NCBI GenBank assembly: GCA_024572335.1
Contig: GCA_024572335.1_3052.1
Direction: 5' to 3' (one strand)
DNA length: 64,000 nucleotides
Source of the DNA: a phage
Shown here: piece after piece, positions 1-64,000 of the stretch
How the letters are laid out: the number at the start of each line of letters is the position of its first letter
Numbering within the stretch: position 1 is the stretch's first letter
The notes under the pieces: generated by a model
Database searches by the model: none
Told to the model about the DNA's origin: nothing
What the model saw: only the letters and a program-made list of their open reading frames with translations
Translations under genes and position numbers: made by a program

Positions 1-109
1 TAAATGATACCGATAGTTTAATTCTACACCATTAGATTTAAAAGCGGTATCATACGGATTTTCTGGATCAATATCAATGTCAAGAGCTAAAACTTCCCTG
101 AGATACATT
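1..109 (-). CDS. 5' end of an ORF running off the window edge (MYLREVLALDIDIDPENPYD...), product unknown
   Basis: ATG at 107-109 (complement), frame open to position 1; no clear SD; partial. Confidence 0.3.
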
Positions 110-166
110 TTAAGTAAATAGGGAATAGCTTCAACTTCAGGTATTTCTTCCAAGAATCCGGAGAGG

Positions 167-730
167 TTAATCGTTAGCCTCATATAAAAAATCCAAACTA
201 GGAGAATCGTCTACAACACTTTTCTTTTCAGCCCCCGGTGTTCTATAGGTTGATTCTTCGTAATGCGTCATTTTATCGTAGATGTCTTGAATAAAAGTTT
301 CATCTACTAACGCAACCATATCGTCGTCACGACTGTCATAGACATTGTGAACGAAGTAACTGTATTTCTTTGCAACTTCCTTACGTTCTTTTTTAATACG
401 TTGGACGAATGCATTAAAACAAGCTTGAGTTATATATGCATGTGGGTTTTTATATTTCGTTTCATCAAAATTATGAAGCCCCTTAATAGAAGCTTCTATA
501 CCATCTGCAATCATTTCTTGTTTCCAAGACTGGGTGTATCCTGAAAAGTTGAAACGCTTAGATAAGCCTTCTGCAATAAGCATAATGGCTAATCCGATAG
601 TATCATTCTGACGAACTACTTTATTTGGGTCTTTATTATTTGCTAATTCTGTTTTCCAATCAATAATAGCTTGTAAAAGCTCTTTATTGTTTACGTAATT
701 ATATTTAGGCTTAGTTTCTGACATTTTCAC
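167..730 (-). CDS. 55: late-transcription sigma factor gp55
   Basis: 187-aa ORF; after the first two residues the sequence matches my recollection of T4 gp55 ([23 protein letters not shown]...); conserved position downstream of nrdG/nrdD. Confidence 0.9.
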
Positions 731-802
731 CTCTTAGCTCAATTCATAGATCTATTATATCATAATATTTGAAGATCTATCTTAAAGCATAGAGGATATC
801 AG

Positions 803-1072
803 TTATCTAAGTAAGCAGTATGCTTGGAATACTTTCTCCATCATCTTTTTAAATTCATGAATATCTATATAATGACTAGTTAGATCAGCATGATATAAAA
901 AGTCTAAAAACTTTTCATGTGTGCTAACATATTCGCTTTCATTTAATTCAGAAACATGGCTTTCCCAATATCCAACACCAGTCTTATTTGGGAAAAATGA
1001 AATTTTCATGTATTGGTCAACATAGAAAATGCCATAATTTTCAATAGTAATAGAAATATTAATAAATTTCAT
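803..1072 (-). CDS. hypothetical protein (89 aa)
   Basis: ORF in operon-like array downstream of terminator/promoter module; no recognisable motif. Confidence 0.45.
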   Translation of the reverse strand: MKFINISITIENYGIFYVDQYMKISFFPNKTGVGYWESHVSELNESEYVSTHEKFLDFLYHADLTSHYIDIHEFKKMMEKVFQAYCLLR

Positions 1073-1284
1073 ACATTCATCAACTTAGCCGCTTCAAGAG
1101 CTGCATCTAGTGAATCAAATTGATCGACATATTCAATCAGTTCGCCATAATTGGCATATAACCACCATTGGCTAAATTCATACTCAAGGATGAATCCGTT
1201 TCCTTCAATTTGAGTTAAACCAATGCCATTTGTATTTACTTCATACCCAGCAAGACGCAAATCGTTAATAAGAGCTTCGTTCAT
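1069..1284 (-). CDS. hypothetical protein (71 aa)
   Basis: ORF with 4-nt stop/start overlap with neighbour (T4-style coupling). Confidence 0.45.
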   Translation of the reverse strand: MNEALINDLRLAGYEVNTNGIGLTQIEGNGFILEYEFSQWWLYANYGELIEYVDQFDSLDAALEAAKLMNV

Positions 1285-1286
1285 AA

Positions 1287-1613
1287 TTATACCTTAGTAA
1301 TTTTCAGGTCTGCAAATTTTTTCTTGCGTTGATTTTTCATGCGACGAATAGTTTTATCGGAAATTTCATGCTTTTGATAAGCTTTAGATTCTACACCAAA
1401 AGCTTTAACATCAAATTCTGACAAGATATATTGAACCAGCAATTCACGGACAGTATTGCGTCCAATCTTCTGATCATTCTGTTTCATCGTCTGATGAAGC
1501 TCTTTTTCCCATTTATCCAAAATTTGAGGAGTTACAATATCGCCTTTTTCTAGCAGAGAAACTACTTTATCATATGCATAAGAATTGATGGCGTTTTTAA
1601 TTTGAATAGTCAT
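1287..1613 (-). CDS. hypothetical protein (108 aa), basic C-terminus
   Basis: ORF; lysine/arginine-rich tail NQRKKKFADLK. Confidence 0.45.
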   Translation of the reverse strand: MTIQIKNAINSYAYDKVVSLLEKGDIVTPQILDKWEKELHQTMKQNDQKIGRNTVRELLVQYILSEFDVKAFGVESKAYQKHEISDKTIRRMKNQRKKKFADLKITKV

Positions 1614-1640
1614 ACATTATCCTCAATTACATTAAAATTT

Positions 1641-1667
1641 TATTATCCAAAAAGGGCCGAAGCCCTT
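1641..1667 (-). terminator. intrinsic terminator (UUCG tetraloop hairpin + U tract)
   Basis: minus-strand AAGGGC-UUCG-GCCCUU followed by UUUGG. Confidence 0.55.
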
Positions 1668-1866
1668 AGCTAAACTGTTTGGCACCCTTCCAGCCTTCAT
1701 ACATCATTGCGACTGACAATGACAAAGCTCCTTCACATGCTGCATACTTATTATTCCAGAACCAATTTAGAAAAACTTCATCCTCAATACCATTGTGTTT
1801 CATGTTCTGGAAAAATTTGGCGCGTTCTTCACGAAGCTTTTGCGATAATTTAGATTCAGGATTCAT
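1666..1866 (-). CDS. hypothetical protein (66 aa)
   Basis: ORF followed by hairpin terminator at 1652-1667. Confidence 0.4.
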   Translation of the reverse strand: MNPESKLSQKLREERAKFFQNMKHNGIEDEVFLNWFWNNKYAACEGALSLSVAMMYEGWKGAKQFS

Positions 1867-1998
1867 TTAAATTTCCCAATTACCATTTTCATCAATAAAT
1901 TTAATCCAGTCATTTACTGACCACTTGGTCGTATCGCCTTTTGGAGCAACATTTAAAGTGTATAATCCTTGTTTAAAAAGCATTCGTTTGATATTCAT
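1867..1998 (-). CDS. hypothetical small protein (44 aa)
   Basis: ATG at 1996-1998 (complement) preceded by GAGGAAA SD; ORF-track start at 2082 is upstream of this SD. Confidence 0.35.
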   Translation of the reverse strand: MNIKRMLFKQGLYTLNVAPKGDTTKWSVNDWIKFIDENGNWEI

Positions 1999-2005
1999 AT
2001 TTTCC

Positions 2006-2299
2006 TCAGCTGTAACGATAGCACTCGTTTGATTTGCGCTTAGCAACTCGTTGAGAAGTATTGTAATCAAAATCATCGTCAATGTAAACTGATTTTTTCA
2101 ACTTTCTTACTTCACCACGTAATTGGCGATTTAGCTCATCTTTAACTTCTGAATCAATACCTTTCATTCTACGCCATTTATCAGAGCGAAAAATGTTTTC
2201 AACCATATCTTTATGACTTACCCCATCAGGAGCTTTACGCTTTCCGAAATAGTCATAATCACGCACTTTTAAGTCTTTACGACGATACGTTTTACCCAT
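2006..2299 (-). CDS. hypothetical highly basic protein (97 aa)
   Basis: ATG at 2297-2299 (complement) overlaps stop of upstream ORF; K/R-rich sequence. Confidence 0.45.
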   Translation of the reverse strand: MGKTYRRKDLKVRDYDYFGKRKAPDGVSHKDMVENIFRSDKWRRMKGIDSEVKDELNRQLRGEVRKLKKSVYIDDDFDYNTSQRVAKRKSNECYRYS

Positions 2300-2474
2300 G
2301 GAGTTTAATTTCCTTAGCAACTGAACTAAATACAGCACGATCGCAAATCATGCGTTTATGTAACTTGAGTATAATATAGCAAACTTCAAAACTATTTACA
2401 TGAGTAACACGAACAGCATTACCATTAATGAGATAATACTGCCCCTTTTTAATTTCTTTATCAACCATAACCAT
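2292..2474 (-). CDS. hypothetical protein (60 aa)
   Basis: first ORF downstream of early promoter at 2505-2534. Confidence 0.4.
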   Translation of the reverse strand: MVMVDKEIKKGQYYLINGNAVRVTHVNSFEVCYIILKLHKRMICDRAVFSSVAKEIKLHG

Positions 2475-2504
2475 ATCAATTCCTCAAAGGCAATTCATAT
2501 GTTA

Positions 2505-2534
2505 ATAATACCACAGTTTGAGCTTGTTGTAAAC
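2505..2534 (-). promoter_or_regulatory. sigma70-type early promoter (T4 early consensus-like)
   Basis: on minus strand GTTTAC (2529-2534) - 18 bp - TATTAT (2505-2510); flanking tgtaaacaactttgtgaaa repeat. Confidence 0.6.
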
Positions 2535-2599
2535 AACTTTGTGAAAATTATTTTAGGGAATGATAAGAAGGGAACGATAGCTTAGAATGGTAATATACA

Positions 2600-2630
2600 G
2601 AATGTGAGAAAGAAAGGCCCAGAGGGCCCG
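2600..2630 (-). terminator. intrinsic terminator
   Basis: minus-strand GGGCCC-UCU-GGGCC followed by UUUCUUUCU. Confidence 0.55.
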
Positions 2631-2632
2631 TC

Positions 2633-3055
2633 TTAGTCTTCTATGATATCTCTATCATATCCAAGTGAAATGAGAGTTTCTTTGAAGTGTTTAATGTTCT
2701 TTTGTCTAGAATCATTAATGAAAATGACTGGATAACGAATGTTAAGAGATGTGAATCCAGCGCGTTTAGCAAGAGATACAATCAGCGGACGATCATACTC
2801 AATCTTACCGTTATTTGTAAGAACTTTATAGAAAGTAAAAGGAGCATTAAGCTCCTTTAGAAGTTTTGTAACTGATTGACATCCAGGACAACGACCTACT
2901 TCTTCGGGGATGCCATAGATTTCAATCTTATTCTTTAAATTCGAGTTTTGTTCCACGAGAAATAATTCCTTGATAAGCCCAGTATGGCGGGTTAACAGAA
3001 TCCTCACCAGAGTTTTCTTCAGGAAAATAAACCTGGATAACGAAGCCGGATTCAT
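2633..3055 (-). CDS. glutaredoxin/NrdH-like redoxin (CPGC active site); start uncertain
   Basis: CPGCQ CxxC motif within IEIYGIPEEVGRCPGCQ...; the domain has no internal Met and its frame overlaps the upstream ORF; only ATG is at 3053-3055 with no SD. Confidence 0.45.
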   Translation of the reverse strand: MNPASLSRFIFLKKTLVRILLTRHTGLIKELFLVEQNSNLKNKIEIYGIPEEVGRCPGCQSVTKLLKELNAPFTFYKVLTNNGKIEYDRPLIVSLAKRAGFTSLNIRYPVIFINDSRQKNIKHFKETLISLGYDRDIIED

Positions 3056-3239
3056 CAAAGGTGAAATAAGTAGTAGGCAGTTCACCTAACAAATCGGCAC
3101 GAGCGTTGATTTCTTCGAGGTCTTGTTCACGTCCAGCCCAGAAGCTTGGGTTCAGACTACATTCATAGAAATAATAGTCATTACCGAACATATCAAAACC
3201 ATTCCAACTCTCTACTACATACCGCTCAAAACTAATCAT
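2928..3239 (-). CDS. hypothetical protein (103 aa)
   Basis: ORF; stop lies inside the redoxin reading frame (see finding). Confidence 0.45.
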   Translation of the reverse strand: MISFERYVVESWNGFDMFGNDYYFYECSLNPSFWAGREQDLEEINARADLLGELPTTYFTFDESGFVIQVYFPEENSGEDSVNPPYWAYQGIISRGTKLEFKE

Positions 3240-3241
3240 AA

Positions 3242-3457
3242 TTAAGCCTTTTTATCAAGAACAGCATTCAGCTTGTTAGTAATTTTATCCAGACGCTTAT
3301 TGAACTCACTAGAAGATAAGCCCTTTTCTGGAGAAATTAAACTAATAACGAAAAATACAACAATAAAAGGAATAAGAAAAATAGCTCCAACTGCCATAAA
3401 CAAAAAGAACGTTACAGTTGTAAGAAAATCAGCTAAACCTTTACGAAATTTATACAT
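3242..3457 (-). CDS. small membrane protein (71 aa, one TM helix)
   Basis: hydrophobic stretch VTFFLFMAVGAIFLIPFIVVFFVISLI. Confidence 0.45.
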   Translation of the reverse strand: MYKFRKGLADFLTTVTFFLFMAVGAIFLIPFIVVFFVISLISPEKGLSSSEFNKRLDKITNKLNAVLDKKA

Positions 3458-3572
3458 ATTTTACCCTTAATTGATTAACCAAGCATTGATAAGCACTAAA
3501 CTATATTGGGAATAAAATTCTGGACCAAAATGAAAAATCATATCATTTATAGTATCCATAATGTAATTCAGT

Positions 3573-4043
3573 TTAATCATGTTTCCACACCCCATCGGTA
3601 TTTGACCAAAGTCGCTGATTATCTGATCCTCGCCACAGCTTTTTGGTCGGAAGATTTTTCTCATACTTCCCATCAATAATAACATCAACATATTTAAGCA
3701 TTTCTAGTTGTTTAATATCTTCAAACTTATATCCTGTCCACAACCAAATGCTTTTATTGGGATAAAGATTTTTAACTGTTTGAACGATGCAATGAATCAC
3801 GTCTCTGTTATCAGGATAAAGAGGGTCACCTCCGGTTATAGTTAATCCTTCTATATAATCATTATTCAAACATTCAATTAATTGTTCTAGTGTTTCACCA
3901 GTGAATGGAATACCATTTCTAGCATTCCATGTTGATTTATTATAACACCCTTCACATTTATGCAAACAACCTGTAACGAAAAGAACGGTCCTGCAGCCAG
4001 GACCATTAACAAAATCGCAAGGATAAAATCTATCATAATTCAT
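3573..4043 (-). CDS. nrdG: anaerobic ribonucleotide reductase activating protein (radical SAM)
   Basis: 156 aa; CxxxCxxC cluster motif (CLHKCEGC); ATGA overlap with nrdD stop. Confidence 0.9.
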   Translation of the reverse strand: MNYDRFYPCDFVNGPGCRTVLFVTGCLHKCEGCYNKSTWNARNGIPFTGETLEQLIECLNNDYIEGLTITGGDPLYPDNRDVIHCIVQTVKNLYPNKSIWLWTGYKFEDIKQLEMLKYVDVIIDGKYEKNLPTKKLWRGSDNQRLWSNTDGVWKHD

Positions 4044-5857
4044 TGGTGCTTAACCCTATGCATGATTTCTTTATTTTTGCCGAGATTAAATCCGCGTTCG
4101 TTCGGATTTCCAAGATAGCCGCATGTTCTTCTTATTGTGTTCATCTTTTTAGGATCAGTTTCTCCACAGATAGAACAAACAAATCCGTTTTCAGTAGGAG
4201 TCATTTCATGGGTGCTTCCGCATGTAAAACATTTATCTACTGGCATATTAACACCAAAATAATCTAAATGTTGTGCAGCATAATCCCATACAGCCTCAAG
4301 GCCTTTTAGGTTATTTTTCATATCAGGAAGTTCAACATAAGAAATGTGACCACCTGTCGCAATGAAATGATATGGCGCTTCACGAGAAATCTTTTCAAAC
4401 GGAGTAATATTTTCTTCTACTGAAACATGGAAACTGTTAGTGTACCATCCTTTATCGGTAACATCTTTTACACTTCCATATTTTTCTGTATCAAGTTTAC
4501 AGAAGCGATAACAAAGGTTTTCAGCAGGAGTCGAATACAAACTAAAAGCAAACCCAGTTCTTTCAGCCCACTGTTTAAGACGAGCATTCATTTTAGTTAA
4601 AATTTCTTGTCCAATGTCACGACCGACAAGAATATTCAATTCATGAATACCAATGTATCCTAAAGACACTGAACTTCTACCGTTTTTAAATAACTCAATT
4701 ATGTCGTCATCAGGTTTAAGACGAACCCCGAATGCACCTTCTTGGTAAAGAATAGGAGCAACAGTAGCTTTAACTCCTTTTAAGGAACTAATTCTACACA
4801 TCAAAGCTTCAAAACACAAATCCATACGTTCATTGAATAATTCAACAAATTTCTGTTCATTGAACTGTGTTCCAATATAAGAATCCAACGCGATGCGAGG
4901 AAGATTCAGTGTTACAACACCAAGATTATTACGTCCATCAAGAATTTCATTACCAGTCGAATCTTTCCATACGCTCAAGAAACTACGGCAACCCATTGGA
5001 GAAACAGGAATAGATGAACCGGTGATAGCTTTATTATTCTTAACTGAAATAATATCAGGATACATCCTTTTGCTTGCACACTCTAGAGCAAGCTGCTTAA
5101 TATCATAGTTCGGATCGTCTTTATAAAGATTAACGCCTTCTTCAACGAACATAACAAGTTTAGGAAAAATAGGAGTTATCCCATCACGACCAAGACCTTT
5201 AATACGATTTTTCAGAATTGCTTTCTGAATCATTCGTTCAGTCCAGTCAGTTCCCGTACCAAATGTAATTGTTACAAAGGGAGTCTGTCCGTTTGAACTA
5301 AAGAGAGTATTTACTTCATATTCATAAGCTTGGAATGCATCGTATACGTCTTTTTCTGTTTTAGATTGGGCATAATTCAGTGCATCGGCGATTTGCCATT
5401 TTTCTGCGTCCTCGATATGTTTTGCATAGGTGCGTTTAACATAAGGAGAAAGTACTTTATCTACATTCGCAAAAGTCGTTCCGCCGTATTGGTGAGAAGC
5501 AACCTGTGCGGTAATTTGTGCCATAATTGCAGTAGCAACGCCAATTGATTTAGGAGTTTCAATCTGTGCATTACCAAGCTTAAATCCGTTTTCAAGCATT
5601 CCTTTTAAATCTACTAAACAACAATTAGTAAATGGAAGAGCAGGGGAATAATCAATATCATGGAAATGAATAATTCCGCTTTCATGCGCTTTCATAATAA
5701 AAGACGGGACCATATTTTTGGCAATGTGTTTAGACACAATACCAGCCATAAGGTCCCGTTGAGTTGGAAAAACACGAGAATCTTTATTAGCATTCTCGTT
5801 TAAAAGGTCTTTATTAGTTTTATGAATCAATCCTTCAATTTCTTTTTCAATTGTCAT
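4040..5857 (-). CDS. nrdD: anaerobic ribonucleoside-triphosphate reductase (class III, glycyl radical); uninterrupted
   Basis: 605-aa continuous ORF; C-terminal zinc-ribbon CxxC...CxxC and glycyl-radical region; nrdD-nrdG-49 synteny. Confidence 0.93.
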   Translation of the reverse strand: MTIEKEIEGLIHKTNKDLLNENANKDSRVFPTQRDLMAGIVSKHIAKNMVPSFIMKAHESGIIHFHDIDYSPALPFTNCCLVDLKGMLENGFKLGNAQIETPKSIGVATAIMAQITAQVASHQYGGTTFANVDKVLSPYVKRTYAKHIEDAEKWQIADALNYAQSKTEKDVYDAFQAYEYEVNTLFSSNGQTPFVTITFGTGTDWTERMIQKAILKNRIKGLGRDGITPIFPKLVMFVEEGVNLYKDDPNYDIKQLALECASKRMYPDIISVKNNKAITGSSIPVSPMGCRSFLSVWKDSTGNEILDGRNNLGVVTLNLPRIALDSYIGTQFNEQKFVELFNERMDLCFEALMCRISSLKGVKATVAPILYQEGAFGVRLKPDDDIIELFKNGRSSVSLGYIGIHELNILVGRDIGQEILTKMNARLKQWAERTGFAFSLYSTPAENLCYRFCKLDTEKYGSVKDVTDKGWYTNSFHVSVEENITPFEKISREAPYHFIATGGHISYVELPDMKNNLKGLEAVWDYAAQHLDYFGVNMPVDKCFTCGSTHEMTPTENGFVCSICGETDPKKMNTIRRTCGYLGNPNERGFNLGKNKEIMHRVKHQ

Positions 5858-6327
5858 TTTAAACTCTTTCTAAGCTGCTTCTTAAATGAAGCTATTAATT
5901 GTGTTTTGGTGTCAAATTCATTATATTCAAATCCTCTTTGAAGCATCTCAGCCATCATTTCCTCTTTTCCTAAACGAGAAAATTCCTTTGATTTATCTCC
6001 AACGAAGTTAGGGTGAATATTATTTTGGGTGTAATCGGATTTTAAATAAGTAAGTAAATTTTCTAACCATTCAAGATAATCAACACCCTGTCCCTTTAAT
6101 CCAGAACGATTAAATTTATGCTTCATTTGACCTTCTGCAGCATTGCAGAGATTACAGAGCAATCCACGTACCTTTCCTGCTTTTGGTCCATTTAATTCAT
6201 GGTCATGGTCGAGGTGATTAGCTTGAACATCAGGATTTAGTTCTCGTTGGCAAATTAAACATTTACCATTTTGTGCATCATAAAATTTCTGTTTTTCTTC
6301 TTTATATAATTTGCCAGTCAATAACAT
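5854..6327 (-). CDS. 49: recombination endonuclease VII (Holliday junction resolvase)
   Basis: 157 aa; CLICQ...HLDHDHE...CNLCN His-Cys box; size and position match T4 gp49. Confidence 0.9.
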   Translation of the reverse strand: MLLTGKLYKEEKQKFYDAQNGKCLICQRELNPDVQANHLDHDHELNGPKAGKVRGLLCNLCNAAEGQMKHKFNRSGLKGQGVDYLEWLENLLTYLKSDYTQNNIHPNFVGDKSKEFSRLGKEEMMAEMLQRGFEYNEFDTKTQLIASFKKQLRKSLK

Positions 6328-6368
6328 AATAAACCCTTACCTTAAATAGATAAGGGTATTTATTATTT

Positions 6369-6854
6369 TCAAGTATTGTAAAACATTTGATTCAATCGCT
6401 TATATTGCCGAATCTTTTGGTCAGAAAAAGAAATTTGAGTTTCAAGCCATTCAATGTACTCTGCGGCAGCTTGCATTAAATTTCCTTCATAGCCATCGTT
6501 ATTTTCTTGTGCAGCTAATTTAGCTAATGCGTATGGAATACGTTCACCTTGAAAATCGGCTTTAGGCTTCTGAACAACTTGATTAGTTCTCTCTACAACT
6601 TCTTCAATTTCGCCATTTTCGACTGATTCAGTATTCCACAAGCACCAATACGTAATTGGCTTATCGTAGATATTAATAATCTTTCCATCAGAAAGTTCAA
6701 TTTCAATAATTCCAGTAACAGGTTCTATATCATCTTCACATTCTTTTGCAAGTTCACGAACTTTAAAGACAGTACCTGCACTAAGTTCCGGCCAGTAATT
6801 ACACAGCCCTGTATCAGCACGATTAATTCTAAACCACTTATCTACTGTAATCAT
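6369..6854 (-). CDS. pin: putative protease inhibitor Pin-like protein
   Basis: 161 aa from ATG at 6852-6854 (complement); located between 49 and nrdC as in T4; identity by position and size only. Confidence 0.5.
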   Translation of the reverse strand: MITVDKWFRINRADTGLCNYWPELSAGTVFKVRELAKECEDDIEPVTGIIEIELSDGKIINIYDKPITYWCLWNTESVENGEIEEVVERTNQVVQKPKADFQGERIPYALAKLAAQENNDGYEGNLMQAAAEYIEWLETQISFSDQKIRQYKRLNQMFYNT

Positions 6855-6973
6855 GTCCCATCTCCATATCAATTAAGTCATTTATCGTTGGTTCATTATA
6901 TACTGTTTCTTCATCAGTGTAAACCGGTTCTTCCGGCTCTGGCTCTACAGTTTCCCATCTAGCCGCCCACCAA

Positions 6974-7147
6974 GGTTTAACCCCGAAGCTTATTAAGTTC
7001 TTCATAATCAATCCAGGATTCTAATCCTGATGGCAGGTCACATTCAATTTCCCAAAGAAGTTCTTCAATTTTATGAAGACGATCTAATTCTTCAACAGGA
7101 ATAGTAACCATTGATGGAGCTCTTGCTGCACTAATATCGTATATCAT
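6974..7147 (-). CDS. hypothetical small protein (57 aa)
   Basis: ATG 7145-7147 (complement) just after stop of upstream ORF; below ORF-track size cutoff. Confidence 0.25.
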
Positions 7148-7149
7148 AT

Positions 7150-7365
7150 TTACCCCAATTTAACCATACAATCGCCATATTTCCACTTAGAAATAGACTT
7201 TTCACCATTAGAATAATAAACTTCGAGTTTAGCACGATTATTTTTAATTTGAATAACCTTGGCTGTCATCAAAGTTCCATACCCATAATAAACTGCAACT
7301 TCATCACCTACATATACCGCGCTTCCGCGGTAATCATGAATATAGTCAGTTCCTTCAAGCATCAT
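7150..7365 (-). CDS. hypothetical protein (71 aa)
   Basis: ORF overlapping nrdC stop by 4 nt. Confidence 0.45.
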   Translation of the reverse strand: MMLEGTDYIHDYRGSAVYVGDEVAVYYGYGTLMTAKVIQIKNNRAKLEVYYSNGEKSISKWKYGDCMVKLG

Positions 7366-7625
7366 TTAAAATATTCTCGCAATTGGTCAAATCCACCAAT
7401 ATGACTTCCATCAGGAGCAAATACCTGAGGCATTGTCAAGCCGATTTGAGTATCACGACCTAGTTTAGTCAGAAGCTCAGCAATTTTCTCATCATCAAAA
7501 ACACCTTTTTCTGGCATAATGTTGATAAATTCAAATGGCTGTTTCTTCACGGTCAAAAGACGTTTTGCATTATCGCAATACACACATTTATGGATGTTGC
7601 TATCATAACCATATACTTTAAACAT
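7362..7625 (-). CDS. nrdC: thioredoxin/glutaredoxin (NrdC)
   Basis: 87 aa; VYCDNA active-site CxxC in a glutaredoxin-like fold; T4 nrdC position. Confidence 0.85.
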   Translation of the reverse strand: MFKVYGYDSNIHKCVYCDNAKRLLTVKKQPFEFINIMPEKGVFDDEKIAELLTKLGRDTQIGLTMPQVFAPDGSHIGGFDQLREYFK

Positions 7626-7626
7626 A

Positions 7627-7884
7627 TTATTCCTTAATTCCTAGTACTTGTTTAAAAGTCTCGTCGTAATCAAGACTTTGGCCCGTTTGTTCTTTATGTT
7701 TGTATATAATATCACTTACTTCTGATAGCATATTTTTATATGAACGAGTTAAAGCAGATTTAAGCACGCTGTATCTATCAGGAAATTTACCATGTTCATT
7801 ATAATACGCTATTGCTAATTCACGGACTGCCTTTTCAGCAGTCTCCATATATTCTTTACGCTTTGTCATTTTCTTCTCGGTCAA
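7627..7884 (-). CDS. hypothetical protein (85 aa)
   Basis: ORF, first of 11 ORFs between nrdC and the rI region. Confidence 0.45.
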
Positions 7885-8173
7885 ATCGGTGTTTACAATG
7901 ACGACATTTATAACGAAGATTACTAGTCTGCCAATGAACTAATTGTACCTGTTCAGTACCGCATTCAGGACAATTAGGAACGCTTTTAGAAGCCCTTTCG
8001 CGACGTTCAACCATAGCCATAATGGCATCCCAAGCTGGAGGTTTAAAATCTAAATCATCACAACCGTGAATCTTTCCACGCATTTCCAGATCGTCTTCTT
8101 CACCAGCCATAATAATTTTAATTAGACTGGAATTACTTGAAGCTGCAATATCTTCTAATAGACGCTTTTTCAT
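7856..8173 (-). CDS. zinc-ribbon protein (105 aa)
   Basis: CPECG...CRHCKH four-cysteine zinc ribbon. Confidence 0.5.
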
Positions 8174-9093
8174 TTCAGTACCTCAATAGCATCACGTAAA
8201 CCATTTGCTTTGGCGGTTAAAGCCTTAATAACTTTAGTATGCTCTTCAATCTGTTTTTCAACTTCAATCAAACGGGCACTGAGATATTCGCGTTCTTCTT
8301 TCATAGTATCATTCCCATGATTGGGCTTTGGCGTAGATTTAAATTTACTAGGGTCCTTTAACTTAATAACAACTTTAGTTTCAAACAGTGAAAGACCATA
8401 ATTCGTATTATCATCAAAGGATTCAACTACGTCCATTTTAGACAATAACGTACGAAGATTATAAGTCAAAGAACGAATCGTTTTATTATGTTTATTAGCT
8501 TCGCATGGTTTCATATATGGAAGATTTTTATATATTTCATGTGGAGCACAAACAATAATTGACAATTCAACTGGTCCATTCTGCGATGGAATGAATTTAG
8601 CCGTAACCCAATCTTTTACATTTACATTAATAGTACGGTCATCGCCATGACAAAACAGTCTACGAGAATGCTTAAAAAGCATATTCACATTATTATTAAA
8701 TTCGTGTGAAAACTCACTAGCAAATTTTTCTTTACTATTTTTAGAAAACCATTCTTCTAAATAAGTTCTTTTCACGTCATTAATAATATTAAATGTAACA
8801 ACATTAGCATTTGATACATTAGTCTCAATGTAGCTTGGATACATAAATTTTTTAACATTATTAACAGCTATCACAGAAGATAGTAATCGGGAACGTTTAA
8901 ACCATTCAAGCAAATTGCCTAACGAATGAGAATAAGCGTTTTGAGTATCTTTACAGATATGATTTTCCTGACCAACATATTGAAGGAAATCACGAAGAAT
9001 ATTATTGATTACTGCTCTGTGCCCGATCTGATAATTACGGTGTTTAGTAATAAGACTGTCAAAATAATCAATATAATGTTTACGAGTTTTCAT
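8170..9093 (-). CDS. hypothetical protein with C-terminal coiled coil (307 aa)
   Basis: N-terminus MKTRK...; heptad-like tail [42 protein letters not shown]. Confidence 0.55.
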   Translation of the reverse strand: MKTRKHYIDYFDSLITKHRNYQIGHRAVINNILRDFLQYVGQENHICKDTQNAYSHSLGNLLEWFKRSRLLSSVIAVNNVKKFMYPSYIETNVSNANVVTFNIINDVKRTYLEEWFSKNSKEKFASEFSHEFNNNVNMLFKHSRRLFCHGDDRTINVNVKDWVTAKFIPSQNGPVELSIIVCAPHEIYKNLPYMKPCEANKHNKTIRSLTYNLRTLLSKMDVVESFDDNTNYGLSLFETKVVIKLKDPSKFKSTPKPNHGNDTMKEEREYLSARLIEVEKQIEEHTKVIKALTAKANGLRDAIEVLK

Positions 9094-9145
9094 ATTCTTC
9101 TCACTTGGTTAATGGTTTATACTCCGAGCCATCCTTGGCTTTAAA

Positions 9146-10147
9146 TTACTTAATTAACTGTAAAGCTTGTTCAAGACGATCAAGACGATTAACGGATTCT
9201 TCCCAAATCTTTTTAGCCTGCTCATATTCTTTCTGCGCTTTATTAGAAATTTCTAGAACTTCTTTATAAGCTTTTTCTAGTGCAATAACTTCTGGACGAA
9301 TTTCTACCGGTTCAGGTGAATCGTCAAGATTATCCATTAGTTCCTCAAGGGTAGTTTCTTCTTTAGGAGTATTCACAATTTCCTCACATTTTTGTTGATA
9401 AATTTCTTTATCAGTAGGTGAATAAGCACATTTCACTTCACGAAGACTAATTACAATTTTATATCCTTCCCATCCGCATATATTCTTAAAAGGATATGTA
9501 TGAATATTTTCTACTGTTTCCATACAAAGTAATGCAGTCTCTAACTGACGAGTTATAGTGCTAGCAATTGAGAAAAATTTATTAATATTCTTTTGGTTAG
9601 TTTCTGGTGTAAAAAATCCATAATTCACAAAAATAGCTACTTTATTTTTATCAAGCTCATATTCTTTTACGATAATCATATCAGAAGCCAAAGGATGAAT
9701 TTGACGATAATCGCCATAACATAATTTAGAAGCTGATTTTAGAATTTGTCCTTTGAAAAGTCTGAAATTACTAATCCAACGACGAGTAAAAATATTCTCA
9801 GGGTCTTCTTTATTATTAAGATGATAAGAATTAACATCACCGAACCAATTATATCCTACTACATCTTTAGTTCGTTTAATTTCTTTCCCAAAATTACCAA
9901 GAATATCCCGATTAACCAAATATGAAAGAAGACGAGACTCTTTAAAAGTTTTTTTGATAACATCTTTATCTACACGGCTAGAAATTTTACGAATTTCATG
10001 AATAAATTTAGTAGAAGAAACAATACTTGCATCAACACTATTGAGCCATTGATTGATAATAGAAAGAACGATATTTTGACCAAACATCGGTATAGCTTTA
10101 TCATCAATAACGCTATTGAATGATTTGATATATTCGTTACGAGTCAT
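9146..10147 (-). CDS. hypothetical protein with C-terminal coiled coil (333 aa)
   Basis: start at MTRNEY (ATG 10145-10147, complement) preceded by GAGGAG SD; coiled-coil tail ...QAKKIWEESVNRLDRLEQALQLIK. Confidence 0.55.
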   Translation of the reverse strand: MTRNEYIKSFNSVIDDKAIPMFGQNIVLSIINQWLNSVDASIVSSTKFIHEIRKISSRVDKDVIKKTFKESRLLSYLVNRDILGNFGKEIKRTKDVVGYNWFGDVNSYHLNNKEDPENIFTRRWISNFRLFKGQILKSASKLCYGDYRQIHPLASDMIIVKEYELDKNKVAIFVNYGFFTPETNQKNINKFFSIASTITRQLETALLCMETVENIHTYPFKNICGWEGYKIVISLREVKCAYSPTDKEIYQQKCEEIVNTPKEETTLEELMDNLDDSPEPVEIRPEVIALEKAYKEVLEISNKAQKEYEQAKKIWEESVNRLDRLEQALQLIK

Positions 10148-10178
10148 AATAATAATCTCCTCAGTAGAAAGTAAGAAC

Positions 10179-10208
10179 ATTATACCACATCCTTGTGGCA
10201 ATGTAAAC
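10179..10208 (-). promoter_or_regulatory. early promoter
   Basis: GTTTAC (10203-10208) - 18 bp - TATAAT (10179-10184) on minus strand. Confidence 0.55.
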
Positions 10209-11227
10209 TAGTTCAGTGCATTTAGTGCATTGTTCAGTTTAGAACGTTGCTTCGTAAGATTTTTGACTTTTTCTTGAGCTTTTTCCAACATCTTTTCAGC
10301 TTCTAGCACTTCATTAGTTGCTTTAACGAGTTCATCATCTACTGCCTTAAGGGACTTCTCAATCGCATCCGCGTGCCATTTTTCAACAGGTTTAAGACTC
10401 GGATTTTCAATAGGAAGAAAATTCACTTTATTGAATTTCCATGCATCTTTATTACCTGAACTATACATCCAAAATTTAGGATCATTTGACGAGTAATTAG
10501 ATAAATTTAAGGTATCTTGTACTTCCTGCTTTTTCTCTTGTGTAACTTCGTCCTTTCTCAAAAAATCGTATTTAAATGAAACGATCATATCAAGTTCATA
10601 TGTTGTTGTGTCTAATTTAAATCGTTCGAAATGCTGTGAAATCTTAGACTGAACTGCAGCAACAACATCCATATACTTAAATGCTTCTGTCAGCTGTGAT
10701 TTAAGGCATTCACAAATTGAAAGAGAATTTTTTGTATTAGGTTTAAAGCTAATTCGTGCAGTTCTATTATTTTCTTTTAATGGTCTTACTTCCATCTGAA
10801 GAGTATAACCATCAAATTTCAGATTCTTTAAGTTAATATCAGAGCCTTTTAATCGACTAGCCGTCGACAAAATTTGCTTTAATTGTTTACGGAATAGAGC
10901 AATAAATCTCCACTCAAGACGATAATGATTTGGATTAAAAAATCCAGATGATAAATCGACCTTACTCTGACCAACACCTTGAACAAACAGAGGATTTTTA
11001 TAATCAATAGTTTTACAGAAATCGGTGAGCTGCTCACGAGCAGTCATTTGTGTAATATACCCCGCTTTACTAAAATGACGTAACCATTCACTGCTATTCA
11101 TATATTTAAAGTGAATATCACGATTAACTTTATCAGGGTCTAAATTATTTTGGCACAAAAATGTCATAACATCACGAGTATAGCTGGCATTACGAACCAT
11201 ATCTTCAATTTGAGAACGAGTTTTCAT
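10208..11227 (-). CDS. hypothetical protein with C-terminal coiled coil (339 aa)
   Basis: N-terminus MKTRSQ...; tail ...EKMLEKAQEKVKNLTKQRSKLNNALNALN. Confidence 0.55.
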   Translation of the reverse strand: MKTRSQIEDMVRNASYTRDVMTFLCQNNLDPDKVNRDIHFKYMNSSEWLRHFSKAGYITQMTAREQLTDFCKTIDYKNPLFVQGVGQSKVDLSSGFFNPNHYRLEWRFIALFRKQLKQILSTASRLKGSDINLKNLKFDGYTLQMEVRPLKENNRTARISFKPNTKNSLSICECLKSQLTEAFKYMDVVAAVQSKISQHFERFKLDTTTYELDMIVSFKYDFLRKDEVTQEKKQEVQDTLNLSNYSSNDPKFWMYSSGNKDAWKFNKVNFLPIENPSLKPVEKWHADAIEKSLKAVDDELVKATNEVLEAEKMLEKAQEKVKNLTKQRSKLNNALNALN

Positions 11228-11235
11228 GGTGTTCC

Positions 11236-12138
11236 TTAAGATTTAAGTAAATCGACAATTTTAATTAACTTTTCACGCTCAGATTTAGCTTTACTACTCA
11301 ATCCAGATAGTCTGAAAATTTCATCGTCATACTGTTGAATAGAAATATTCAGCTCTTCAATTTGCTTATTAAAATAATCAATTTGTTCAGAATGTTTTTC
11401 ATTACTACGAACTGGTACAGGTTTTGTAGGTAATTTAGATGAACTGGATTCATCCGGGCGATAAATTAAAATACAACTTGAACCAATCGGGCATTTAGCA
11501 CCAGATGAATATTCTAATGTTCCGACTTCTTTTAAAACTTCAAAAGCTAAACAGAGATGATGCCCCATATTAACATAATCTGTAGAGCGAGCTCTGATGT
11601 AATAATCATCTCCGCGAATACTAAATTTAAAGCATTTAAGGTCTTCTGTATTATTGGTCTTAAAAATCATTTGTTTATCTAGACCTTTAGCTAATCGAGC
11701 GCCTAATGCTAATAATCGTCGTTGATTTTCCCACAAATCCGCAATCATTTGGTCAAATGATAATTTCGGCATTAGTCGACCATAAAGGTCGTATCCTTTA
11801 TTATAATTGCGAAGGATTTCACTCGCGTTAATACGAGACAATGCTCCAATTTTATTAAGTGCTTTCATAATGCGATTAGATAAACTCATTCCAGATCCGT
11901 TTGTTCGCTGTAAATGTTTTTCTAATCCAAATCCAATATCAACTTTAAATTTATCTAAAATTTCAGCATGAACATCTCTGTCAATAACATTCAAATCCAA
12001 AGTTGGGTTAAATCTATGAAAAAATTTATCTGGCTCTCCACGACGAAGTACAGTCCATTCATTTAATTTTTTATTAACTAAAGATTTAATTACTGCATTG
12101 ACATTATTAATTACTACTGACATATTTTTCTCACTCAA
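11236..12138 (-). CDS. hypothetical protein with C-terminal coiled coil (300 aa)
   Basis: tail ...IDYFNKQIEELNISIQQYDDEIFRLSGLSSKAKSEREKLIKIVDLLKS. Confidence 0.55.
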   Translation of the reverse strand: MSEKNMSVVINNVNAVIKSLVNKKLNEWTVLRRGEPDKFFHRFNPTLDLNVIDRDVHAEILDKFKVDIGFGLEKHLQRTNGSGMSLSNRIMKALNKIGALSRINASEILRNYNKGYDLYGRLMPKLSFDQMIADLWENQRRLLALGARLAKGLDKQMIFKTNNTEDLKCFKFSIRGDDYYIRARSTDYVNMGHHLCLAFEVLKEVGTLEYSSGAKCPIGSSCILIYRPDESSSSKLPTKPVPVRSNEKHSEQIDYFNKQIEELNISIQQYDDEIFRLSGLSSKAKSEREKLIKIVDLLKS

Positions 12139-12539
12139 TTTTCAATTTTACTAAATACACAGAATATGATGGAAAAGACTATATAAGCACCGCATACAGA
12201 TTGAACTAATACCATTCCAAAGAACCAAACAATATTATCAAACAATGTCTGTTTTACGTCGAAAGGACGTAAACTTACAGTAATATTATCGCCTTTTTCT
12301 ATTGATGAATACATCTCTGGTGAAATATATTCACTAAATCTATAACCGTCTTTGAGTTCATATACGGCAATAAACGATAAACTAGACCCCTTTCCTTGAG
12401 TTCCTGTAAGGGTATTAACTACAGTAACATCATAATCTTTATAATGCATATAATCATTAATTGCGTAATAACCATATGCAATTACTACACATAAACAACA
12501 TATCAATAAATTCAATCTTTTAATTATCAACTGTTTCAT
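12135..12539 (-). CDS. membrane protein (134 aa, N- and C-terminal TM helices)
   Basis: hydrophobic segments LNLLICCLCVVIAYGYYAI and IVWFFGMVLVQSVCGAYIVFSIIFCVF; preceded by TGGTATAAT extended -10. Confidence 0.5.
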   Translation of the reverse strand: MKQLIIKRLNLLICCLCVVIAYGYYAINDYMHYKDYDVTVVNTLTGTQGKGSSLSFIAVYELKDGYRFSEYISPEMYSSIEKGDNITVSLRPFDVKQTLFDNIVWFFGMVLVQSVCGAYIVFSIIFCVFSKIEN

Positions 12540-12594
12540 AATAATCTCAATTAAAAGGGCTTAGAACCATTATACCATCCTTGGTATAAAGCGG

Positions 12595-13122
12595 TTATGC
12601 GAGTACCGTCTTTAACCGTTCTTCAAACTTCCGAAGAGTATTTTGGCGTTCAGCTCTTTGCTTTTTGTAAGTTTCAATACGCTCTGAAATGAGAGTGTAT
12701 CGCTCATTTACTGATTCTTTCATAAAATCAGGAATTTCACGAGAAGCTTTAATCTCGTCAAATTTATCAATAACAGCTTGCTCTTCAGCAATTAAGTTAT
12801 CATACATTAAAATATCTTTCTTGATAAACTCAATATCTTCTTGAGTTACACGAGATAATTTAGATGCTTTATCCTTTTTGTACTGTTCGTTAGTATCACG
12901 AGACCAGTGTAATGTACGATTTTTATTCGTGTTCTTGTAAATTTCTACAATACCAATCTCATCGATAATAACGATCCAATTCCAACGGGATTTGTAAATT
13001 TGTCCTCCATCAACAGTGATTTCACCACCGATTGAGACATCATTAAAGAACTTGCTTTGAGCTTCAGATTTAAATTTACCATCGTTATAATTTATCAGGT
13101 TGAAAATATCTTTAGCGTTCAT
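12595..13122 (-). CDS. hypothetical protein with C-terminal coiled coil (175 aa)
   Basis: tail ...ERYTLISERIETYKKQRAERQNTLRKFEERLKTVLA; early promoter 13150-13179 upstream. Confidence 0.5.
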   Translation of the reverse strand: MNAKDIFNLINYNDGKFKSEAQSKFFNDVSIGGEITVDGGQIYKSRWNWIVIIDEIGIVEIYKNTNKNRTLHWSRDTNEQYKKDKASKLSRVTQEDIEFIKKDILMYDNLIAEEQAVIDKFDEIKASREIPDFMKESVNERYTLISERIETYKKQRAERQNTLRKFEERLKTVLA

Positions 13123-13149
13123 TTTTGTTCCTCCGTAGTTGATAGTTGC

Positions 13150-13179
13150 ATAGTACCACAGAGGAACGGTCTTGTAAAC
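13150..13179 (-). promoter_or_regulatory. early promoter
   Basis: GTTTAC (13174-13179) - 18 bp - TACTAT (13150-13155). Confidence 0.55.
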
Positions 13180-13181
13180 AA

Positions 13182-13496
13182 CTAAAAGAAACTTCTTTCA
13201 CAATTTTTTCCACTGAACCAAGCGCTCACTGCTTTCTTAGTCTCAGGAGCAGTGTTATCCATAAACCATTCAAAGGCAGCCTTTTTATGATTCTGGAGGG
13301 CTTCTCGGGCTTTAATCTGCTCACGGTCTATTAACACTAACATATGAGCCTTTCTTGTCACCAAAGGCTTCTTATGATTTTTTGAATACTCCCAATCATT
13401 TGTCCAACGCATTGTCGTTGCGAACTGATGAACCGCGTCTTTAATTTTAGTTTCATAAATTTCACGAGCTTTTGAGTATAACATCTTTACCTCCAT
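13182..13496 (-). CDS. hypothetical protein (104 aa)
   Basis: ORF. Confidence 0.45.
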   Translation of the reverse strand: MEVKMLYSKAREIYETKIKDAVHQFATTMRWTNDWEYSKNHKKPLVTRKAHMLVLIDREQIKAREALQNHKKAAFEWFMDNTAPETKKAVSAWFSGKNCERSFF

Positions 13497-13585
13497 TTAC
13501 CAGTTTAATTCTAGTCATCTTTTTAATGGCAGTCCATATAATCTATTTCTGAACTGCCTTTTTGTCTTAGAAGTCCTCTTATGAA

Positions 13586-14566
13586 TTATTTCAGAAGAGT
13601 AACCTCAGCGATTTCTTCCCAACCGTTTTTGTCGGTCATAATAAAGTCAGCAAGATAAAGCGCAGTACGCAGTGAAACATTGCGTAAACGATTAACATTG
13701 ACTTTCATCCATGATAATGCTTTATAAGTTTCTTCATCAGAAAGACCGCGCTTTTGCATCATGTCAGTTGAAAGAATAACATCTTCAACCCTGACCATAA
13801 TTTCTTCATTAGTGTGAACACCCAAATCCAAATAAACTGAGCGGGACACTAATGCTTGTAAATGCGGAGCAAGTTTAGTACCACGGTCTAATTCGCGGTC
13901 AATGTCAACGTTTGTGATAAAAACAATCGTTCCTTTAAATTCAAACTCACGCTCAATGCCTTTTTCTTCTAAGTAAGAAGATGTGGTGCTCCAGCAGACT
14001 TTACGGGTCTCTCCAGTGTCCAGAGCAGCTTTCAGAAGATTAAGAATGTCCATATCAGAGAAAACATCCACATCATCAATCAAAAGGACAGAATTCTCTT
14101 CACGATTATTCCAAAGCTGTTCATAAAGACCAATACCAGAGATTTTACCATTAATGCTTTTATATTCAATGTATCCAATATCATTTGCTTTATTTAAAGC
14201 TTTATCTAAAGAATACGTTTTACCAATACCCGCCGCACCAGAGATAATTAATGAACGAATGTTTCCGTTAATAATACCATTCGTCATCATTCCCATAACA
14301 TTAAATCTTTTATTAATGCGGGTTTTCATATCTTCATACGATTCTTTAACTTCTTCAACTTTTACACCATCATATGAAATGTCTGATTTATAAACCCAAA
14401 CACCGCGACGTTTACCGTCAATTTCAACAAAAACTTTACCATCTCCTTGTGCATCTACCGGAGCATTATCTGGGAACCATTCGCCTAAGAGCTCAAAAGT
14501 TCCAGAGATTTCTTTACCGAAGTAGATACCCTTATTGATAGTTACAGTTTTCATTTTATTCTCCAA
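13586..14566 (-). CDS. AAA+/P-loop ATPase
   Basis: Walker A GAAGIGKT, Walker B VLLIDDVD, sensor-like TIVFITN; 326 aa. Confidence 0.7.
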   Translation of the reverse strand: MENKMKTVTINKGIYFGKEISGTFELLGEWFPDNAPVDAQGDGKVFVEIDGKRRGVWVYKSDISYDGVKVEEVKESYEDMKTRINKRFNVMGMMTNGIINGNIRSLIISGAAGIGKTYSLDKALNKANDIGYIEYKSINGKISGIGLYEQLWNNREENSVLLIDDVDVFSDMDILNLLKAALDTGETRKVCWSTTSSYLEEKGIEREFEFKGTIVFITNVDIDRELDRGTKLAPHLQALVSRSVYLDLGVHTNEEIMVRVEDVILSTDMMQKRGLSDEETYKALSWMKVNVNRLRNVSLRTALYLADFIMTDKNGWEEIAEVTLLK

Positions 14567-14588
14567 ATCCGTATCAGTTGATAGTTGT

Positions 14589-14618
14589 ATAGTACCATAA
14601 AGCTTTATGCTTGTAAAC
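14589..14618 (-). promoter_or_regulatory. early promoter
   Basis: GTTTAC (14613-14618) - 18 bp - TACTAT (14589-14594); AAAGCTTT palindrome in spacer. Confidence 0.55.
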
Positions 14619-14640
14619 CGTTTTGTGAAAAATTTTTGAA

Positions 14641-14667
14641 ATAAAAAAGGGAGCCCGAAGGCTCCCT
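14641..14667 (-). terminator. intrinsic terminator
   Basis: minus-strand GGGAGCC-UUCG-GGCUCCC followed by UUUUUUAU. Confidence 0.65.
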
Positions 14668-14668
14668 A

Positions 14669-15682
14669 TCATTTATAATAACTTCGGTGGTTTTCAAGAT
14701 AAACCCTCTCAAGGAAGTCATCCCAAAAACCCATGTCTACTTTTTGCTGCATACCGTTCTTAGAAGCTTCAATAGATGCTGCTTCTACTTGATCGACCAC
14801 ATCTTCCAAAAACTCTTGAACAGTTTTAAATGGGTGTTTACCCAGCTTCACGTCGAGAATAAATGGAGCGTCTTGAAGTGGATAGACTAAGTCACCAGTT
14901 TTGTAAATTTCCAATAGTTGGAGTCCACCACGACAAGCATGACTCAGAGCTTTCCAGTCAATGCCCTCATTCGCTTCAGCCTTACGAGCACGTTCGCCGT
15001 ATTCAGCATCAAGTTTATTCAAAGACTGCTTAAGCTCAATAAGAGAAAGTGTTGTCTGATATTTACGACCCAACACAGTGTAGAACGTTTGTGGACCGGT
15101 TTTCTCATGATTATGGAATACCCATTCACAAAACTCGTTTTCAGGGAGTCGGTGTTTGATATCTTCTACCTTAGTTCGGCGTAAACGATCTGGAATTCCC
15201 TCTTGGTAATCAACCCACTGGTCAGGGATTTGATTAACTACTTTCAATACATCACGTAATGCGGCCAAACGAGAACCCTTGACACCGTATTTAGAAGCTT
15301 GCTTGCGGACATATCCTAAATAGGATTTCATGTTAGTCGTATAAAAACGAGAACGGTTGTCTTGAATAAACTTCCACACATCAGGCAAATCAGATTTAAC
15401 CACTAGTTCAGGTGGAGTGTGAAGCATATCCAATGCTACAGTTTCACCATCTGCTGCTAATTTAAAGAAATATTTAAGACTGTATAGTTCATGGTCAATA
15501 TCATCTTTAGTGTTTTTAGATGATGTGTTGTTAGTGTTTTTACTCATGTGCTCTTTGACATTTCCGATAAGAATATCGCGGGCAGGAGGAACAAAGATTT
15601 CTTTAAAATCTACATCAGATTCTGGGGTAGAAGTTCCATAAAGATGACTACCAAAATAGCTTTTCATTACTGTTTTCATCAT
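14669..15682 (-). CDS. Pol-beta superfamily nucleotidyltransferase-like protein
   Basis: GSHLYGTSTPESDVDF (hG[GS]x9-13 DxD) minimal NTase motif near N-terminus; 337 aa. Confidence 0.55.
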   Translation of the reverse strand: MMKTVMKSYFGSHLYGTSTPESDVDFKEIFVPPARDILIGNVKEHMSKNTNNTSSKNTKDDIDHELYSLKYFFKLAADGETVALDMLHTPPELVVKSDLPDVWKFIQDNRSRFYTTNMKSYLGYVRKQASKYGVKGSRLAALRDVLKVVNQIPDQWVDYQEGIPDRLRRTKVEDIKHRLPENEFCEWVFHNHEKTGPQTFYTVLGRKYQTTLSLIELKQSLNKLDAEYGERARKAEANEGIDWKALSHACRGGLQLLEIYKTGDLVYPLQDAPFILDVKLGKHPFKTVQEFLEDVVDQVEAASIEASKNGMQQKVDMGFWDDFLERVYLENHRSYYK

Positions 15683-16140
15683 TCAGCCTTATATTCAATA
15701 ACAGGACATACTTTAGCTTTACGAGCTTTTAAAAATTCAACGATAATCGATTTCTTGGGTTGAATAGGAGGTAAACCTTTATTTTTCCTATCAATGTTTT
15801 CTACGTGTAAAGCATAATCCTTTTTCCATTTATAATCTTTATATTTTTCACGCAAATGTGCAGGAATAACAAATGAACCGATAATAAGTAAAACAACCAA
15901 AAGCGCAAGTATAAATGCCGATGGAAGAAGAGCCCATAAACTACCGAAAATAAGCCAACGTTGTAGGCTTTCTGCACAAATAATTGTTAACCCTACGAGT
16001 ATAGCACACCCAAAAATAGAAACGAAAAATGTAGGTATGGCAATAGACCAAAAATATGCGCATAGTGTCTTAGGTCGTTGCCATTCATCGTTAAACAATT
16101 TGAATAATTTATAGTGCCAAGAGTTTTCATTAATAATCAT
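15679..16140 (-). CDS. integral membrane protein (153 aa, about 3 TM)
   Basis: long hydrophobic segments (AIPTFFVSIFGCAILVGLTIICA; LIFGSLWALLPSAFILALLVVLLIIGSFVI). Confidence 0.5.
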   Translation of the reverse strand: MIINENSWHYKLFKLFNDEWQRPKTLCAYFWSIAIPTFFVSIFGCAILVGLTIICAESLQRWLIFGSLWALLPSAFILALLVVLLIIGSFVIPAHLREKYKDYKWKKDYALHVENIDRKNKGLPPIQPKKSIIVEFLKARKAKVCPVIEYKAE

Positions 16141-16142
16141 AA

Positions 16143-16664
16143 TTATCCTTTCATTGAAGGCGTAACGGTTGTTAAATACTTAATCATAGCTTCAGCTTCT
16201 GATTTTGATAGTGAAATTTCTTCACCGTTTTGGCGAATAGAAACAAAATCTGGATGACGATCACCACCAGCTTTTAAAACACACATATAAGTATCAGCTT
16301 CGCCTTCAATATTTGAAATGATTGAAGCAGTTCCACACGAATGTGGTTTTTGATAAATCAATACAGCTTTTCTTCCACCATTTGACTGTTCATAGGCTTT
16401 TAATACATCAAACAAATCAGTTCTTTTATCAATAGCTAAAATGTTATTTTCATCTTCAATGTTAAATCCTTCGGATACTTCATAAAGCGTTACCCATAAA
16501 TCGCCAATATCAATAACAGCATTTACTTTTCCACGGCTTTCAAGAGTATGACAAATTTTCTTGATTTCGTCATAACTCATTTTAATAATATCATCTCCTT
16601 GACTAAGAAAGATGTCATTTTTAAATTCAACACGAATTAAACCACTTCCACTTGAAATAAACAT
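16143..16664 (-). CDS. hypothetical protein, paralog of the 16671-17228 product
   Basis: shared blocks GFNIEDE vs GFNIESE and C-terminal SKSEAEAMIKYLTTVTPSM vs TKDEAIALKTYLDSVIPTM. Confidence 0.5.
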   Translation of the reverse strand: MFISSGSGLIRVEFKNDIFLSQGDDIIKMSYDEIKKICHTLESRGKVNAVIDIGDLWVTLYEVSEGFNIEDENNILAIDKRTDLFDVLKAYEQSNGGRKAVLIYQKPHSCGTASIISNIEGEADTYMCVLKAGGDRHPDFVSIRQNGEEISLSKSEAEAMIKYLTTVTPSMKG

Positions 16665-16670
16665 ATTTCC

Positions 16671-17228
16671 TCACTTTGAAATCATAGTTGGAATAACAGA
16701 ATCAAGATAAGTCTTTAGTGCAATAGCTTCGTCTTTGGTAAATGTGACAATATGTGCTCGAAAATCGTCAATTTGACGAATAGTTAAGACATCTCCTTCT
16801 TCATAACATTTTGATACGTTTAAAACAGTTTCATCATTCTGATTGCAAGCGTTAGTAATAATAGCATTGCAATTTTTAAACCATTTTAAACTATGTTTTC
16901 TTTCATTAGAATAATAAAAATATTTAATCTTATCTATAAAACTATCCCAATGGATAACTGATAAGCATATTGACTCGCTTTCAATATTAAATCCTGGGCA
17001 TGAAGAATAAAAATGAATTTTATGCTCATCATTAATGCTTACAATTTTATCAGTATAAGGATTTTCAATTTTGGTTAAATGAATGATTTCACTAGGCGTA
17101 AAATATAACATGTCATCTTCTTGCGTCAAACGATACATGTTATTTACTTTTTCTATAGCCAATTCACCAAAAAGTGGACTAACTTCTAATACTAATCGTT
17201 TCATATTGATTCTCTTCGACTCGCTCAC
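16671..17228 (-). CDS. hypothetical protein, paralog of the 16143-16664 product
   Basis: see paralog; early promoter at 17364-17393 upstream. Confidence 0.5.
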   Translation of the reverse strand: MSESKRINMKRLVLEVSPLFGELAIEKVNNMYRLTQEDDMLYFTPSEIIHLTKIENPYTDKIVSINDEHKIHFYSSCPGFNIESESICLSVIHWDSFIDKIKYFYYSNERKHSLKWFKNCNAIITNACNQNDETVLNVSKCYEEGDVLTIRQIDDFRAHIVTFTKDEAIALKTYLDSVIPTMISK

Positions 17229-17363
17229 AATTACATACTCCTTTGAATAATATCAATAATGTTGTTCACCAGATTATAGGTAAACAAAGGATAATTATAT
17301 TGAATCATCACATACACAACAAACAAAATTTTCATTCTCTTCTCCTCAGTAGTTGACAAGATT

Positions 17364-17393
17364 ACTATACCATAACCTTGCCAACTTGTAAAC
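17364..17393 (-). promoter_or_regulatory. early promoter
   Basis: GTTTAC (17388-17393) - 18 bp - TATAGT (17364-17369). Confidence 0.5.
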
Positions 17394-17558
17394 CATTAAA
17401 TGACGTTTTCGATAAAATTCTGAAGCTTTGTATGAGCATCAACCATGATTTTCATTTCTTCTTTAGCGAAAGCTGTGCCTCTTTCTCGAGAAGAACATTC
17501 ATAGTCAGAAACTGCGTTAGCATATTCTTCAATTAGTTTCATTAAAAACATCTGCTTT

Positions 17559-17753
17559 TCAGTTTTCATTATTCCACCTAATCATTTCAAGATATTGAAC
17601 TAACTTAGCTTTAGATTTATCCAAATCCTTTTTAGCTGTTTCTATACCGTCGTATGAATATCCTTCACAATGCTCAACCGCTAATTGATATGAATCTATT
17701 TCAATATCACGTGCTAATTTAATGATTTTTTCAAACTGTTCGCGTGTTAGCAT
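17559..17753 (-). CDS. hypothetical small protein (64 aa)
   Basis: ORF; resembles adjacent small ORF (EQFEKIIKLARDIE vs EQADKIKELVASIRKADEE). Confidence 0.4.
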   Translation of the reverse strand: MLTREQFEKIIKLARDIEIDSYQLAVEHCEGYSYDGIETAKKDLDKSKAKLVQYLEMIRWNNEN

Positions 17754-17755
17754 AC

Positions 17756-17959
17756 TTAAACTCTCGTATTATGATCGATAATTTCATCAAGAAACATATC
17801 TAACGCTTCTATAGCATTATCCACTTTAGTTTCAAAGTCTTTAATGCCTTTATTCGAAATACCCGATGAATACCAAGCAAAGTCAATCAGCTCTTCATCT
17901 GCTTTACGAATTGAAGCCACTAATTCCTTGATTTTATCTGCTTGCTCTATACTAATCAT
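17756..17959 (-). CDS. hypothetical small protein (about 67 aa)
   Basis: probable start MISIEQ (ATG 17957-17959, complement), abutting the upstream ORF stop. Confidence 0.4.
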   Translation of the reverse strand: MISIEQADKIKELVASIRKADEELIDFAWYSSGISNKGIKDFETKVDNAIEALDMFLDEIIDHNTRV

Positions 17960-18147
17960 TATTCCACCACATATGACAGAGAGAATATTGCACACGCCAT
18001 GTGAGTTGCAACTTCATCACACATATTATAACGTTTCTTAAGAAGTTCTACAAGTTCTTCACTAGTAACTTCATCCATGTCGACGAAAAAATCACCATTA
18101 ATGATGACGTAGATATTTCCTTCTTGATTGAGCGCTTCAATTTTCAT
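17959..18147 (-). CDS. hypothetical small protein (63 aa)
   Basis: ATG 18145-18147 (complement) preceded by GAGGAGAA SD; early promoter 18177-18205. Confidence 0.45.
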
Positions 18148-18176
18148 GATGTTCTCCTCTTTATCTAATAGTTGTA

Positions 18177-18205
18177 TAGTATCACAGCTCAAACGGAAAG
18201 TAAAC
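18177..18205 (-). promoter_or_regulatory. early promoter
   Basis: GTTTAC (18200-18205) - 17 bp - TACTAT (18177-18182). Confidence 0.55.
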
Positions 18206-18210
18206 CGGTA

Positions 18211-18238
18211 AAATGAAAAAAGTCTCCCGAAGGAGACT
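18211..18238 (-). terminator. intrinsic terminator
   Basis: minus-strand AGUCUCC-UUCG-GGAGACU followed by UUUUUCAUUU. Confidence 0.65.
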
Positions 18239-18242
18239 AATG

Positions 18243-18629
18243 TTATTCGAGGGAAAGAAGATACTTACTCTGGTAAAACATTCCAGTAATATCATCTATC
18301 GTGCTTTGAATGGCTGGAGGCATTTCTTTATAAATGCTGTTAGATTGGTCTAGTATGCGATCAATCATTTTAATTGTGTCGGTAGGAAGTTTACTGGCAT
18401 CTGGAATTGAAGGCGTGTATTTTCTACCAGAATACCCCAAATATTGCTCACCAAATTTATCAATCAAATCTGGCAACTCGGAGAAAATAAAATCGTATGC
18501 TTTGTGTCTAGCATAACTTTTAGTTTCAAAATGCGCAGAATGAAAATAAGCTTGTGCAGCCATTAATAAACCTAAGTATTCATCTGCCTTTGAAGGTTTT
18601 CCACTTTGTGAAAAGTCGCTGAATTTCAT
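18243..18629 (-). CDS. hypothetical protein (128 aa) downstream of rI
   Basis: ORF overlapping rI stop; followed by hairpin terminator 18221-18238. Confidence 0.5.
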
Positions 18630-18919
18630 TCAGTCTCCAATTTAATGTTCATAATTCTAGCGTATGATTGTGCCATCTCCGCGCCTCGTTCTATACATTC
18701 AAAATCAGAAGAGCACGGGTCATTTTTATAGGTCGTTCTCATAAAACTATAGAACTGTTCAGATGATTCTACGCTTTTATTTTCAAAAAGCATATAAACA
18801 TGTCTAATACCAGATTCCATAAATTTATCAAAATGAGGATCGACATTCGCTTCAATTGATGGAGATAAAGCAAATGACAATCCTAGCATGGCAAAAAGTG
18901 CCGTTGCTTTTAAGGCCAT
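18626..18919 (-). CDS. rI: lysis inhibition regulator rI (periplasmic, signal-anchored)
   Basis: 97 aa; N-terminal signal-like MALKATALFAMLGLSFALSPSIEA; matches my recollection of T4 RI almost residue for residue. Confidence 0.85.
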   Translation of the reverse strand: MALKATALFAMLGLSFALSPSIEANVDPHFDKFMESGIRHVYMLFENKSVESSEQFYSFMRTTYKNDPCSSDFECIERGAEMAQSYARIMNIKLETE

Positions 18920-18931
18920 AAAGGCCTCCTA

Positions 18932-19144
18932 TCATTTTTGTCCTGTATTTACTTTATGCCGGTGCACGGCCTTAACTTTATCAAGGTATTTTTCAAAATT
19001 TCGCAATCTAGTATAGTCTGCCGGAGATTGGTTGAGTGATACTTCTCGACGCAAAGCTGAAATGATATTTCCAACTTCCCTACGAATTTCATCTAATTGA
19101 AGCACAGTAAGATTGCGAAGTTGCTTTTCAGTTAATTGTAGCAT
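18932..19144 (-). CDS. hypothetical protein (70 aa)
   Basis: ORF between tk and rI. Confidence 0.45.
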
Positions 19145-19186
19145 ATATACCCCTTTAGTTAGATAAACCTATTTATAACTTTTGCA

Positions 19187-19768
19187 CTAACCGAGCTTTT
19201 TAGTTAATTCGTTCCAGTGTTTTCTACACAAAGAAACATAAATTTCATCACCAATACAGATTTGATTACCTTCTTTAACTGGTGTTCCATCTTCCATTAA
19301 TCGAGCTGTCATAATCGCTTTTTTACCACAATGACAAACTGCCTTTAGTTCAATAAGTTTATCTGCAATCGCTAAAAGTTCTTTAGAACCTTCAAACAAT
19401 TTTCCAGCGAAATCAGTCCTTAATCCATAAGCCATAACAGGAACATTATATGTATCAACAATTCGGCTCAATTGATGCACTTGTTCAGTTTTTAAAAACT
19501 GAGCTTCATCTACAAATACACAATGAATATCTTTTTGTGCTTCAGCCCATTTATAGAACTCGAAAATATCCATATCATCTGTAATAATATTCGCTTCCTG
19601 CTTAATTCCAATGCGAGAAACAACTTCACAGACAGAATCGCGAGTATCAATAGCAGGCTTAAGAACTAATACACCCATTCCACGTTCTTTATAATTATGT
19701 GCAGCAGTCAAAAGAGAAGCAGATTTTCCAGCATTCATTGCTGCATAAGTAAAAATTAAACTCGCCAT
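19187..19768 (-). CDS. tk: thymidine kinase
   Basis: 193 aa; P-loop YAAMNAGKS, C-terminal zinc-binding CxxC...CxxH typical of type II thymidine kinases. Confidence 0.9.
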   Translation of the reverse strand: MASLIFTYAAMNAGKSASLLTAAHNYKERGMGVLVLKPAIDTRDSVCEVVSRIGIKQEANIITDDMDIFEFYKWAEAQKDIHCVFVDEAQFLKTEQVHQLSRIVDTYNVPVMAYGLRTDFAGKLFEGSKELLAIADKLIELKAVCHCGKKAIMTARLMEDGTPVKEGNQICIGDEIYVSLCRKHWNELTKKLG

Positions 19769-19777
19769 ATCACCTTC

Positions 19778-19963
19778 TTAAAGCGTATTCACATAAGCTA
19801 TTAATTCATTTTCTTTCTTATCAAACCGATCAGCAAATTCTTCCTGCTGTTCGGGAGATAGCGGGCCGTATTCATCATAAAAGGTGTTTGCTTCTGTATG
19901 CTCATCTAGAAGTTCATGGATAAGCTCAAACAATTTATCTTTTTGTTCTTTACTCAGACTCAT
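19778..19963 (-). CDS. hypothetical acidic protein (61 aa)
   Basis: ORF immediately upstream of tk. Confidence 0.45.
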   Translation of the reverse strand: MSLSKEQKDKLFELIHELLDEHTEANTFYDEYGPLSPEQQEEFADRFDKKENELIAYVNTL

Positions 19964-20129
19964 ATATTAATTTCCAGGAGTTTTAAAATAATTCGCTTTT
20001 GCTTAAATATTTCCATAGTTAAATGATCAGTATCTTTTTGACCAATTCCAATGGCAAAACCTTTATTAGCAGCGAGTTCAATTAAATTATCAAGCTCACG
20101 TAACACTTCGTATTGTAACTCAAAACTAT

Positions 20130-20357
20130 TCATTTTGGTTTACCTTCTTTAACGAAATCTGGATAAGGATAAAATCCCGAATAAAATCCTTCACCTTTAT
20201 GATTGATACATCCTTTATTAGAACAATAGCACCAATAATCGAAATCACAAGTCATTTCATCGTTGCATAAAGCAAAAACAACCGGCCACTTACACTTTTC
20301 ACAGTGGGCATTTTTAAGAATGCTAGTTTGGCTCATAACCATGTCACCTTTAAGCAA
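20130..20357 (-). CDS. cysteine-rich small protein (putative metal-binding)
   Basis: multiple CxxC pairs: CEKCKW...CNDEMTCDFDYWCYCSNKGC. Confidence 0.45.
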   Translation of the reverse strand: MLKGDMVMSQTSILKNAHCEKCKWPVVFALCNDEMTCDFDYWCYCSNKGCINHKGEGFYSGFYPYPDFVKEGKPK

Positions 20358-20545
20358 TATTCTTCTACGTGCTGTTTACGACCTTTCTTATCAATAAAGG
20401 TATATTCAACGAATGTTCCAATGTAGTCTTTATCTACATCATGTGGACTATTAATTGGACATTTAGTACGGCAAATGCGTTCCCATTGACGAATAATTAC
20501 TGCTTTGTTTTTAGGATCAAACGGATGCGGGTAATGTACTTTCAT
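20333..20545 (-). CDS. hypothetical protein (70 aa)
   Basis: ORF. Confidence 0.4.
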   Translation of the reverse strand: MKVHYPHPFDPKNKAVIIRQWERICRTKCPINSPHDVDKDYIGTFVEYTFIDKKGRKQHVEEYCLKVTWL

Positions 20546-20996
20546 AATCCACCACTATTAAATCAATATCAGGAGTAAACATGTCAATTAATTTAGAAAC
20601 CTTATCCCAATCGCCGCCAGCGATACCACAACCTATGCGTGGAATGTAAATTACTGGTTTGAACAAAAGGGTTTCTGCCTGTAGATTTAATTCTATCATG
20701 CAGTTTACTAAAGCACCATAATCAAGATTAGGACCTGGTTCGTATTGCGTATACAGGTTATAGCATATACCAAATCCCGTAGGACTATGTTTAAAAACAA
20801 TAGACATATCGCCTAATTTATCACGAGAACCGTACTCAGTAGTGGTTTTATCTATTTCTAAAATTTTGGGATAGGCTCTTGCTAATTGACCCGCTACACC
20901 TGAACCCATAGTATGAAAACAATTGCACCCGTGCGCAATAATATTACCTTGAAGAAATAGGGCGACAATATCGCCCTTGATATATTTTACAATCAT
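20517..20996 (-). CDS. macro-domain-like protein (putative ADP-ribose binding/processing)
   Basis: KGDIV...NIIAHGCNCFHTMGSGVAGQLARAYP and C-terminal IPRIGCGIAGGDW resemble macro-domain signatures (GDIT...NAAN..GGGV..AI and G-x-G-x-G). Confidence 0.5.
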   Translation of the reverse strand: MIVKYIKGDIVALFLQGNIIAHGCNCFHTMGSGVAGQLARAYPKILEIDKTTTEYGSRDKLGDMSIVFKHSPTGFGICYNLYTQYEPGPNLDYGALVNCMIELNLQAETLLFKPVIYIPRIGCGIAGGDWDKVSKLIDMFTPDIDLIVVDYESTLPASV

Positions 20997-21334
20997 CTAG
21001 TACTCAATCCTCGATTATAAGAATCTACCAAACGGTCAACCATTGAATGACAAGCGGCTTTATCTTTCTCCTCCGCAACTGAACATTCTAAGGTATTCCA
21101 CTTTTTAGCATATCGTTTTAACAATGTATCATTTTTGTATCTGCTTGATTTATCTCTTTCTCCGTCTTTATATGCATATATTAATTTCTGCGCAAATTCA
21201 GCTTGGCATGCTTTATTTTTCCCGCAATAATCCGCTGCAGTACGGTTTACATACTCTCTAATTTCAGTATATGATGTATCTGCTAACGCAGAAAATGAAA
21301 TTAATCCTATACATAAAACCAAAATTTTAGTCAT
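20993..21334 (-). CDS. secreted cysteine-containing small protein (signal peptide)
   Basis: N-terminal signal peptide MTKILVLCIGLISFSALA; 4 Cys. Confidence 0.45.
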   Translation of the reverse strand: MTKILVLCIGLISFSALADTSYTEIREYVNRTAADYCGKNKACQAEFAQKLIYAYKDGERDKSSRYKNDTLLKRYAKKWNTLECSVAEEKDKAACHSMVDRLVDSYNRGLSTR

Positions 21335-21872
21335 TTACTATTTCCAAAAGTTTATTATTTTTAAGGTAATTAGCCTTTTCTAGGACTTCAGAAGCATATT
21401 TAGAACCTGCTTTAACATTCCATCCCGAATTATAAGAGGATATTGCTTTTCTTATATCGCCCTTATGTATATTTAACCAATAAGAAAGTTCAATGTACGC
21501 CCAGGAAGCTGAATTGGACCGTTTATTCAACATTCTTTTTATTTCAGCATCGGTCATATTATAACCAAGTTCCTTAACTCTTGCTCGCATAGTAGGCAAA
21601 TAATTTTGGAACATTCCATAAGCGTGATGCTTTGGTTTAGATTTTAAATTAACTCCGCCAGAGCTTTCTTGCCATAAAATAGCAGCCATTATATGACCTA
21701 ATCCGCTCTTGTGGATATTTTTGTGTGTTTTATATTTTCCATCCTTAGAAAATTGTTCCCCGAATTGATACGCGTAACGCATGTTATCGAGTTGGACATT
21801 ACTGAAAGTATGCTCGGAGCTATGTGCCATCATTGAAATGGCCAATAGACCAGCGAGTAGTGCTTTTCTCAT
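21327..21872 (-). CDS. secreted lytic transglycosylase (SLT domain)
   Basis: signal peptide MRKALLAGLLAISMMAHS; SLT motifs QESSGG, YGMFQ, SYNSG. Confidence 0.65.
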   Translation of the reverse strand: MRKALLAGLLAISMMAHSSEHTFSNVQLDNMRYAYQFGEQFSKDGKYKTHKNIHKSGLGHIMAAILWQESSGGVNLKSKPKHHAYGMFQNYLPTMRARVKELGYNMTDAEIKRMLNKRSNSASWAYIELSYWLNIHKGDIRKAISSYNSGWNVKAGSKYASEVLEKANYLKNNKLLEIVND

Positions 21873-21879
21873 GCTTACC

Positions 21880-22341
21880 TCATTGAGTTTTAATTACTGC
21901 TTTAGAAGCCTTTCCTGGTAAACGACGACTGTTGATAATTGCCATCCTACATTGAAGTGACGGGTCTTTGAACTTCGCATTAGGTTTACAAACTGTAAAT
22001 CCAAGCCAAAGATTTCCATTTGTGATTTCTAAACGTCCAGGACGGTATTCAACCCCATCAATAAAATCCTCGTCAATGTCAGGACGCGGAGGCATACTCA
22101 GGAATTCATTAACTTCTAAAACATGGTCTTTTATTTTATGGAATAATTCAAAAACGTATGTCTCATCAATCTCCCGTTGAATTGCACGATCAAGAAGATG
22201 TTGAGAATATTTTAGATGAAACGATGAGACTCCTTCTGCTTTTGATGCTTCACGAATCTCATTGTTAATTTGACGAAACTCCGACTCAAAGTGACGACGA
22301 AGCTTATTTCGACGGATAAAAACTTCTGTATTGATAGTCAT
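21880..22341 (-). CDS. regB: site-specific endoribonuclease RegB
   Basis: 153 aa; sequence matches recollection of T4 RegB (MTINTEVFIRRNKLRRHFESEF...); early promoter at 22369-22398. Confidence 0.8.
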   Translation of the reverse strand: MTINTEVFIRRNKLRRHFESEFRQINNEIREASKAEGVSSFHLKYSQHLLDRAIQREIDETYVFELFHKIKDHVLEVNEFLSMPPRPDIDEDFIDGVEYRPGRLEITNGNLWLGFTVCKPNAKFKDPSLQCRMAIINSRRLPGKASKAVIKTQ

Positions 22342-22368
22342 GTTATTCTCCTCTTAACTGATAGAAAA

Positions 22369-22398
22369 ATTATACCACAGTCAAGAGGAAAAGTAAAC
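22369..22398 (-). promoter_or_regulatory. early promoter upstream of regB
   Basis: GTTTAC (22393-22398) - 18 bp - TATAAT (22369-22374). Confidence 0.6.
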
Positions 22399-22400
22399 AG

Positions 22401-22679
22401 TTATTCTTTAAATCTAATCAATTTATTCATAGACTTTGAAACTTCTGCACGAACCTCATGTAAGTTTTTAAGCTGTTCAAGACGCTGCTCATAGTAAGCA
22501 ATTTCATCTTCTTCGAGACAGTCCTGTGAATCTTCTTTAAGATAACGTGCATAGTCCTGAAAAGCTTTACGGACTACTTCCTGAAAGTCATCAAGACTTT
22601 GAATTTTCTTAGGAGCGGCAGATACACGACGAGGTGCAGTATAATACTCATAACCAAACCCTGCACTTAATTGAGCCAT
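22401..22679 (-). CDS. hypothetical helical protein (92 aa from MAQLSAG)
   Basis: probable start at internal ATG abutting upstream ORF stop. Confidence 0.4.
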
Positions 22680-22981
22680 TAGTATTTTTCCTCTGGTTGG
22701 AACACTGCACGACAAGCCCACATACTGGCTTCTTTGAGTTTCGTTTTAGCAATAGTTAACTGATCGAGGCTTTCAGCATAATTCTTCGCGAGTTCATAGT
22801 CTTCACAGCTATTAAATGCTTCCCAAAATTCATCGTATAAAGCATCAAAGATAAGTCCTAAACGAACTTCAGCGTCTTTGATAGCATTCACTTTACCGAT
22901 TTTCTCTTCAGTATGCGGCTTATAACTTTTAATGTCTTCAATCATATTTGACTTCCTCACCAGTACATAAATCATATTCAA
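22679..22981 (-). CDS. hypothetical protein (88-100 aa)
   Basis: ORF; true start may be MIEDIK at 22945. Confidence 0.4.
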
Positions 22982-23159
22982 CTAAACGAATAGGTTCATG
23001 AATGCCATATCCTTGAACAGAAATTTCTGTCGTAGGATAAATTCCATCAATATCACCCATATTCCAGGCTTCGTTAAATTGCTGTTCGCCTGAATTACTA
23101 AACCACTCGGCGAAAGCATTTAGCACATCTTTAGAACCTTCAATAATTATCTTTGCCAT
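22938..23159 (-). CDS. hypothetical protein (73 aa)
   Basis: ORF, ATGA-type overlap with the GrcA-like gene. Confidence 0.4.
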   Translation of the reverse strand: MAKIIIEGSKDVLNAFAEWFSNSGEQQFNEAWNMGDIDGIYPTTEISVQGYGIHEPIRLVEYDLCTGEEVKYD

Positions 23160-23521
23160 TACAAACTCTCAGTAAAGGTACGAGCGATAACGTCGCGCTG
23201 CTGTTCCGGAGTCAGAGAGTTAAAGCGAACTGCATATCCGGATACACGGATGGTCAGCTGCGGATATTTTTCCGGATGCTTAACTGCATCTTCCAGAGTT
23301 TCGCGACGCAGAACGTTAACGTTCAGGTGTTGACCACCTTCAATTTTAACTGTAGGCTGTTGCTCAATTTCAATTTCACGGGCATGCAAACCGTAGAAAA
23401 TTTCTGGGTCTACAAAAGAGTCCTCTTTAAAGGTTTTGGAGACAATAATTCGTGCTTGAATACCATCTTCAAAATAAATAGTACCTTTATGTGTGCCTTC
23501 AAGAATTTGATATGCTTTCAT
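23159..23521 (-). CDS. autonomous glycyl radical cofactor (GrcA/YfiD-like)
   Basis: C-terminal ~60 aa [60 protein letters not shown] carries the RVSGY glycyl-radical signature, as in E. coli GrcA. Confidence 0.85.
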
Positions 23522-23528
23522 ATAAACC

Positions 23529-23855
23529 TCAATTAGAAAATAAATTTATCCAAGATTGTTCTTTAATTAAAAATGGCTCAGAATCATATGCCATTAAACT
23601 CTGTGTGATTAGTCCTTTAAAAGGCCCATCAATAAATTCCATGGTAAAATATGGAATTTTATTCATTAGCCGTGCATTAGGAGCAGTACATAAAACTCTG
23701 CATCCTTTGAATACGCCTTTTTGTAATTTGTATTGCTTAGGATAAAATTCGCTTAAAATGTTATTTTTTGCCAAAATTTCAAAATGATTCACCAATTTAT
23801 TTTTAATAGTTTTTGGCGAAAAATAAAGATATTCGAAAAGCTGAGTGTCTGTCAT
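23529..23855 (-). CDS. hypothetical protein (about 108 aa)
   Basis: probable start at MMTDTQ, abutting the upstream stop. Confidence 0.4.
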
Positions 23856-24394
23856 CATTGCATTCCAATCACAAAAAATTGAGGACGAGTAATACCACCA
23901 ATGCAACATTTACTATTACAGCAGTAGTGTACAGTGTCAATATGGACACTATAAATCTTATCCATATCAGGAGATTTGACAGGCTCATCAATTATATACA
24001 AAATTCGCGAAAGCGATAAACCTCTGAACTTGCTTCCTTTATTACCAATAAAACTGCGCACAGAATCAGTAAATAAACGAAAACGTATATCATCATTAGA
24101 ATAACGCGAAAATTCCTTTTTAATGTTATTTGCAGAAATTTTAGCGTAAGCTGAAGTATTAGAAAGAACAATAACTGTTCCGCCATCATACAGCCAATTA
24201 GCAGCAAAGTTAGTCACAGCAATTGATTTACCAGATTGACGTCCACCGTCTAGTCGAAGTGTGCAATACTGCTTAAATAATTCTTCAAATGGCGGGATAT
24301 ATTCGTTTTTACAAATTTCTTCTACTCTAGCATCAGAATGGTGTGTAAAAGCATTCATCAGGGATAGATAAGGACCAGTTAAAAATGTTCTCAT
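23855..24394 (-). CDS. stand-alone P-loop ATPase resembling the terminase large-subunit ATPase core
   Basis: Walker A LDGGRQSGKS and Walker B ILYIIDEP about 90 aa apart, compare gp17 in this window (SRQLGKT ... MIYIDECAF); ATG 24392-24394 (complement). Confidence 0.5.
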   Translation of the reverse strand: MRTFLTGPYLSLMNAFTHHSDARVEEICKNEYIPPFEELFKQYCTLRLDGGRQSGKSIAVTNFAANWLYDGGTVIVLSNTSAYAKISANNIKKEFSRYSNDDIRFRLFTDSVRSFIGNKGSKFRGLSLSRILYIIDEPVKSPDMDKIYSVHIDTVHYCCNSKCCIGGITRPQFFVIGMQ

Positions 24395-24535
24395 TTTATT
24401 CTCTCTAGGTTTGGGCCATTCCGTGGCGCATGAATTGTCCATTTCTGTATTTACCCATTACCGCACTTGGGCTCGACCTTATTACAGGTTGGCGGGAATC
24501 CCTCATAGAATCATGAGGTCCAGTTTGTTCCCATA

Positions 24536-25009
24536 TTATTTGAACGATTTAACGTACTGAATAGAACCCTTACTATTCACAAAGGCAATTTTACCATTTT
24601 TATTATACATGGTAGCAGTACGCTGATAACCATAGGTTTGTTTACCAGATTGATAACCAACTAATGCAAAATTATCTTCACCCATTTTATTCTGTTTAGC
24701 GCGAATGCGTTCATGACCATGTGCCATAAGAACCTTAGCATCACCAGTTGCAATGGATCGACGAGTTTTTTCATCTTCAACTGCATTAACAAAGTCGTCA
24801 AATGAATCAAATTTAGCATGAGATTTATTATACAATTTTCCATCTACTGCATAATTATATCCCTGTACATCCATCTCAACTTCTGTACCATCATCCAATA
24901 CAGCAGTAATTTTTTGACCTTTTTTAAATTTCAAAAGATCAGTAAAAGATTCAGCAATAATTTGAGAATTAATAGCTGCTTCAGTGATAAATTCTTGATA
25001 TGTTTTCAT
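24536..25009 (-). CDS. internal-protein-like head protein with capsid targeting sequence
   Basis: N-terminus MKTYQEFITE|A matches the T4 IP leader MKTYQEFIAE ending at a gp21 cleavage site; early promoter 25064-25093. Confidence 0.7.
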   Translation of the reverse strand: MKTYQEFITEAAINSQIIAESFTDLLKFKKGQKITAVLDDGTEVEMDVQGYNYAVDGKLYNKSHAKFDSFDDFVNAVEDEKTRRSIATGDAKVLMAHGHERIRAKQNKMGEDNFALVGYQSGKQTYGYQRTATMYNKNGKIAFVNSKGSIQYVKSFK

Positions 25010-25063
25010 GGGTTTCCTTTAAATATTTTAATTAGTAATTTGTCTCTTCAAGCAACTGTGAAT

Positions 25064-25093
25064 ATACTATCACAATTCTAGGAGAAAGTAAAC
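25064..25093 (-). promoter_or_regulatory. early promoter upstream of the IP-like gene
   Basis: GTTTAC (25088-25093) - 18 bp - TAGTAT (25064-25069). Confidence 0.5.
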
Positions 25094-25097
25094 AACT

Positions 25098-26066
<969 letters not shown>

Positions 26067-26070
<4 letters not shown>

Positions 26071-26555
26071 TTTAATTTCCTGCATTCAGTGATAAAGTTA
26101 TTTAAATTTTGAGTGTATTTCTTTTCATCAAAAATCTTTTGCTGTCTGCGTAGCCGCCATGGCATTTCAATGAACACGCACCATATCCCAGATAATATTG
26201 CTGCAGTAAAAATATTAACAAGTATGGTTAAAAGAATCCAATCTCCTATTCTGTCCATTGGATTTTTTATAAAAAAGTAAAATACGAATGATGTCACAGG
26301 AAGACTAATAATATACCACAGAATCATAATTTTATCTGTGAACCAATCAGCGTTCGTTAACTTAGCGCGACCATTATGAATACACACGAATTTATCATCT
26401 GTTATAATAGATGGCTTAGCTGCTTGATATCCCATTCTAAACTCACTAATCAACAAATTTTTCATATCTTCGGAACAACCATTCCAGTCAACTCTATCAA
26501 CTGAAATGCCATCATCCCCATCATCTAAATCATACCAGCGAGTTTTTAAAATCAT
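26067..26555 (-). CDS. membrane protein (162 aa, 2 TM)
   Basis: hydrophobic segments IMILWYIISLPVTSFVFYFFI and WILLTILVNIFTAAILSGIWCVFI. Confidence 0.45.
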
Positions 26556-26914
26556 TTAATTTTCCTACAATCACTCACAAACTCTTCCATTGATTCTTTT
26601 TCAATATAAGACATGTAGCTATTATATTCCTTTAATTGTATTTTGTAATCTTTTTTTCTTTGCCAATTTATTTTAAAATTATCATAATGAAAATATAACA
26701 TGGTACCAAAGAATGAAAATAATGAAATAATTTTAGTATAGTGAAGTTCACTCCAAACTTCTATTATATTTACTGTGCCGTCAATGTTTAAAATAAGACA
26801 GTCAATTAACAATCCAAAAAGACTACCCGCAAGAGCTGCAGCCAACGCTACAGCAAAAATTAAAAATGACTCAGGAAGAGAATATTTGACTTTATTTAGT
26901 TTTGGCTTTTGCAT
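26552..26914 (-). CDS. membrane protein (120 aa, 2 TM)
   Basis: hydrophobic segments FLIFAVALAAALAGSLFGLLIDCLIL and IISLFSFFGTMLYF. Confidence 0.45.
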   Translation of the reverse strand: MQKPKLNKVKYSLPESFLIFAVALAAALAGSLFGLLIDCLILNIDGTVNIIEVWSELHYTKIISLFSFFGTMLYFHYDNFKINWQRKKDYKIQLKEYNSYMSYIEKESMEEFVSDCRKIK

Positions 26915-27309
26915 CGTGATTCCTTAACAAATTTCATAATTTCATCAAATTCATGCGCAGCAAGTTTAAGCTGATGTTCCTTTTTAATCTTTTTACACTG
27001 AGCTTTCCAATCACGTACACGTTTACGATAGTGTCTTCCTTGATACCAATATCCTATCCAATTTATAGGTACTAATAAAAGCGGAACTACCAATGGAAGA
27101 ATTAGTGTTGCTCCAAATATTGCACCAGATTCAATATCAGTCATAACGTCTATAACTATTCCAGCAATCAACAGAATCACAAATGATACGGCTACCACAG
27201 GACCTATTAACACATCAGTAGAAATTATCTGACGCTTTAATTCATACTTTAAGGGTTTACTTGGAAGATACATTGATGGCTTTGACATATTCTCTACATT
27301 CCTTAACAA
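26896..27309 (-). CDS. membrane protein (about 130 aa, 2 TM); start uncertain
   Basis: hydrophobic segments LIGPVVAVSFVILLIAGIVIDV and IFGATLILPLVVPLLLVPINWIGYW. Confidence 0.45.
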   Translation of the reverse strand: MLRNVENMSKPSMYLPSKPLKYELKRQIISTDVLIGPVVAVSFVILLIAGIVIDVMTDIESGAIFGATLILPLVVPLLLVPINWIGYWYQGRHYRKRVRDWKAQCKKIKKEHQLKLAAHEFDEIMKFVKESRCKSQN

Positions 27310-27862
27310 ATTTTTCTAATAATAAATCGCTTTCAAAATTAGGATTTTCCACGAATTTATCAAAAAGATCATCGACAACAGTTAAGATATTCTTTTTATT
27401 AAGAATACGCTTATTTTCATATTTTGTTTCAGAGTCAACTATAAGAGTAAAGAAATATTTCTTTCCCTGAAATTTTACCGTAGTATCAATATAGAACAAA
27501 TTTGACTTTTGTAAATTACGTTTAAACCATGCGTCACTTAAACTGTAAACGCCAAGATAATCATAATCGTCATTTAAATAACAAACTGTCCATTCAGGAG
27601 AAATGAAATCAGTAAATTCAACATCAAAATCACACGTCAATGAATGAATTGATTCAATACTTTTAATGAGTATTCCAGGACGTATTAAAGACTTTTTACC
27701 TTTATAAAATCCAGAAAGACTTTCATCAGTTTCGTATGAAGACCCCCAATAATAATTACGTCCTTCTGCCATATGTTTAAGAGCATTTAGTAATTGATCT
27801 GGAACATCAACCTGTCTTTGGAACTCTTCAAACATTGAATTGAAATCACTTTGCATTTTCAT
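27257..27862 (-). CDS. hypothetical protein (201 aa)
   Basis: ORF. Confidence 0.45.
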   Translation of the reverse strand: MKMQSDFNSMFEEFQRQVDVPDQLLNALKHMAEGRNYYWGSSYETDESLSGFYKGKKSLIRPGILIKSIESIHSLTCDFDVEFTDFISPEWTVCYLNDDYDYLGVYSLSDAWFKRNLQKSNLFYIDTTVKFQGKKYFFTLIVDSETKYENKRILNKKNILTVVDDLFDKFVENPNFESDLLLEKFVKECREYVKAINVSSK

Positions 27863-27903
27863 TCCTATTTACTCCAAGTAATAGGGGCCGAAGCCCCTTA
27901 TCA

Positions 27904-28497
27904 TTATTTCAGAGAATTAATATATTCCTGAACATCGGCAGAGGTAGTTTCAACCCCAGAAATATTGCCATTAAAGGTTTCAACTCGGGCAAGAGTATCT
28001 TCAATATCAACCTTAGTCAGCGCTGCAATTTCAACTACATCATCAGCAGTACTAATTCCGAGGGCATTCGCGGCGCGAGTTTCACGGATATATTCCAATT
28101 TAACTGCAAGTTCTTGGCGAGCATCATCTAACTCAACTACTTTCTTGGCGATTTCAATTCGCATTTCAGCATAACCATCAGCTTTAGTAGTCAACTGCTC
28201 AGCTGTTCGACGATATAGTAAACCAAGTTTAGCATGCATTGTTACATCTTGACCTTCCGAAAGAAGCTTGCGAATTTCACGCTCTTTTGATTCGGCCTGC
28301 TTATTCTTTTCGACAATAAGTTCACGAATACGCTTTTCTTCATTAATAGATTTAACAGAAGCAGTTTTTAGATCTTTAATCTTATCAAGTAGTTTTGCTG
28401 CTGCAGCAGTATACTGTTCTTCAACAGATAGATTTTTAGCCATAGCAGAACCAAGTTTAGTGCGAATAAACTCAACAATTTTCTTCAGTGTGTTCAT
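27904..28497 (-). CDS. coiled-coil protein, possibly PspA/IM30-like
   Basis: 197 aa, predicted all-helical; weak resemblance to PspA ([37 protein letters not shown]); early promoter 28542-28571. Confidence 0.35.
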
Positions 28498-28541
28498 AGC
28501 ATTTCCTTTAGTTAATTAAGGGTTTTATAATCCGTGGGAGT

Positions 28542-28571
28542 ATTATACTCTACTCCCAAGAGTTTGTAAAC
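28542..28571 (-). promoter_or_regulatory. early promoter with -10 embedded in an inverted repeat
   Basis: GTTTAC (28566-28571) - 18 bp - TATAAT (28542-28547); inverted repeat gggagta/tactccc at 28536-28557. Confidence 0.55.
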
Positions 28572-28904
28572 TTATTCTTCGTCCAATTCATCAATAAATT
28601 TATCGATACTACTATTAATAGACTCATCGATGATTAACAAAGCATCATCATCTATAATATTAATATTTTCTAAAGCATCAATATAAGCTTGATTGACTAT
28701 AGACCATGCCCTTTGAAAATATGGGGTTTCATCATCAGGACTGAACCAACGTACACCTTCAAAGATACGTTTAGCATAATCCAACACCCATTGTACAGGC
28801 ATGTTTTGAGAGCGTTCATTAAACTCTTCAAAGTCCTTAGATTCAAAAAGCTCTTCAGGATAATAATTTCTATTACAAAAAGCTTTACTAAAGTTACGTT
28901 TCAT
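28572..28904 (-). CDS. hypothetical acidic protein (110 aa)
   Basis: ORF with GAGGAGAA SD; early promoter 28931-28960. Confidence 0.45.
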   Translation of the reverse strand: MKRNFSKAFCNRNYYPEELFESKDFEEFNERSQNMPVQWVLDYAKRIFEGVRWFSPDDETPYFQRAWSIVNQAYIDALENINIIDDDALLIIDESINSSIDKFIDELDEE

Positions 28905-28930
28905 AATGTTCTCCTCAAAGTTATAGGCTC

Positions 28931-28960
28931 ATAATATCTCAATCATGAGCCTGTGTAAAC
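28931..28960 (-). promoter_or_regulatory. early promoter with -10 embedded in an inverted repeat
   Basis: GTTTAC (28955-28960) - 18 bp - TATTAT (28931-28936); inverted repeat aggctcat/atgagcct at 28925-28952. Confidence 0.55.
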
Positions 28961-29224
28961 TTATTTCATATTATTGAAATATTCTTCAGCAATTTCATCA
29001 TTATCATGATAAACTTTAGAAGACAGTTTAACATAACTTTCAGCAGTGAACATGTTAATCACAACCTTTACAGTATACCACTGACCATCTTCATTACCCA
29101 TTACTGCGTAAGTTTCAAACAACGGATGATCAGGACCGATAACTTTAATATCATTCACTGTACGACCGAAATCTTCTGAAACACATTTCATAAAGAAGTT
29201 GAACAGTTCGCCGTAATTATCCAT
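28961..29224 (-). CDS. hypothetical protein (87 aa)
   Basis: ATG 29222-29224 (complement) after GGAGAA SD; ORF-track start at 29287 would lie inside promoter 29268-29297. Confidence 0.45.
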   Translation of the reverse strand: MDNYGELFNFFMKCVSEDFGRTVNDIKVIGPDHPLFETYAVMGNEDGQWYTVKVVINMFTAESYVKLSSKVYHDNDEIAEEYFNNMK

Positions 29225-29267
29225 TTCGTTCTCCAAGTTGTTTTCTGTATCAGTAGTTGATAGTTGT

Positions 29268-29297
29268 ATAGTACCATGGAAGGACAAGGATGTAAAC
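29268..29297 (-). promoter_or_regulatory. early promoter
   Basis: GTTTAC (29292-29297) - 18 bp - TACTAT (29268-29273). Confidence 0.55.
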
Positions 29298-29440
29298 CGT
29301 TTTGTGAAAAAATTTTTAAAAAGTTTTGGGGAATTCTAGGGCAGGGAGGGGAAATCAAAGGATAGGATAATATATTATAAAGGGTAGAAACTAAATGATG
29401 TCTAGAGAGGCCTGGAAAGGCCTAGATACCAAAAAGCCCC

Positions 29441-29467
29441 AACCTTTCGGCTAGGGCTAAGAATGTT
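29441..29467 (-). terminator. intrinsic terminator, copy B of a duplicated 31-bp element
   Basis: minus-strand GCCCUAGCC-GAAA-GGUUGGGGC + UUUUU; one substitution relative to 29986-30012. Confidence 0.65.
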
Positions 29468-29939
29468 ATTTGATTTGTTTAGCAGACCAAATGCGGTCTT
29501 TAATAATTTTTTGGATGTCTTCAACATACTCAAGAGAGTGAGCATGTGGGTTATCTTTGAAACTATAAGCACGAGCTAACTTTTGACCTTCAGTTTTGAT
29601 TACTAAAAGCTCTTTAAGGATAGCTTCATATTTGGAGATAATTCCTTTAACAATATTTTTCTCTTGTGCGACTTTAGGATCTGCTTTAGGAGCAGGTTTA
29701 CCCGAAGCCTTTGCAAAAGCAGCGCCAGTAGCAACTAAACTTTTCCAGGCCATACTAACTGCATTTCCCGTAAATCCTTCTGCTTTCATGTCGCGAGCAA
29801 ATTGGAATCGTGATTCATCAGAAGCATCTTTATAGGAATATTTACCCGCTGCAATGGCTGCTTTTGCGACAGCTTGAATTTCGGTGCTAGACGCTTCATT
29901 TAACACCGCTTCATTTAAAAATTGAGTATATGATTTCAT
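29466..29939 (-). CDS. candidate packaged internal protein with variant capsid targeting sequence
   Basis: N-terminus MKSYTQFLNE|A (variant of MKTYQEFIAE); own TATAAATA late promoter 29976-29983 and AGGAAA SD; flanked by duplicated terminators. Confidence 0.6.
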   Translation of the reverse strand: MKSYTQFLNEAVLNEASSTEIQAVAKAAIAAGKYSYKDASDESRFQFARDMKAEGFTGNAVSMAWKSLVATGAAFAKASGKPAPKADPKVAQEKNIVKGIISKYEAILKELLVIKTEGQKLARAYSFKDNPHAHSLEYVEDIQKIIKDRIWSAKQIK

Positions 29940-29975
29940 CTTATTTCCTGTTTTAATTTGTAGATTTAATATACT

Positions 29976-29983
29976 TATTTATA
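29976..29983 (-). promoter_or_regulatory. late promoter (TATAAATA) of the CTS-protein gene
   Basis: minus-strand TATAAATA about 37 bp upstream of ATG 29939. Confidence 0.55.
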
Positions 29984-29985
29984 CT

Positions 29986-30012
29986 AAAAAGCCCCAACCT
30001 TTCGGCTGGGGC
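29986..30012 (-). terminator. intrinsic terminator, copy A, ending the tRNA/stable-RNA transcription unit
   Basis: minus-strand GCCCCAGCC-GAAA-GGUUGGGGC + UUUUU. Confidence 0.65.
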
Positions 30013-30018
30013 TAAGCC

Positions 30019-30320
30019 TTGCGGCAACCTTGTCGGGGTTCCACCTGCTAAGGCAAGTGTTTGTACGAAACGCCGGGATTCGAACCCGGTTATCAAGCAG
30101 TTGACGCTACTCAATATTTTTAAAAGGCCATATCTCGACCATATCCGAACGTTCCGTCAAAAACGCTACTCGGCTTACGGCAAAGATATTTCCTCGAATC
30201 GATAATTCGGTGCGCCGTTTCTGCTGTGATATAAGGGGACATTAACAAAACATAAAGATTTATTAATGCCAGTCCTTAAACAGGGAACATCAGTCCGACG
30301 ACTTACCGGTAGCGACCCGG
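30019..30320 (-). ncRNA. candidate small stable RNA(s) with a tRNA-like T-arm (compare T4 species 1/2 RNAs)
   Basis: non-coding 300 bp between an ORF and terminator; perfect T-arm CCGGG-TTCGAAT-CCCGG at 30071-30090 but no pairing acceptor stem or anticodon arm. Confidence 0.35.
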
Positions 30321-30324
30321 TTTC

Positions 30325-30675
30325 TTAATATTCTTTTAAAGCATCAATCTGTTCACGGCGTTTACGCCATAAATCAATTGCTTCATACGCAGATTCAGCA
30401 TTTCGAATTAGCCGGCATTTATGTAAAGACTTATGATTTTGATATTGTGTAGATAATGGAATTGTATCTAAAAGGTCTTTACGATCAAAGTATTCGTAAC
30501 CATCTAAACCAAATGAACGATTTTTGAGAAATTGCCAATGGCCAAATTCATTTTCAACATAAACATAATCTGCATGCTGATAAAGTAAATTAATTACACG
30601 TTCAGAAATAGCAGTATCATTATGATTAAAATAGAATGTTAAATCATGAACTACTAAATAAACATTACCTTTCAT
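30325..30675 (-). CDS. hypothetical protein (116 aa) between the tRNA cluster and the stable-RNA region
   Basis: ATG 30673-30675 (complement) after GAGGAAA SD; the ORF-track TTG start at 30723 would overlap tRNA-Arg. Confidence 0.45.
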   Translation of the reverse strand: MKGNVYLVVHDLTFYFNHNDTAISERVINLLYQHADYVYVENEFGHWQFLKNRSFGLDGYEYFDRKDLLDTIPLSTQYQNHKSLHKCRLIRNAESAYEAIDLWRKRREQIDALKEY

Positions 30676-30693
30676 ATTTTCCTCACTTATAAT

Positions 30694-30770
<77 letters not shown>

Positions 30771-30777
30771 TATTTTG

Positions 30778-30849
30778 CGGACGTGATAGGATTCGAACCT
30801 ATAACCAATCGCTTAACAGGCGATCGCTCTGCCATTGAGCTACACATCC
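30778..30849 (-). tRNA. tRNA-Asn (anticodon GUU)
   Basis: acceptor GGATGTG/CACGTCC, anticodon arm ATCGC-CTGTTAA-GCGAT, T-loop TTCGAAT; no encoded CCA. Confidence 0.75.
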
Positions 30850-30853
30850 AAAT

Positions 30854-30940
30854 TGGTGGGGAGTGGTGGAGTCGAACCACCCGAGTCGCAATGACAATGA
30901 ATTTACAGTCCACACCGCTACCTCTACGGGATAACTCCCC
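30854..30940 (-). tRNA. tRNA-Tyr (anticodon GUA), class II with long variable arm
   Basis: acceptor GGGGAGT/ACTCCCC, anticodon loop CTGTAAA (as in E. coli tRNA-Tyr), T-arm GGTGG-TTCGACT-CCACC, CCA; D-arm atypical. Confidence 0.6.
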
Positions 30941-30949
30941 AAATTAATT

Positions 30950-31024
30950 TGGTGGCCCTGGGTGGAATTGAACCACCATCTGGCGATTATGAGTCGCTTG
31001 CTTGAACCTTCCAGCTACAGGGCC
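30950..31024 (-). tRNA. tRNA-Ile (anticodon CAU, probably lysidine-modified, AUA-reading)
   Basis: acceptor GGCCCTG/CAGGGCC, anticodon stem-loop GCGACTCATAATCGC resembling E. coli ileX, CCA encoded. Confidence 0.75.
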
Positions 31025-31025
31025 T

Positions 31026-31101
31026 TGGTGCTGATTAACGGAATCGAACCGCCGACCTTCTCATTACAAGTGAGTTGCTCTACCTACTGAGCTAAATCAG
31101 C
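31026..31101 (-). tRNA. tRNA-Thr (anticodon UGU)
   Basis: acceptor GCTGATT/AATCAGC, anticodon loop CTTGTAA, T-loop TTCGATT, CCA. Confidence 0.8.
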
Positions 31102-31106
31102 AAAAC

Positions 31107-31196
31107 TGGCGGAGGCGATAGGATTTGAACCTATGAGTCGCCGGAGCGACTGCCGGTTTTCAAGACCGGTGCATTAAACCACTCTGCCACGCCTCC
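31107..31196 (-). tRNA. tRNA-Ser (anticodon UGA), long variable arm
   Basis: acceptor GGAGGCG/CGCCTCC, anticodon arm CCGGT-CTTGAAA-ACCGG, T-loop TTCAAAT, CCA. Confidence 0.8.
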
Positions 31197-31198
31197 AG

Positions 31199-31273
31199 TC
31201 TCCATACAAGGATTTGAACCTTGGACCTCCTGATCCCAAATCAGGCGCTCTACCAAACTGAGCTACACGGAGT
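31199..31273 (-). tRNA. tRNA-Pro (anticodon UGG)
   Basis: anticodon arm CCTGA-TTTGGGA-TCAGG, T-arm CAAGG-TTCAAAT-CCTTG; 2 nt from tRNA-Ser; no encoded CCA. Confidence 0.75.
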
Positions 31274-31282
31274 AAATTAAAT

Positions 31283-31356
<74 letters not shown>

Positions 31357-31361
31357 AAATT

Positions 31362-31448
31362 TGGTGCGAGAAGTGGGACTCGAACCCACAAGGAAATCAT
31401 TCCGCAGCATTTTAAGTGCTGTGCCTTTACCAATTTGACCATTCTCGC
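31362..31448 (-). tRNA. tRNA-Leu (anticodon UAA), long variable arm
   Basis: acceptor GCGAGAA/TTCTCGC, anticodon arm CAGCA-CTTAAAA-TGCTG, T-loop TTCGAGT, CCA. Confidence 0.8.
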
Positions 31449-31449
31449 G

Positions 31450-31522
31450 CTGGGAATAAAGGACTCGAACCTTTGCATCCTGGAATCAAAATCCAGTGCC
31501 TTACCAACTTGGCTAATTCCCA
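31450..31522 (-). tRNA. tRNA-Gln (anticodon UUG)
   Basis: acceptor TGGGAAT/ATTCCCA, anticodon arm CTGGA-TTTTGAT-TCCAG, T-loop TTCGAGT; 1 nt from tRNA-Leu. Confidence 0.8.
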
Positions 31523-31619
31523 ATTATTAACAAAGGCTCTCAAGCAAGAACCCTTGATGATAGAGGGTATTAATCAGTGCGGTATGAGTTAATAATAACA
31601 AATAATTCTTAAAGCATAT

Positions 31620-31907
31620 TTACCATTTATGATAATACATATTTACGATGCACTCAAGACCCAAAGGATTCTTGAAAATATCATATTCAAGAGGACCTTT
31701 TTCTGTTTCAATAAAGAAATCAAAATTTACTGTATTAAATTTACGGTCTTCCTTCACTAATTTAACTTGAGAAGATGAACGGTCAACATAAACCTTTTCA
31801 ACTTCAAAACATGTTAAAACGCCATAATCATCAATCAAGGCTTTAGCCGCGTCTTGATCATATTTATATCCATTTTCAATGGACGATACTTTAGCATAAA
31901 GAATCAT
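31620..31907 (-). CDS. hypothetical protein (95 aa)
   Basis: ORF. Confidence 0.45.
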   Translation of the reverse strand: MILYAKVSSIENGYKYDQDAAKALIDDYGVLTCFEVEKVYVDRSSSQVKLVKEDRKFNTVNFDFFIETEKGPLEYDIFKNPLGLECIVNMYYHKW

Positions 31908-31909
31908 TA

Positions 31910-32290
31910 TTACCCTTCATCAACAATAGTATGAGTGTGGGCATTTACAATTTGCCACCAATCAAAGCGATTAGAACCATACATTGGTTTGTTCTCATTT
32001 TCTTTGATAATGTCACGGAGTTCATCTTCGGTAGCGGCTTTCGCGATTAAATCAGCATATCCACCGCGAGGATAATAATTATCACCTGCAAAAAGTAAAA
32101 AGTTTGGTTTAATGTTATTGAACTCTTCAAGAGTAATAACTGTTCCACCAGGTTGAACAATATCTACATAACTATATCCTAATTTTTGAGCAGCATCTAC
32201 TGCTTCAAGCAGGGTATCATGAGCCCATCCAATTTGGCAATCTGGCTTTTCAGATGGATTAGCCTGATAATCCGCGTACACTTTATACAT
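31910..32290 (-). CDS. hypothetical protein (127 aa)
   Basis: start MYKVYAD at ATG 32288-32290 (complement), abutting upstream ORF stop. Confidence 0.45.
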   Translation of the reverse strand: MYKVYADYQANPSEKPDCQIGWAHDTLLEAVDAAQKLGYSYVDIVQPGGTVITLEEFNNIKPNFLLFAGDNYYPRGGYADLIAKAATEDELRDIIKENENKPMYGSNRFDWWQIVNAHTHTIVDEG

Positions 32291-32291
32291 T

Positions 32292-32477
32292 CTATTCACC
32301 TTTAGAAATTTTATCCATAACGATAGCAATTAAACCAATTAAAAATGCTACTACAAGTGAAAATACATTTTCTGCTGTAGTTAATAATCCGCATATAAAT
32401 CCAACAAACATTGAAAAACTAAAAGCAGAAGCAGAAATTGCAATAGCAACATTTCGAATTAATTCACAACGTTTCAT
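32292..32477 (-). CDS. small membrane protein (61 aa)
   Basis: GAGGAGAA SD; two hydrophobic helices; early promoter 32506-32535. Confidence 0.45.
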   Translation of the reverse strand: MKRCELIRNVAIAISASAFSFSMFVGFICGLLTTAENVFSLVVAFLIGLIAIVMDKISKGE

Positions 32478-32505
32478 TTTATTCTCCTCAGTAGTTGATA
32501 GGGTA

Positions 32506-32535
32506 ATAGTATCACAACTAAAACCCTATGTAAAC
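32506..32535 (-). promoter_or_regulatory. early promoter
   Basis: GTTTAC (32530-32535) - 18 bp - TACTAT (32506-32511). Confidence 0.55.
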
Positions 32536-32553
32536 AACTTTGTGAAAAATTTA

Positions 32554-32838
32554 TTACAAAAGATTTTTAGCAATAATTTTAAGCTGAGCTACTGAAATAT
32601 GCTTGGCTTTAAACAAAGCAGTTTCTTCAGCAGGGGAGATAACGATTGTAGCACCATCTTTCTTAGCGGACCATCCATCACCCAGGTAAACAGTACCTTT
32701 GACTTCTTCGCCATCAACCAGGCTAATCATCGGTTTACCTTCACGTCCTTTGTTTGCTTTAATAACTTCAGAAGTAAGGGTCGCTTCAGTCAAAGTAGAA
32801 GCGTTAGTGGTTGAAGTGAATTCTTGATAAGTTTTCAT
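32554..32838 (-). CDS. internal-protein-like head protein with capsid targeting sequence (ipI-locus position)
   Basis: N-terminus MKTYQEF...LTE|A; gene sits upstream of 57B as T4 ipI does; early promoter 32869-32898. Confidence 0.65.
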   Translation of the reverse strand: MKTYQEFTSTTNASTLTEATLTSEVIKANKGREGKPMISLVDGEEVKGTVYLGDGWSAKKDGATIVISPAEETALFKAKHISVAQLKIIAKNLL

Positions 32839-32868
32839 TTTATTTTCCTAATTAATTTTGATGAGGTA

Positions 32869-32898
32869 ATAGTATCACTACCTCATCAGCATGTAAAC
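32869..32898 (-). promoter_or_regulatory. early promoter of the ipI-locus gene, -10 in the loop of a 9-bp inverted repeat
   Basis: GTTTAC (32893-32898) - 18 bp - TACTAT (32869-32874); arms gatgaggta (32860-32868) / tacctcatc (32879-32887). Confidence 0.55.
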
Positions 32899-32910
32899 AA
32901 CTTTGTGAAA

Positions 32911-33595
<685 letters not shown>

Positions 33596-33596
<1 letters not shown>

Positions 33597-34321
33597 TATA
33601 GTACCTTTAGTGTATTTTTAATTTTAGAAAAAAGTTCTTCAAGAGAACCATCGTTTGTAATTACTAAATCACCATCACGAATTGGCAATCCAGCTTCTGT
33701 AATATGTGTATCATTGGATTTTTGACCAGGACGAACTACATGAATTACTGTAGCACCCATCGCCCTAGCCGCATCCATTTCATGATCTTGACGGGTATCA
33801 GGAACGATATAATAATCATAACCTGAGTTAAATTTATCAAGATAATCTAAAGCAAATAATTTTACCCAGTACATGCGGTCGAAGTTATTAACAATCAAAT
33901 CCGTACCTAGGGCTTGCATCAGACGACGGACTGACCATTGATCTTCAATATTATTTATAACGTCAATAATCTTGTTAAATGCTACGGAATTAACTGATTC
34001 TTGTCCTTCGTCATCAAAAACAAACACACCCTTAATTGGGCTTTTACCATTAAGATAGCAAAATGCTTGTTCCATAATCGTGATTACTTCTAATTTAGTC
34101 AGATTTAAATTAGTCTCACGATCATAGTCAATTCCTTCAAACTCTTTACGAGTTAAGCAAGGATAGCCAGTGTTTGCTGCAAATACTCCCCATGCATAAG
34201 CCAATGCATCCTTAATAGGACCAGCAAGTTGGTATTTAACTGCAGAATAATTGCTCATGATAAAATCAGCAGTAGTATCTTTTCCACTACGCTTTACACC
34301 GCTTAAAAAGATTAGTTTCAT
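33596..34321 (-). CDS. 1: deoxynucleoside monophosphate kinase gp1
   Basis: 241 aa from MKLIFLSGVKRSGKDTT (P-loop) with GAGGAGAA SD; ORF-track start lies upstream of the SD. Confidence 0.85.
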
Positions 34322-34370
34322 GTGTTTCTCCTCAAATTTAATTAAGATTATAACACACAAAACTGAAGCA

Positions 34371-34901
34371 TTAAACTTCTGCTATAATTTTTCCATCTTT
34401 TTCTACTTGAAAATAGGTGTAAGGAATCGTTGCAGTACATACTAAAGCCGGGTCTGAATCTTCCGTATAGCTAAATTCTACTTCAGATAGGTCAGAAACC
34501 CAAGGCTTATAAAAATTTATTGACATCACGATTTCAGTTTTGCTATTATCTAAGATGTAAAGCGTAATGTACTCAGGACCTGTTTTTTGGGCAGTATTTT
34601 CACCTGTAAGATAGTTGCTAGTTCCTAGCATCCATTCATACATTCCTATCCATGACTTAAGTTCTTCATCAACTATAAATCTCACAATGAGTGGATCATA
34701 CTCAAATGTAACACCTGGACGTTGTGCTCGGCCCAGTCCAAACGGCCCAGTCACGGTATCAGTAACAGGTATTCTAATTCCTGGAATAGGAACTGACTGA
34801 GCATTTAAAGTAAAAGCAGATGTAGTATTACTATGTGGTATTGATACTACAAAGTTAGTTGTATTTGCTTGGTTAAAAATTTGTTGCAGAGCTTGCGACA
34901 T
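34371..34901 (-). CDS. 3: tail sheath stabiliser/tail completion protein gp3
   Basis: 176 aa from MSQALQQIF with GAGGAA SD; size matches T4 gp3. Confidence 0.8.
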   Translation of the reverse strand: MSQALQQIFNQANTTNFVVSIPHSNTTSAFTLNAQSVPIPGIRIPVTDTVTGPFGLGRAQRPGVTFEYDPLIVRFIVDEELKSWIGMYEWMLGTSNYLTGENTAQKTGPEYITLYILDNSKTEIVMSINFYKPWVSDLSEVEFSYTEDSDPALVCTATIPYTYFQVEKDGKIIAEV

Positions 34902-35007
34902 ATATTCCTCATAATGCTTTATAACTGTTGGTGGTATAATGGGTCTAAGTCCCTTCCATTCAATTCCATTTAGAACAAACAATAGAAAAGAATGGAAGAT
35001 AATAGAA

Positions 35008-35832
35008 TTAGATATTTGACCAGACTTTGTTTGCAGAGAAACGTTTTCCTTTTGAAACGAACTGCTGAAGTGGCATCAACACAACGTTCGCCCAGTCTTT
35101 CGGGGCGATTTCAACAAGGCTACCCATAATATTACCGGGTATATATGCCTTAATCATTTGGTCTGCACCCCTAAATCCTTTCACTTGACTCCAATCAATT
35201 TTTAATTTCGTTTTATTAGTAATAGTAGGTGTATTTGAATATTGCTTTAAAAGCTCTTCTAGAAATTGCTGACGAGCTTTAGGTGGAATATAGTGCAAGT
35301 TCAATCCGTACATTAAATTATGCTTACCTAAACCAAGGTAAATTATCAAAGGAAATTTATCCCAGTAAGGAAGAGTTTCCTTGTGTTTAGCATCATAAGC
35401 AAAAGCATATATTCGTCCCGGCTGCGGGCGAACAACTTTATGTCCTTTTACTTGCTTAATAGTTTCGGCAAACCATTTTCTGGTTTTATTATTAATTGCT
35501 GCACCTTCATTACGAATTTTATCGCGCAATGTTTGTCTGAATGAATTTATCATAAGCAGTTGTCTTTCTTGCTTATTGAGCTTATTCATTGGTTTTGATT
35601 CAAGCTTTTGAATCTTTTCAGCCGTTTTAATTCCCGAAGCATATTTTGACATTGCCGAAGTAAACGTAGAGTATTTGATTCCTCTTTCTTCAGCAAATTG
35701 CTTTCCTGTCATTCCTTTTGCTTTGGCCTTTTTATATTCAAGACCTATCTGAATCCATTTCTTTTCGTTTAATGATTGCTTAACCTTTGGAACTTGGGGA
35801 GTGCTTTCATTAATTATTTGAAAAATAGCCAT
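35008..35832 (-). CDS. 2: DNA end-protector protein gp2
   Basis: 274 aa, size and position between 3 and 4 as in T4. Confidence 0.8.
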
Positions 35833-36284
35833 TATGCCCCCTTAAAGCCAAGAGCTCGTAATCCATCTTCTGTTAGAATTCTAAATTTTATTCCACGCTT
35901 TTCAGCTAAAGATTGTGCTGCTTTCCATTTGTCAGTATTAACTGAATATGTATAAATTTCATTCATAAATCTTTTCTTCGCTGCAGTTGTTAGATGTGCT
36001 GGTTTAACTGGTGGTTGTGTTTCTTTTTTAGGCTTTATTTCAATAAAAAATTCTTGTCCAGAAGAATCTTTCATCCAAATATCCATGAAGTATCTACGTT
36101 TTTTCCCTTCTGCATTACAAAAATAAGGAATTACTGCTGTTTCACTACCCCATGCAATAATTTCTGGATTTTTATCTAACCATTCAAAAAAGAATTTTTC
36201 CCAATTTGATCTATACGTAATTTTTTTAGGGTCACCTCTATATTTTGATATATTTTTAGGAACCCATTTTCCAGAATATGCCAT
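35832..36284 (-). CDS. 4: head completion protein gp4
   Basis: 150 aa; minus-strand TATAAATA late promoter 36311-36318 upstream. Confidence 0.8.
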
Positions 36285-36295
36285 TGGATTCTCCT

Positions 36296-36303
36296 TATAA
36301 ATA
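36296..36303 (+). promoter_or_regulatory. late promoter for gene 53
   Basis: TATAAATA about 30 bp upstream of ATG. Confidence 0.6.
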
Positions 36304-36310
36304 GATAATA

Positions 36311-36318
36311 TATTTATA
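36311..36318 (-). promoter_or_regulatory. late promoter for gene 4 (divergent from gene 53 promoter)
   Basis: minus-strand TATAAATA. Confidence 0.55.
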
Positions 36319-36331
36319 AACAGGAGGGCCC

Positions 36332-36922
36332 ATGCTCTTTACATTTTTTGATCCGATTGAATATGCGGCCAAAACGGTGAATAAAAACGCGCCGACTATT
36401 CCTATGACAGATATTTTTAGAAACTATAAAGACTATTTTAAACGCGCTCTTGCGGGATACCGCTTACGTACTTATTATATCAAAGGTTCACCACGCCCGG
36501 AAGAATTAGCAAATACTATATATGGAAATCCACAGTTGTATTGGGTTTTATTGATGTGTAATGATAATTATGATCCATATTATGGATGGATTACTTCGCA
36601 AGAAGCTGCTTATCAAGCATCTATACAAAAATACAAAAACGTAGGTGGAGACCAAATAGTATATCATGTGAATGAGAACGGTGAAAAATTTTATAATTTA
36701 ATATCATACGATGATAATCCATATGTTTGGTATGACAAAGGTGATAAAGCTAGAAAATATCCTCAATATGAAGGAGCACTTGCTGCGGTCGATACGTATG
36801 AAGCTGCTGTTCTTGAAAATGAAAAACTTCGTCAAATAAAAATAATAGCAAAATCAGACATTAATTCATTTATGAACGACCTTATACGTATAATGGAGAA
36901 ATCTTATGGAAATGATAAGTAA
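36332..36922 (+). CDS. 53: baseplate wedge protein gp53
   Basis: 196 aa; plus-strand TATAAATA at 36296-36303; precedes gp5. Confidence 0.8.
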   Translation: MLFTFFDPIEYAAKTVNKNAPTIPMTDIFRNYKDYFKRALAGYRLRTYYIKGSPRPEELANTIYGNPQLYWVLLMCNDNYDPYYGWITSQEAAYQASIQKYKNVGGDQIVYHVNENGEKFYNLISYDDNPYVWYDKGDKARKYPQYEGALAAVDTYEAAVLENEKLRQIKIIAKSDINSFMNDLIRIMEKSYGNDK

Positions 36923-38633
36923 TAACCTTAATTGGTTTGTTGGTGTTGTTGAAGATAGAATGGACCCATTAAAATTAGGTCGTGTTCGTGTTCGTGTTGT
37001 TGGTCTGCATCCACCTCAAAGAGCACAAGGTGATGTAATGGGTATTCCAACTGAAAAATTACCATGGATGTCAGTTATTCAACCTATAACTTCTGCAGCG
37101 ATGTCAGGAATTGGAGGTTCTGTTACAGGGCCAGTAGAAGGAACTAGAGTTTATGGTCATTTTTTAGACAAATGGAAAACTAATGGAATTGTCCTTGGCA
37201 CGTATGGTGGAATAGTTCGCGAAAAACCGAATAGACTTGAAGGATTTTCTGATCCAACTGGGCAATATCCTAGACGTTTAGGAAATGATACGAACGTATT
37301 AAACCAAGGCGGAGAAGTAGGATATGATTCCTCTTCTAACGTTATTCAAGATAGTAACTTAGACACCGCAATAAATCCCGATGATAGACCACTATCAGAG
37401 ATTCCAACCGATGATAATCCAAATATGTCAATGGCTGAAATGCTTCGCCGTGATGAAGGATTAAGATTAAAAGTTTATTGGGATACCGAAGGATATCCGA
37501 CAATTGGTATTGGTCATCTTATCATGAAGCAGCCAGTTCGTGATATGGCTCAAATTAATAAAGTTTTATCAAAACAAGTTGGTCGTGAAATTACAGGAAA
37601 TCCAGGTTCTATTACAATGGAAGAGGCGACGACTTTATTTGAGCGTGATTTGGCTGATATGCAACGTGACATTAAATCACATTCTAAAGTAGGACCAGTC
37701 TGGCAAGCTGTCAACCGTTCTCGTCAAATGGCGTTAGAAAATATGGCATTTCAGATGGGTGTTGGTGGTGTAGCTAAATTTAACACAATGTTAACTGCTA
37801 TGTTAGCAGGAGATTGGGAAAAAGCGTATAAAGCCGGTCGTGATTCATTGTGGTATCAACAAACAAAGGGTCGTGCATCCCGTGTTACCATGATTATTCT
37901 TACGGGAAATTTGGAATCATATGGTGTTGAAGTGAAAACACCAGCTAGGTCTTTATCTGCAATGGCTGCTACTGTAGCTAAATCTTCTGACCCTGCTGAT
38001 CCTCCTATTCCAAATGACTCGAGAATTTTATTCAAAGAACCAGTTTCTTCATATAAAGGTGAGTATCCTTATGTGCATACGATGGAAACTGAAAGTGGAC
38101 ATATCCAAGAATTTGATGATACCCCTGGGCAAGAACGATACAGATTAGTTCATCCAACTGGAACTTATGAAGAAGTATCACCGTCAGGAAGAAGAACAAG
38201 AAAAACTGTTGATAATTTGTATGATATAACAAATGCTGATGGTAATTTTTTGGTAGCCGGTGATAAAAAGACTAACGTCGGTGGATCAGAAATTTATTAC
38301 AACATGGATAATCGTTTACATCAAATCGATGGAAGCAATACAATATTTGTACGTGGCGATGAAACTAAGACGGTTGAAGGTAATGGAACTATCCTAGTTA
38401 AAGGTAATGTTACTATTGTAGTTGAAGGTAATGCTGACATTACAGTTAAAGGAGATGCTACCACTTTAGTTGAAGGTAATCAAACTAATACAGTAAATGG
38501 AAATCTTTCTTGGAAAGTTGCTGGGACAGTTGATTGGGACGTTGGTGGTGATTGGACAGAAAAAATGGCATCTATGAGTTCTATTTCATCTGGTCAATAC
38601 ACAATTGATGGATCGAGGATTGACATTGGCTAA
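36906..38633 (+). CDS. 5: baseplate hub/tail lysozyme gp5
   Basis: 575 aa; internal lysozyme domain (MAEMLRRDEGLRLKVYWDTEGYPTIGIGHL, paralogous to gene e) and C-terminal VEGN beta-helix repeats. Confidence 0.93.
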   Translation: MEMISNNLNWFVGVVEDRMDPLKLGRVRVRVVGLHPPQRAQGDVMGIPTEKLPWMSVIQPITSAAMSGIGGSVTGPVEGTRVYGHFLDKWKTNGIVLGTYGGIVREKPNRLEGFSDPTGQYPRRLGNDTNVLNQGGEVGYDSSSNVIQDSNLDTAINPDDRPLSEIPTDDNPNMSMAEMLRRDEGLRLKVYWDTEGYPTIGIGHLIMKQPVRDMAQINKVLSKQVGREITGNPGSITMEEATTLFERDLADMQRDIKSHSKVGPVWQAVNRSRQMALENMAFQMGVGGVAKFNTMLTAMLAGDWEKAYKAGRDSLWYQQTKGRASRVTMIILTGNLESYGVEVKTPARSLSAMAATVAKSSDPADPPIPNDSRILFKEPVSSYKGEYPYVHTMETESGHIQEFDDTPGQERYRLVHPTGTYEEVSPSGRRTRKTVDNLYDITNADGNFLVAGDKKTNVGGSEIYYNMDNRLHQIDGSNTIFVRGDETKTVEGNGTILVKGNVTIVVEGNADITVKGDATTLVEGNQTNTVNGNLSWKVAGTVDWDVGGDWTEKMASMSSISSGQYTIDGSRIDIG

Positions 38634-39162
38634 TATACTTCCAATGAGCGCTGATTTAGGAGAATCCATGGAAGGTTCTTCTATCGACGTCACCTTTACC
38701 GCTCAATTAGAAACAGGTGAAACGTTAGTATCTATAAATATAACTAGTTACGAAGAAACTCCTGGGGTTTTAGTAGAAGAAAATCGCTTATATGGAACAT
38801 ATGAATCTGTGTTTGGATTTGGAGATGACGCGTTGAAATATCGTTTAGGCGATGAATTTAAAACTGCTGCTTCATGGGAAGAACTTCCTACTGATTCTGA
38901 TACTCAGTTGTATTTGTGGAAAGCTCCTCAAAATCTCCAGAAGACATTCACTTACGAAGTAACATTAATATATGACTACCAAGAACAAAGTGAATCTGGA
39001 GGTTCTGGCAGTAATTCTAGGTCATCTTCTGATACTACTGAACCGACGGATCCTCCTGCTCCAGTAAGAAAAACTCTCGTTAAAAATTATACTAAAACTA
39101 TAGTTGGAAATTGGAGTCGTTGGGCTAATAAATTGAGAAGCTATGTGTATGAGAGGCCATAA
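38605..39162 (+). CDS. hypothetical protein between genes 5 and 5.4 (5.1-like); start uncertain
   Basis: ORF; TTG/ATG start candidates at 38605/38608/38644. Confidence 0.5.
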
Positions 39163-39456
39163 ATGTCAGGATTAAGTTATGATAAGTGTGTTACTGCTGG
39201 CCATGAAGCGTGGCCTCCAACAGTTGTGAATGCTACACAAAGTAAAGTATTCACTGGAGGAATTGCTGTTCTAGTAGCAGGCGATCCAATTACAGAACAT
39301 ACAGAAATTAAAAAGCCATATGAAACACATGGCGGAGTGACACAACCTAGAACATCTAAGGTATATGTCACGGGAAAGAAAGCTGTTCAAATGGCTGATC
39401 CAATATCATGCGGTGATACTGTGGCTCAGGCATCATCTAAAGTATTCATTAAATAG
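39163..39456 (+). CDS. 5.4: PAAR-repeat spike tip protein gp5.4
   Basis: 97 aa; PAAR-like architecture, position directly before gene 6. Confidence 0.8.
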
Positions 39457-39464
39457 GATTTAAA

Positions 39465-41447
39465 ATGGCAAATACCCCTGTAAATTATCAATTAACAAGA
39501 ACAGCAAATGCTATTCCCGAGATATTCGTCGGGGGTACGTTTGCTGAAATAAAACAAAACCTCATTGAATGGCTTAATGGCCAAAATGAATTTTTGGATT
39601 ATGATTTTGAAGGCTCAAGATTAAACGTTCTGTGTGACCTTTTAGCTTATAATACATTATACATTCAGCAGTTTGGTAATGCTGCTGTGTATGAAAGCTT
39701 TATGCGTACTGCTAACTTACGAAGTTCAGTTGTTCAAGCTGCACAAGATAACGGATATTTACCTACTTCAAAATCCGCTGCGCAGACCGAAATTATGTTA
39801 ACATGCACCGACGCATTGAATAGGAATTACATTACTATTCCTCGCGGAACTCGCTTTTTAGCATATGCAAAGGATACTTCTGTTAATCCTTATAACTTTG
39901 TATCTACCGAAGATGTTATTGCTATTCGTGATAAAAATAACCAATATTTTCCACGATTGAAATTGGCCCAGGGACGTATAGTAAGAACTGAAATCATTTA
40001 TGATAAATTAACACCTATTATCATTTATGATAAAAATATTGATAGAAACCAGGTTAAATTATATGTTGATGGAGCGGAATGGATTAACTGGACGAGAAAG
40101 TCAATGGTTCATGCTGGTTCAACATCAACGATTTACTATATGCGTGAAACTATTGATGGAAACACTGAATTCTATTTTGGCGAAGGTGAAATTTCTGTTA
40201 ATGCTTCTGAAGGAGCTTTGACCGCTAATTATATCGGAGGTCTTAAACCTACCCAGAACTCTACGATTGTTATTGAGTACATCAGTACTAACGGTGCAGA
40301 TGCGAATGGCGCAGTCGGATTTTCATATGCAGATACATTAACAAATATAACTGTCATCAATATTAATGAAAATCCAAACGATGACCCAGATTTTGTTGGT
40401 GCTGATGGTGGTGGTGATCCAGAAGATATTGAACGTATTCGTGAATTGGGTACTATTAAGCGTGAAACTCAGCAGCGATGTGTAACTGCGACAGATTATG
40501 ATACATTTGTCTCAGAAAGATTTGGTTCTATTATTCAAGCTGTTCAAACTTTCACTGATTCTACTAAACCTGGGTATGCATTCATTGCTGCCAAACCTAA
40601 ATCAGGTCTGTATTTAACTACCGTACAGCGTGAAGATATTAAAAATTATCTCAAAGACTATAATTTAGCTCCTATTACGCCATCAATTATTTCTCCTAAT
40701 TATCTTTTTATTAAGACTAATTTAAAAGTCACATATGCTTTAAATAAACTGCAAGAATCCGAGCAATGGCTTGAAGGTCAAATAATTGATAAAATTGATC
40801 GCTATTATACAGAAGATGTAGAAATTTTTAACTCATCTTTCGCTAAATCTAAGATGTTGACATATGTAGATGATGCAGATCATTCTGTCATTGGTTCATC
40901 AGCGACTATTCAAATGGTTCGTGAAGTACAAAACTTCTATAAAACGCCTGAAGCGGGTATTAAATACAATAATCAAATAAAAGATCGTTCTATGGAATCT
41001 AATACGTTTTCATTTAATTCTGGACGAAAGGTTGTAAATCCTGATACTGGTTTAGAAGAAGATGTATTATATGACGTTCATATAGTATCAACAGACCGAG
41101 ATTCTAAAGGAATTGGCAAAGTTATTATTGGTCCATTTGCTTCTGGCGATGTTACAGAAAATGAAAACATTCAGCCATATACAGGCAATGATTTTAATAA
41201 ATTAGCAAGTTCCGATGGACGTGACAAATACTATGTTATCGGTGAAATAAATTATCCAGCTGACATGATTTATTGGAATATCGCTAAAATTAATTTAACA
41301 TCCGATAAATTTGAGGTTCAGACTATTGAGCTATATTCTGATCCAATAGACGATGTTATTTTCACGCGCGATGGTTCACTGATTGTATTTGAAAATGATT
41401 TACGTCCACAATACTTAACTATCGATTTGGAGCCTATATCACAATGA
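39465..41447 (+). CDS. 6: baseplate wedge protein gp6
   Basis: 660 aa, same length as T4 gp6; synteny. Confidence 0.9.
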   Translation: MANTPVNYQLTRTANAIPEIFVGGTFAEIKQNLIEWLNGQNEFLDYDFEGSRLNVLCDLLAYNTLYIQQFGNAAVYESFMRTANLRSSVVQAAQDNGYLPTSKSAAQTEIMLTCTDALNRNYITIPRGTRFLAYAKDTSVNPYNFVSTEDVIAIRDKNNQYFPRLKLAQGRIVRTEIIYDKLTPIIIYDKNIDRNQVKLYVDGAEWINWTRKSMVHAGSTSTIYYMRETIDGNTEFYFGEGEISVNASEGALTANYIGGLKPTQNSTIVIEYISTNGADANGAVGFSYADTLTNITVININENPNDDPDFVGADGGGDPEDIERIRELGTIKRETQQRCVTATDYDTFVSERFGSIIQAVQTFTDSTKPGYAFIAAKPKSGLYLTTVQREDIKNYLKDYNLAPITPSIISPNYLFIKTNLKVTYALNKLQESEQWLEGQIIDKIDRYYTEDVEIFNSSFAKSKMLTYVDDADHSVIGSSATIQMVREVQNFYKTPEAGIKYNNQIKDRSMESNTFSFNSGRKVVNPDTGLEEDVLYDVHIVSTDRDSKGIGKVIIGPFASGDVTENENIQPYTGNDFNKLASSDGRDKYYVIGEINYPADMIYWNIAKINLTSDKFEVQTIELYSDPIDDVIFTRDGSLIVFENDLRPQYLTIDLEPISQ

Positions 41448-44400
41448 CAGTAAAAGCACCTTCAGTCACTAGTCTCAGAATTTCCAAGTTATCCGCAAAT
41501 CAGGTGCAAGTACGCTGGGATGACGTTGGTGCTAATTTCTACTATTTTGTAGAAATCGCTGAGACAAAAACAAACTCGGGAGAAAATCTCCCGAGCAATC
41601 AATACAGATGGATTAACTTAGGATATACTGCAAATAACAGCTTCTTTTTTGATAATGCTAATCCATTAACATCGTACATTATTAGAGTAGCTACAGCTGC
41701 GCAGGATTTTGAGCAGTCTGATTGGATTTATACTGAAGAGTTTGAAACTTTTGCTACGAATGCTTACACATTTCAAAACATGATTGAAATGCAATTAGCC
41801 AATAAATTCATTCAGGAAAAGTTTACTCTTAACAATTCTAATTATGTCAATTTTAATAATGACACTATAATGGCTGCATTGATGAATGAATCGTTCCAAT
41901 TCAGCCCATCATATGTTGATGTTTCATCAATCAGTAATTTTATTATTGGTGAAAATGAGTATCATGAAATACAAGGTTCCATTCAGCAAGTATGTAAGGA
42001 TATTAACCGAGTTTATTTGATGGAATCAGAAGGGATTCTATATCTTTTTGAGCGTTATCAACCCGTGGTTAAAGTATCTAATGATAAAGGACAAACCTGG
42101 AAAGCTGTAAAGCTCTTCAATGACCGTGTAGGATATCCTTTATCTAAGACAGTATATTACCAATCTGCGAACACTACATACGTTCTAGGATACGACAAGA
42201 TTTTCTATGGCCGCAAATCTACTGATGTTAGATGGTCAGCTGATGATGTCAGATTCAGTTCACAGGATATAACATTCGCTAAACTTGGCGACCAATTACA
42301 TTTAGGATTTGATGTAGAAATTTTTGCCACTTATGCGACTTTACCAGCGAATGTATACCGCATTGCAGAAGCTATTACTTGCACCGATGATTACATTTAC
42401 GTTGTCGCCAGAGACAAAGTTAGATACATAAAAACGAGTAATGCACCTATAGATTCTGATCCATTATCTCCAACATATTCGGAAAGACTTTTTGAACCTG
42501 ATACCATGACTATAACCGGAAATCCTAAAGCAGTATGCTATAAAATGGATTCTGTTGGTGATAAAGTTTTTGCTCTTATTATTGGTGAAGTTGAAACATT
42601 AAATGCCAATCCTAGAACATCAAAAATAATTGATTCTGCTGATAAAGGAATATATGTTTTAAACCATGATACGAAAACGTGGAAAAGAGTTTTCGGTAAT
42701 ACCGAAGAAGAAAGAAGACGTATTCAACCCGGATATGCGAATATGTCAACTGACGGTAAATTAGTTTCTCTATCTTCGAGTAATTTTAAATTTTTAAGTG
42801 ATAACATTGTTAATGACCCTGAAACTGTGGTGAAATATCAGTTAATCGGTGCTGTTAAATATGAATTTCCTCGTGAATGGTTAGCTGATAAGCATTATCA
42901 TATGATGGCATTTATAGCGGATGAAAAATCTGATTGGGAGACTTTTACTCCTCAACCAATGAAATACTACGCAGAACCGTTCTTTAACTGGTCTAAAAAA
43001 TCTAACACACGATGTTGGATAAACAACTCTGATAGAGCTGTAGTAGTTTATGCTGATTTAAAATACACTAAAGTTATAGAAAATATTCCAGAAACATCAC
43101 CAGATAGATTAGTTCATGAATACTGGGATGATGGTGATTGCACGATAGTAATGCCAAATGTTAAATTCACCGGATTTAAAAAATACGCATCAGGAATGCT
43201 TTTCTACAAATCTTCTGGCGAAATAATTTCTTATTATGATTTTAACTATCGTGTGAGAGATACAGTAGAAATTATTTGGAAGCCAACTGAAGTATTTTTA
43301 AAAGCATTTTTACAAAACCAAGAGCGCGAAACTCCTTGGTCACCAGAAGAAGAACGTGGATTAGCTGACCCTGATTTAAGACCATTAATTGGCACAATGA
43401 TGCCTGATTCTTACTTGTTACAAGATTCTAATTTTGAGGCATTTTGTGAAGCATATATTCAATATCTTTCTGACGGATATGGAACTCAGTATAACAATTT
43501 ACGAAATTTAATTCGTAACCAATATCCACGAGAAGAGCATGCGTGGGAATATTTGTGGTCAGAGATATATAAAAGAAACATTTATTTAAATGCTGATAAA
43601 CGTGATGCTGTTGCGAGATTCTTTGAATCACGTAGCTATGATTTTTATTCTACTAAAGGAATTGAAGCATCATACAAGTTTCTTTTTAAAGTTCTTTATA
43701 ATGAAGAAGTTGAAATTGAAATTGAATCTGGGGCCGGTACTGAATATGACATAATCGTTCAATCTGATTCTTTGACTGAAGATTTAGTAGGACAAACGAT
43801 TTATACGGCAACAGGAAGATGTAATGTTACTTATATAGAAAGAAGCTATTCTAATGGTAAATTGCAATGGACCGTAACTATTCATAATCTTTTAGGACGA
43901 TTAATTGCTGGTCAAGAAGTTAAAGCAGAAAGACTCCCTGGTTTTGAAGGCGAAATTATTCGTGGGGTTAAAGGAAAGGATTTGCTTCAAAACAATATAG
44001 ACTATATTAATAGAAGTAGATCATACTATGTAATGAAAATTAAATCCAATTTACCTTCTTCCCGTTGGAAATCTGACGTTATTCGTTTTGTTCATCCAGT
44101 AGGATTTGGATTTATAGCAATTACCCTTTTAACGATGTTTATTAATGTTGGTTTAACTCTTAAACACACAGAGACTATAATTAATAAATACAAAAACTAT
44201 AAATGGGATTCTGGATTGCCTACTGAATATGCTGATAGAGTAGCTAAATTAACTCCAACCGGTGAAATTGAGCATGATTCAGTAACAGGCGAAGCAATTT
44301 ATGAGCCTGGCCCAATGGCTGGTGTAGAATATCCTCTTCCTGATGACTATAATGCTGAAAATAATAATTCAATATTTCAAGGTCAATTGCCGTCTGAACG

Positions 44401-44542
44401 ACGTAAATTAATGAGTCCTTTATTTGATGCATCTGGAACAACATTTGCGCAATTTAGAGATTTAGTTAATAAACGTCTAAAAGATAATATAGGAAATCCA
44501 AGAGACCCTGAAAATCCAACACAGGTTAAAATAGATGAATGA
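41444..44542 (+). CDS. 7: baseplate wedge initiator gp7
   Basis: 1032 aa, same length as T4 gp7; overlapping stop/start with 6 and 8. Confidence 0.9.
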   Translation: MTVKAPSVTSLRISKLSANQVQVRWDDVGANFYYFVEIAETKTNSGENLPSNQYRWINLGYTANNSFFFDNANPLTSYIIRVATAAQDFEQSDWIYTEEFETFATNAYTFQNMIEMQLANKFIQEKFTLNNSNYVNFNNDTIMAALMNESFQFSPSYVDVSSISNFIIGENEYHEIQGSIQQVCKDINRVYLMESEGILYLFERYQPVVKVSNDKGQTWKAVKLFNDRVGYPLSKTVYYQSANTTYVLGYDKIFYGRKSTDVRWSADDVRFSSQDITFAKLGDQLHLGFDVEIFATYATLPANVYRIAEAITCTDDYIYVVARDKVRYIKTSNAPIDSDPLSPTYSERLFEPDTMTITGNPKAVCYKMDSVGDKVFALIIGEVETLNANPRTSKIIDSADKGIYVLNHDTKTWKRVFGNTEEERRRIQPGYANMSTDGKLVSLSSSNFKFLSDNIVNDPETVVKYQLIGAVKYEFPREWLADKHYHMMAFIADEKSDWETFTPQPMKYYAEPFFNWSKKSNTRCWINNSDRAVVVYADLKYTKVIENIPETSPDRLVHEYWDDGDCTIVMPNVKFTGFKKYASGMLFYKSSGEIISYYDFNYRVRDTVEIIWKPTEVFLKAFLQNQERETPWSPEEERGLADPDLRPLIGTMMPDSYLLQDSNFEAFCEAYIQYLSDGYGTQYNNLRNLIRNQYPREEHAWEYLWSEIYKRNIYLNADKRDAVARFFESRSYDFYSTKGIEASYKFLFKVLYNEEVEIEIESGAGTEYDIIVQSDSLTEDLVGQTIYTATGRCNVTYIERSYSNGKLQWTVTIHNLLGRLIAGQEVKAERLPGFEGEIIRGVKGKDLLQNNIDYINRSRSYYVMKIKSNLPSSRWKSDVIRFVHPVGFGFIAITLLTMFINVGLTLKHTETIINKYKNYKWDSGLPTEYADRVAKLTPTGEIEHDSVTGEAIYEPGPMAGVEYPLPDDYNAENNNSIFQGQLPSERRKLMSPLFDASGTTFAQFRDLVNKRLKDNIGNPRDPENPTQVKIDE

Positions 44543-45539
44543 TTCAAGTGTTATCTATCGTGCGATAGTTACTTCAAAATTTAGAACAGAAAAAATGTTG
44601 AATTTTTATAATTCAATTGGAAGTGGTCCGGATAAAAACACTATCTTTATCACATTTGGAAGATCAGAACCGTGGTCATCAAATGAAAATGAGGTGGGCT
44701 TTGCCCCACCTTATCCAACTGATTCTGTATTAGGCGTAACTGACATGTGGACGCATATGATGGGAACAGTAAAGGTTCTTCCATCAATGCTTGATGCTGT
44801 TATTCCTCGTCGAGATTGGGGAGATACTAGATATCCGGATCCATACACATTTAGAATTAACGATATTGTAGTGTGTAACTCAGCTCCTTACAATGCTACT
44901 GAATCAGGCGCAGGCTGGTTAGTATATCGTTGTTTAGATGTTCCTGATACTGGAATGTGTTCAATAACATCTTTAACTGATAAGGATGAATGCCTCAAAT
45001 TAGGTGGAAAATGGACACCTTCTGTTAGGTCAATGACTCCGCCTGAAGGCCGAGGAGATGCTGAAGGAACAATTGAACCCGGAGACGGGTATGTGTGGGA
45101 ATATCTTTTTGAGATTCCGCCTGATGTATCTATAAATAGATGCACGAATGAATATATCGTGGTTCCTTGGCCTGAGGAATTAAAAGAAGACCCGACTAGA
45201 TGGGGGTATGAAGATAATCTCACTTGGCAACAAGATGATTTTGGATTAATTTACCGTGTTAAGGCAAATACTATCCGTTTTAAAGCATATTTAGATTCAG
45301 TTTATTTTCCTGAAGCTGCATTGCCGGGAAATAAAGGATTTAGACAAATATCAATAATTACGAATCCTCTTGAAGCTAAAGCTCATCCAAATGACCCAAA
45401 CGTTAAAGCTGAAAAGGATTATTATGACCCAGAAGATTTAATGAGGCATTCGGGTGAAATGATTTATATGGAAAATAGGCCACCTATTATTATGGCAATG
45501 GATCAAACAGAAGAAATCAATATTCTGTTTACATTTTAA
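44535..45539 (+). CDS. 8: baseplate wedge protein gp8
   Basis: 334 aa; followed by terminator hairpin 45545-45570. Confidence 0.9.
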   Translation: MNDSSVIYRAIVTSKFRTEKMLNFYNSIGSGPDKNTIFITFGRSEPWSSNENEVGFAPPYPTDSVLGVTDMWTHMMGTVKVLPSMLDAVIPRRDWGDTRYPDPYTFRINDIVVCNSAPYNATESGAGWLVYRCLDVPDTGMCSITSLTDKDECLKLGGKWTPSVRSMTPPEGRGDAEGTIEPGDGYVWEYLFEIPPDVSINRCTNEYIVVPWPEELKEDPTRWGYEDNLTWQQDDFGLIYRVKANTIRFKAYLDSVYFPEAALPGNKGFRQISIITNPLEAKAHPNDPNVKAEKDYYDPEDLMRHSGEMIYMENRPPIIMAMDQTEEINILFTF

Positions 45540-45544
45540 ATTAA

Positions 45545-45570
45545 GGGAGCCCATGGGCTCCCTTTTTCTT
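45545..45570 (+). terminator. intrinsic terminator after gene 8
   Basis: GGGAGCCC-AUG-GGCUCCC followed by UUUUUCUU. Confidence 0.6.
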
Positions 45571-45578
45571 TATAAATA
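45571..45578 (+). promoter_or_regulatory. late promoter for gene 9
   Basis: TATAAATA. Confidence 0.6.
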
Positions 45579-45602
45579 CTATAAACTCATAAGGAAACCG
45601 CT

Positions 45603-46469
45603 ATGTTCATTCAAGAACCAAAGAAATTGATTGATACCGGCGAAATTGGTAACGCTTCTACTGGTGATATCTTATTCGACGGTGGTAATAAAATTAATAG
45701 TGATTTTAACGCAATTTATAATGCGTTTGGCGATCAGCGTAAAATGGCAGTAGCAAATGGCACCGGAGCTGATGGTCAAATTATCCATGCTACTGGATAT
45801 TATCAAAAACACTCTATTGCTGAGTATGCAACTCCAGTAAAAGTTGGCACTAGACATGATATTGATACCTCTACTGTAGGTGTTAAAGTTATCATTGAAA
45901 GAGGAGAACTTGGCGATTGTGTTGAATTCATTAATTCTAATGGATCAATATCAGTTACTAATCCTTTAACGATTCAGGCTATTGATTCAATTAAAGGTGT
46001 TTCAGGTAATTTGGTAGTAACTACTCCATATAGTAAAGTTACTTTACGCTGTATTTCATCTGATAATTCTACGTCGGTTTGGAATTATTCTATTGAAAGC
46101 ATGTTTGGTCAAAAGGAATCACCAGTTGAAGGTACGTGGAATATTTCTACATCTGGATCAGTTGACATTCCATTGTTTCATCGCACTGAATATAACATGG
46201 CTAAATTGTTAGTTACATGCCAGTCAGCAGATGGAAGAAAAATTAAAACAGCAGAAATAAATATTCTTGTGGATATTGTTAATTCAGAGGTCATTTCTTC
46301 TGAATATGCTGTCATGCGAGTTGGGAATGAAACCGAAGAAGACGAAATCGCTAATATTGCATTTAGTATTAAAGAAAATTATGTAACGGCGACTATAAGT
46401 TCTTCAACTGTCGGTATGAGAGCAGCAGTTAAAGTTATCGCTACGCAGAAAATCGGGGTGGCTCAATAA
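45603..46469 (+). CDS. 9: baseplate wedge/long-tail-fibre socket protein gp9
   Basis: 288 aa; late promoter 45571-45578. Confidence 0.9.
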   Translation: MFIQEPKKLIDTGEIGNASTGDILFDGGNKINSDFNAIYNAFGDQRKMAVANGTGADGQIIHATGYYQKHSIAEYATPVKVGTRHDIDTSTVGVKVIIERGELGDCVEFINSNGSISVTNPLTIQAIDSIKGVSGNLVVTTPYSKVTLRCISSDNSTSVWNYSIESMFGQKESPVEGTWNISTSGSVDIPLFHRTEYNMAKLLVTCQSADGRKIKTAEINILVDIVNSEVISSEYAVMRVGNETEEDEIANIAFSIKENYVTATISSSTVGMRAAVKVIATQKIGVAQ

Positions 46470-48274
46470 TGAAACAAAATATTAATATCGGTAATGTTGT
46501 AGATGATGGTACCGGTGACTACCTGCGTAAAGGTGGTATAAAAATAAATGAAAACTTTGATGAGCTTTATTACGAGCTTGGTGACGGTGATGTTCCATAT
46601 TCAGCTGGTGCCTGGAAAACTTATAATGCTTCATCAGGACAAACATTAGCAGCAGAATGGGGAAAATCATATGCCATTAACACTTCATCTGGAAGAGTAA
46701 CTCTACAACTTCCTAAAGGAACAGTTAATGATTATAATAAAGTAATTAAAGCTAGGGATGTATTTGCAACATGGAATGTTAATCCAGTTACTCTAGTAGC
46801 CGCTTCTGGTGATACTATTAAAGGATCATCGTCATCAGTTGAAATTAATGTTCAATTTAGCGATTTAGAGTTAGTTTATTGTGCTCCAGGACGTTGGGAA
46901 TATGTCAAAAACAAACAAATTGACAAAATTATTAGTTCAGATATTAGTAATGTAGCACGTAAAGAATTTTTAGTCGAAGTTCAAGGACAAACAGACTTTT
47001 TAGATGTTTTCCGTGGAACTAGCTATAATGTTAATAACATCCGAGTAAAACACCGCGGTAATGAATTATATTACGGCGATGTATTTAGTGAAAACAGTGA
47101 CTTTGGCTCTCCTGGGGAAAATGAAGGAGAATTGATTCCTCTTGATGGATTTAATATTAGGTTAAGACAGCCTTGTAATATTGGTGACACTGTTCAAATT
47201 GAAACATTTATGGATGGTGTATCACAATGGAGAAGTTCATATACAAGACGCCAAATAAAAGTATTAGATTCAAAATTAACGTCAAAAACTTCTTTAGAAG
47301 GAAGTATTTACGTTACTGATTTATCAACAATGAAATCAATTCCATTCTCTGCATTTGGATTAATTCCTGGAGAACCTATTAATCCTAATTCTCTTGAAGT
47401 TCGTTTTAATGGAATTTTACAACAACAAGCTGGAACAGCCGGATATCCTCTGTTTTTGTGTGAAGGTGCTAATTCAGATACGCAAGCAGGATGTATATCT
47501 CTTGGTGGTGAATGGAAAGAATCGAATACAGATTATTCTATAGAATATGAAGATGGAAAACCTGTCAGTCTTTTATTTGATAGAAAATTTGAATCTGGCG
47601 ATATAATCGTTATAACATGGTTCAATAATGATTTAGGAACTCTTTTAGAAAAAGATGACATTATTGAATTAACTGATGACCGTTATGTTAGTAAAGGATC
47701 ATCTACTGAAGTTACTGGTGATGTAGCCTTAACAGATTTTGATAAAATCGGTTGGCCAAATGTTGAAAAAGTTGATTCTTATACTAGAACGTATAATTCA
47801 ATATCATCTATTTTCGACAGCATTTATCCTGTTGGTTCAATTTATGAAAATGCTATAAACCCAAATAATCCGGTGACTTATATGGGATTTGGTTCATGGA
47901 AATTATTTGGTAAAGGGCAGGTTTTAGTAGGATGGAATGATGATGTCACAGATCCAAACTTTGCATTAAACAATAATGATTTAGATTCTAGCGGAAATCC
48001 TTCACATACCGCCGGCGGAACAGTTGGTACAACATCAGTAACGCTTGAAAACGCAAATCTTCCTGCGACTAAAACCGATGAAAGAGTTTTAATTGAAGAC
48101 GAAAATGGATCAGTTATTATTGGAGGATGTCAATATGACCCAGACGAAACTGGTCCTATATATACAAAATATCGTGAAGACTACGCAACAACAAACTCTT
48201 CACATACTCCTCCTGCTAATATTAGTAATATTCAACCGTCTATTACTGTATACCGTTGGATAAGGATTGCATAA
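46469..48274 (+). CDS. 10: baseplate wedge protein gp10
   Basis: 601 aa; TAATG overlap with gene 11. Confidence 0.9.
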
Positions 48275-48933
48275 TGAGTTTACTTAATAATAAAGCGGGA
48301 GTTATTTCCCGCTTAGCAGATTTTCTTGGTTTTAGAACTAAGAAAAATGATATTTCGGTTATGAATAATCAGCCAGTAGGTGCTGTAACAATTTCACAAA
48401 TAGCAAAAGGTTTTTATGACCCAAATGTAGAATCTGCTATCAATGATGTTAGAAATATGGCAGAGCAACAGGTTGGAGCTGTATTAGTTAATATAAGTGG
48501 CGTATCTCCTACTGGAGTGCAACAAACAGACTACTGGTCATTTGAAGGAACTGTCAATGATACTTCAGCCAAACCAGGTGACCCAGTTATTGTTAATATG
48601 TTTGGCATTCCTGTTAAAGCTACTAATGGAATGACTTCAATCGAATTTACCAGTGCCGTTAGAACAGCTCTGCAGGAAATGGTTGCAAAATTTATTGCAA
48701 TTGATTCATTTGAAGACCATCCTACCATAGGAAATAAAATACAAGTTAAGTATTTAGATAACCAAGAACATATCTTAGAACAATACTCTGATAAAGGAAT
48801 TACTTTCAAACAAGAAATAATTTCTCCTTCTAAACCCGGATACGGAACTTGGCAATTATTAGGTGCGCAAACTGTTACGCTAGATAGTCACACACAACCT
48901 ACGGTATTTTATTATTTTGAGAGAATAGCATGA
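48274..48933 (+). CDS. 11: baseplate wedge protein gp11 (short-tail-fibre attachment)
   Basis: 219 aa from [20 protein letters not shown]; ORF-track start at 48256 is a TTG upstream of the true ATG. Confidence 0.9.
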
Positions 48934-50480
48934 GTAACAATACATATCAGCACGTATCAAATGAATCAAAATATGTTAAATTCGATCCTACTGGATCGAA
49001 TTTTCCTGACACTGTCACGACAGTGCAGTCTGCATTATCAAAAATAAGTAATATCGGCGTAAATGGTATTCCTGATGCAACTATGGAAGTTAAAGGAATA
49101 GCAATGATTGCGTCAGAGCAAGAGGTTTTAGATGGAACTAATAATTCTAAAATCGTTACACCAGCTACATTAGCAACAAGATTATTGTATCCAAATGCTA
49201 CTGAAACTAAGTATGGTTTAACGCGCTATTCAACAAATGAAGAAACATTAGAAGGCTCAGATAATAATTCATCAATAACGCCGCAAAAACTGAAATACCA
49301 TACTGATGATGTGTTCCAAAATAGATATTCGTCTGAGTCGTCAAACGGGGTTATTAAAATATCATCAACACCTGCAGCTTTGGCTGGAGTTGATGATACT
49401 ACGGCAATGACTCCATTAAAAACCCAAAAACTTGCAATAAAATTAATTTCACAAATAGCTCCTTCCGAAGATACTGCATCAGAATCTGTGAGAGGTGTAG
49501 TTCAATTATCTACTGTTGCGCAAACTCGTCAAGGAACTCTCCGCGAAGGATATGCAATTTCTCCGTATACCTTTATGAATTCTGTTGCAACACAAGAATA
49601 TAAGGGTGTTATACGTTTAGGAACACAATCGGAAATTAACAGTAATTTAGGAGATGTTGCAGTAACAGGTGAAACACTAAATGGTCGAGGAGCTACCGGT
49701 TCTATGCGTGGGGTAGTAAAATTAACGACGCAAGCCGGTATTGCCCCTGAAGGTGATAGCTCTGGAGCATTAGCATGGAACGCAGATGTAATTAATACTC
49801 GTGGTGGACAAACTATTAATGGTTCTTTAAATTTAGACCATCTTACAGCAAACGGAATTTGGTCGCGCGGCGGAATGTGGAAAAATGGCGATCAACCTGT
49901 TGCCACTGAAAGATATGCGTCCGAAAGAGTTCCAGTTGGAACTATTATGATGTTTGCGGGTGATTCAGCACCTCCGGGTTGGATTATGTGCCACGGTGGA
50001 ACAGTGTCAGGAGATCAATATCCTGATTATAGAAACACAGTTGGAACAAGATTTGGTGGTGATTGGAATAATCCAGGGATTCCTGATATGCGAGGTCTTT
50101 TCGTCAGAGGAGCTGGCACAGGAGGTCATATTTTAAATCAACGAGGACAAGATGGTTACGGGAAGGATAGACTTGGTGTAGGATGTGACGGAATGCATGT
50201 CGGCGGTGTTCAGGCACAACAAATATCATACCATAAACATGCTGGCGGTTGGGGAGAATACCAAAGACATGAAGCTCCATTTGGCGCGTCCGTTTATCAA
50301 GGATATCTTGGAACTAGAAAATATGCCGACTGGGATAATGCTTCATACTTCACTAATGATGGATTTGAATTAGGTGGACCGAGAGATGCCCTTGGTACAC
50401 TTAATCGTGAAGGATTAATTGGTTATGAAACTAGACCATGGAATATATCATTAAACTATATTATTAAAATTCATTACTAA
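48930..50480 (+). CDS. 12: short tail fibre protein gp12
   Basis: 516 aa; position between 11 and wac; about 11 aa shorter than my recollection of T4 gp12. Confidence 0.9.
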
Positions 50481-50489
50481 GGATTACAA

Positions 50490-51947
50490 ATGATTGAATT
50501 AAAAGATTTACCTTTTGTTGATAGCGTTCCTGGCGAAGGTCAGGAACGTATTTCATGGATTAAAAATGGTGAAGAAATACTAGGAGCTAGTACTAAGTAT
50601 GGAAACGATGGATCAATGAATAGACCAACTGTGTCCGTATTTAAAAATGTTGAGGTTCTTGATGAAAATATAGGAATTCTTAAAACTGCCGTTGAAACAT
50701 CACAGGAAGATATTAAAACAATTCAAGGCATTTTGGATGTATCTGGAGATATCGAAGCACTATCACAGATTAGCGTTAATAAAAATGACATATCAAATTT
50801 AAAGACGCTTACGAATGAACACACTGATATATTAAATGGTACAAATACTACGGTTGATAATATTCTTTCTGATATTGGTCCATTTAATTCGCAAGCAAAT
50901 TCAGTTTATAGAACGATTAGAAATGATTTGTTATGGATTAAAAGGGAATTAGGACAATATGCTGGGCAAGATATTAATGGTCTTCCTGTTGTAGGAAATA
51001 GCAGCACGGGGATGAAGCACCGTATCATTAATAATACAGATGCTATAACTTCCCAAGGAATACGTCTAAGTGATTTGGAAGAAAAATTTATTGAATCTGA
51101 TGTAGGTTCACTGACAATTGAAGTCGGAAATCTTAGACAAGAACTTGGACAAAGACCATCTTCATTTAGTGAAAGCATATATTCACGTGTGCATAATTTA
51201 GATCAATCACAGATTAATCTTAGTTCCGAAATTAAATCTATCAAAACTTCTATTGGATATCCAGGAAATACTTCAATAATCACAGATGTCAATGTCAACA
51301 GTCAAGAAATTTCAGCTTTAAATGATGAACTAAATAAAAGTGGCGGCGTTAAACAGCGATTAACTGTTATTGAAACATCGATTGGTTCAGATGATATTCC
51401 TTCTAGTATTAAAGGTCAAATTAAAGATAATACCACTTCTATTGAATCTTTAAATGGAATTGTAGGTGAAAACACCTCGTCCGGTTTAAGAGCTAACGTT
51501 TCATGGTTAAATCAGATAGTTGGAACTGATTCTAGCGGAGGTCAACCTTCTCCTCCGGGGTCTCTTTTAAATAGAGTTTCAACAGTTGAAACCTCTGTTA
51601 ATAGACTTAACAATGATGTTCAAAACTTACAGGTTGAAATTGGTAATAACAATTCCGGAATTAAAGGACAAGTTGTAGCATTAAATAAATTAGTAAATGG
51701 AACAAATCCAAATGGCTCAACTGTCGAAGAACGCGGATTGACTAATTCAATAAAAGCTAATGAGACTAACATTGCTTCAATTAATCAAGAGATTCGTAGC
51801 ATTAAAAGCGATGTATCTTCATTACAAAGGGATGTTCAGACTTTACAGGAAGCAGGTTATATCCCTGAAGCTCCAAAAGATGGCCAAGCTTACGTTCGTA
51901 AAGACGGCGAATGGGTACTACTTTCTACCTTTTTATCACCAGCATAA
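50490..51947 (+). CDS. wac: fibritin (whisker antigen control)
   Basis: 485 aa, long segmented coiled coil with C-terminal foldon-like [27 protein letters not shown]. Confidence 0.93.
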
Positions 51948-51978
51948 CATGGGGCCGCAAGGCCCTAAAGGATTTTAA

Positions 51979-53680
<1,702 letters not shown>

Positions 53681-53721
53681 TAAATATTATAAACTAATTA
53701 AAGCCCAGATTAGGAGAAATC

Positions 53722-56859
<3,138 letters not shown>

Positions 56860-56864
56860 ATATA

Positions 56865-56872
56865 TTAAAGCA
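56865..56872 (+). promoter_or_regulatory. late promoter for gene 18
   Basis: TATAAATA. Confidence 0.6.
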
Positions 56873-56890
56873 TATTAAAGAGGATTAAAA

Positions 56891-58870
56891 ATGACTTTAT
56901 TATCTCCGGGCATTGAGCTCAAAGAAACTACGGTTCAAAGCACCGTGGTTAATAACTCTACTGGTACAGCAGCTTTGGCCGGTAAATTCCAGTGGGGTCC
57001 TGCTTTTCAGATCAAACAGGTTACAAATGAAGTAGATTTAGTTAATACTTTTGGTCAACCTACAGCTGAAACTGCTGACTATTTTATGTCTGCAATGAAT
57101 TTCTTACAATATGGAAATGATTTGCGAGTTGTGCGCGCTGTCGATAGAGATACCGCTAAAAACTCATCTCCGATTGCTGGTAATATTGAATACACAATTT
57201 CTACCCCAGGTAGTAACTACGCGGTTGGAGATAAAATCACGGTCAAATATGTTTCAGAAGATGTTGAAACAGAAGGTAAAATTACCGAAGTAGATGCTGA
57301 TGGAAAAATTAAGAAAATTAATATTCCTACTGCAAAAATTATTGCTAAAGCTAAAGAAGTTGGCGAATACCCAACATTAGGTTCTAACTGGACTGCAGAA
57401 ATTTCTTCATCTTCTTCCGGTTTAGCTGCAGTAATAACTCTTGGAAAAATTATTACTGATTCTGGTATTTTATTAGCTGAAATTGAAAATGCTGAAGCTG
57501 CTATGACAGAGGTTGACTTTCAAGCAAATCTCGAAAAATACGGAATTCCAGGAGTAGTAGCTCTTTATCCAGGCGAATTAGGCGATAAAATTGAAATTGA
57601 AATCGTATCTAAAGCTGACTACGCAAAAGGGGCTTCTGCATTACTGCCAATTTATCCAGGCGGTGGTACTCGTGCATCTACTGCTAAAGCTGTGTTTGGA
57701 TATGGACCACAAACTGATTCACAGTACGCTATTATAGTTCGTCGCAATGATGCTATTGTTCAAAGTGTTGTTCTTTCAACTAAGCGTGGTGAAAAAGATA
57801 TTTACGATAGTAACATCTATATCGATGACTTTTTCGCAAAAGGTGGTTCAGAATATATTTTTGCAACTGCACAAAACTGGCCAGAAGGCTTCTCTGGAAT
57901 TTTAACTCTGTCTGGTGGATTATCATCAAATGCTGAAGTAACAGCAGGAGATTTAATGGAAGCCTGGGACTTCTTTGCTGACCGTGAATCTGTTGACGTT
58001 CAGTTGTTTATTGCGGGTTCTTGTGCCGGTGAATCTTTAGAAACAGCATCTACTGTCCAAAAACACGTCGTTTCAATTGGGGATGCTCGCCAGGATTGCT
58101 TAGTATTGTGCTCACCACCGCGCGAAACTGTAGTTGGAATTCCTGTAACTCGCGCTGTTGATAACTTAGTCAATTGGAGAACCGCAACAGGTTCATACAC
58201 TGATAATAACTTTAATATCAGTTCAACCTATGCAGCAATTGATGGTAACTACAAATATCAGTATGACAAATATAATGATGTCAATCGCTGGGTTCCATTA
58301 GCAGCTGATATTGCCGGTTTATGTGCAAGAACCGATAACGTTTCTCAGACTTGGATGTCTCCAGCTGGTTATAATCGCGGCCAGATTCTTAACGTTATTA
58401 AACTTGCTATTGAAACTCGCCAGGCTCAGCGCGACCGTTTATACCAAGAAGCTATCAACCCGGTAACTGGTACAGGTGGTGATGGTTACGTATTGTATGG
58501 TGATAAAACAGCTACTTCTGTTCCTTCTCCATTTGATCGTATTAACGTTCGTCGTCTGTTTAATATGTTGAAAACGAATATCGGACGTAGTTCAAAATAT
58601 CGTTTGTTCGAATTAAACAACGCGTTTACTCGTTCTTCATTCCGTACAGAAACTGCTCAGTACTTGCAAGGAATTAAAGCTCTTGGCGGAATTTATGAAT
58701 ATCGTGTAGTTTGCGATACAACAAATAACACTCCGTCAGTAATTGATAGAAATGAGTTTGTTGCAACATTCTACATCCAACCGGCGCGCAGTATAAATTA
58801 TATCCAGCTTAACTTCGTTGCGACTGCTACTGGTGCAGATTTCGATGAGTTAACTGGTCTTGCTGGTTAA
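56891..58870 (+). CDS. 18: tail sheath protein gp18
   Basis: 659 aa; late promoter 56865-56872. Confidence 0.93.
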   Translation: MTLLSPGIELKETTVQSTVVNNSTGTAALAGKFQWGPAFQIKQVTNEVDLVNTFGQPTAETADYFMSAMNFLQYGNDLRVVRAVDRDTAKNSSPIAGNIEYTISTPGSNYAVGDKITVKYVSEDVETEGKITEVDADGKIKKINIPTAKIIAKAKEVGEYPTLGSNWTAEISSSSSGLAAVITLGKIITDSGILLAEIENAEAAMTEVDFQANLEKYGIPGVVALYPGELGDKIEIEIVSKADYAKGASALLPIYPGGGTRASTAKAVFGYGPQTDSQYAIIVRRNDAIVQSVVLSTKRGEKDIYDSNIYIDDFFAKGGSEYIFATAQNWPEGFSGILTLSGGLSSNAEVTAGDLMEAWDFFADRESVDVQLFIAGSCAGESLETASTVQKHVVSIGDARQDCLVLCSPPRETVVGIPVTRAVDNLVNWRTATGSYTDNNFNISSTYAAIDGNYKYQYDKYNDVNRWVPLAADIAGLCARTDNVSQTWMSPAGYNRGQILNVIKLAIETRQAQRDRLYQEAINPVTGTGGDGYVLYGDKTATSVPSPFDRINVRRLFNMLKTNIGRSSKYRLFELNNAFTRSSFRTETAQYLQGIKALGGIYEYRVVCDTTNNTPSVIDRNEFVATFYIQPARSINYIQLNFVATATGADFDELTGLAG

Positions 58871-58886
58871 TACGGTGCATTCTAAA

Positions 58887-58904
58887 GGCCTGTTTCGACA
58901 GGCC
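58887..58904 (+). other. stable UUCG-tetraloop hairpin after gene 18 (RNA 3'-end stabiliser or partial terminator)
   Basis: GGCCUGU-UUCG-ACAGGCC, no U tract; directly followed by a late promoter. Confidence 0.4.
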
Positions 58905-58905
58905 A

Positions 58906-58913
58906 TATAAATA
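58906..58913 (+). promoter_or_regulatory. late promoter for gene 19 (distal)
   Basis: TATAAATA. Confidence 0.55.
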
Positions 58914-58964
58914 CACTATATCCTTAATTCTTTAATTCTATATGCCCTAGGTTAAACATAGGGA

Positions 58965-58972
58965 TATAAATA
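58965..58972 (+). promoter_or_regulatory. late promoter for gene 19 (proximal)
   Basis: TATAAATA. Confidence 0.6.
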
Positions 58973-58986
58973 CTACAGAGGCTAAT

Positions 58987-59478
58987 ATGTTTGTAGATGA
59001 TGTAACACGAGCGTTTGAATCTGGTGATTTTGCTCGACCTAACTTATTCCAAGTAGAAATTTCTTATCTTGGACAAAATTTTACGTTCCAATGTAAAGCC
59101 ACTGCTTTACCAGCTGGTATTGTAGAAAAAATTCCAGTCGGATTTATGAACCGTAAAATTAATGTAGCAGGAGACCGTACATTCGATGATTGGACTGTTA
59201 CAGTGATGAATGATGAAGCTCATGATGCTCGTCAGAAGTTTGTTGATTGGCAAAGCATTGCTGCTGGTCAAGGAAACGAAATTACTGGTGGAAAACCTGC
59301 AGAGTATAAAAAGAGCGCTATTGTTCGCCAATATGCTCGTGATGCTAAAACAGTAACAAAAGAAATTGAAATTAAAGGTCTATGGCCTACTAACGTGGGT
59401 GAACTTCAATTAGATTGGGATTCAAACAATGAAATCCAAACATTTGAAGTAACTCTTGCTCTCGATTATTGGGAATAA
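58987..59478 (+). CDS. 19: tail tube protein gp19
   Basis: 163 aa; two TATAAATA boxes upstream (58906-58913, 58965-58972). Confidence 0.93.
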   Translation: MFVDDVTRAFESGDFARPNLFQVEISYLGQNFTFQCKATALPAGIVEKIPVGFMNRKINVAGDRTFDDWTVTVMNDEAHDARQKFVDWQSIAAGQGNEITGGKPAEYKKSAIVRQYARDAKTVTKEIEIKGLWPTNVGELQLDWDSNNEIQTFEVTLALDYWE

Positions 59479-59483
59479 AATGA

Positions 59484-61135
<1,652 letters not shown>

Positions 61136-61136
<1 letters not shown>

Positions 61137-61372
61137 TGGAAGGTTTAATTGAAGCTATTAAATCAAACGACCTCGTAGCCGCTCGTAAATTATTTGCTGA
61201 AGCCATGGCTGCAAGAACGACTGATTTAATCAAAGAAGAAAAAATCACTATCGCTCGTAATTTCTTAATCGAGGGTGAAGAACCTGATGACGAGGATGAC
61301 GACGAAGATAGCGATGATGATAAAGACGACAAAAAAGACAAAGACTCTGACGATGACGAGGATGATGAATAA
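61136..61372 (+). CDS. 67: prohead core protein gp67
   Basis: 78 aa with poly-acidic tail [31 protein letters not shown]. Confidence 0.85.
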
Positions 61373-61797
61373 TGATTCTAATCCCTGAAACTCATGAATT
61401 AGTTCTCGAGAATGTCGAAGCACTTATTCCTGAAGCACAGGGTCGCTTTGACGAGTTGTCTTCTGCTTTAAATAAAGACGATATAAATAAAATTATCGAG
61501 AATATGCTTGATGATGAAACTGATTTAGCGGTTGCATTAGCTTCTATTAATGAAAATATGCCGTTAAATGAATTTATCGTTAAACATGTTTCTGCCCGTG
61601 GTGAAATTACTCGCACTAAAGATCGCAAAACCCGCGAACGTAATGCATTTCAAACTACCGGGTTGTCTAAAGCAAAACGTAGACAAATTGCTCGTAAAGC
61701 TACCAAAACGAAGATTGCCAATCCAGCAGGTCAATCTCGTGCTCAGCGTAAGCGTAAAAAAGCTCTTAAACGCCGTAAAGCATTAGGATTAAGCTAA
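61372..61797 (+). CDS. 68: prohead core protein gp68
   Basis: 141 aa, basic C-terminus; ATGA overlaps with 67 and 21. Confidence 0.85.
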
Positions 61798-62435
61798 TGA
61801 ATGAACCCCAATTGCTAATTGAAACTTGGGGTCAACCTGGCGAAATTATTGATGGTGTGCCAATGCTTGAATCCCATGATGGGAAAGACTTAGGTTTAAA
61901 ACCTGGTTTATACATCGAAGGAATATTCATGCAAGCAGAAGTCGTCAATAGAAATAAACGTCTTTATCCAAAACGTATATTAGAAAAAGCGGTAAAAGAC
62001 TATATTAATGAGCAAGTTTTAACTAAACAAGCTCTCGGAGAATTAAATCATCCTCCACGCGCTAATGTTGACCCGATGCAAGCCGCTATCATTATAGAAG
62101 ATATGTGGTGGAAAGGAAATGACGTATACGGACGAGCTCGTGTTATTGAAGGTGACCATGGTCCTGGAGATAAATTAGCAGCTAATATTCGTGCCGGATG
62201 GATTCCAGGAGTTTCTTCTCGTGGATTAGGTTCATTGACTGACACAAATAAAGGTTATCGTATCGTAAACGAAGGATTCAAATTAACTGTAGGTGTTGAT
62301 GCAGTATGGGGTCCAAGTGCTCCAGATGCATGGGTAACTCCTAAGGAAATTACCGAATCACAGACGGCGGAAGCCGATACAAGTGCCGATGACGCCTATA
62401 TGGCTCTCGCAGAGGCCATGAAAAAAGCGTTATAA
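61797..62435 (+). CDS. 21: prohead core protease gp21
   Basis: 212 aa; position between 68 and 22. Confidence 0.9.
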   Translation: MNEPQLLIETWGQPGEIIDGVPMLESHDGKDLGLKPGLYIEGIFMQAEVVNRNKRLYPKRILEKAVKDYINEQVLTKQALGELNHPPRANVDPMQAAIIIEDMWWKGNDVYGRARVIEGDHGPGDKLAANIRAGWIPGVSSRGLGSLTDTNKGYRIVNEGFKLTVGVDAVWGPSAPDAWVTPKEITESQTAEADTSADDAYMALAEAMKKAL

Positions 62436-62438
62436 ATA
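62431..62438 (+). promoter_or_regulatory. late promoter for gene 22
   Basis: TATAAATA. Confidence 0.6.
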
Positions 62439-62465
62439 TTATTATCTAAACAACAGGACTACAAA

Positions 62466-63275
62466 ATGCTTAAAGAACAACTGATTGCCGAAGCGCAGAA
62501 AATTGATGCTTCCGTTGCTCTTGATAGTATTTTCGAATCAGTTAATATTTCTCCGGAAGCAAAAGAAACTTTCGGCACTGTATTCGAAGCTACCGTCAAG
62601 CAGCACGCCGTTAAATTAGCTGAATCTCATATCGCTAAAATTGCTGAAAAAGCAGAAGAAGAAGTAGAAAAAAATAAAGAAGAAGCCGAAGAAAAAGCTG
62701 AGAAGAAAATCGCTGAGCAAGCTTCTAAATTCATTGACCATCTTGCAAAAGAATGGCTCGCTGAAAATAAATTAGCAGTTGATAAAGGCATCAAAGCCGA
62801 ACTGTTTGAATCCATGCTTGGTGGATTAAAAGAGCTCTTTGTTGAACACAACGTTGTTGTTCCAGAAGAATCAGTTGATATTGTAGCTGAAATGGAAGAA
62901 GAGCTGCAAGAACATAAAGAAGAATCAGCTCGTCTGTTCGAAGAACTCAATAAGCGTGACGCATATATCAATTATGTGCAGCGTGAAGTGGCATTGAGCG
63001 AAAGTACTAAAGATCTGACTGAGTCTCAAAAAGAAAAAGTCTCTGCTCTGGTCGAAGGTATGGATTATTCAGATGCATTCTCAAGTAAATTGAGTGCAAT
63101 CGTAGAAATGGTGAAGAAATCTAATAAAGATGAAAGCACTATTACTGAGAGTATAAATACTCCTGATACTGAAGCAGCCGGACTGAATTTCGTCACTGAA
63201 GCTGTAGAAGATAAAGCTGCACAGGGTGCAGAAGATATTGTAAGTGTATATGCGAAAGTCGCATCTCGTTTCTAA
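62466..63275 (+). CDS. 22: prohead core scaffold protein gp22
   Basis: 269 aa, acidic helical; late promoter 62431-62438. Confidence 0.9.
   Translation: MLKEQLIAEAQKIDASVALDSIFESVNISPEAKETFGTVFEATVKQHAVKLAESHIAKIAEKAEEEVEKNKEEAEEKAEKKIAEQASKFIDHLAKEWLAENKLAVDKGIKAELFESMLGGLKELFVEHNVVVPEESVDIVAEMEEELQEHKEESARLFEELNKRDAYINYVQREVALSESTKDLTESQKEKVSALVEGMDYSDAFSSKLSAIVEMVKKSNKDESTITESINTPDTEAAGLNFVTEAVEDKAAQGAEDIVSVYAKVASRF
63152..63159 (+). promoter_or_regulatory. late promoter for gene 23 inside gene 22
   Basis: TATAAATA about 140 bp upstream of ATG 63294. Confidence 0.55.
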
Positions 63276-63293
63276 TTTTAAAGGTTAACACAA

Positions 63294-64000
63294 ATGACTA
63301 TCAAAACTAAAGCTGAACTTTTGAACAAATGGAAGCCATTACTGGAAGGTGAAGGTTTACCGGAAATTGCTAATAGCAAACAAGCGATTATCGCTAAAAT
63401 CTTTGAAAACCAGGAAAAAGATTTCCAGACAGCTCCGGAATATAAAGACGAAAAAATTGCTCAGGCATTCGGTTCTTTCTTAACAGAAGCTGAAATTGGT
63501 GGTGACCACGGTTACAATGCTACTAACATCGCTGCAGGTCAGACTTCTGGCGCAGTAACTCAGATTGGCCCAGCTGTTATGGGTATGGTACGTCGTGCTA
63601 TTCCTAACCTGATTGCTTTCGATATTTGTGGTGTTCAGCCAATGAACAGCCCGACTGGCCAGGTATTCGCGCTGCGCGCGGTATATGGTAAAGATCCGAT
63701 CGCTTCCGATGCTAAAGAAGCATTCCACCCAATGTATGGTCCAGACGCAATGTTCTCTGGTCAGGGTGCTGCTAAGAAATTCCCAGCTCTGGCTGCTAGC
63801 ACACAAACCACAGTAGGTGATATCTATACTCACTTCTTCCAGGAAACTGGTACTGTATATCTGCAAGCTTCTGTTCAAGTAACAATCGATGCTGGCGCGA
63901 CTGACGCAGCTAAATTAGATGCTGAAATTAAGAAACAAATGGAAGCTGGTGTACTGGTAGAAATCGCTGAAGGTATGGCTACTTCTATCGCTGAACTTCA
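63294..64000 (+). CDS. 23: major capsid protein gp23 (N-terminal part, runs off window)
   Basis: ATG 63294 after AAGG SD; MTIKTKAELLNKWKPLLEGEGLPEIANSKQAIIAKIFENQ... matches T4 gp23 N-terminus; TATAAATA at 63152-63159 inside gene 22. Confidence 0.93.
   Translation, partial: MTIKTKAELLNKWKPLLEGEGLPEIANSKQAIIAKIFENQEKDFQTAPEYKDEKIAQAFGSFLTEAEIGGDHGYNATNIAAGQTSGAVTQIGPAVMGMVRRAIPNLIAFDICGVQPMNSPTGQVFALRAVYGKDPIASDAKEAFHPMYGPDAMFSGQGAAKKFPALAASTQTTVGDIYTHFFQETGTVYLQASVQVTIDAGATDAAKLDAEIKKQMEAGVLVEIAEGMATSIAEL

What the first reader, a model, noticed from the sequence alone, without database searches (positions are those of the whole stretch)
30019..30320. Non-coding stretch with an isolated tRNA-like T-arm: candidate small stable RNAs
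Between ORF 30325-30675 and the terminator at 29986-30012 there are about 300 nt without a credible ORF. The stretch contains a perfect T-arm (CCGGG-UUCGAAU-CCCGG, 30071-30090 on the minus strand) but no acceptor stem or anticodon arm that I can pair. T4 encodes two tRNA-like stable RNAs of unknown function next to its tRNA genes; this may be their counterpart or a decayed tRNA.
Basis: partly seen in the sequence, partly recalled or inferred. Interest (0 to 1): 0.4.

Follow-up and report, generated by a model that had tools for sequence, protein, structure and literature searches.

The report
T4 stable RNAs rnaD and rnaC
The non-coding stretch holds this T4-like phage's copies of two small stable RNAs, rnaD and the tRNA-like rnaC, which have been known in phage T4 for fifty years and still have no known function, so the finding is real but not new.

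Summary
Window 30019-30320 (minus strand) has no credible ORF and contains a perfect tRNA-type T arm, at 30073-30089 rather than 30071-30090.

The stretch is the orthologue of phage T4 rnaD (species 2 RNA, about 30328-30209) and rnaC (species 1 RNA, 30202-30064). A conserved 50-nt trailer and the intrinsic terminator of the tRNA operon (30013-29985) follow. rnaC is 136/139 identical to T4 rnaC, and RB3 and T4 records annotate both genes at the homologous positions.

"Decayed tRNA" and "no acceptor stem" are wrong.

- **rnaC fold:** covariation across six or more phage genera supports a four-arm, tRNA-like fold. It has a 7-bp acceptor stem with an invariant tandem U.U, stacked on the T arm.
- **rnaC loops:** two invariant hexaloops, UUGACG and CGUCAA, are mutually complementary. 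Both change together (A-U to G-C) in Klebsiella Marfavirus phages, which also encode a true 3' CCA.
- **rnaD fold:** a small 5' hairpin plus a rod, also supported by covariation.

Neither RNA is in Rfam. Function remains unknown. An adaptive SNP reported in phage BW-1 repairs an rnaD base pair.

Novelty: already known. Interest: low to moderate.

The parts
30209..30328 (-). rnaD (T4 species 2 RNA) orthologue, about 120 nt. The 5' end overlaps the stop codon (30327-30325) of the upstream ORF. The exact ends in this phage are unmapped.
   Evidence: Mapped from the RB3 and T4 annotations. It is 104/121 identical to T4 rnaD and scores 152.5 bits with covariance model R2.
30305..30321 (-). rnaD P1 hairpin: 5-bp stem ACCGG/CCGGU with the invariant 7-nt loop GUCGCUA.
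   Evidence: The closing pair covaries A-U/G-C. In distant homologues the whole stem is replaced while the pairing is kept (helix 1: 5 of 5 pairs show compensatory change).
30210..30302 (-). rnaD rod. P2 is GUCGUCG (30302-30296) paired with CGGCG(C)AC (30217-30210). P3 is UGUU (30289-30286) paired with ACAGCA (30227-30222; C at 30224 is unpaired), followed by an invariant CCC bulge. The central arm 30280-30229 is variable.
   Evidence: The central arm exists in three unrelated sequence types (T4/RB3, JS98, T2) that all fold as a hairpin.
30203..30208 (-). Spacer GAAUUA between rnaD and rnaC.
30064..30202 (-). rnaC (T4 species 1 RNA) orthologue, 139 nt, a tRNA-like four-way junction.
   Evidence: It is 136/139 identical to T4 rnaC. 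MFE z-score is -3.8. The consensus structure has 45 pairs, 22 of them with compensatory change.
30195..30201 (-). rnaC acceptor-like stem, 5' strand CGAUUCG, which pairs with 30072-30066.
   Evidence: The third pair is A-U in 10 sequences and G-C in 19. The tandem U.U is invariant.
30125..30194 (-). rnaC arm in the D-arm position: a 3-bp AGG/CCU stem closing a long irregular hairpin. Its apical hexaloop UUGACG lies at 30160-30155.
   Evidence: helices 2-4.
30091..30116 (-). rnaC arm in the anticodon-arm position: 10 bp with hexaloop CGUCAA (30106-30101), not a 7-nt anticodon loop. The loop is complementary to UUGACG.
   Evidence: In helix 6, 9 of 10 pairs show compensatory change. In loop-loop helix 5, all 6 pairs form in all 29 sequences, and one pair is A-U in 25 and G-C in 4 (the Marfavirus clade).
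30073..30089 (-). rnaC T arm: CCGGG-UUCGAAU-CCCGG.
   Evidence: The middle stem pair is U-A in 15 sequences, G-C in 13 and A-U in 1.
30064..30072 (-). rnaC acceptor 3' strand CGUUUCG plus the annotated 3' tail UA. The genome continues CAA, so the encoded end is U-ACA rather than U-CCA.
   Evidence: Marfavirus homologues encode U-CCA.
30014..30063 (-). Conserved 3' trailer with two small hairpins: CACUUGC-CUUA-GCAGGUG at 30059-30042 and AACC-N7-GGUU at 30040-30026.
   Evidence: It is nearly invariant across Tequatro-, Mosig- and Dhakavirus sequences, and it follows rnaD directly where rnaC is absent (JS98, AnYang, IME341).
29985..30013 (-). Intrinsic terminator of the tRNA/rnaD/rnaC transcription unit.
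   Evidence: The stem covaries between phages.

Best explanation
The stretch encodes the orthologues of bacteriophage T4 rnaD (species 2 RNA) and rnaC (species 1 RNA), followed by a conserved trailer and the terminator of the tRNA operon.

Shown here:
- Both are conserved structured RNAs, not ORFs or pseudogenes.
- rnaC is a tRNA-like four-way junction. A 7-bp acceptor stem with an invariant tandem U.U stacks on a canonical T arm. A long hairpin replaces the D arm. A 10-bp arm with a hexaloop replaces the anticodon arm.
- The two apical hexaloops are complementary and covary.
- rnaD is a 5' hairpin plus a long rod with invariant internal loops.

Inferred biogenesis: both RNAs are co-transcribed with the ten upstream tRNAs, for example from the late-promoter motif at 31868-31861. 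They are then excised by the host tRNA-maturation enzymes. RNase P would cut at the 5' side of the rnaC acceptor/T minihelix, which also releases rnaD. Endonuclease cleavage plus 3' trimming would set the other ends.

Function is unproven. My best guess is that they act as stable protein-binding RNAs, with rnaC as a tRNA mimic or decoy for a tRNA-recognising host or phage factor. I think this more likely than a role as translation adaptors or base-pairing sRNAs.
For: Identity:
- The 351-nt query is 100% identical to Shigella phage ESH35 and matches 806 phage records.
- RB3 (KM606994) annotates rnaD and rnaC under the match. T4 NC_000866 annotates rnaC at 70908-71046 and rnaD at 71053-71171, downstream of tRNA-Arg.
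- Identity to T4 is 136/139 for rnaC and 104/121 for rnaD.

Structure:
- rnaC has 45 pairs, 98.3% of cells paired, and 22 pairs with compensatory change. Slid controls give 1-6 such pairs, and 0 of 500 shuffles reach the observed value.
- The extended 29-sequence set has 50 pairs including the loop-loop helix, 27 with compensatory change.
- rnaD has 14 of 22 pairs with compensatory change.

Context:
- In other genera, homologues sit between tRNA genes with tRNA-like spacing. In KaAlpha, rnaC fills the gap between tRNA-Trp and tRNA-Gly. Distant rnaD homologues start 2-5 nt after a tRNA CCA end.
- A TATAAATA late-promoter motif lies upstream of the cluster, and a terminator lies downstream.

Literature:
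- RNAC and RNAD are detected as late RNAs by Northern blot and RNA-seq in T4, with function unknown (PMC9697503, PMC3014915).
- The only convergent SNP in BW-1 lines evolved on ECOR34 lies in rnaD (PMC12685909). I map it to a repaired C-G pair in the apical stem.

Against a role as adaptor: ARAGORN and the Rfam tRNA model do not call rnaC, and there is no 7-nt anticodon loop.
Against: - No expression or end-mapping data exist for this particular phage.
- Here rnaD is preceded by an ORF rather than a tRNA, so its 5' end may differ from T4's.
- The processing enzymes are inferred from the structure and from my recollection of 1970s-80s T4 work (Abelson, McClain and Apirion laboratories), which I could not retrieve.
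- The decoy or protein-binding function has no direct support.
- Some lineages replace the T-loop consensus with UGCAUGC or UGCAUUC. This weakens the idea that canonical T-loop recognition is essential.
- The loop-loop covariation rests on one clade, so probably one evolutionary event.
Confidence: 0.9

Rival explanations
1. The T arm is the remnant of a decayed tRNA gene, a pseudogene drifting at the end of the tRNA cluster.
For: It has an isolated perfect T arm and lies next to ten tRNA genes. There is a weak tRNA-Sec match (16.4 bits against a gathering score of 47, E=3). ARAGORN calls a 95-nt 'tRNA-Met' inside the UFV01 homologue.
Against: Sequence and structure are conserved across Tequatro-, Mosig-, Karam-, Kanagawa-, Winkler-, Moon- and Marfavirus phages. 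There are 22-27 compensatory pairs and invariant loops. The non-tRNA parts, namely the long arm and the hexaloops, are the most conserved. The T4 RNA is stable and abundant (PMC9697503).
Confidence: 0.02
2. The stretch encodes small proteins, as annotated in several GenBank records that list 2-3 'hypothetical proteins' under the match.
For: ESH35, ACG-C40, Marfa and other records annotate CDSs here. ORFs of 34-53 aa exist.
Against: The ORFs start mostly with TTG. They differ in frame, length and presence among close homologues and are absent in JS98-type sequences. The substitution pattern is compensatory base-pairing rather than codon-like.
Confidence: 0.02
3. rnaC works by RNA-RNA pairing through its two invariant hexaloops, either as an intermolecular kissing dimer or multimer or by pairing to another RNA. 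On this view it is not a protein-binding tRNA mimic.
For: UUGACG and CGUCAA are perfectly complementary in all 29 distinct sequences. They change together to UUGGCG and CGCCAA in Marfavirus. By my own rough estimate of arm lengths, an intramolecular contact would need a sharp bend in the long arm.
Against: There is only one covarying clade. No target was searched, because 6 nt is too short for genome-wide prediction. The acceptor/T minihelix is equally invariant, and pure base-pairing does not explain that.
Confidence: 0.2
4. The RNAs are merely cis-acting processing or stability modules of the tRNA transcript, serving as punctuation or a 3' protective cap, and the stable products are by-products.
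For: They are always embedded in tRNA arrays on the same strand. In T4-like phages they lie at the 3' end, just before a conserved trailer and the terminator.
Against: In Karam-, Winkler- and Kanagawavirus phages, rnaC sits in the middle of arrays, or after an ORF, and not at the 3' end. Loop sequences irrelevant to RNase P are invariant. An rnaD stem-repairing SNP was selected on a semi-permissive host (PMC12685909).
Confidence: 0.15

Closest known systems
Bacteriophage T4 rnaC (species 1 RNA, T4s001)
   Same: It is 136/139 nt identical. It occupies the same position and strand downstream of the tRNA cluster and rnaD, with the same trailer and terminator.
   Different: Three substitutions only.
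Bacteriophage T4 rnaD (species 2 RNA, T4s002)
   Same: The 5' 48 nt and the 3' 25 nt are conserved, and the fold is the same.
   Different: The central arm is closer to RB3 than to T4, and overall identity to T4 is 104/121. In T4 and RB3, rnaD starts 1-2 nt after tRNA-Arg. Here, as in T2, BW-1 and ESH35, a 116-aa ORF (phrog_3355, the 'trna.1' ORF of T2L) is inserted between them (PMC2330249). The last two 3' nucleotides read CG here and CA in T4.
Canonical tRNA (Rfam RF00005)
   Same: rnaC has a 7-bp acceptor stem stacked on a 5-bp T stem with a UUCGAAU loop. It has a four-way junction and lies inside a tRNA operon. Marfavirus homologues even encode N-CCA.
   Different: There is no 7-nt anticodon loop. 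The D arm is replaced by a ~70-nt hairpin. There are no nucleotides at positions 8/9. The acceptor stem carries a tandem U.U. The 3' end is U-ACA. tRNA finders do not call it.
RNase P-excised tRNA-like small RNAs (mascRNA/menRNA) and tRNA-like domains of tmRNA and bacterial Y RNAs (YrlA)
   Same: The concept is shared: an acceptor/T-arm mimic that lets the tRNA-processing machinery excise or recognise a non-adaptor RNA.
   Different: There is no sequence or model similarity. mascRNA scores 14.2 bits on the T arm only (E=9.6), and tmRNA and YrlA do not match at all. The resemblance is functional analogy recalled from my own knowledge, not family membership.

Membership tests
T4 rnaC / species 1 RNA | Sequence homology to T4 rnaC over its full length | tested here: met
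   136/139 identical. The window sequence is one of the sequences model R1 was built from.
T4 rnaC / species 1 RNA | Location on the tRNA-cluster strand, downstream of the tRNAs and rnaD and upstream of the operon terminator | tested here: met
T4 rnaC / species 1 RNA | Conserved secondary structure shared with homologues | tested here: met
T4 rnaC / species 1 RNA | Accumulates as a stable ~140-nt RNA in infected cells | not testable with these tools
   Shown for T4 itself by Northern blot (PMC9697503), but not for this phage.
T4 rnaD / species 2 RNA | Sequence and structure homology to T4/RB3 rnaD | tested here: met
   104/121 identical to T4. About 98% identical to RB3 over the 346-nt BLAST match covering rnaD, rnaC and trailer (97.7%; pairwise alignment). 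Structure covariation.
T4 rnaD / species 2 RNA | Immediately follows the 3' end of a tRNA gene | tested here: not met
   Here, and in T2, BW-1 and ESH35, a 351-nt ORF separates tRNA-Arg from rnaD. This is a known natural variant of the locus, so it does not affect homology.
Canonical tRNA | Cloverleaf with a 7-nt anticodon loop, detected by tRNA finders | tested here: not met
   ARAGORN makes no call at 30064-30328. The Rfam tRNA model gives no hit, and tRNA-Sec scores 16.4 bits against a gathering score of 47.
Canonical tRNA | Acceptor stem plus T arm forming a 12-bp stack | tested here: met
   with a tandem U.U in the acceptor stem.
Canonical tRNA | 3' N-CCA end, either encoded or added | tested here: not met
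   The encoded end is U-ACA in the window and most genera. It is U-CCA only in Marfavirus. Post-transcriptional addition cannot be tested here.
tmRNA | tRNA-like domain plus a tag-peptide reading frame | tested here: not met
   ARAGORN and Rfam make no tmRNA call.

The most novel reading that the evidence does not exclude
rnaC is a tRNA mimic whose two invariant hexaloops form a covarying kissing interaction. That interaction would either lock the RNA in a fixed shape or join copies into dimers or multimers. Through its acceptor/T minihelix, which carries a true CCA end in Marfavirus, rnaC would act as a decoy or inhibitor of a host tRNA-directed enzyme such as a tRNA-cleaving defence nuclease. 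rnaD would be a second host-interaction RNA whose fold affects host range, as the BW-1 stem-repairing SNP suggests.
Probability: 0.15. Interest if true: 0.7.

Novelty: already known. Interest (0 to 1): 0.25.

Why it matters
As a genome feature it is ordinary. Every T4-type phage carries these two RNAs, and T4 and RB3 annotate them.

It matters in three smaller ways:
- **Annotation.** Most GenBank records leave the region blank or annotate spurious 'hypothetical proteins' or tRNAs on it. Rfam has no family, so automatic pipelines cannot recognise it.
- **An old open question.** The function of T4 species 1 and 2 RNAs has been open for about 50 years. The covariation-backed structures, the loop-loop pair, the CCA-bearing Marfavirus variant and the mapped adaptive SNP give concrete mutants to test.
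- **Reach.** The families extend well beyond Tequatrovirus.

Tried and rejected
- **Rfam.** Gathering and E-value searches found nothing meaningful in the stretch, because no family exists for these RNAs.
- **Loose hexaloop pattern on IMG/VR.** It gave 56 loci, but only 7 of the new ones were confirmed by model R1. The rest were chance matches.
- **Bacterial and archaeal genomes.** Two pattern matches, both rejected by the model.
- **E. coli genomes.** No match, so no host homologue.
- **Literature.** I searched for functional studies and for the original species 1/2 sequencing and RNase P/III/E processing papers. Only statements of 'unknown function' are held. Miller 2003 is not held.
- **An early inference I corrected.** I first thought Karam- and Kanagawa-type phages carry rnaC only. 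Model R2 finds divergent rnaD there too.
- **rnaD-rnaC complementarity.** The rnaD P1 loop is complementary to rnaC GUAGCG. I judged this consistent with chance, since about 4 such 6-mers are expected, and did not pursue it.
- **Neighbouring ORFs.** Pfam and PHROGs give only families of unknown function for the two flanking ORFs.

Full report
**1. The observation**

The window is a T4-type phage genome. On the minus strand, ARAGORN and Rfam find ten tRNA genes in the order Gln, Leu, Gly, Pro, Ser, Thr, Met(CAU), Tyr, Asn, Arg, at 31522-30694.

Downstream lies a 116-aa ORF at 30675-30325. After it comes about 300 nt that contains only short, mostly TTG-initiated ORFs. An intrinsic terminator follows, with a stem at 30013-29990 and a T run.

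The motif GGTTCGAATCC, allowing up to 1 mismatch, occurs nine times in the window. Eight copies are in the tRNAs and one, an exact match, is here. Shuffles give 0.71 expected.

**2. Identity**

A blastn search of 29980-30330(-) against 50,697 phage records hits 806 records, and 680 of them cover at least 80% of the query. The best hit is 100% identical (Shigella phage ESH35). Almost all hits are Tequatrovirus and relatives.

The RB3 record annotates ncRNA rnaD ('species II RNA') and rnaC exactly under the match. The T4 reference annotates rnaC (70908-71046, 'species 1 RNA') and rnaD (71053-71171, 'species 2 RNA') just downstream of tRNA-Arg.

Transferring these annotations through pairwise and multiple alignments gives the following map on the minus strand:
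- rnaD at about 30328-30209
- a 6-nt spacer
- rnaC at 30202-30064
- a 50-nt trailer at 30063-30014
- the terminator

Identity to T4 is 136/139 for rnaC, 104/121 for rnaD and 73/79 for the trailer plus terminator.

The window differs from T4 and RB3 in one respect. The 351-nt ORF (phrog_3355, unknown function) lies between tRNA-Arg and rnaD. The same arrangement occurs in T2, BW-1 and ESH35. It corresponds to one of the two extra ORFs described for the T2L tRNA region (PMC2330249).

**3. rnaC structure**

The MFE fold has a z-score of -3.8. I aligned 24 homologues from Tequatro-, Mosig-, Kanagawa-, Karam- and Winklervirus phages (alignment A4).

RNAalifold predicts 45 pairs, 22 of which have compensatory changes. 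In the pair count, 98.3% of cells are paired. None of 500 shuffles reaches the observed values, and slid controls give 1-6 compensatory pairs against 22.

The fold is a four-way junction with these elements:
- **Acceptor-like stem.** Seven base pairs, 30201-30195 with 30072-30066: C-G, G-C, A-U or G-C (covarying), an invariant tandem U.U, C-G, G-C.
- **T arm.** It is stacked directly on the acceptor stem, and its middle pair occurs as G-C, U-A and A-U.
- **D-arm position.** A 3-bp AGG/CCU stem closes a ~65-nt irregular hairpin capped by the hexaloop UUGACG (30160-30155).
- **Linker.** An A-rich single strand.
- **Anticodon-arm position.** A 10-bp arm capped by the hexaloop CGUCAA (30106-30101).

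The encoded 3' end is U-ACA. Some lineages replace the T-loop consensus with UGCAUGC or UGCAUUC. So rnaC is tRNA-like in its acceptor/T half, but it cannot be an adaptor. ARAGORN and the tRNA model do not call it.

**4. A loop-loop pair in rnaC**

The two hexaloops are invariant and exactly complementary. To look for variation, I scanned IMG/VR with a pattern anchored only on the acceptor and T-arm sequences. This recovered the Klebsiella Marfavirus clade: Marfa, EI and about 24 records.

In that clade, loop 1 reads UUGGCG and loop 2 reads CGCCAA. This is a compensatory A-U to G-C change. The same clade encodes U-CCA at the 3' end.

On the 29-sequence alignment A8, the six loop-loop pairs form in 100% of sequences, and one pair is A-U in 25 and G-C in 4. 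The whole 50-pair structure has 27 compensatory pairs.

This rests on one clade, so probably one evolutionary event, and I treat it as suggestive. Whether the contact is intra- or intermolecular cannot be decided here.

**5. rnaD structure**

Eighteen close homologues (alignment A5) support three elements:
- a 5-bp P1 hairpin at 30321-30305, with the invariant loop GUCGCUA
- a closing helix P2, GUCGUCG with CGGCG(C)AC
- an inner helix P3 next to an invariant CCC bulge

The central arm exists in three unrelated sequence types (T4/RB3, JS98, T2) that each fold into a hairpin. The last two 3' nucleotides vary (CA, CG, AG, CU), so the 'CCA' of T4 rnaD is not a conserved feature.

A covariance model (R2) finds divergent homologues in Karam- and Kanagawa-like genomes, with E-values from 2e-7 to 0.1. 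These always begin 2-5 nt after a tRNA CCA end, and they have P1 replaced by other stems with a GACG loop. On the model-fitted alignment, 14 of 22 pairs show compensatory change. A fitted alignment leans towards the model, so this count is somewhat generous.

**6. Distribution**

- rnaC homologues lie between tRNA genes. In KaAlpha, rnaC sits between tRNA-Trp and tRNA-Gly. In Virsaitis27 and Kc304 it sits between tRNA-Ile and tRNA-Trp.
- Dhakavirus phages (JS98, AnYang, IME341) and Providencia phage PSTCR6 have rnaD without an adjacent rnaC.
- Model-confirmed rnaC occurs only on T4-like phage contigs in IMG/VR and in metagenomes.
- None was found in 185,579 bacterial and archaeal genomes or in 5,426 E. 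coli genomes.

**7. How it works**

What is shown: these are two conserved structured RNAs in a tRNA operon, bounded by a TATAAATA late-promoter motif upstream (31868-31861) and a terminator downstream.

From the literature: in T4, RNAC and RNAD accumulate late and have unknown function (PMC9697503, PMC3014915).

What is inferred: excision by the host tRNA-maturation machinery. RNase P would cut at the rnaC minihelix. RNase E-type cuts and exonuclease trimming would set the other ends. This matches my recollection of the classical T4 work, which I could not retrieve.

Functional clue: PMC12685909 reports a single convergent SNP, at BW-1 position 164264 (T to C), in all lines adapted to ECOR34. 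I map it to an A-to-G change in the apical stem of the T2-type rnaD arm. It converts CACAG/CUAUG, which has a C.A mismatch, into CACAG/CUGUG, the T2 sequence. The predicted fold returns to the family fold, with MFE going from -25.9 to -31.0 kcal/mol.

So rnaD structure appears to matter on some hosts. My working hypothesis is that both RNAs bind proteins and that rnaC is a tRNA mimic or decoy. I hold this with low confidence.

**8. Verdict**

The value added here is fivefold: covariation-supported structures, the loop-loop pair, the CCA-bearing variant, a wider distribution, and the note that Rfam and most annotations miss these genes.

Noticed in passing
window 30325-30675 (-): A 116-aa ORF (phrog_3355, unknown function, no Pfam match) is inserted between tRNA-Arg and rnaD. 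Its stop codon overlaps the homology-mapped 5' end of rnaD. T2, BW-1 and ESH35 have the same insertion; T4 and RB3 do not. T4 has the segB homing-endonuclease gene elsewhere in the cluster instead.
   Followed up: partly
L076 (phage BW-1, OR125554.1) position 965, which is record position 164264: The convergent adaptive SNP reported in PMC12685909 maps to the apical stem of rnaD. It repairs a C.A mismatch to C-G, reproducing the T2 sequence and restoring the family fold.
   Followed up: yes
L098 1501-1646 (Klebsiella phage Marfa); L093 (EI); L091; L092: The Marfavirus rnaC homologues carry compensatory changes in both hexaloops (UUGGCG and CGCCAA) and encode a genuine U-CCA 3' end. The records annotate them as 'hypothetical protein' CDSs with ribosome-binding sites.
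   Followed up: yes
L024 1136-1230 (Enterobacter phage UFV01); also hits H28 and H44: ARAGORN calls a 95-nt 'tRNA-Met(CAT)' inside the rnaC homologue. Other records annotate 'tRNA-Lys' or 'tRNA-Phe' over rnaC. These are probably false tRNA calls caused by the acceptor/T-arm mimicry.
   Followed up: partly
L005 1426-1506 (Erwinia phage Virsaitis27): An unannotated ~80-nt sequence between tRNA-Ile and rnaC begins GGGAGUU, ends AGCUCCCACCA and contains a T-arm-like hairpin. ARAGORN does not call it. It may be a degenerate or unusual tRNA.
   Followed up: no
window 30014-30063 (-): The 50-nt trailer between rnaC and the terminator is almost invariant across Tequatro-, Mosig- and Dhakavirus phages. 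It is retained directly after rnaD in phages lacking rnaC. It forms two small hairpins. Its role is unknown; it may be a 3'-processing signal.
   Followed up: partly
window 29976-29983 (-) and 29466-29939 (-): A T4 late-promoter motif, TATAAATA, lies immediately after the terminator T run. It precedes a 157-aa ORF (phrog_2280, unknown function) that occupies the position of e.8 in T4.
   Followed up: no
window 30161-30169 and 30107-30115 (-): The 9-mer GAGUAGCGU occurs twice in rnaC, each time leading into one of the two complementary hexaloops. This hints that the two arms arose by an internal duplication.
   Followed up: no

Follow-up and report, generated by a model that had tools for sequence, protein, structure and literature searches.

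The ipI gene and its product

The window, by which we mean the whole 64-kb stretch of phage DNA that was analysed, carries the gene order tRNAs, trna.2, trna.3, trna.4, ipI, 57B, 57A, 1 and 3, which is that of T4 and of phage BECP11. The ipI gene is found between 57B and trna.4, adjoining the tRNA cluster, and this agreement with T4 bears out the original placement of the gene at the ipI locus. Several Tequatrovirus genomes, those of BECP11, ESh32 and CAM-21 among them, match the segment from 32400 to 33000 at 100% identity. The genes and their parts are:

32554–32838, minus strand: ipI coding sequence including the stop codon, 94-aa internal protein I precursor (ORF list, Pfam, PHROGs and T4 match)
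32785–32838, minus strand: capsid-targeting propeptide, residues 1–18, MKTYQEFTSTTNASTLTE (homology to 2JUB_A)
32557–32784, minus strand: mature IPI*, 76 aa (identity to PDB 2JUB)
32292–32477, minus strand: trna.4, 61-aa predicted membrane protein, downstream of ipI (phrog_1692; annotated in T4 as 'conserved hypothetical predicted membrane protein')
32911–33366, minus strand: 57B, the Acb1 anti-CBASS phosphodiesterase, upstream of ipI (Pfam PF23474, E 1.1e-59; T4 synteny)

Two anti-defence genes, those for Acb1 and for the GmrSD inhibitor IPI, adjoin one another here with a promoter-hairpin cassette alone between them. The tRNA cluster (30694–31522, minus strand) contains 10 genes, for Arg, Asn, Tyr, Met, Thr, Ser, Pro, Gly, Leu and Gln; the T4 complement is 8 tRNAs plus segB. 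A tRNA-His gene that BECP11, otherwise a near-identical phage, has between Arg and Asn is missing from the window.

The 94-aa ORF, which starts MKTYQEF on the minus strand just as first described, is by sequence comparison the orthologue of T4 ipI. It matches Pfam family PF11634 (IPI_T4), described as 'Nuclease inhibitor from bacteriophage T4', with 173 bits (E 1.3e-51) over profile positions 1–76 of 76, where the curated cut-off is 25 bits, and its PHROGs match is phrog_4363 'internal virion protein'. The sole PDB match is 2JUB_A ('Internal protein I'), to which residues 19–94 are identical at 73 of 76 positions (96%, E 7.5e-43), and full-length alignment with T4 IpI (NP_049749) gives 91% identity. 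Six of the nine differences from T4 IpI fall in the 18–19-residue propeptide, a one-residue deletion included; the interior of the propeptide has this deletion and four substitutions, and the start of the protein is more IPII/IPIII-like, with MKTYQEF rather than the MKTFKEF of T4. The mature part has three conservative substitutions, V46, V83 and Q85 here for I, A and H in T4, and all three are also present in the ipI of the sequenced phage LF82-1. Otherwise the two proteins are alike, being of equal length save for the one propeptide residue, with the same xTE|ATLTSEV cleavage point and with genes that have the same neighbours, promoter and hairpin. Across the three sequences compared (the window, T4 and LF82-1) most IPI variation is in the propeptide interior (residues 4–17), and the mature inhibitor is almost invariant. 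By tblastn an ipI homologue is found in 291 phage records, with at least 99% identity in 19 of them and 100% in some, such as Yersinia phage phiD1; exactly this protein is encoded by other sequenced Tequatroviruses. The ipI gene of the window is already known, and is the T4 allele rather than a new one.

In the alignment with 2JUB_A, the solved chain of mature IPI*, residue 19 (A) of the ORF falls on the first residue, which upholds both the capsid-targeting N-terminus and the predicted prohead-protease site LTE|A. The pattern MKT(Y/F)(Q/K)EF followed by (L/I)xE|A that typifies the family is present as MKTYQEF...LTE|ATLTSEV, with a predicted mature product of 76 aa. In T4 the N-terminal leader of Ip1 directs packaging, the protein is then injected with the DNA, and Ip1 inhibits GmrSD of E. 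coli CT596, a type IV enzyme that cuts glucosyl-hmC DNA (PMC12373910, PMC3012670). From the 96% identity to this characterised protein we infer the same sequence of packaging, cleavage and GmrSD inhibition here: the N-terminal targeting sequence (MKTYQEF...) would carry the 94-aa precursor into the assembling prohead, the prohead protease would cut it after LTE18, and the 76-aa IPI*, injected with the DNA, would block a GmrSD-type type IV restriction enzyme attacking glucosyl-hmC DNA.

In the original prediction the mature region was held to be unlike T4 IPI, and an allelic replacement was proposed in which the targeting sequence is kept and the mature part is unrelated to IPI* and possibly directed at a different restriction target. 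Alignment with T4 IPI, set beforehand as the comparison that could overturn this proposal, gives high identity throughout, and an unrelated mature region is ruled out by the 73 of 76 residues shared with IPI*; the proposal rested on a mistaken picture of the T4 IPI sequence. Replacement of this kind is real at the ipI locus in RB32 and RB15, where ip5, ip9, ip7 and ip8 are found, and in IMG/VR contigs with other genes that have a capsid-targeting sequence (CTS), and the specificity of Ip proteins for GmrSD, on which the three altered mature residues could bear, is reported to be strict (PMC12373910). In the window, where the mature part scores 173 bits on the Pfam IPI_T4 profile, where the three variant residues recur in LF82-1 and where the exact protein is found in other phages, a replacement is very improbable.

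The promoter and inverted repeat upstream of ipI

The interval of ~90 bp from the 57B stop codon to the ipI start codon is organized as a cassette, with an AT-rich stretch containing the upstream stop codon followed by a strong sigma-70 T4-early promoter, a hairpin that overlaps −10/+1, a Shine-Dalgarno (SD) sequence and, last, the ipI start codon. The elements of this cassette and of a second copy, on the other side of ipI, are:

32899–32913, minus strand: AT-rich 5′ part of the cassette, TAATTTCACAAAGTT, opening with the 57B stop codon (direct repeat D1)
32892–32898, minus strand: −35 element GTTTACA of a T4-type early promoter (promoter scan; identical in T4)
32879–32888, minus strand: 5′ arm of the inverted repeat, TGATGAGGTA on the transcribed strand (repeat search, 100% complementary)
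32869–32877, minus strand: TG-extended −10 element TGATACTAT, in the hairpin loop (promoter scan, repeat search)
32859–32868, minus strand: 3′ arm of the inverted repeat, TACCTCATCA (repeat search, RNA and DNA folds)
32495–32547, minus strand: second cassette copy, with the trna.4 early promoter (direct repeat D1, 53 nt, 81% identity, spacing 363)

The promoter scan places the −35 hexamer TTTACA at 32897–32892 and the −10 hexamer TACTAT at 32874–32869, with a 17-nt spacer, and the T4 early −35 consensus is GTTTAC (PMC1524935). The −10 hexamer is within the 10-nt loop (GTGATACTAT) of a perfect inverted repeat, an arrangement noted from the start and recovered by both the promoter scan and the repeat search, with the amendment that the arms, perfect as described, are 10 bp long and not 9. 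As RNA the stem extends to 13 bp by the addition of three G.U/U-A pairs to the 10 perfect ones. The RNA fold of a 91-nt segment has an MFE of −20.5 kcal/mol (z = −3.65) and that of a 41-nt segment −17.4 kcal/mol (z = −7), and the single-stranded DNA fold of the stem has an MFE of −8.1 kcal/mol (z = −5.0). Promoter and palindrome are base-for-base identical in T4, whereas the adjacent coding DNA has diverged by ~10%. Since the −10 box ends at 32869, the ipI transcript is predicted from −10 spacing to start near A32862, inside the 3′ arm, such that the mRNA from this promoter would lack the hairpin and only read-through RNA would carry it.

The stem is followed by AAAAUUAAUU rather than by a U tract (the sequence after the stem reads AAAATTAATT, with no T tract), and no U tract was seen after any promoter stem in the window. 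A terminator scan of 31500–34500 calls nothing at the palindrome on either strand. An Rfam scan of 29900–33500 at E≤1 returned only tRNAs and chance-level matches, with no family that fits the hairpin; the best match over it is SNORD11B at a chance-level E of 0.77. The nearest late-promoter motif, TATAAATA, upstream of ipI on the minus strand, and the only one, is at 33952–33959 within gene 1.

Taken by itself the palindrome is no more than chance would be expected to produce in 64 kb. The window has 9 perfect inverted repeats with arms of at least 9 bp and loops of 3–20 nt, compared with 7.8 ± 2.6 in dinucleotide shuffles of it, and 3 with arms of at least 10 bp, compared with 2.5. The argument for a selected structure therefore rests on the recurrence of such stems at promoters and on covariation of their arms. 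There are 17 minus-strand sites in the window at which a T4-early −35/−10 pair is followed by an SD sequence and a start codon; in 41-nt segments running from the spacer to +18, six of these 17 fold with an MFE of −12 kcal/mol or lower, as do 1.4% of 500 random 41-mers from the same strand (binomial about 8e-8). In these six promoters (32897, 32534, 28959, 28570, 22397 and 17392; z from −4.1 to −7.0) the stem encloses or overlaps the −10 box, and the promoter at 25092 has a seventh, weaker stem. The stem sequences are unrelated to one another, and about half of the window's early promoters have no dyad at all.

The stems at the −10 boxes of promoters 28959, 28570, 22397, 17392 and 25092 (−35 coordinates) have z values from −1.9 to −6.0, and the promoters at 29296, 18204, 14617 and 13178 have in common a conserved downstream TACTATACAACTATCAAC and lack a stem. 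The early promoters seem to fall into two classes.

The arms of the cassettes vary in matched fashion in T4, RB32, RB15, slur04, Pu-Krd-SF7, LF82-1, Klebsiella phage Roth79 and three IMG/VR contigs. Arm pairs across phages include:

5′ arm GATGAGGTA, 3′ arm TACCTCATC
5′ arm GATAGGGTA, 3′ arm TACCCTATC
5′ arm ATAGGACT, 3′ arm AGTCCTAT
5′ arm AGGATGA, 3′ arm TCATCCT

In ten same-register cassettes, a small sample of related sequences, 85% of cells are paired, as against 33–61% when the partner column is slid; of the ten pairs, six have changed on both sides, and one shuffle in 500 attains the observed covariation score. The count is limited to these ten because stem registers differ (in LF82-1 ipI, Roth79 and the window promoter 28959), and one fixed-register structure fails to fit all cassettes. 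As evidence of a selected structure the covariation is supportive rather than conclusive. Together with the conservation in T4 and the enrichment at early promoters, it supports the interpretation of the hairpin as a selected structure. Whereas the loop holds the −10 box here, in LF82-1 ipI and Roth79 the box falls in the 3′ arm, and the ip7 promoter cassettes have weak stems (−2 to −4 kcal/mol), from which it follows that the hairpin is not obligatory. Varying register and the weakness of some stems both argue against a role that needs exact promoter geometry.

Cassette copies, PeSLs and the role of the hairpin

The ipI gene is bracketed by the two cassette copies, which share the AT-rich 5′ part and flanks but have different stems, that of the trna.4 copy being ATAGGGT/ACCCTAT (32523–32529 and 32498–32504; −12.6 kcal/mol, z = −4.1). 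The same AT-rich part also precedes ip5, ip9 and other ip genes elsewhere. In RB32, RB15 and an IMG/VR contig (L008) ip5 is preceded by a cassette of the upstream type with the identical GATGAGGTA stem; in RB32 and RB15 the ip5, ip9, ip7 and ip8 genes that stand in place of ipI have cassette copies before them, and the RB32 annotation records flanking 43-bp direct repeats. Other CTS genes are situated behind the cassette in the IMG/VR contigs L006, L008 and L009. At 95% identity or more the 90-nt cassette is present in 420 phage records, compared with the 291 that have ipI. A scan of IMG/VR with the 19-nt 5′ part of the cassette found only 8 loci, 3 of them unrelated and with no promoter or gene, the GenBank phage collection being much richer in cassettes than IMG/VR.

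Two further arrangements are suggestive of exchange. In Escherichia phage slur04 (2015–2090) trna.4 comes directly after 57B, behind one cassette only, and the locus lacks an ip gene, which is consistent with deletion by recombination between flanking cassettes. In IMGVR_UViG_3300045988_118042 (L009; 3481–3560) the cassette before an ip9-like gene is chimeric, with a 5′ arm TGGGGT of the trna.4 type bearing an A-to-G change, a 3′ arm ACCTCA of the ipI type, and a stem preserved through G-C and G.U pairs; it looks as if a crossover within the loop had been followed by a change that restored pairing. Comparative traces that may reflect recombination between cassette copies are the single copy in slur04, the L009 chimera and the exchange of ip5 for ipI behind an identical cassette.

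Elements of this organization have been described in the T4-like phages, where Arbiol et al. (2010) defined them as promoter-early stem-loops, or PeSLs (PMC2839356). By the account given there, Repoila et al. (1994; EMBO J 13:4181) had reported PeSL-like sequences, built on T4 early promoters and with AT-rich stems, at the two T-even IP loci, so that the cassette has been described since 1994 and named since 2010; Comeau et al. (2014) extended the PeSLs to the PST/T4 pair (PMC4122927). The PeSLs of RB49 and phi1 act as promoters and terminators and recombine into mini-circles, and the stem-loop of one RB49 PeSL lowered lacZ expression to the same degree as the rrnB T1 terminator, termination in lacZ reporters being demonstrated only for RB49 PeSL211/210 (PMC2839356). 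The elements associated with T-even IP genes have 'weaker, more AT-rich' stems than the RB49 PeSLs, and readthrough attenuation, which the original prediction also raised, is a function already proposed in print for the class (PMC2839356).

The ipI cassette resembles a PeSL in being an AT-rich intergenic stretch that runs from the upstream stop codon through an early promoter, with −35 and −10 boxes 17 nt apart, and a stem-loop over the −10 box (10 perfect bp, 13 bp as RNA) to an SD sequence and start codon. It also does so in its tandem copies around small, variable accessory genes, in the occurrence of the same cassette before different genes in related phages, and in its hybrid and single-copy (deletion) forms. 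It differs in having a T4 early promoter (GTTTAC.. TGnTAYTAT) instead of a near-perfect sigma-70 consensus, and an AT-rich stem with neither polyG/polyC nor a following U tract; terminator and mini-circle activity, moreover, has been demonstrated for RB49/phi1 and not for the T-even type. With intrinsic terminators it shares a stable, intergenic RNA hairpin 3′ of a stop codon, but it has no U-rich tail, only 4 of its 10 stem pairs are G-C, and it overlaps an active promoter; a scan of both strands for a G+C-rich hairpin with a U-rich tract did not detect one at this position. We therefore favour an ordinary T4-type ipI gene behind a T-even PeSL-like cassette, with the hairpin acting as a partial attenuator or barrier, at a probability of about 0.88, and gene identity and cassette class together are near certain.

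The hairpin does not look like an operator recognised by its sequence, or like a canonical intrinsic terminator, and both readings were weighed along with chance. That the palindrome is a functionless accident, and the promoter alone matters, is in keeping with inverted-repeat counts no different from those of shuffled sequence. It is nonetheless very improbable, given a palindrome unchanged in T4 beside diverged coding DNA, hairpins at six of 17 early promoters as opposed to 1.4% of random segments, and compensatory changes across cassettes. An operator, raised in the original prediction, would have a dimeric phage or host DNA-binding protein reading both arms and repressing the early promoter. 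Repressors classically bind where this perfect 10-bp dyad lies, across the −10 box, and T4 shuts off its early transcription a few minutes into infection in a way that is incompletely explained (PMC2988021). The dyads found elsewhere are unrelated in sequence (GATGAGGTA, ATAGGGT, AGGCTCAT, TGGGAGTA, CAAGGTTA, ATAGGACT and AGGATGA), and seven promoters of the window and the cassettes of other phages differ in dyad sequence, arm length, register and loop. That arm sequences differ from promoter to promoter while remaining complementary argues against a shared operator: it is the pairing that is kept and not the sequence, and with dyads so varied, or absent from about half of the early promoters, no single protein could read them all. 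We consider an operator highly unlikely.

A true terminator of 57B transcripts, which would leave ipI expressed from its own promoter only and insulated in the manner of the RB49/phi1 PeSLs, has in its favour the rrnB T1-like effect of an RB49 stem-loop (PMC2839356) and a stable RNA hairpin here (−17.4 kcal/mol over 41 nt, z = −7) located just 3′ of the 57B stop codon. It is contradicted by the AAAAUUAAUU that takes the place of a U tract, by the lack of a call in the terminator scan, and by the more AT-rich T-even stems (PMC2839356). Furthermore, the internal protein is a head protein needed late, and because the sole upstream late-promoter motif is in gene 1 its late mRNA must cross the hairpin, which argues against efficient termination; read-through seems required. 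Full termination is thus unlikely.

On the favoured reading, a T4-type ipI gene behind a PeSL-like cassette, the hairpin would be carried by transcripts from 57B or from the late-promoter motif in gene 1, and on this read-through RNA would act as a partial attenuator, a pause site or a 3′-end barrier. The paired cassettes would supply flanking homology for the swap, gain and loss of ip genes among T-even phages. As to whether the hairpin serves in attenuation or 3′-end protection, in DNA-level recombination, or in both, the odds are about even. Two departures from the favoured reading, improbable when judged jointly, concern the hairpin and the protein. The hairpin, whose 3′ end is always within a few bases of the predicted transcription start and whose arms covary, may be selected for something other than termination: a hairpin or cruciform in supercoiled or in single-stranded replicating DNA could mark cassette boundaries for targeted recombination, or could present the −10 box as single-stranded DNA, speeding open-complex formation on freshly injected DNA. 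Separately, the IPI* form with V46, V83 and Q85 might have a GmrSD specificity shifted from that of laboratory T4. The ipI gene itself, encoding a well-characterised anti-restriction protein of solved structure, carries little weight as a discovery. The two useful corrections are that ipI is the T4 allele, with no replacement, and that the hairpin is supported, by covariation and by enrichment at early promoters, as a selected structure.

Other internal-protein-like genes and late-promoter motifs

A second CTS gene is located at 24536–25009 (minus strand), directly downstream of the lysozyme gene e (25098–25592), and encodes a 157-aa protein starting MKTYQEFITE|AAINSQ... with matches to Pfam DUF7412 (E 9e-96) and to the PHROGs family phrog_3155, 'internal virion protein'. 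A stem also surrounds the −10 box of the early promoter that serves it, whose −35 element is at 25092. We take the gene to occupy the ipII/ipIII place on the T4 map; if so, the internal-protein allele in which the window departs from T4 is this one rather than ipI.

Another 157-aa ORF, at 29466–29939 (minus strand), begins MKSYTQFLNE|AVLNE, with a CTS-like N-terminus and a protease-type xxE|A site. Its PHROGs match is phrog_2280 (unknown function), and no Pfam family matches it. From these N-terminal features it may encode an injected internal protein, so far unrecognised, at a site other than the two classical ip loci.

Two divergent late-promoter motifs, TATAAATA, make up a perfect inverted repeat with 9-bp arms (TTATAAATA / TATTTATAA) at 36295–36319, where the minus-strand block of genes meets the plus-strand one.
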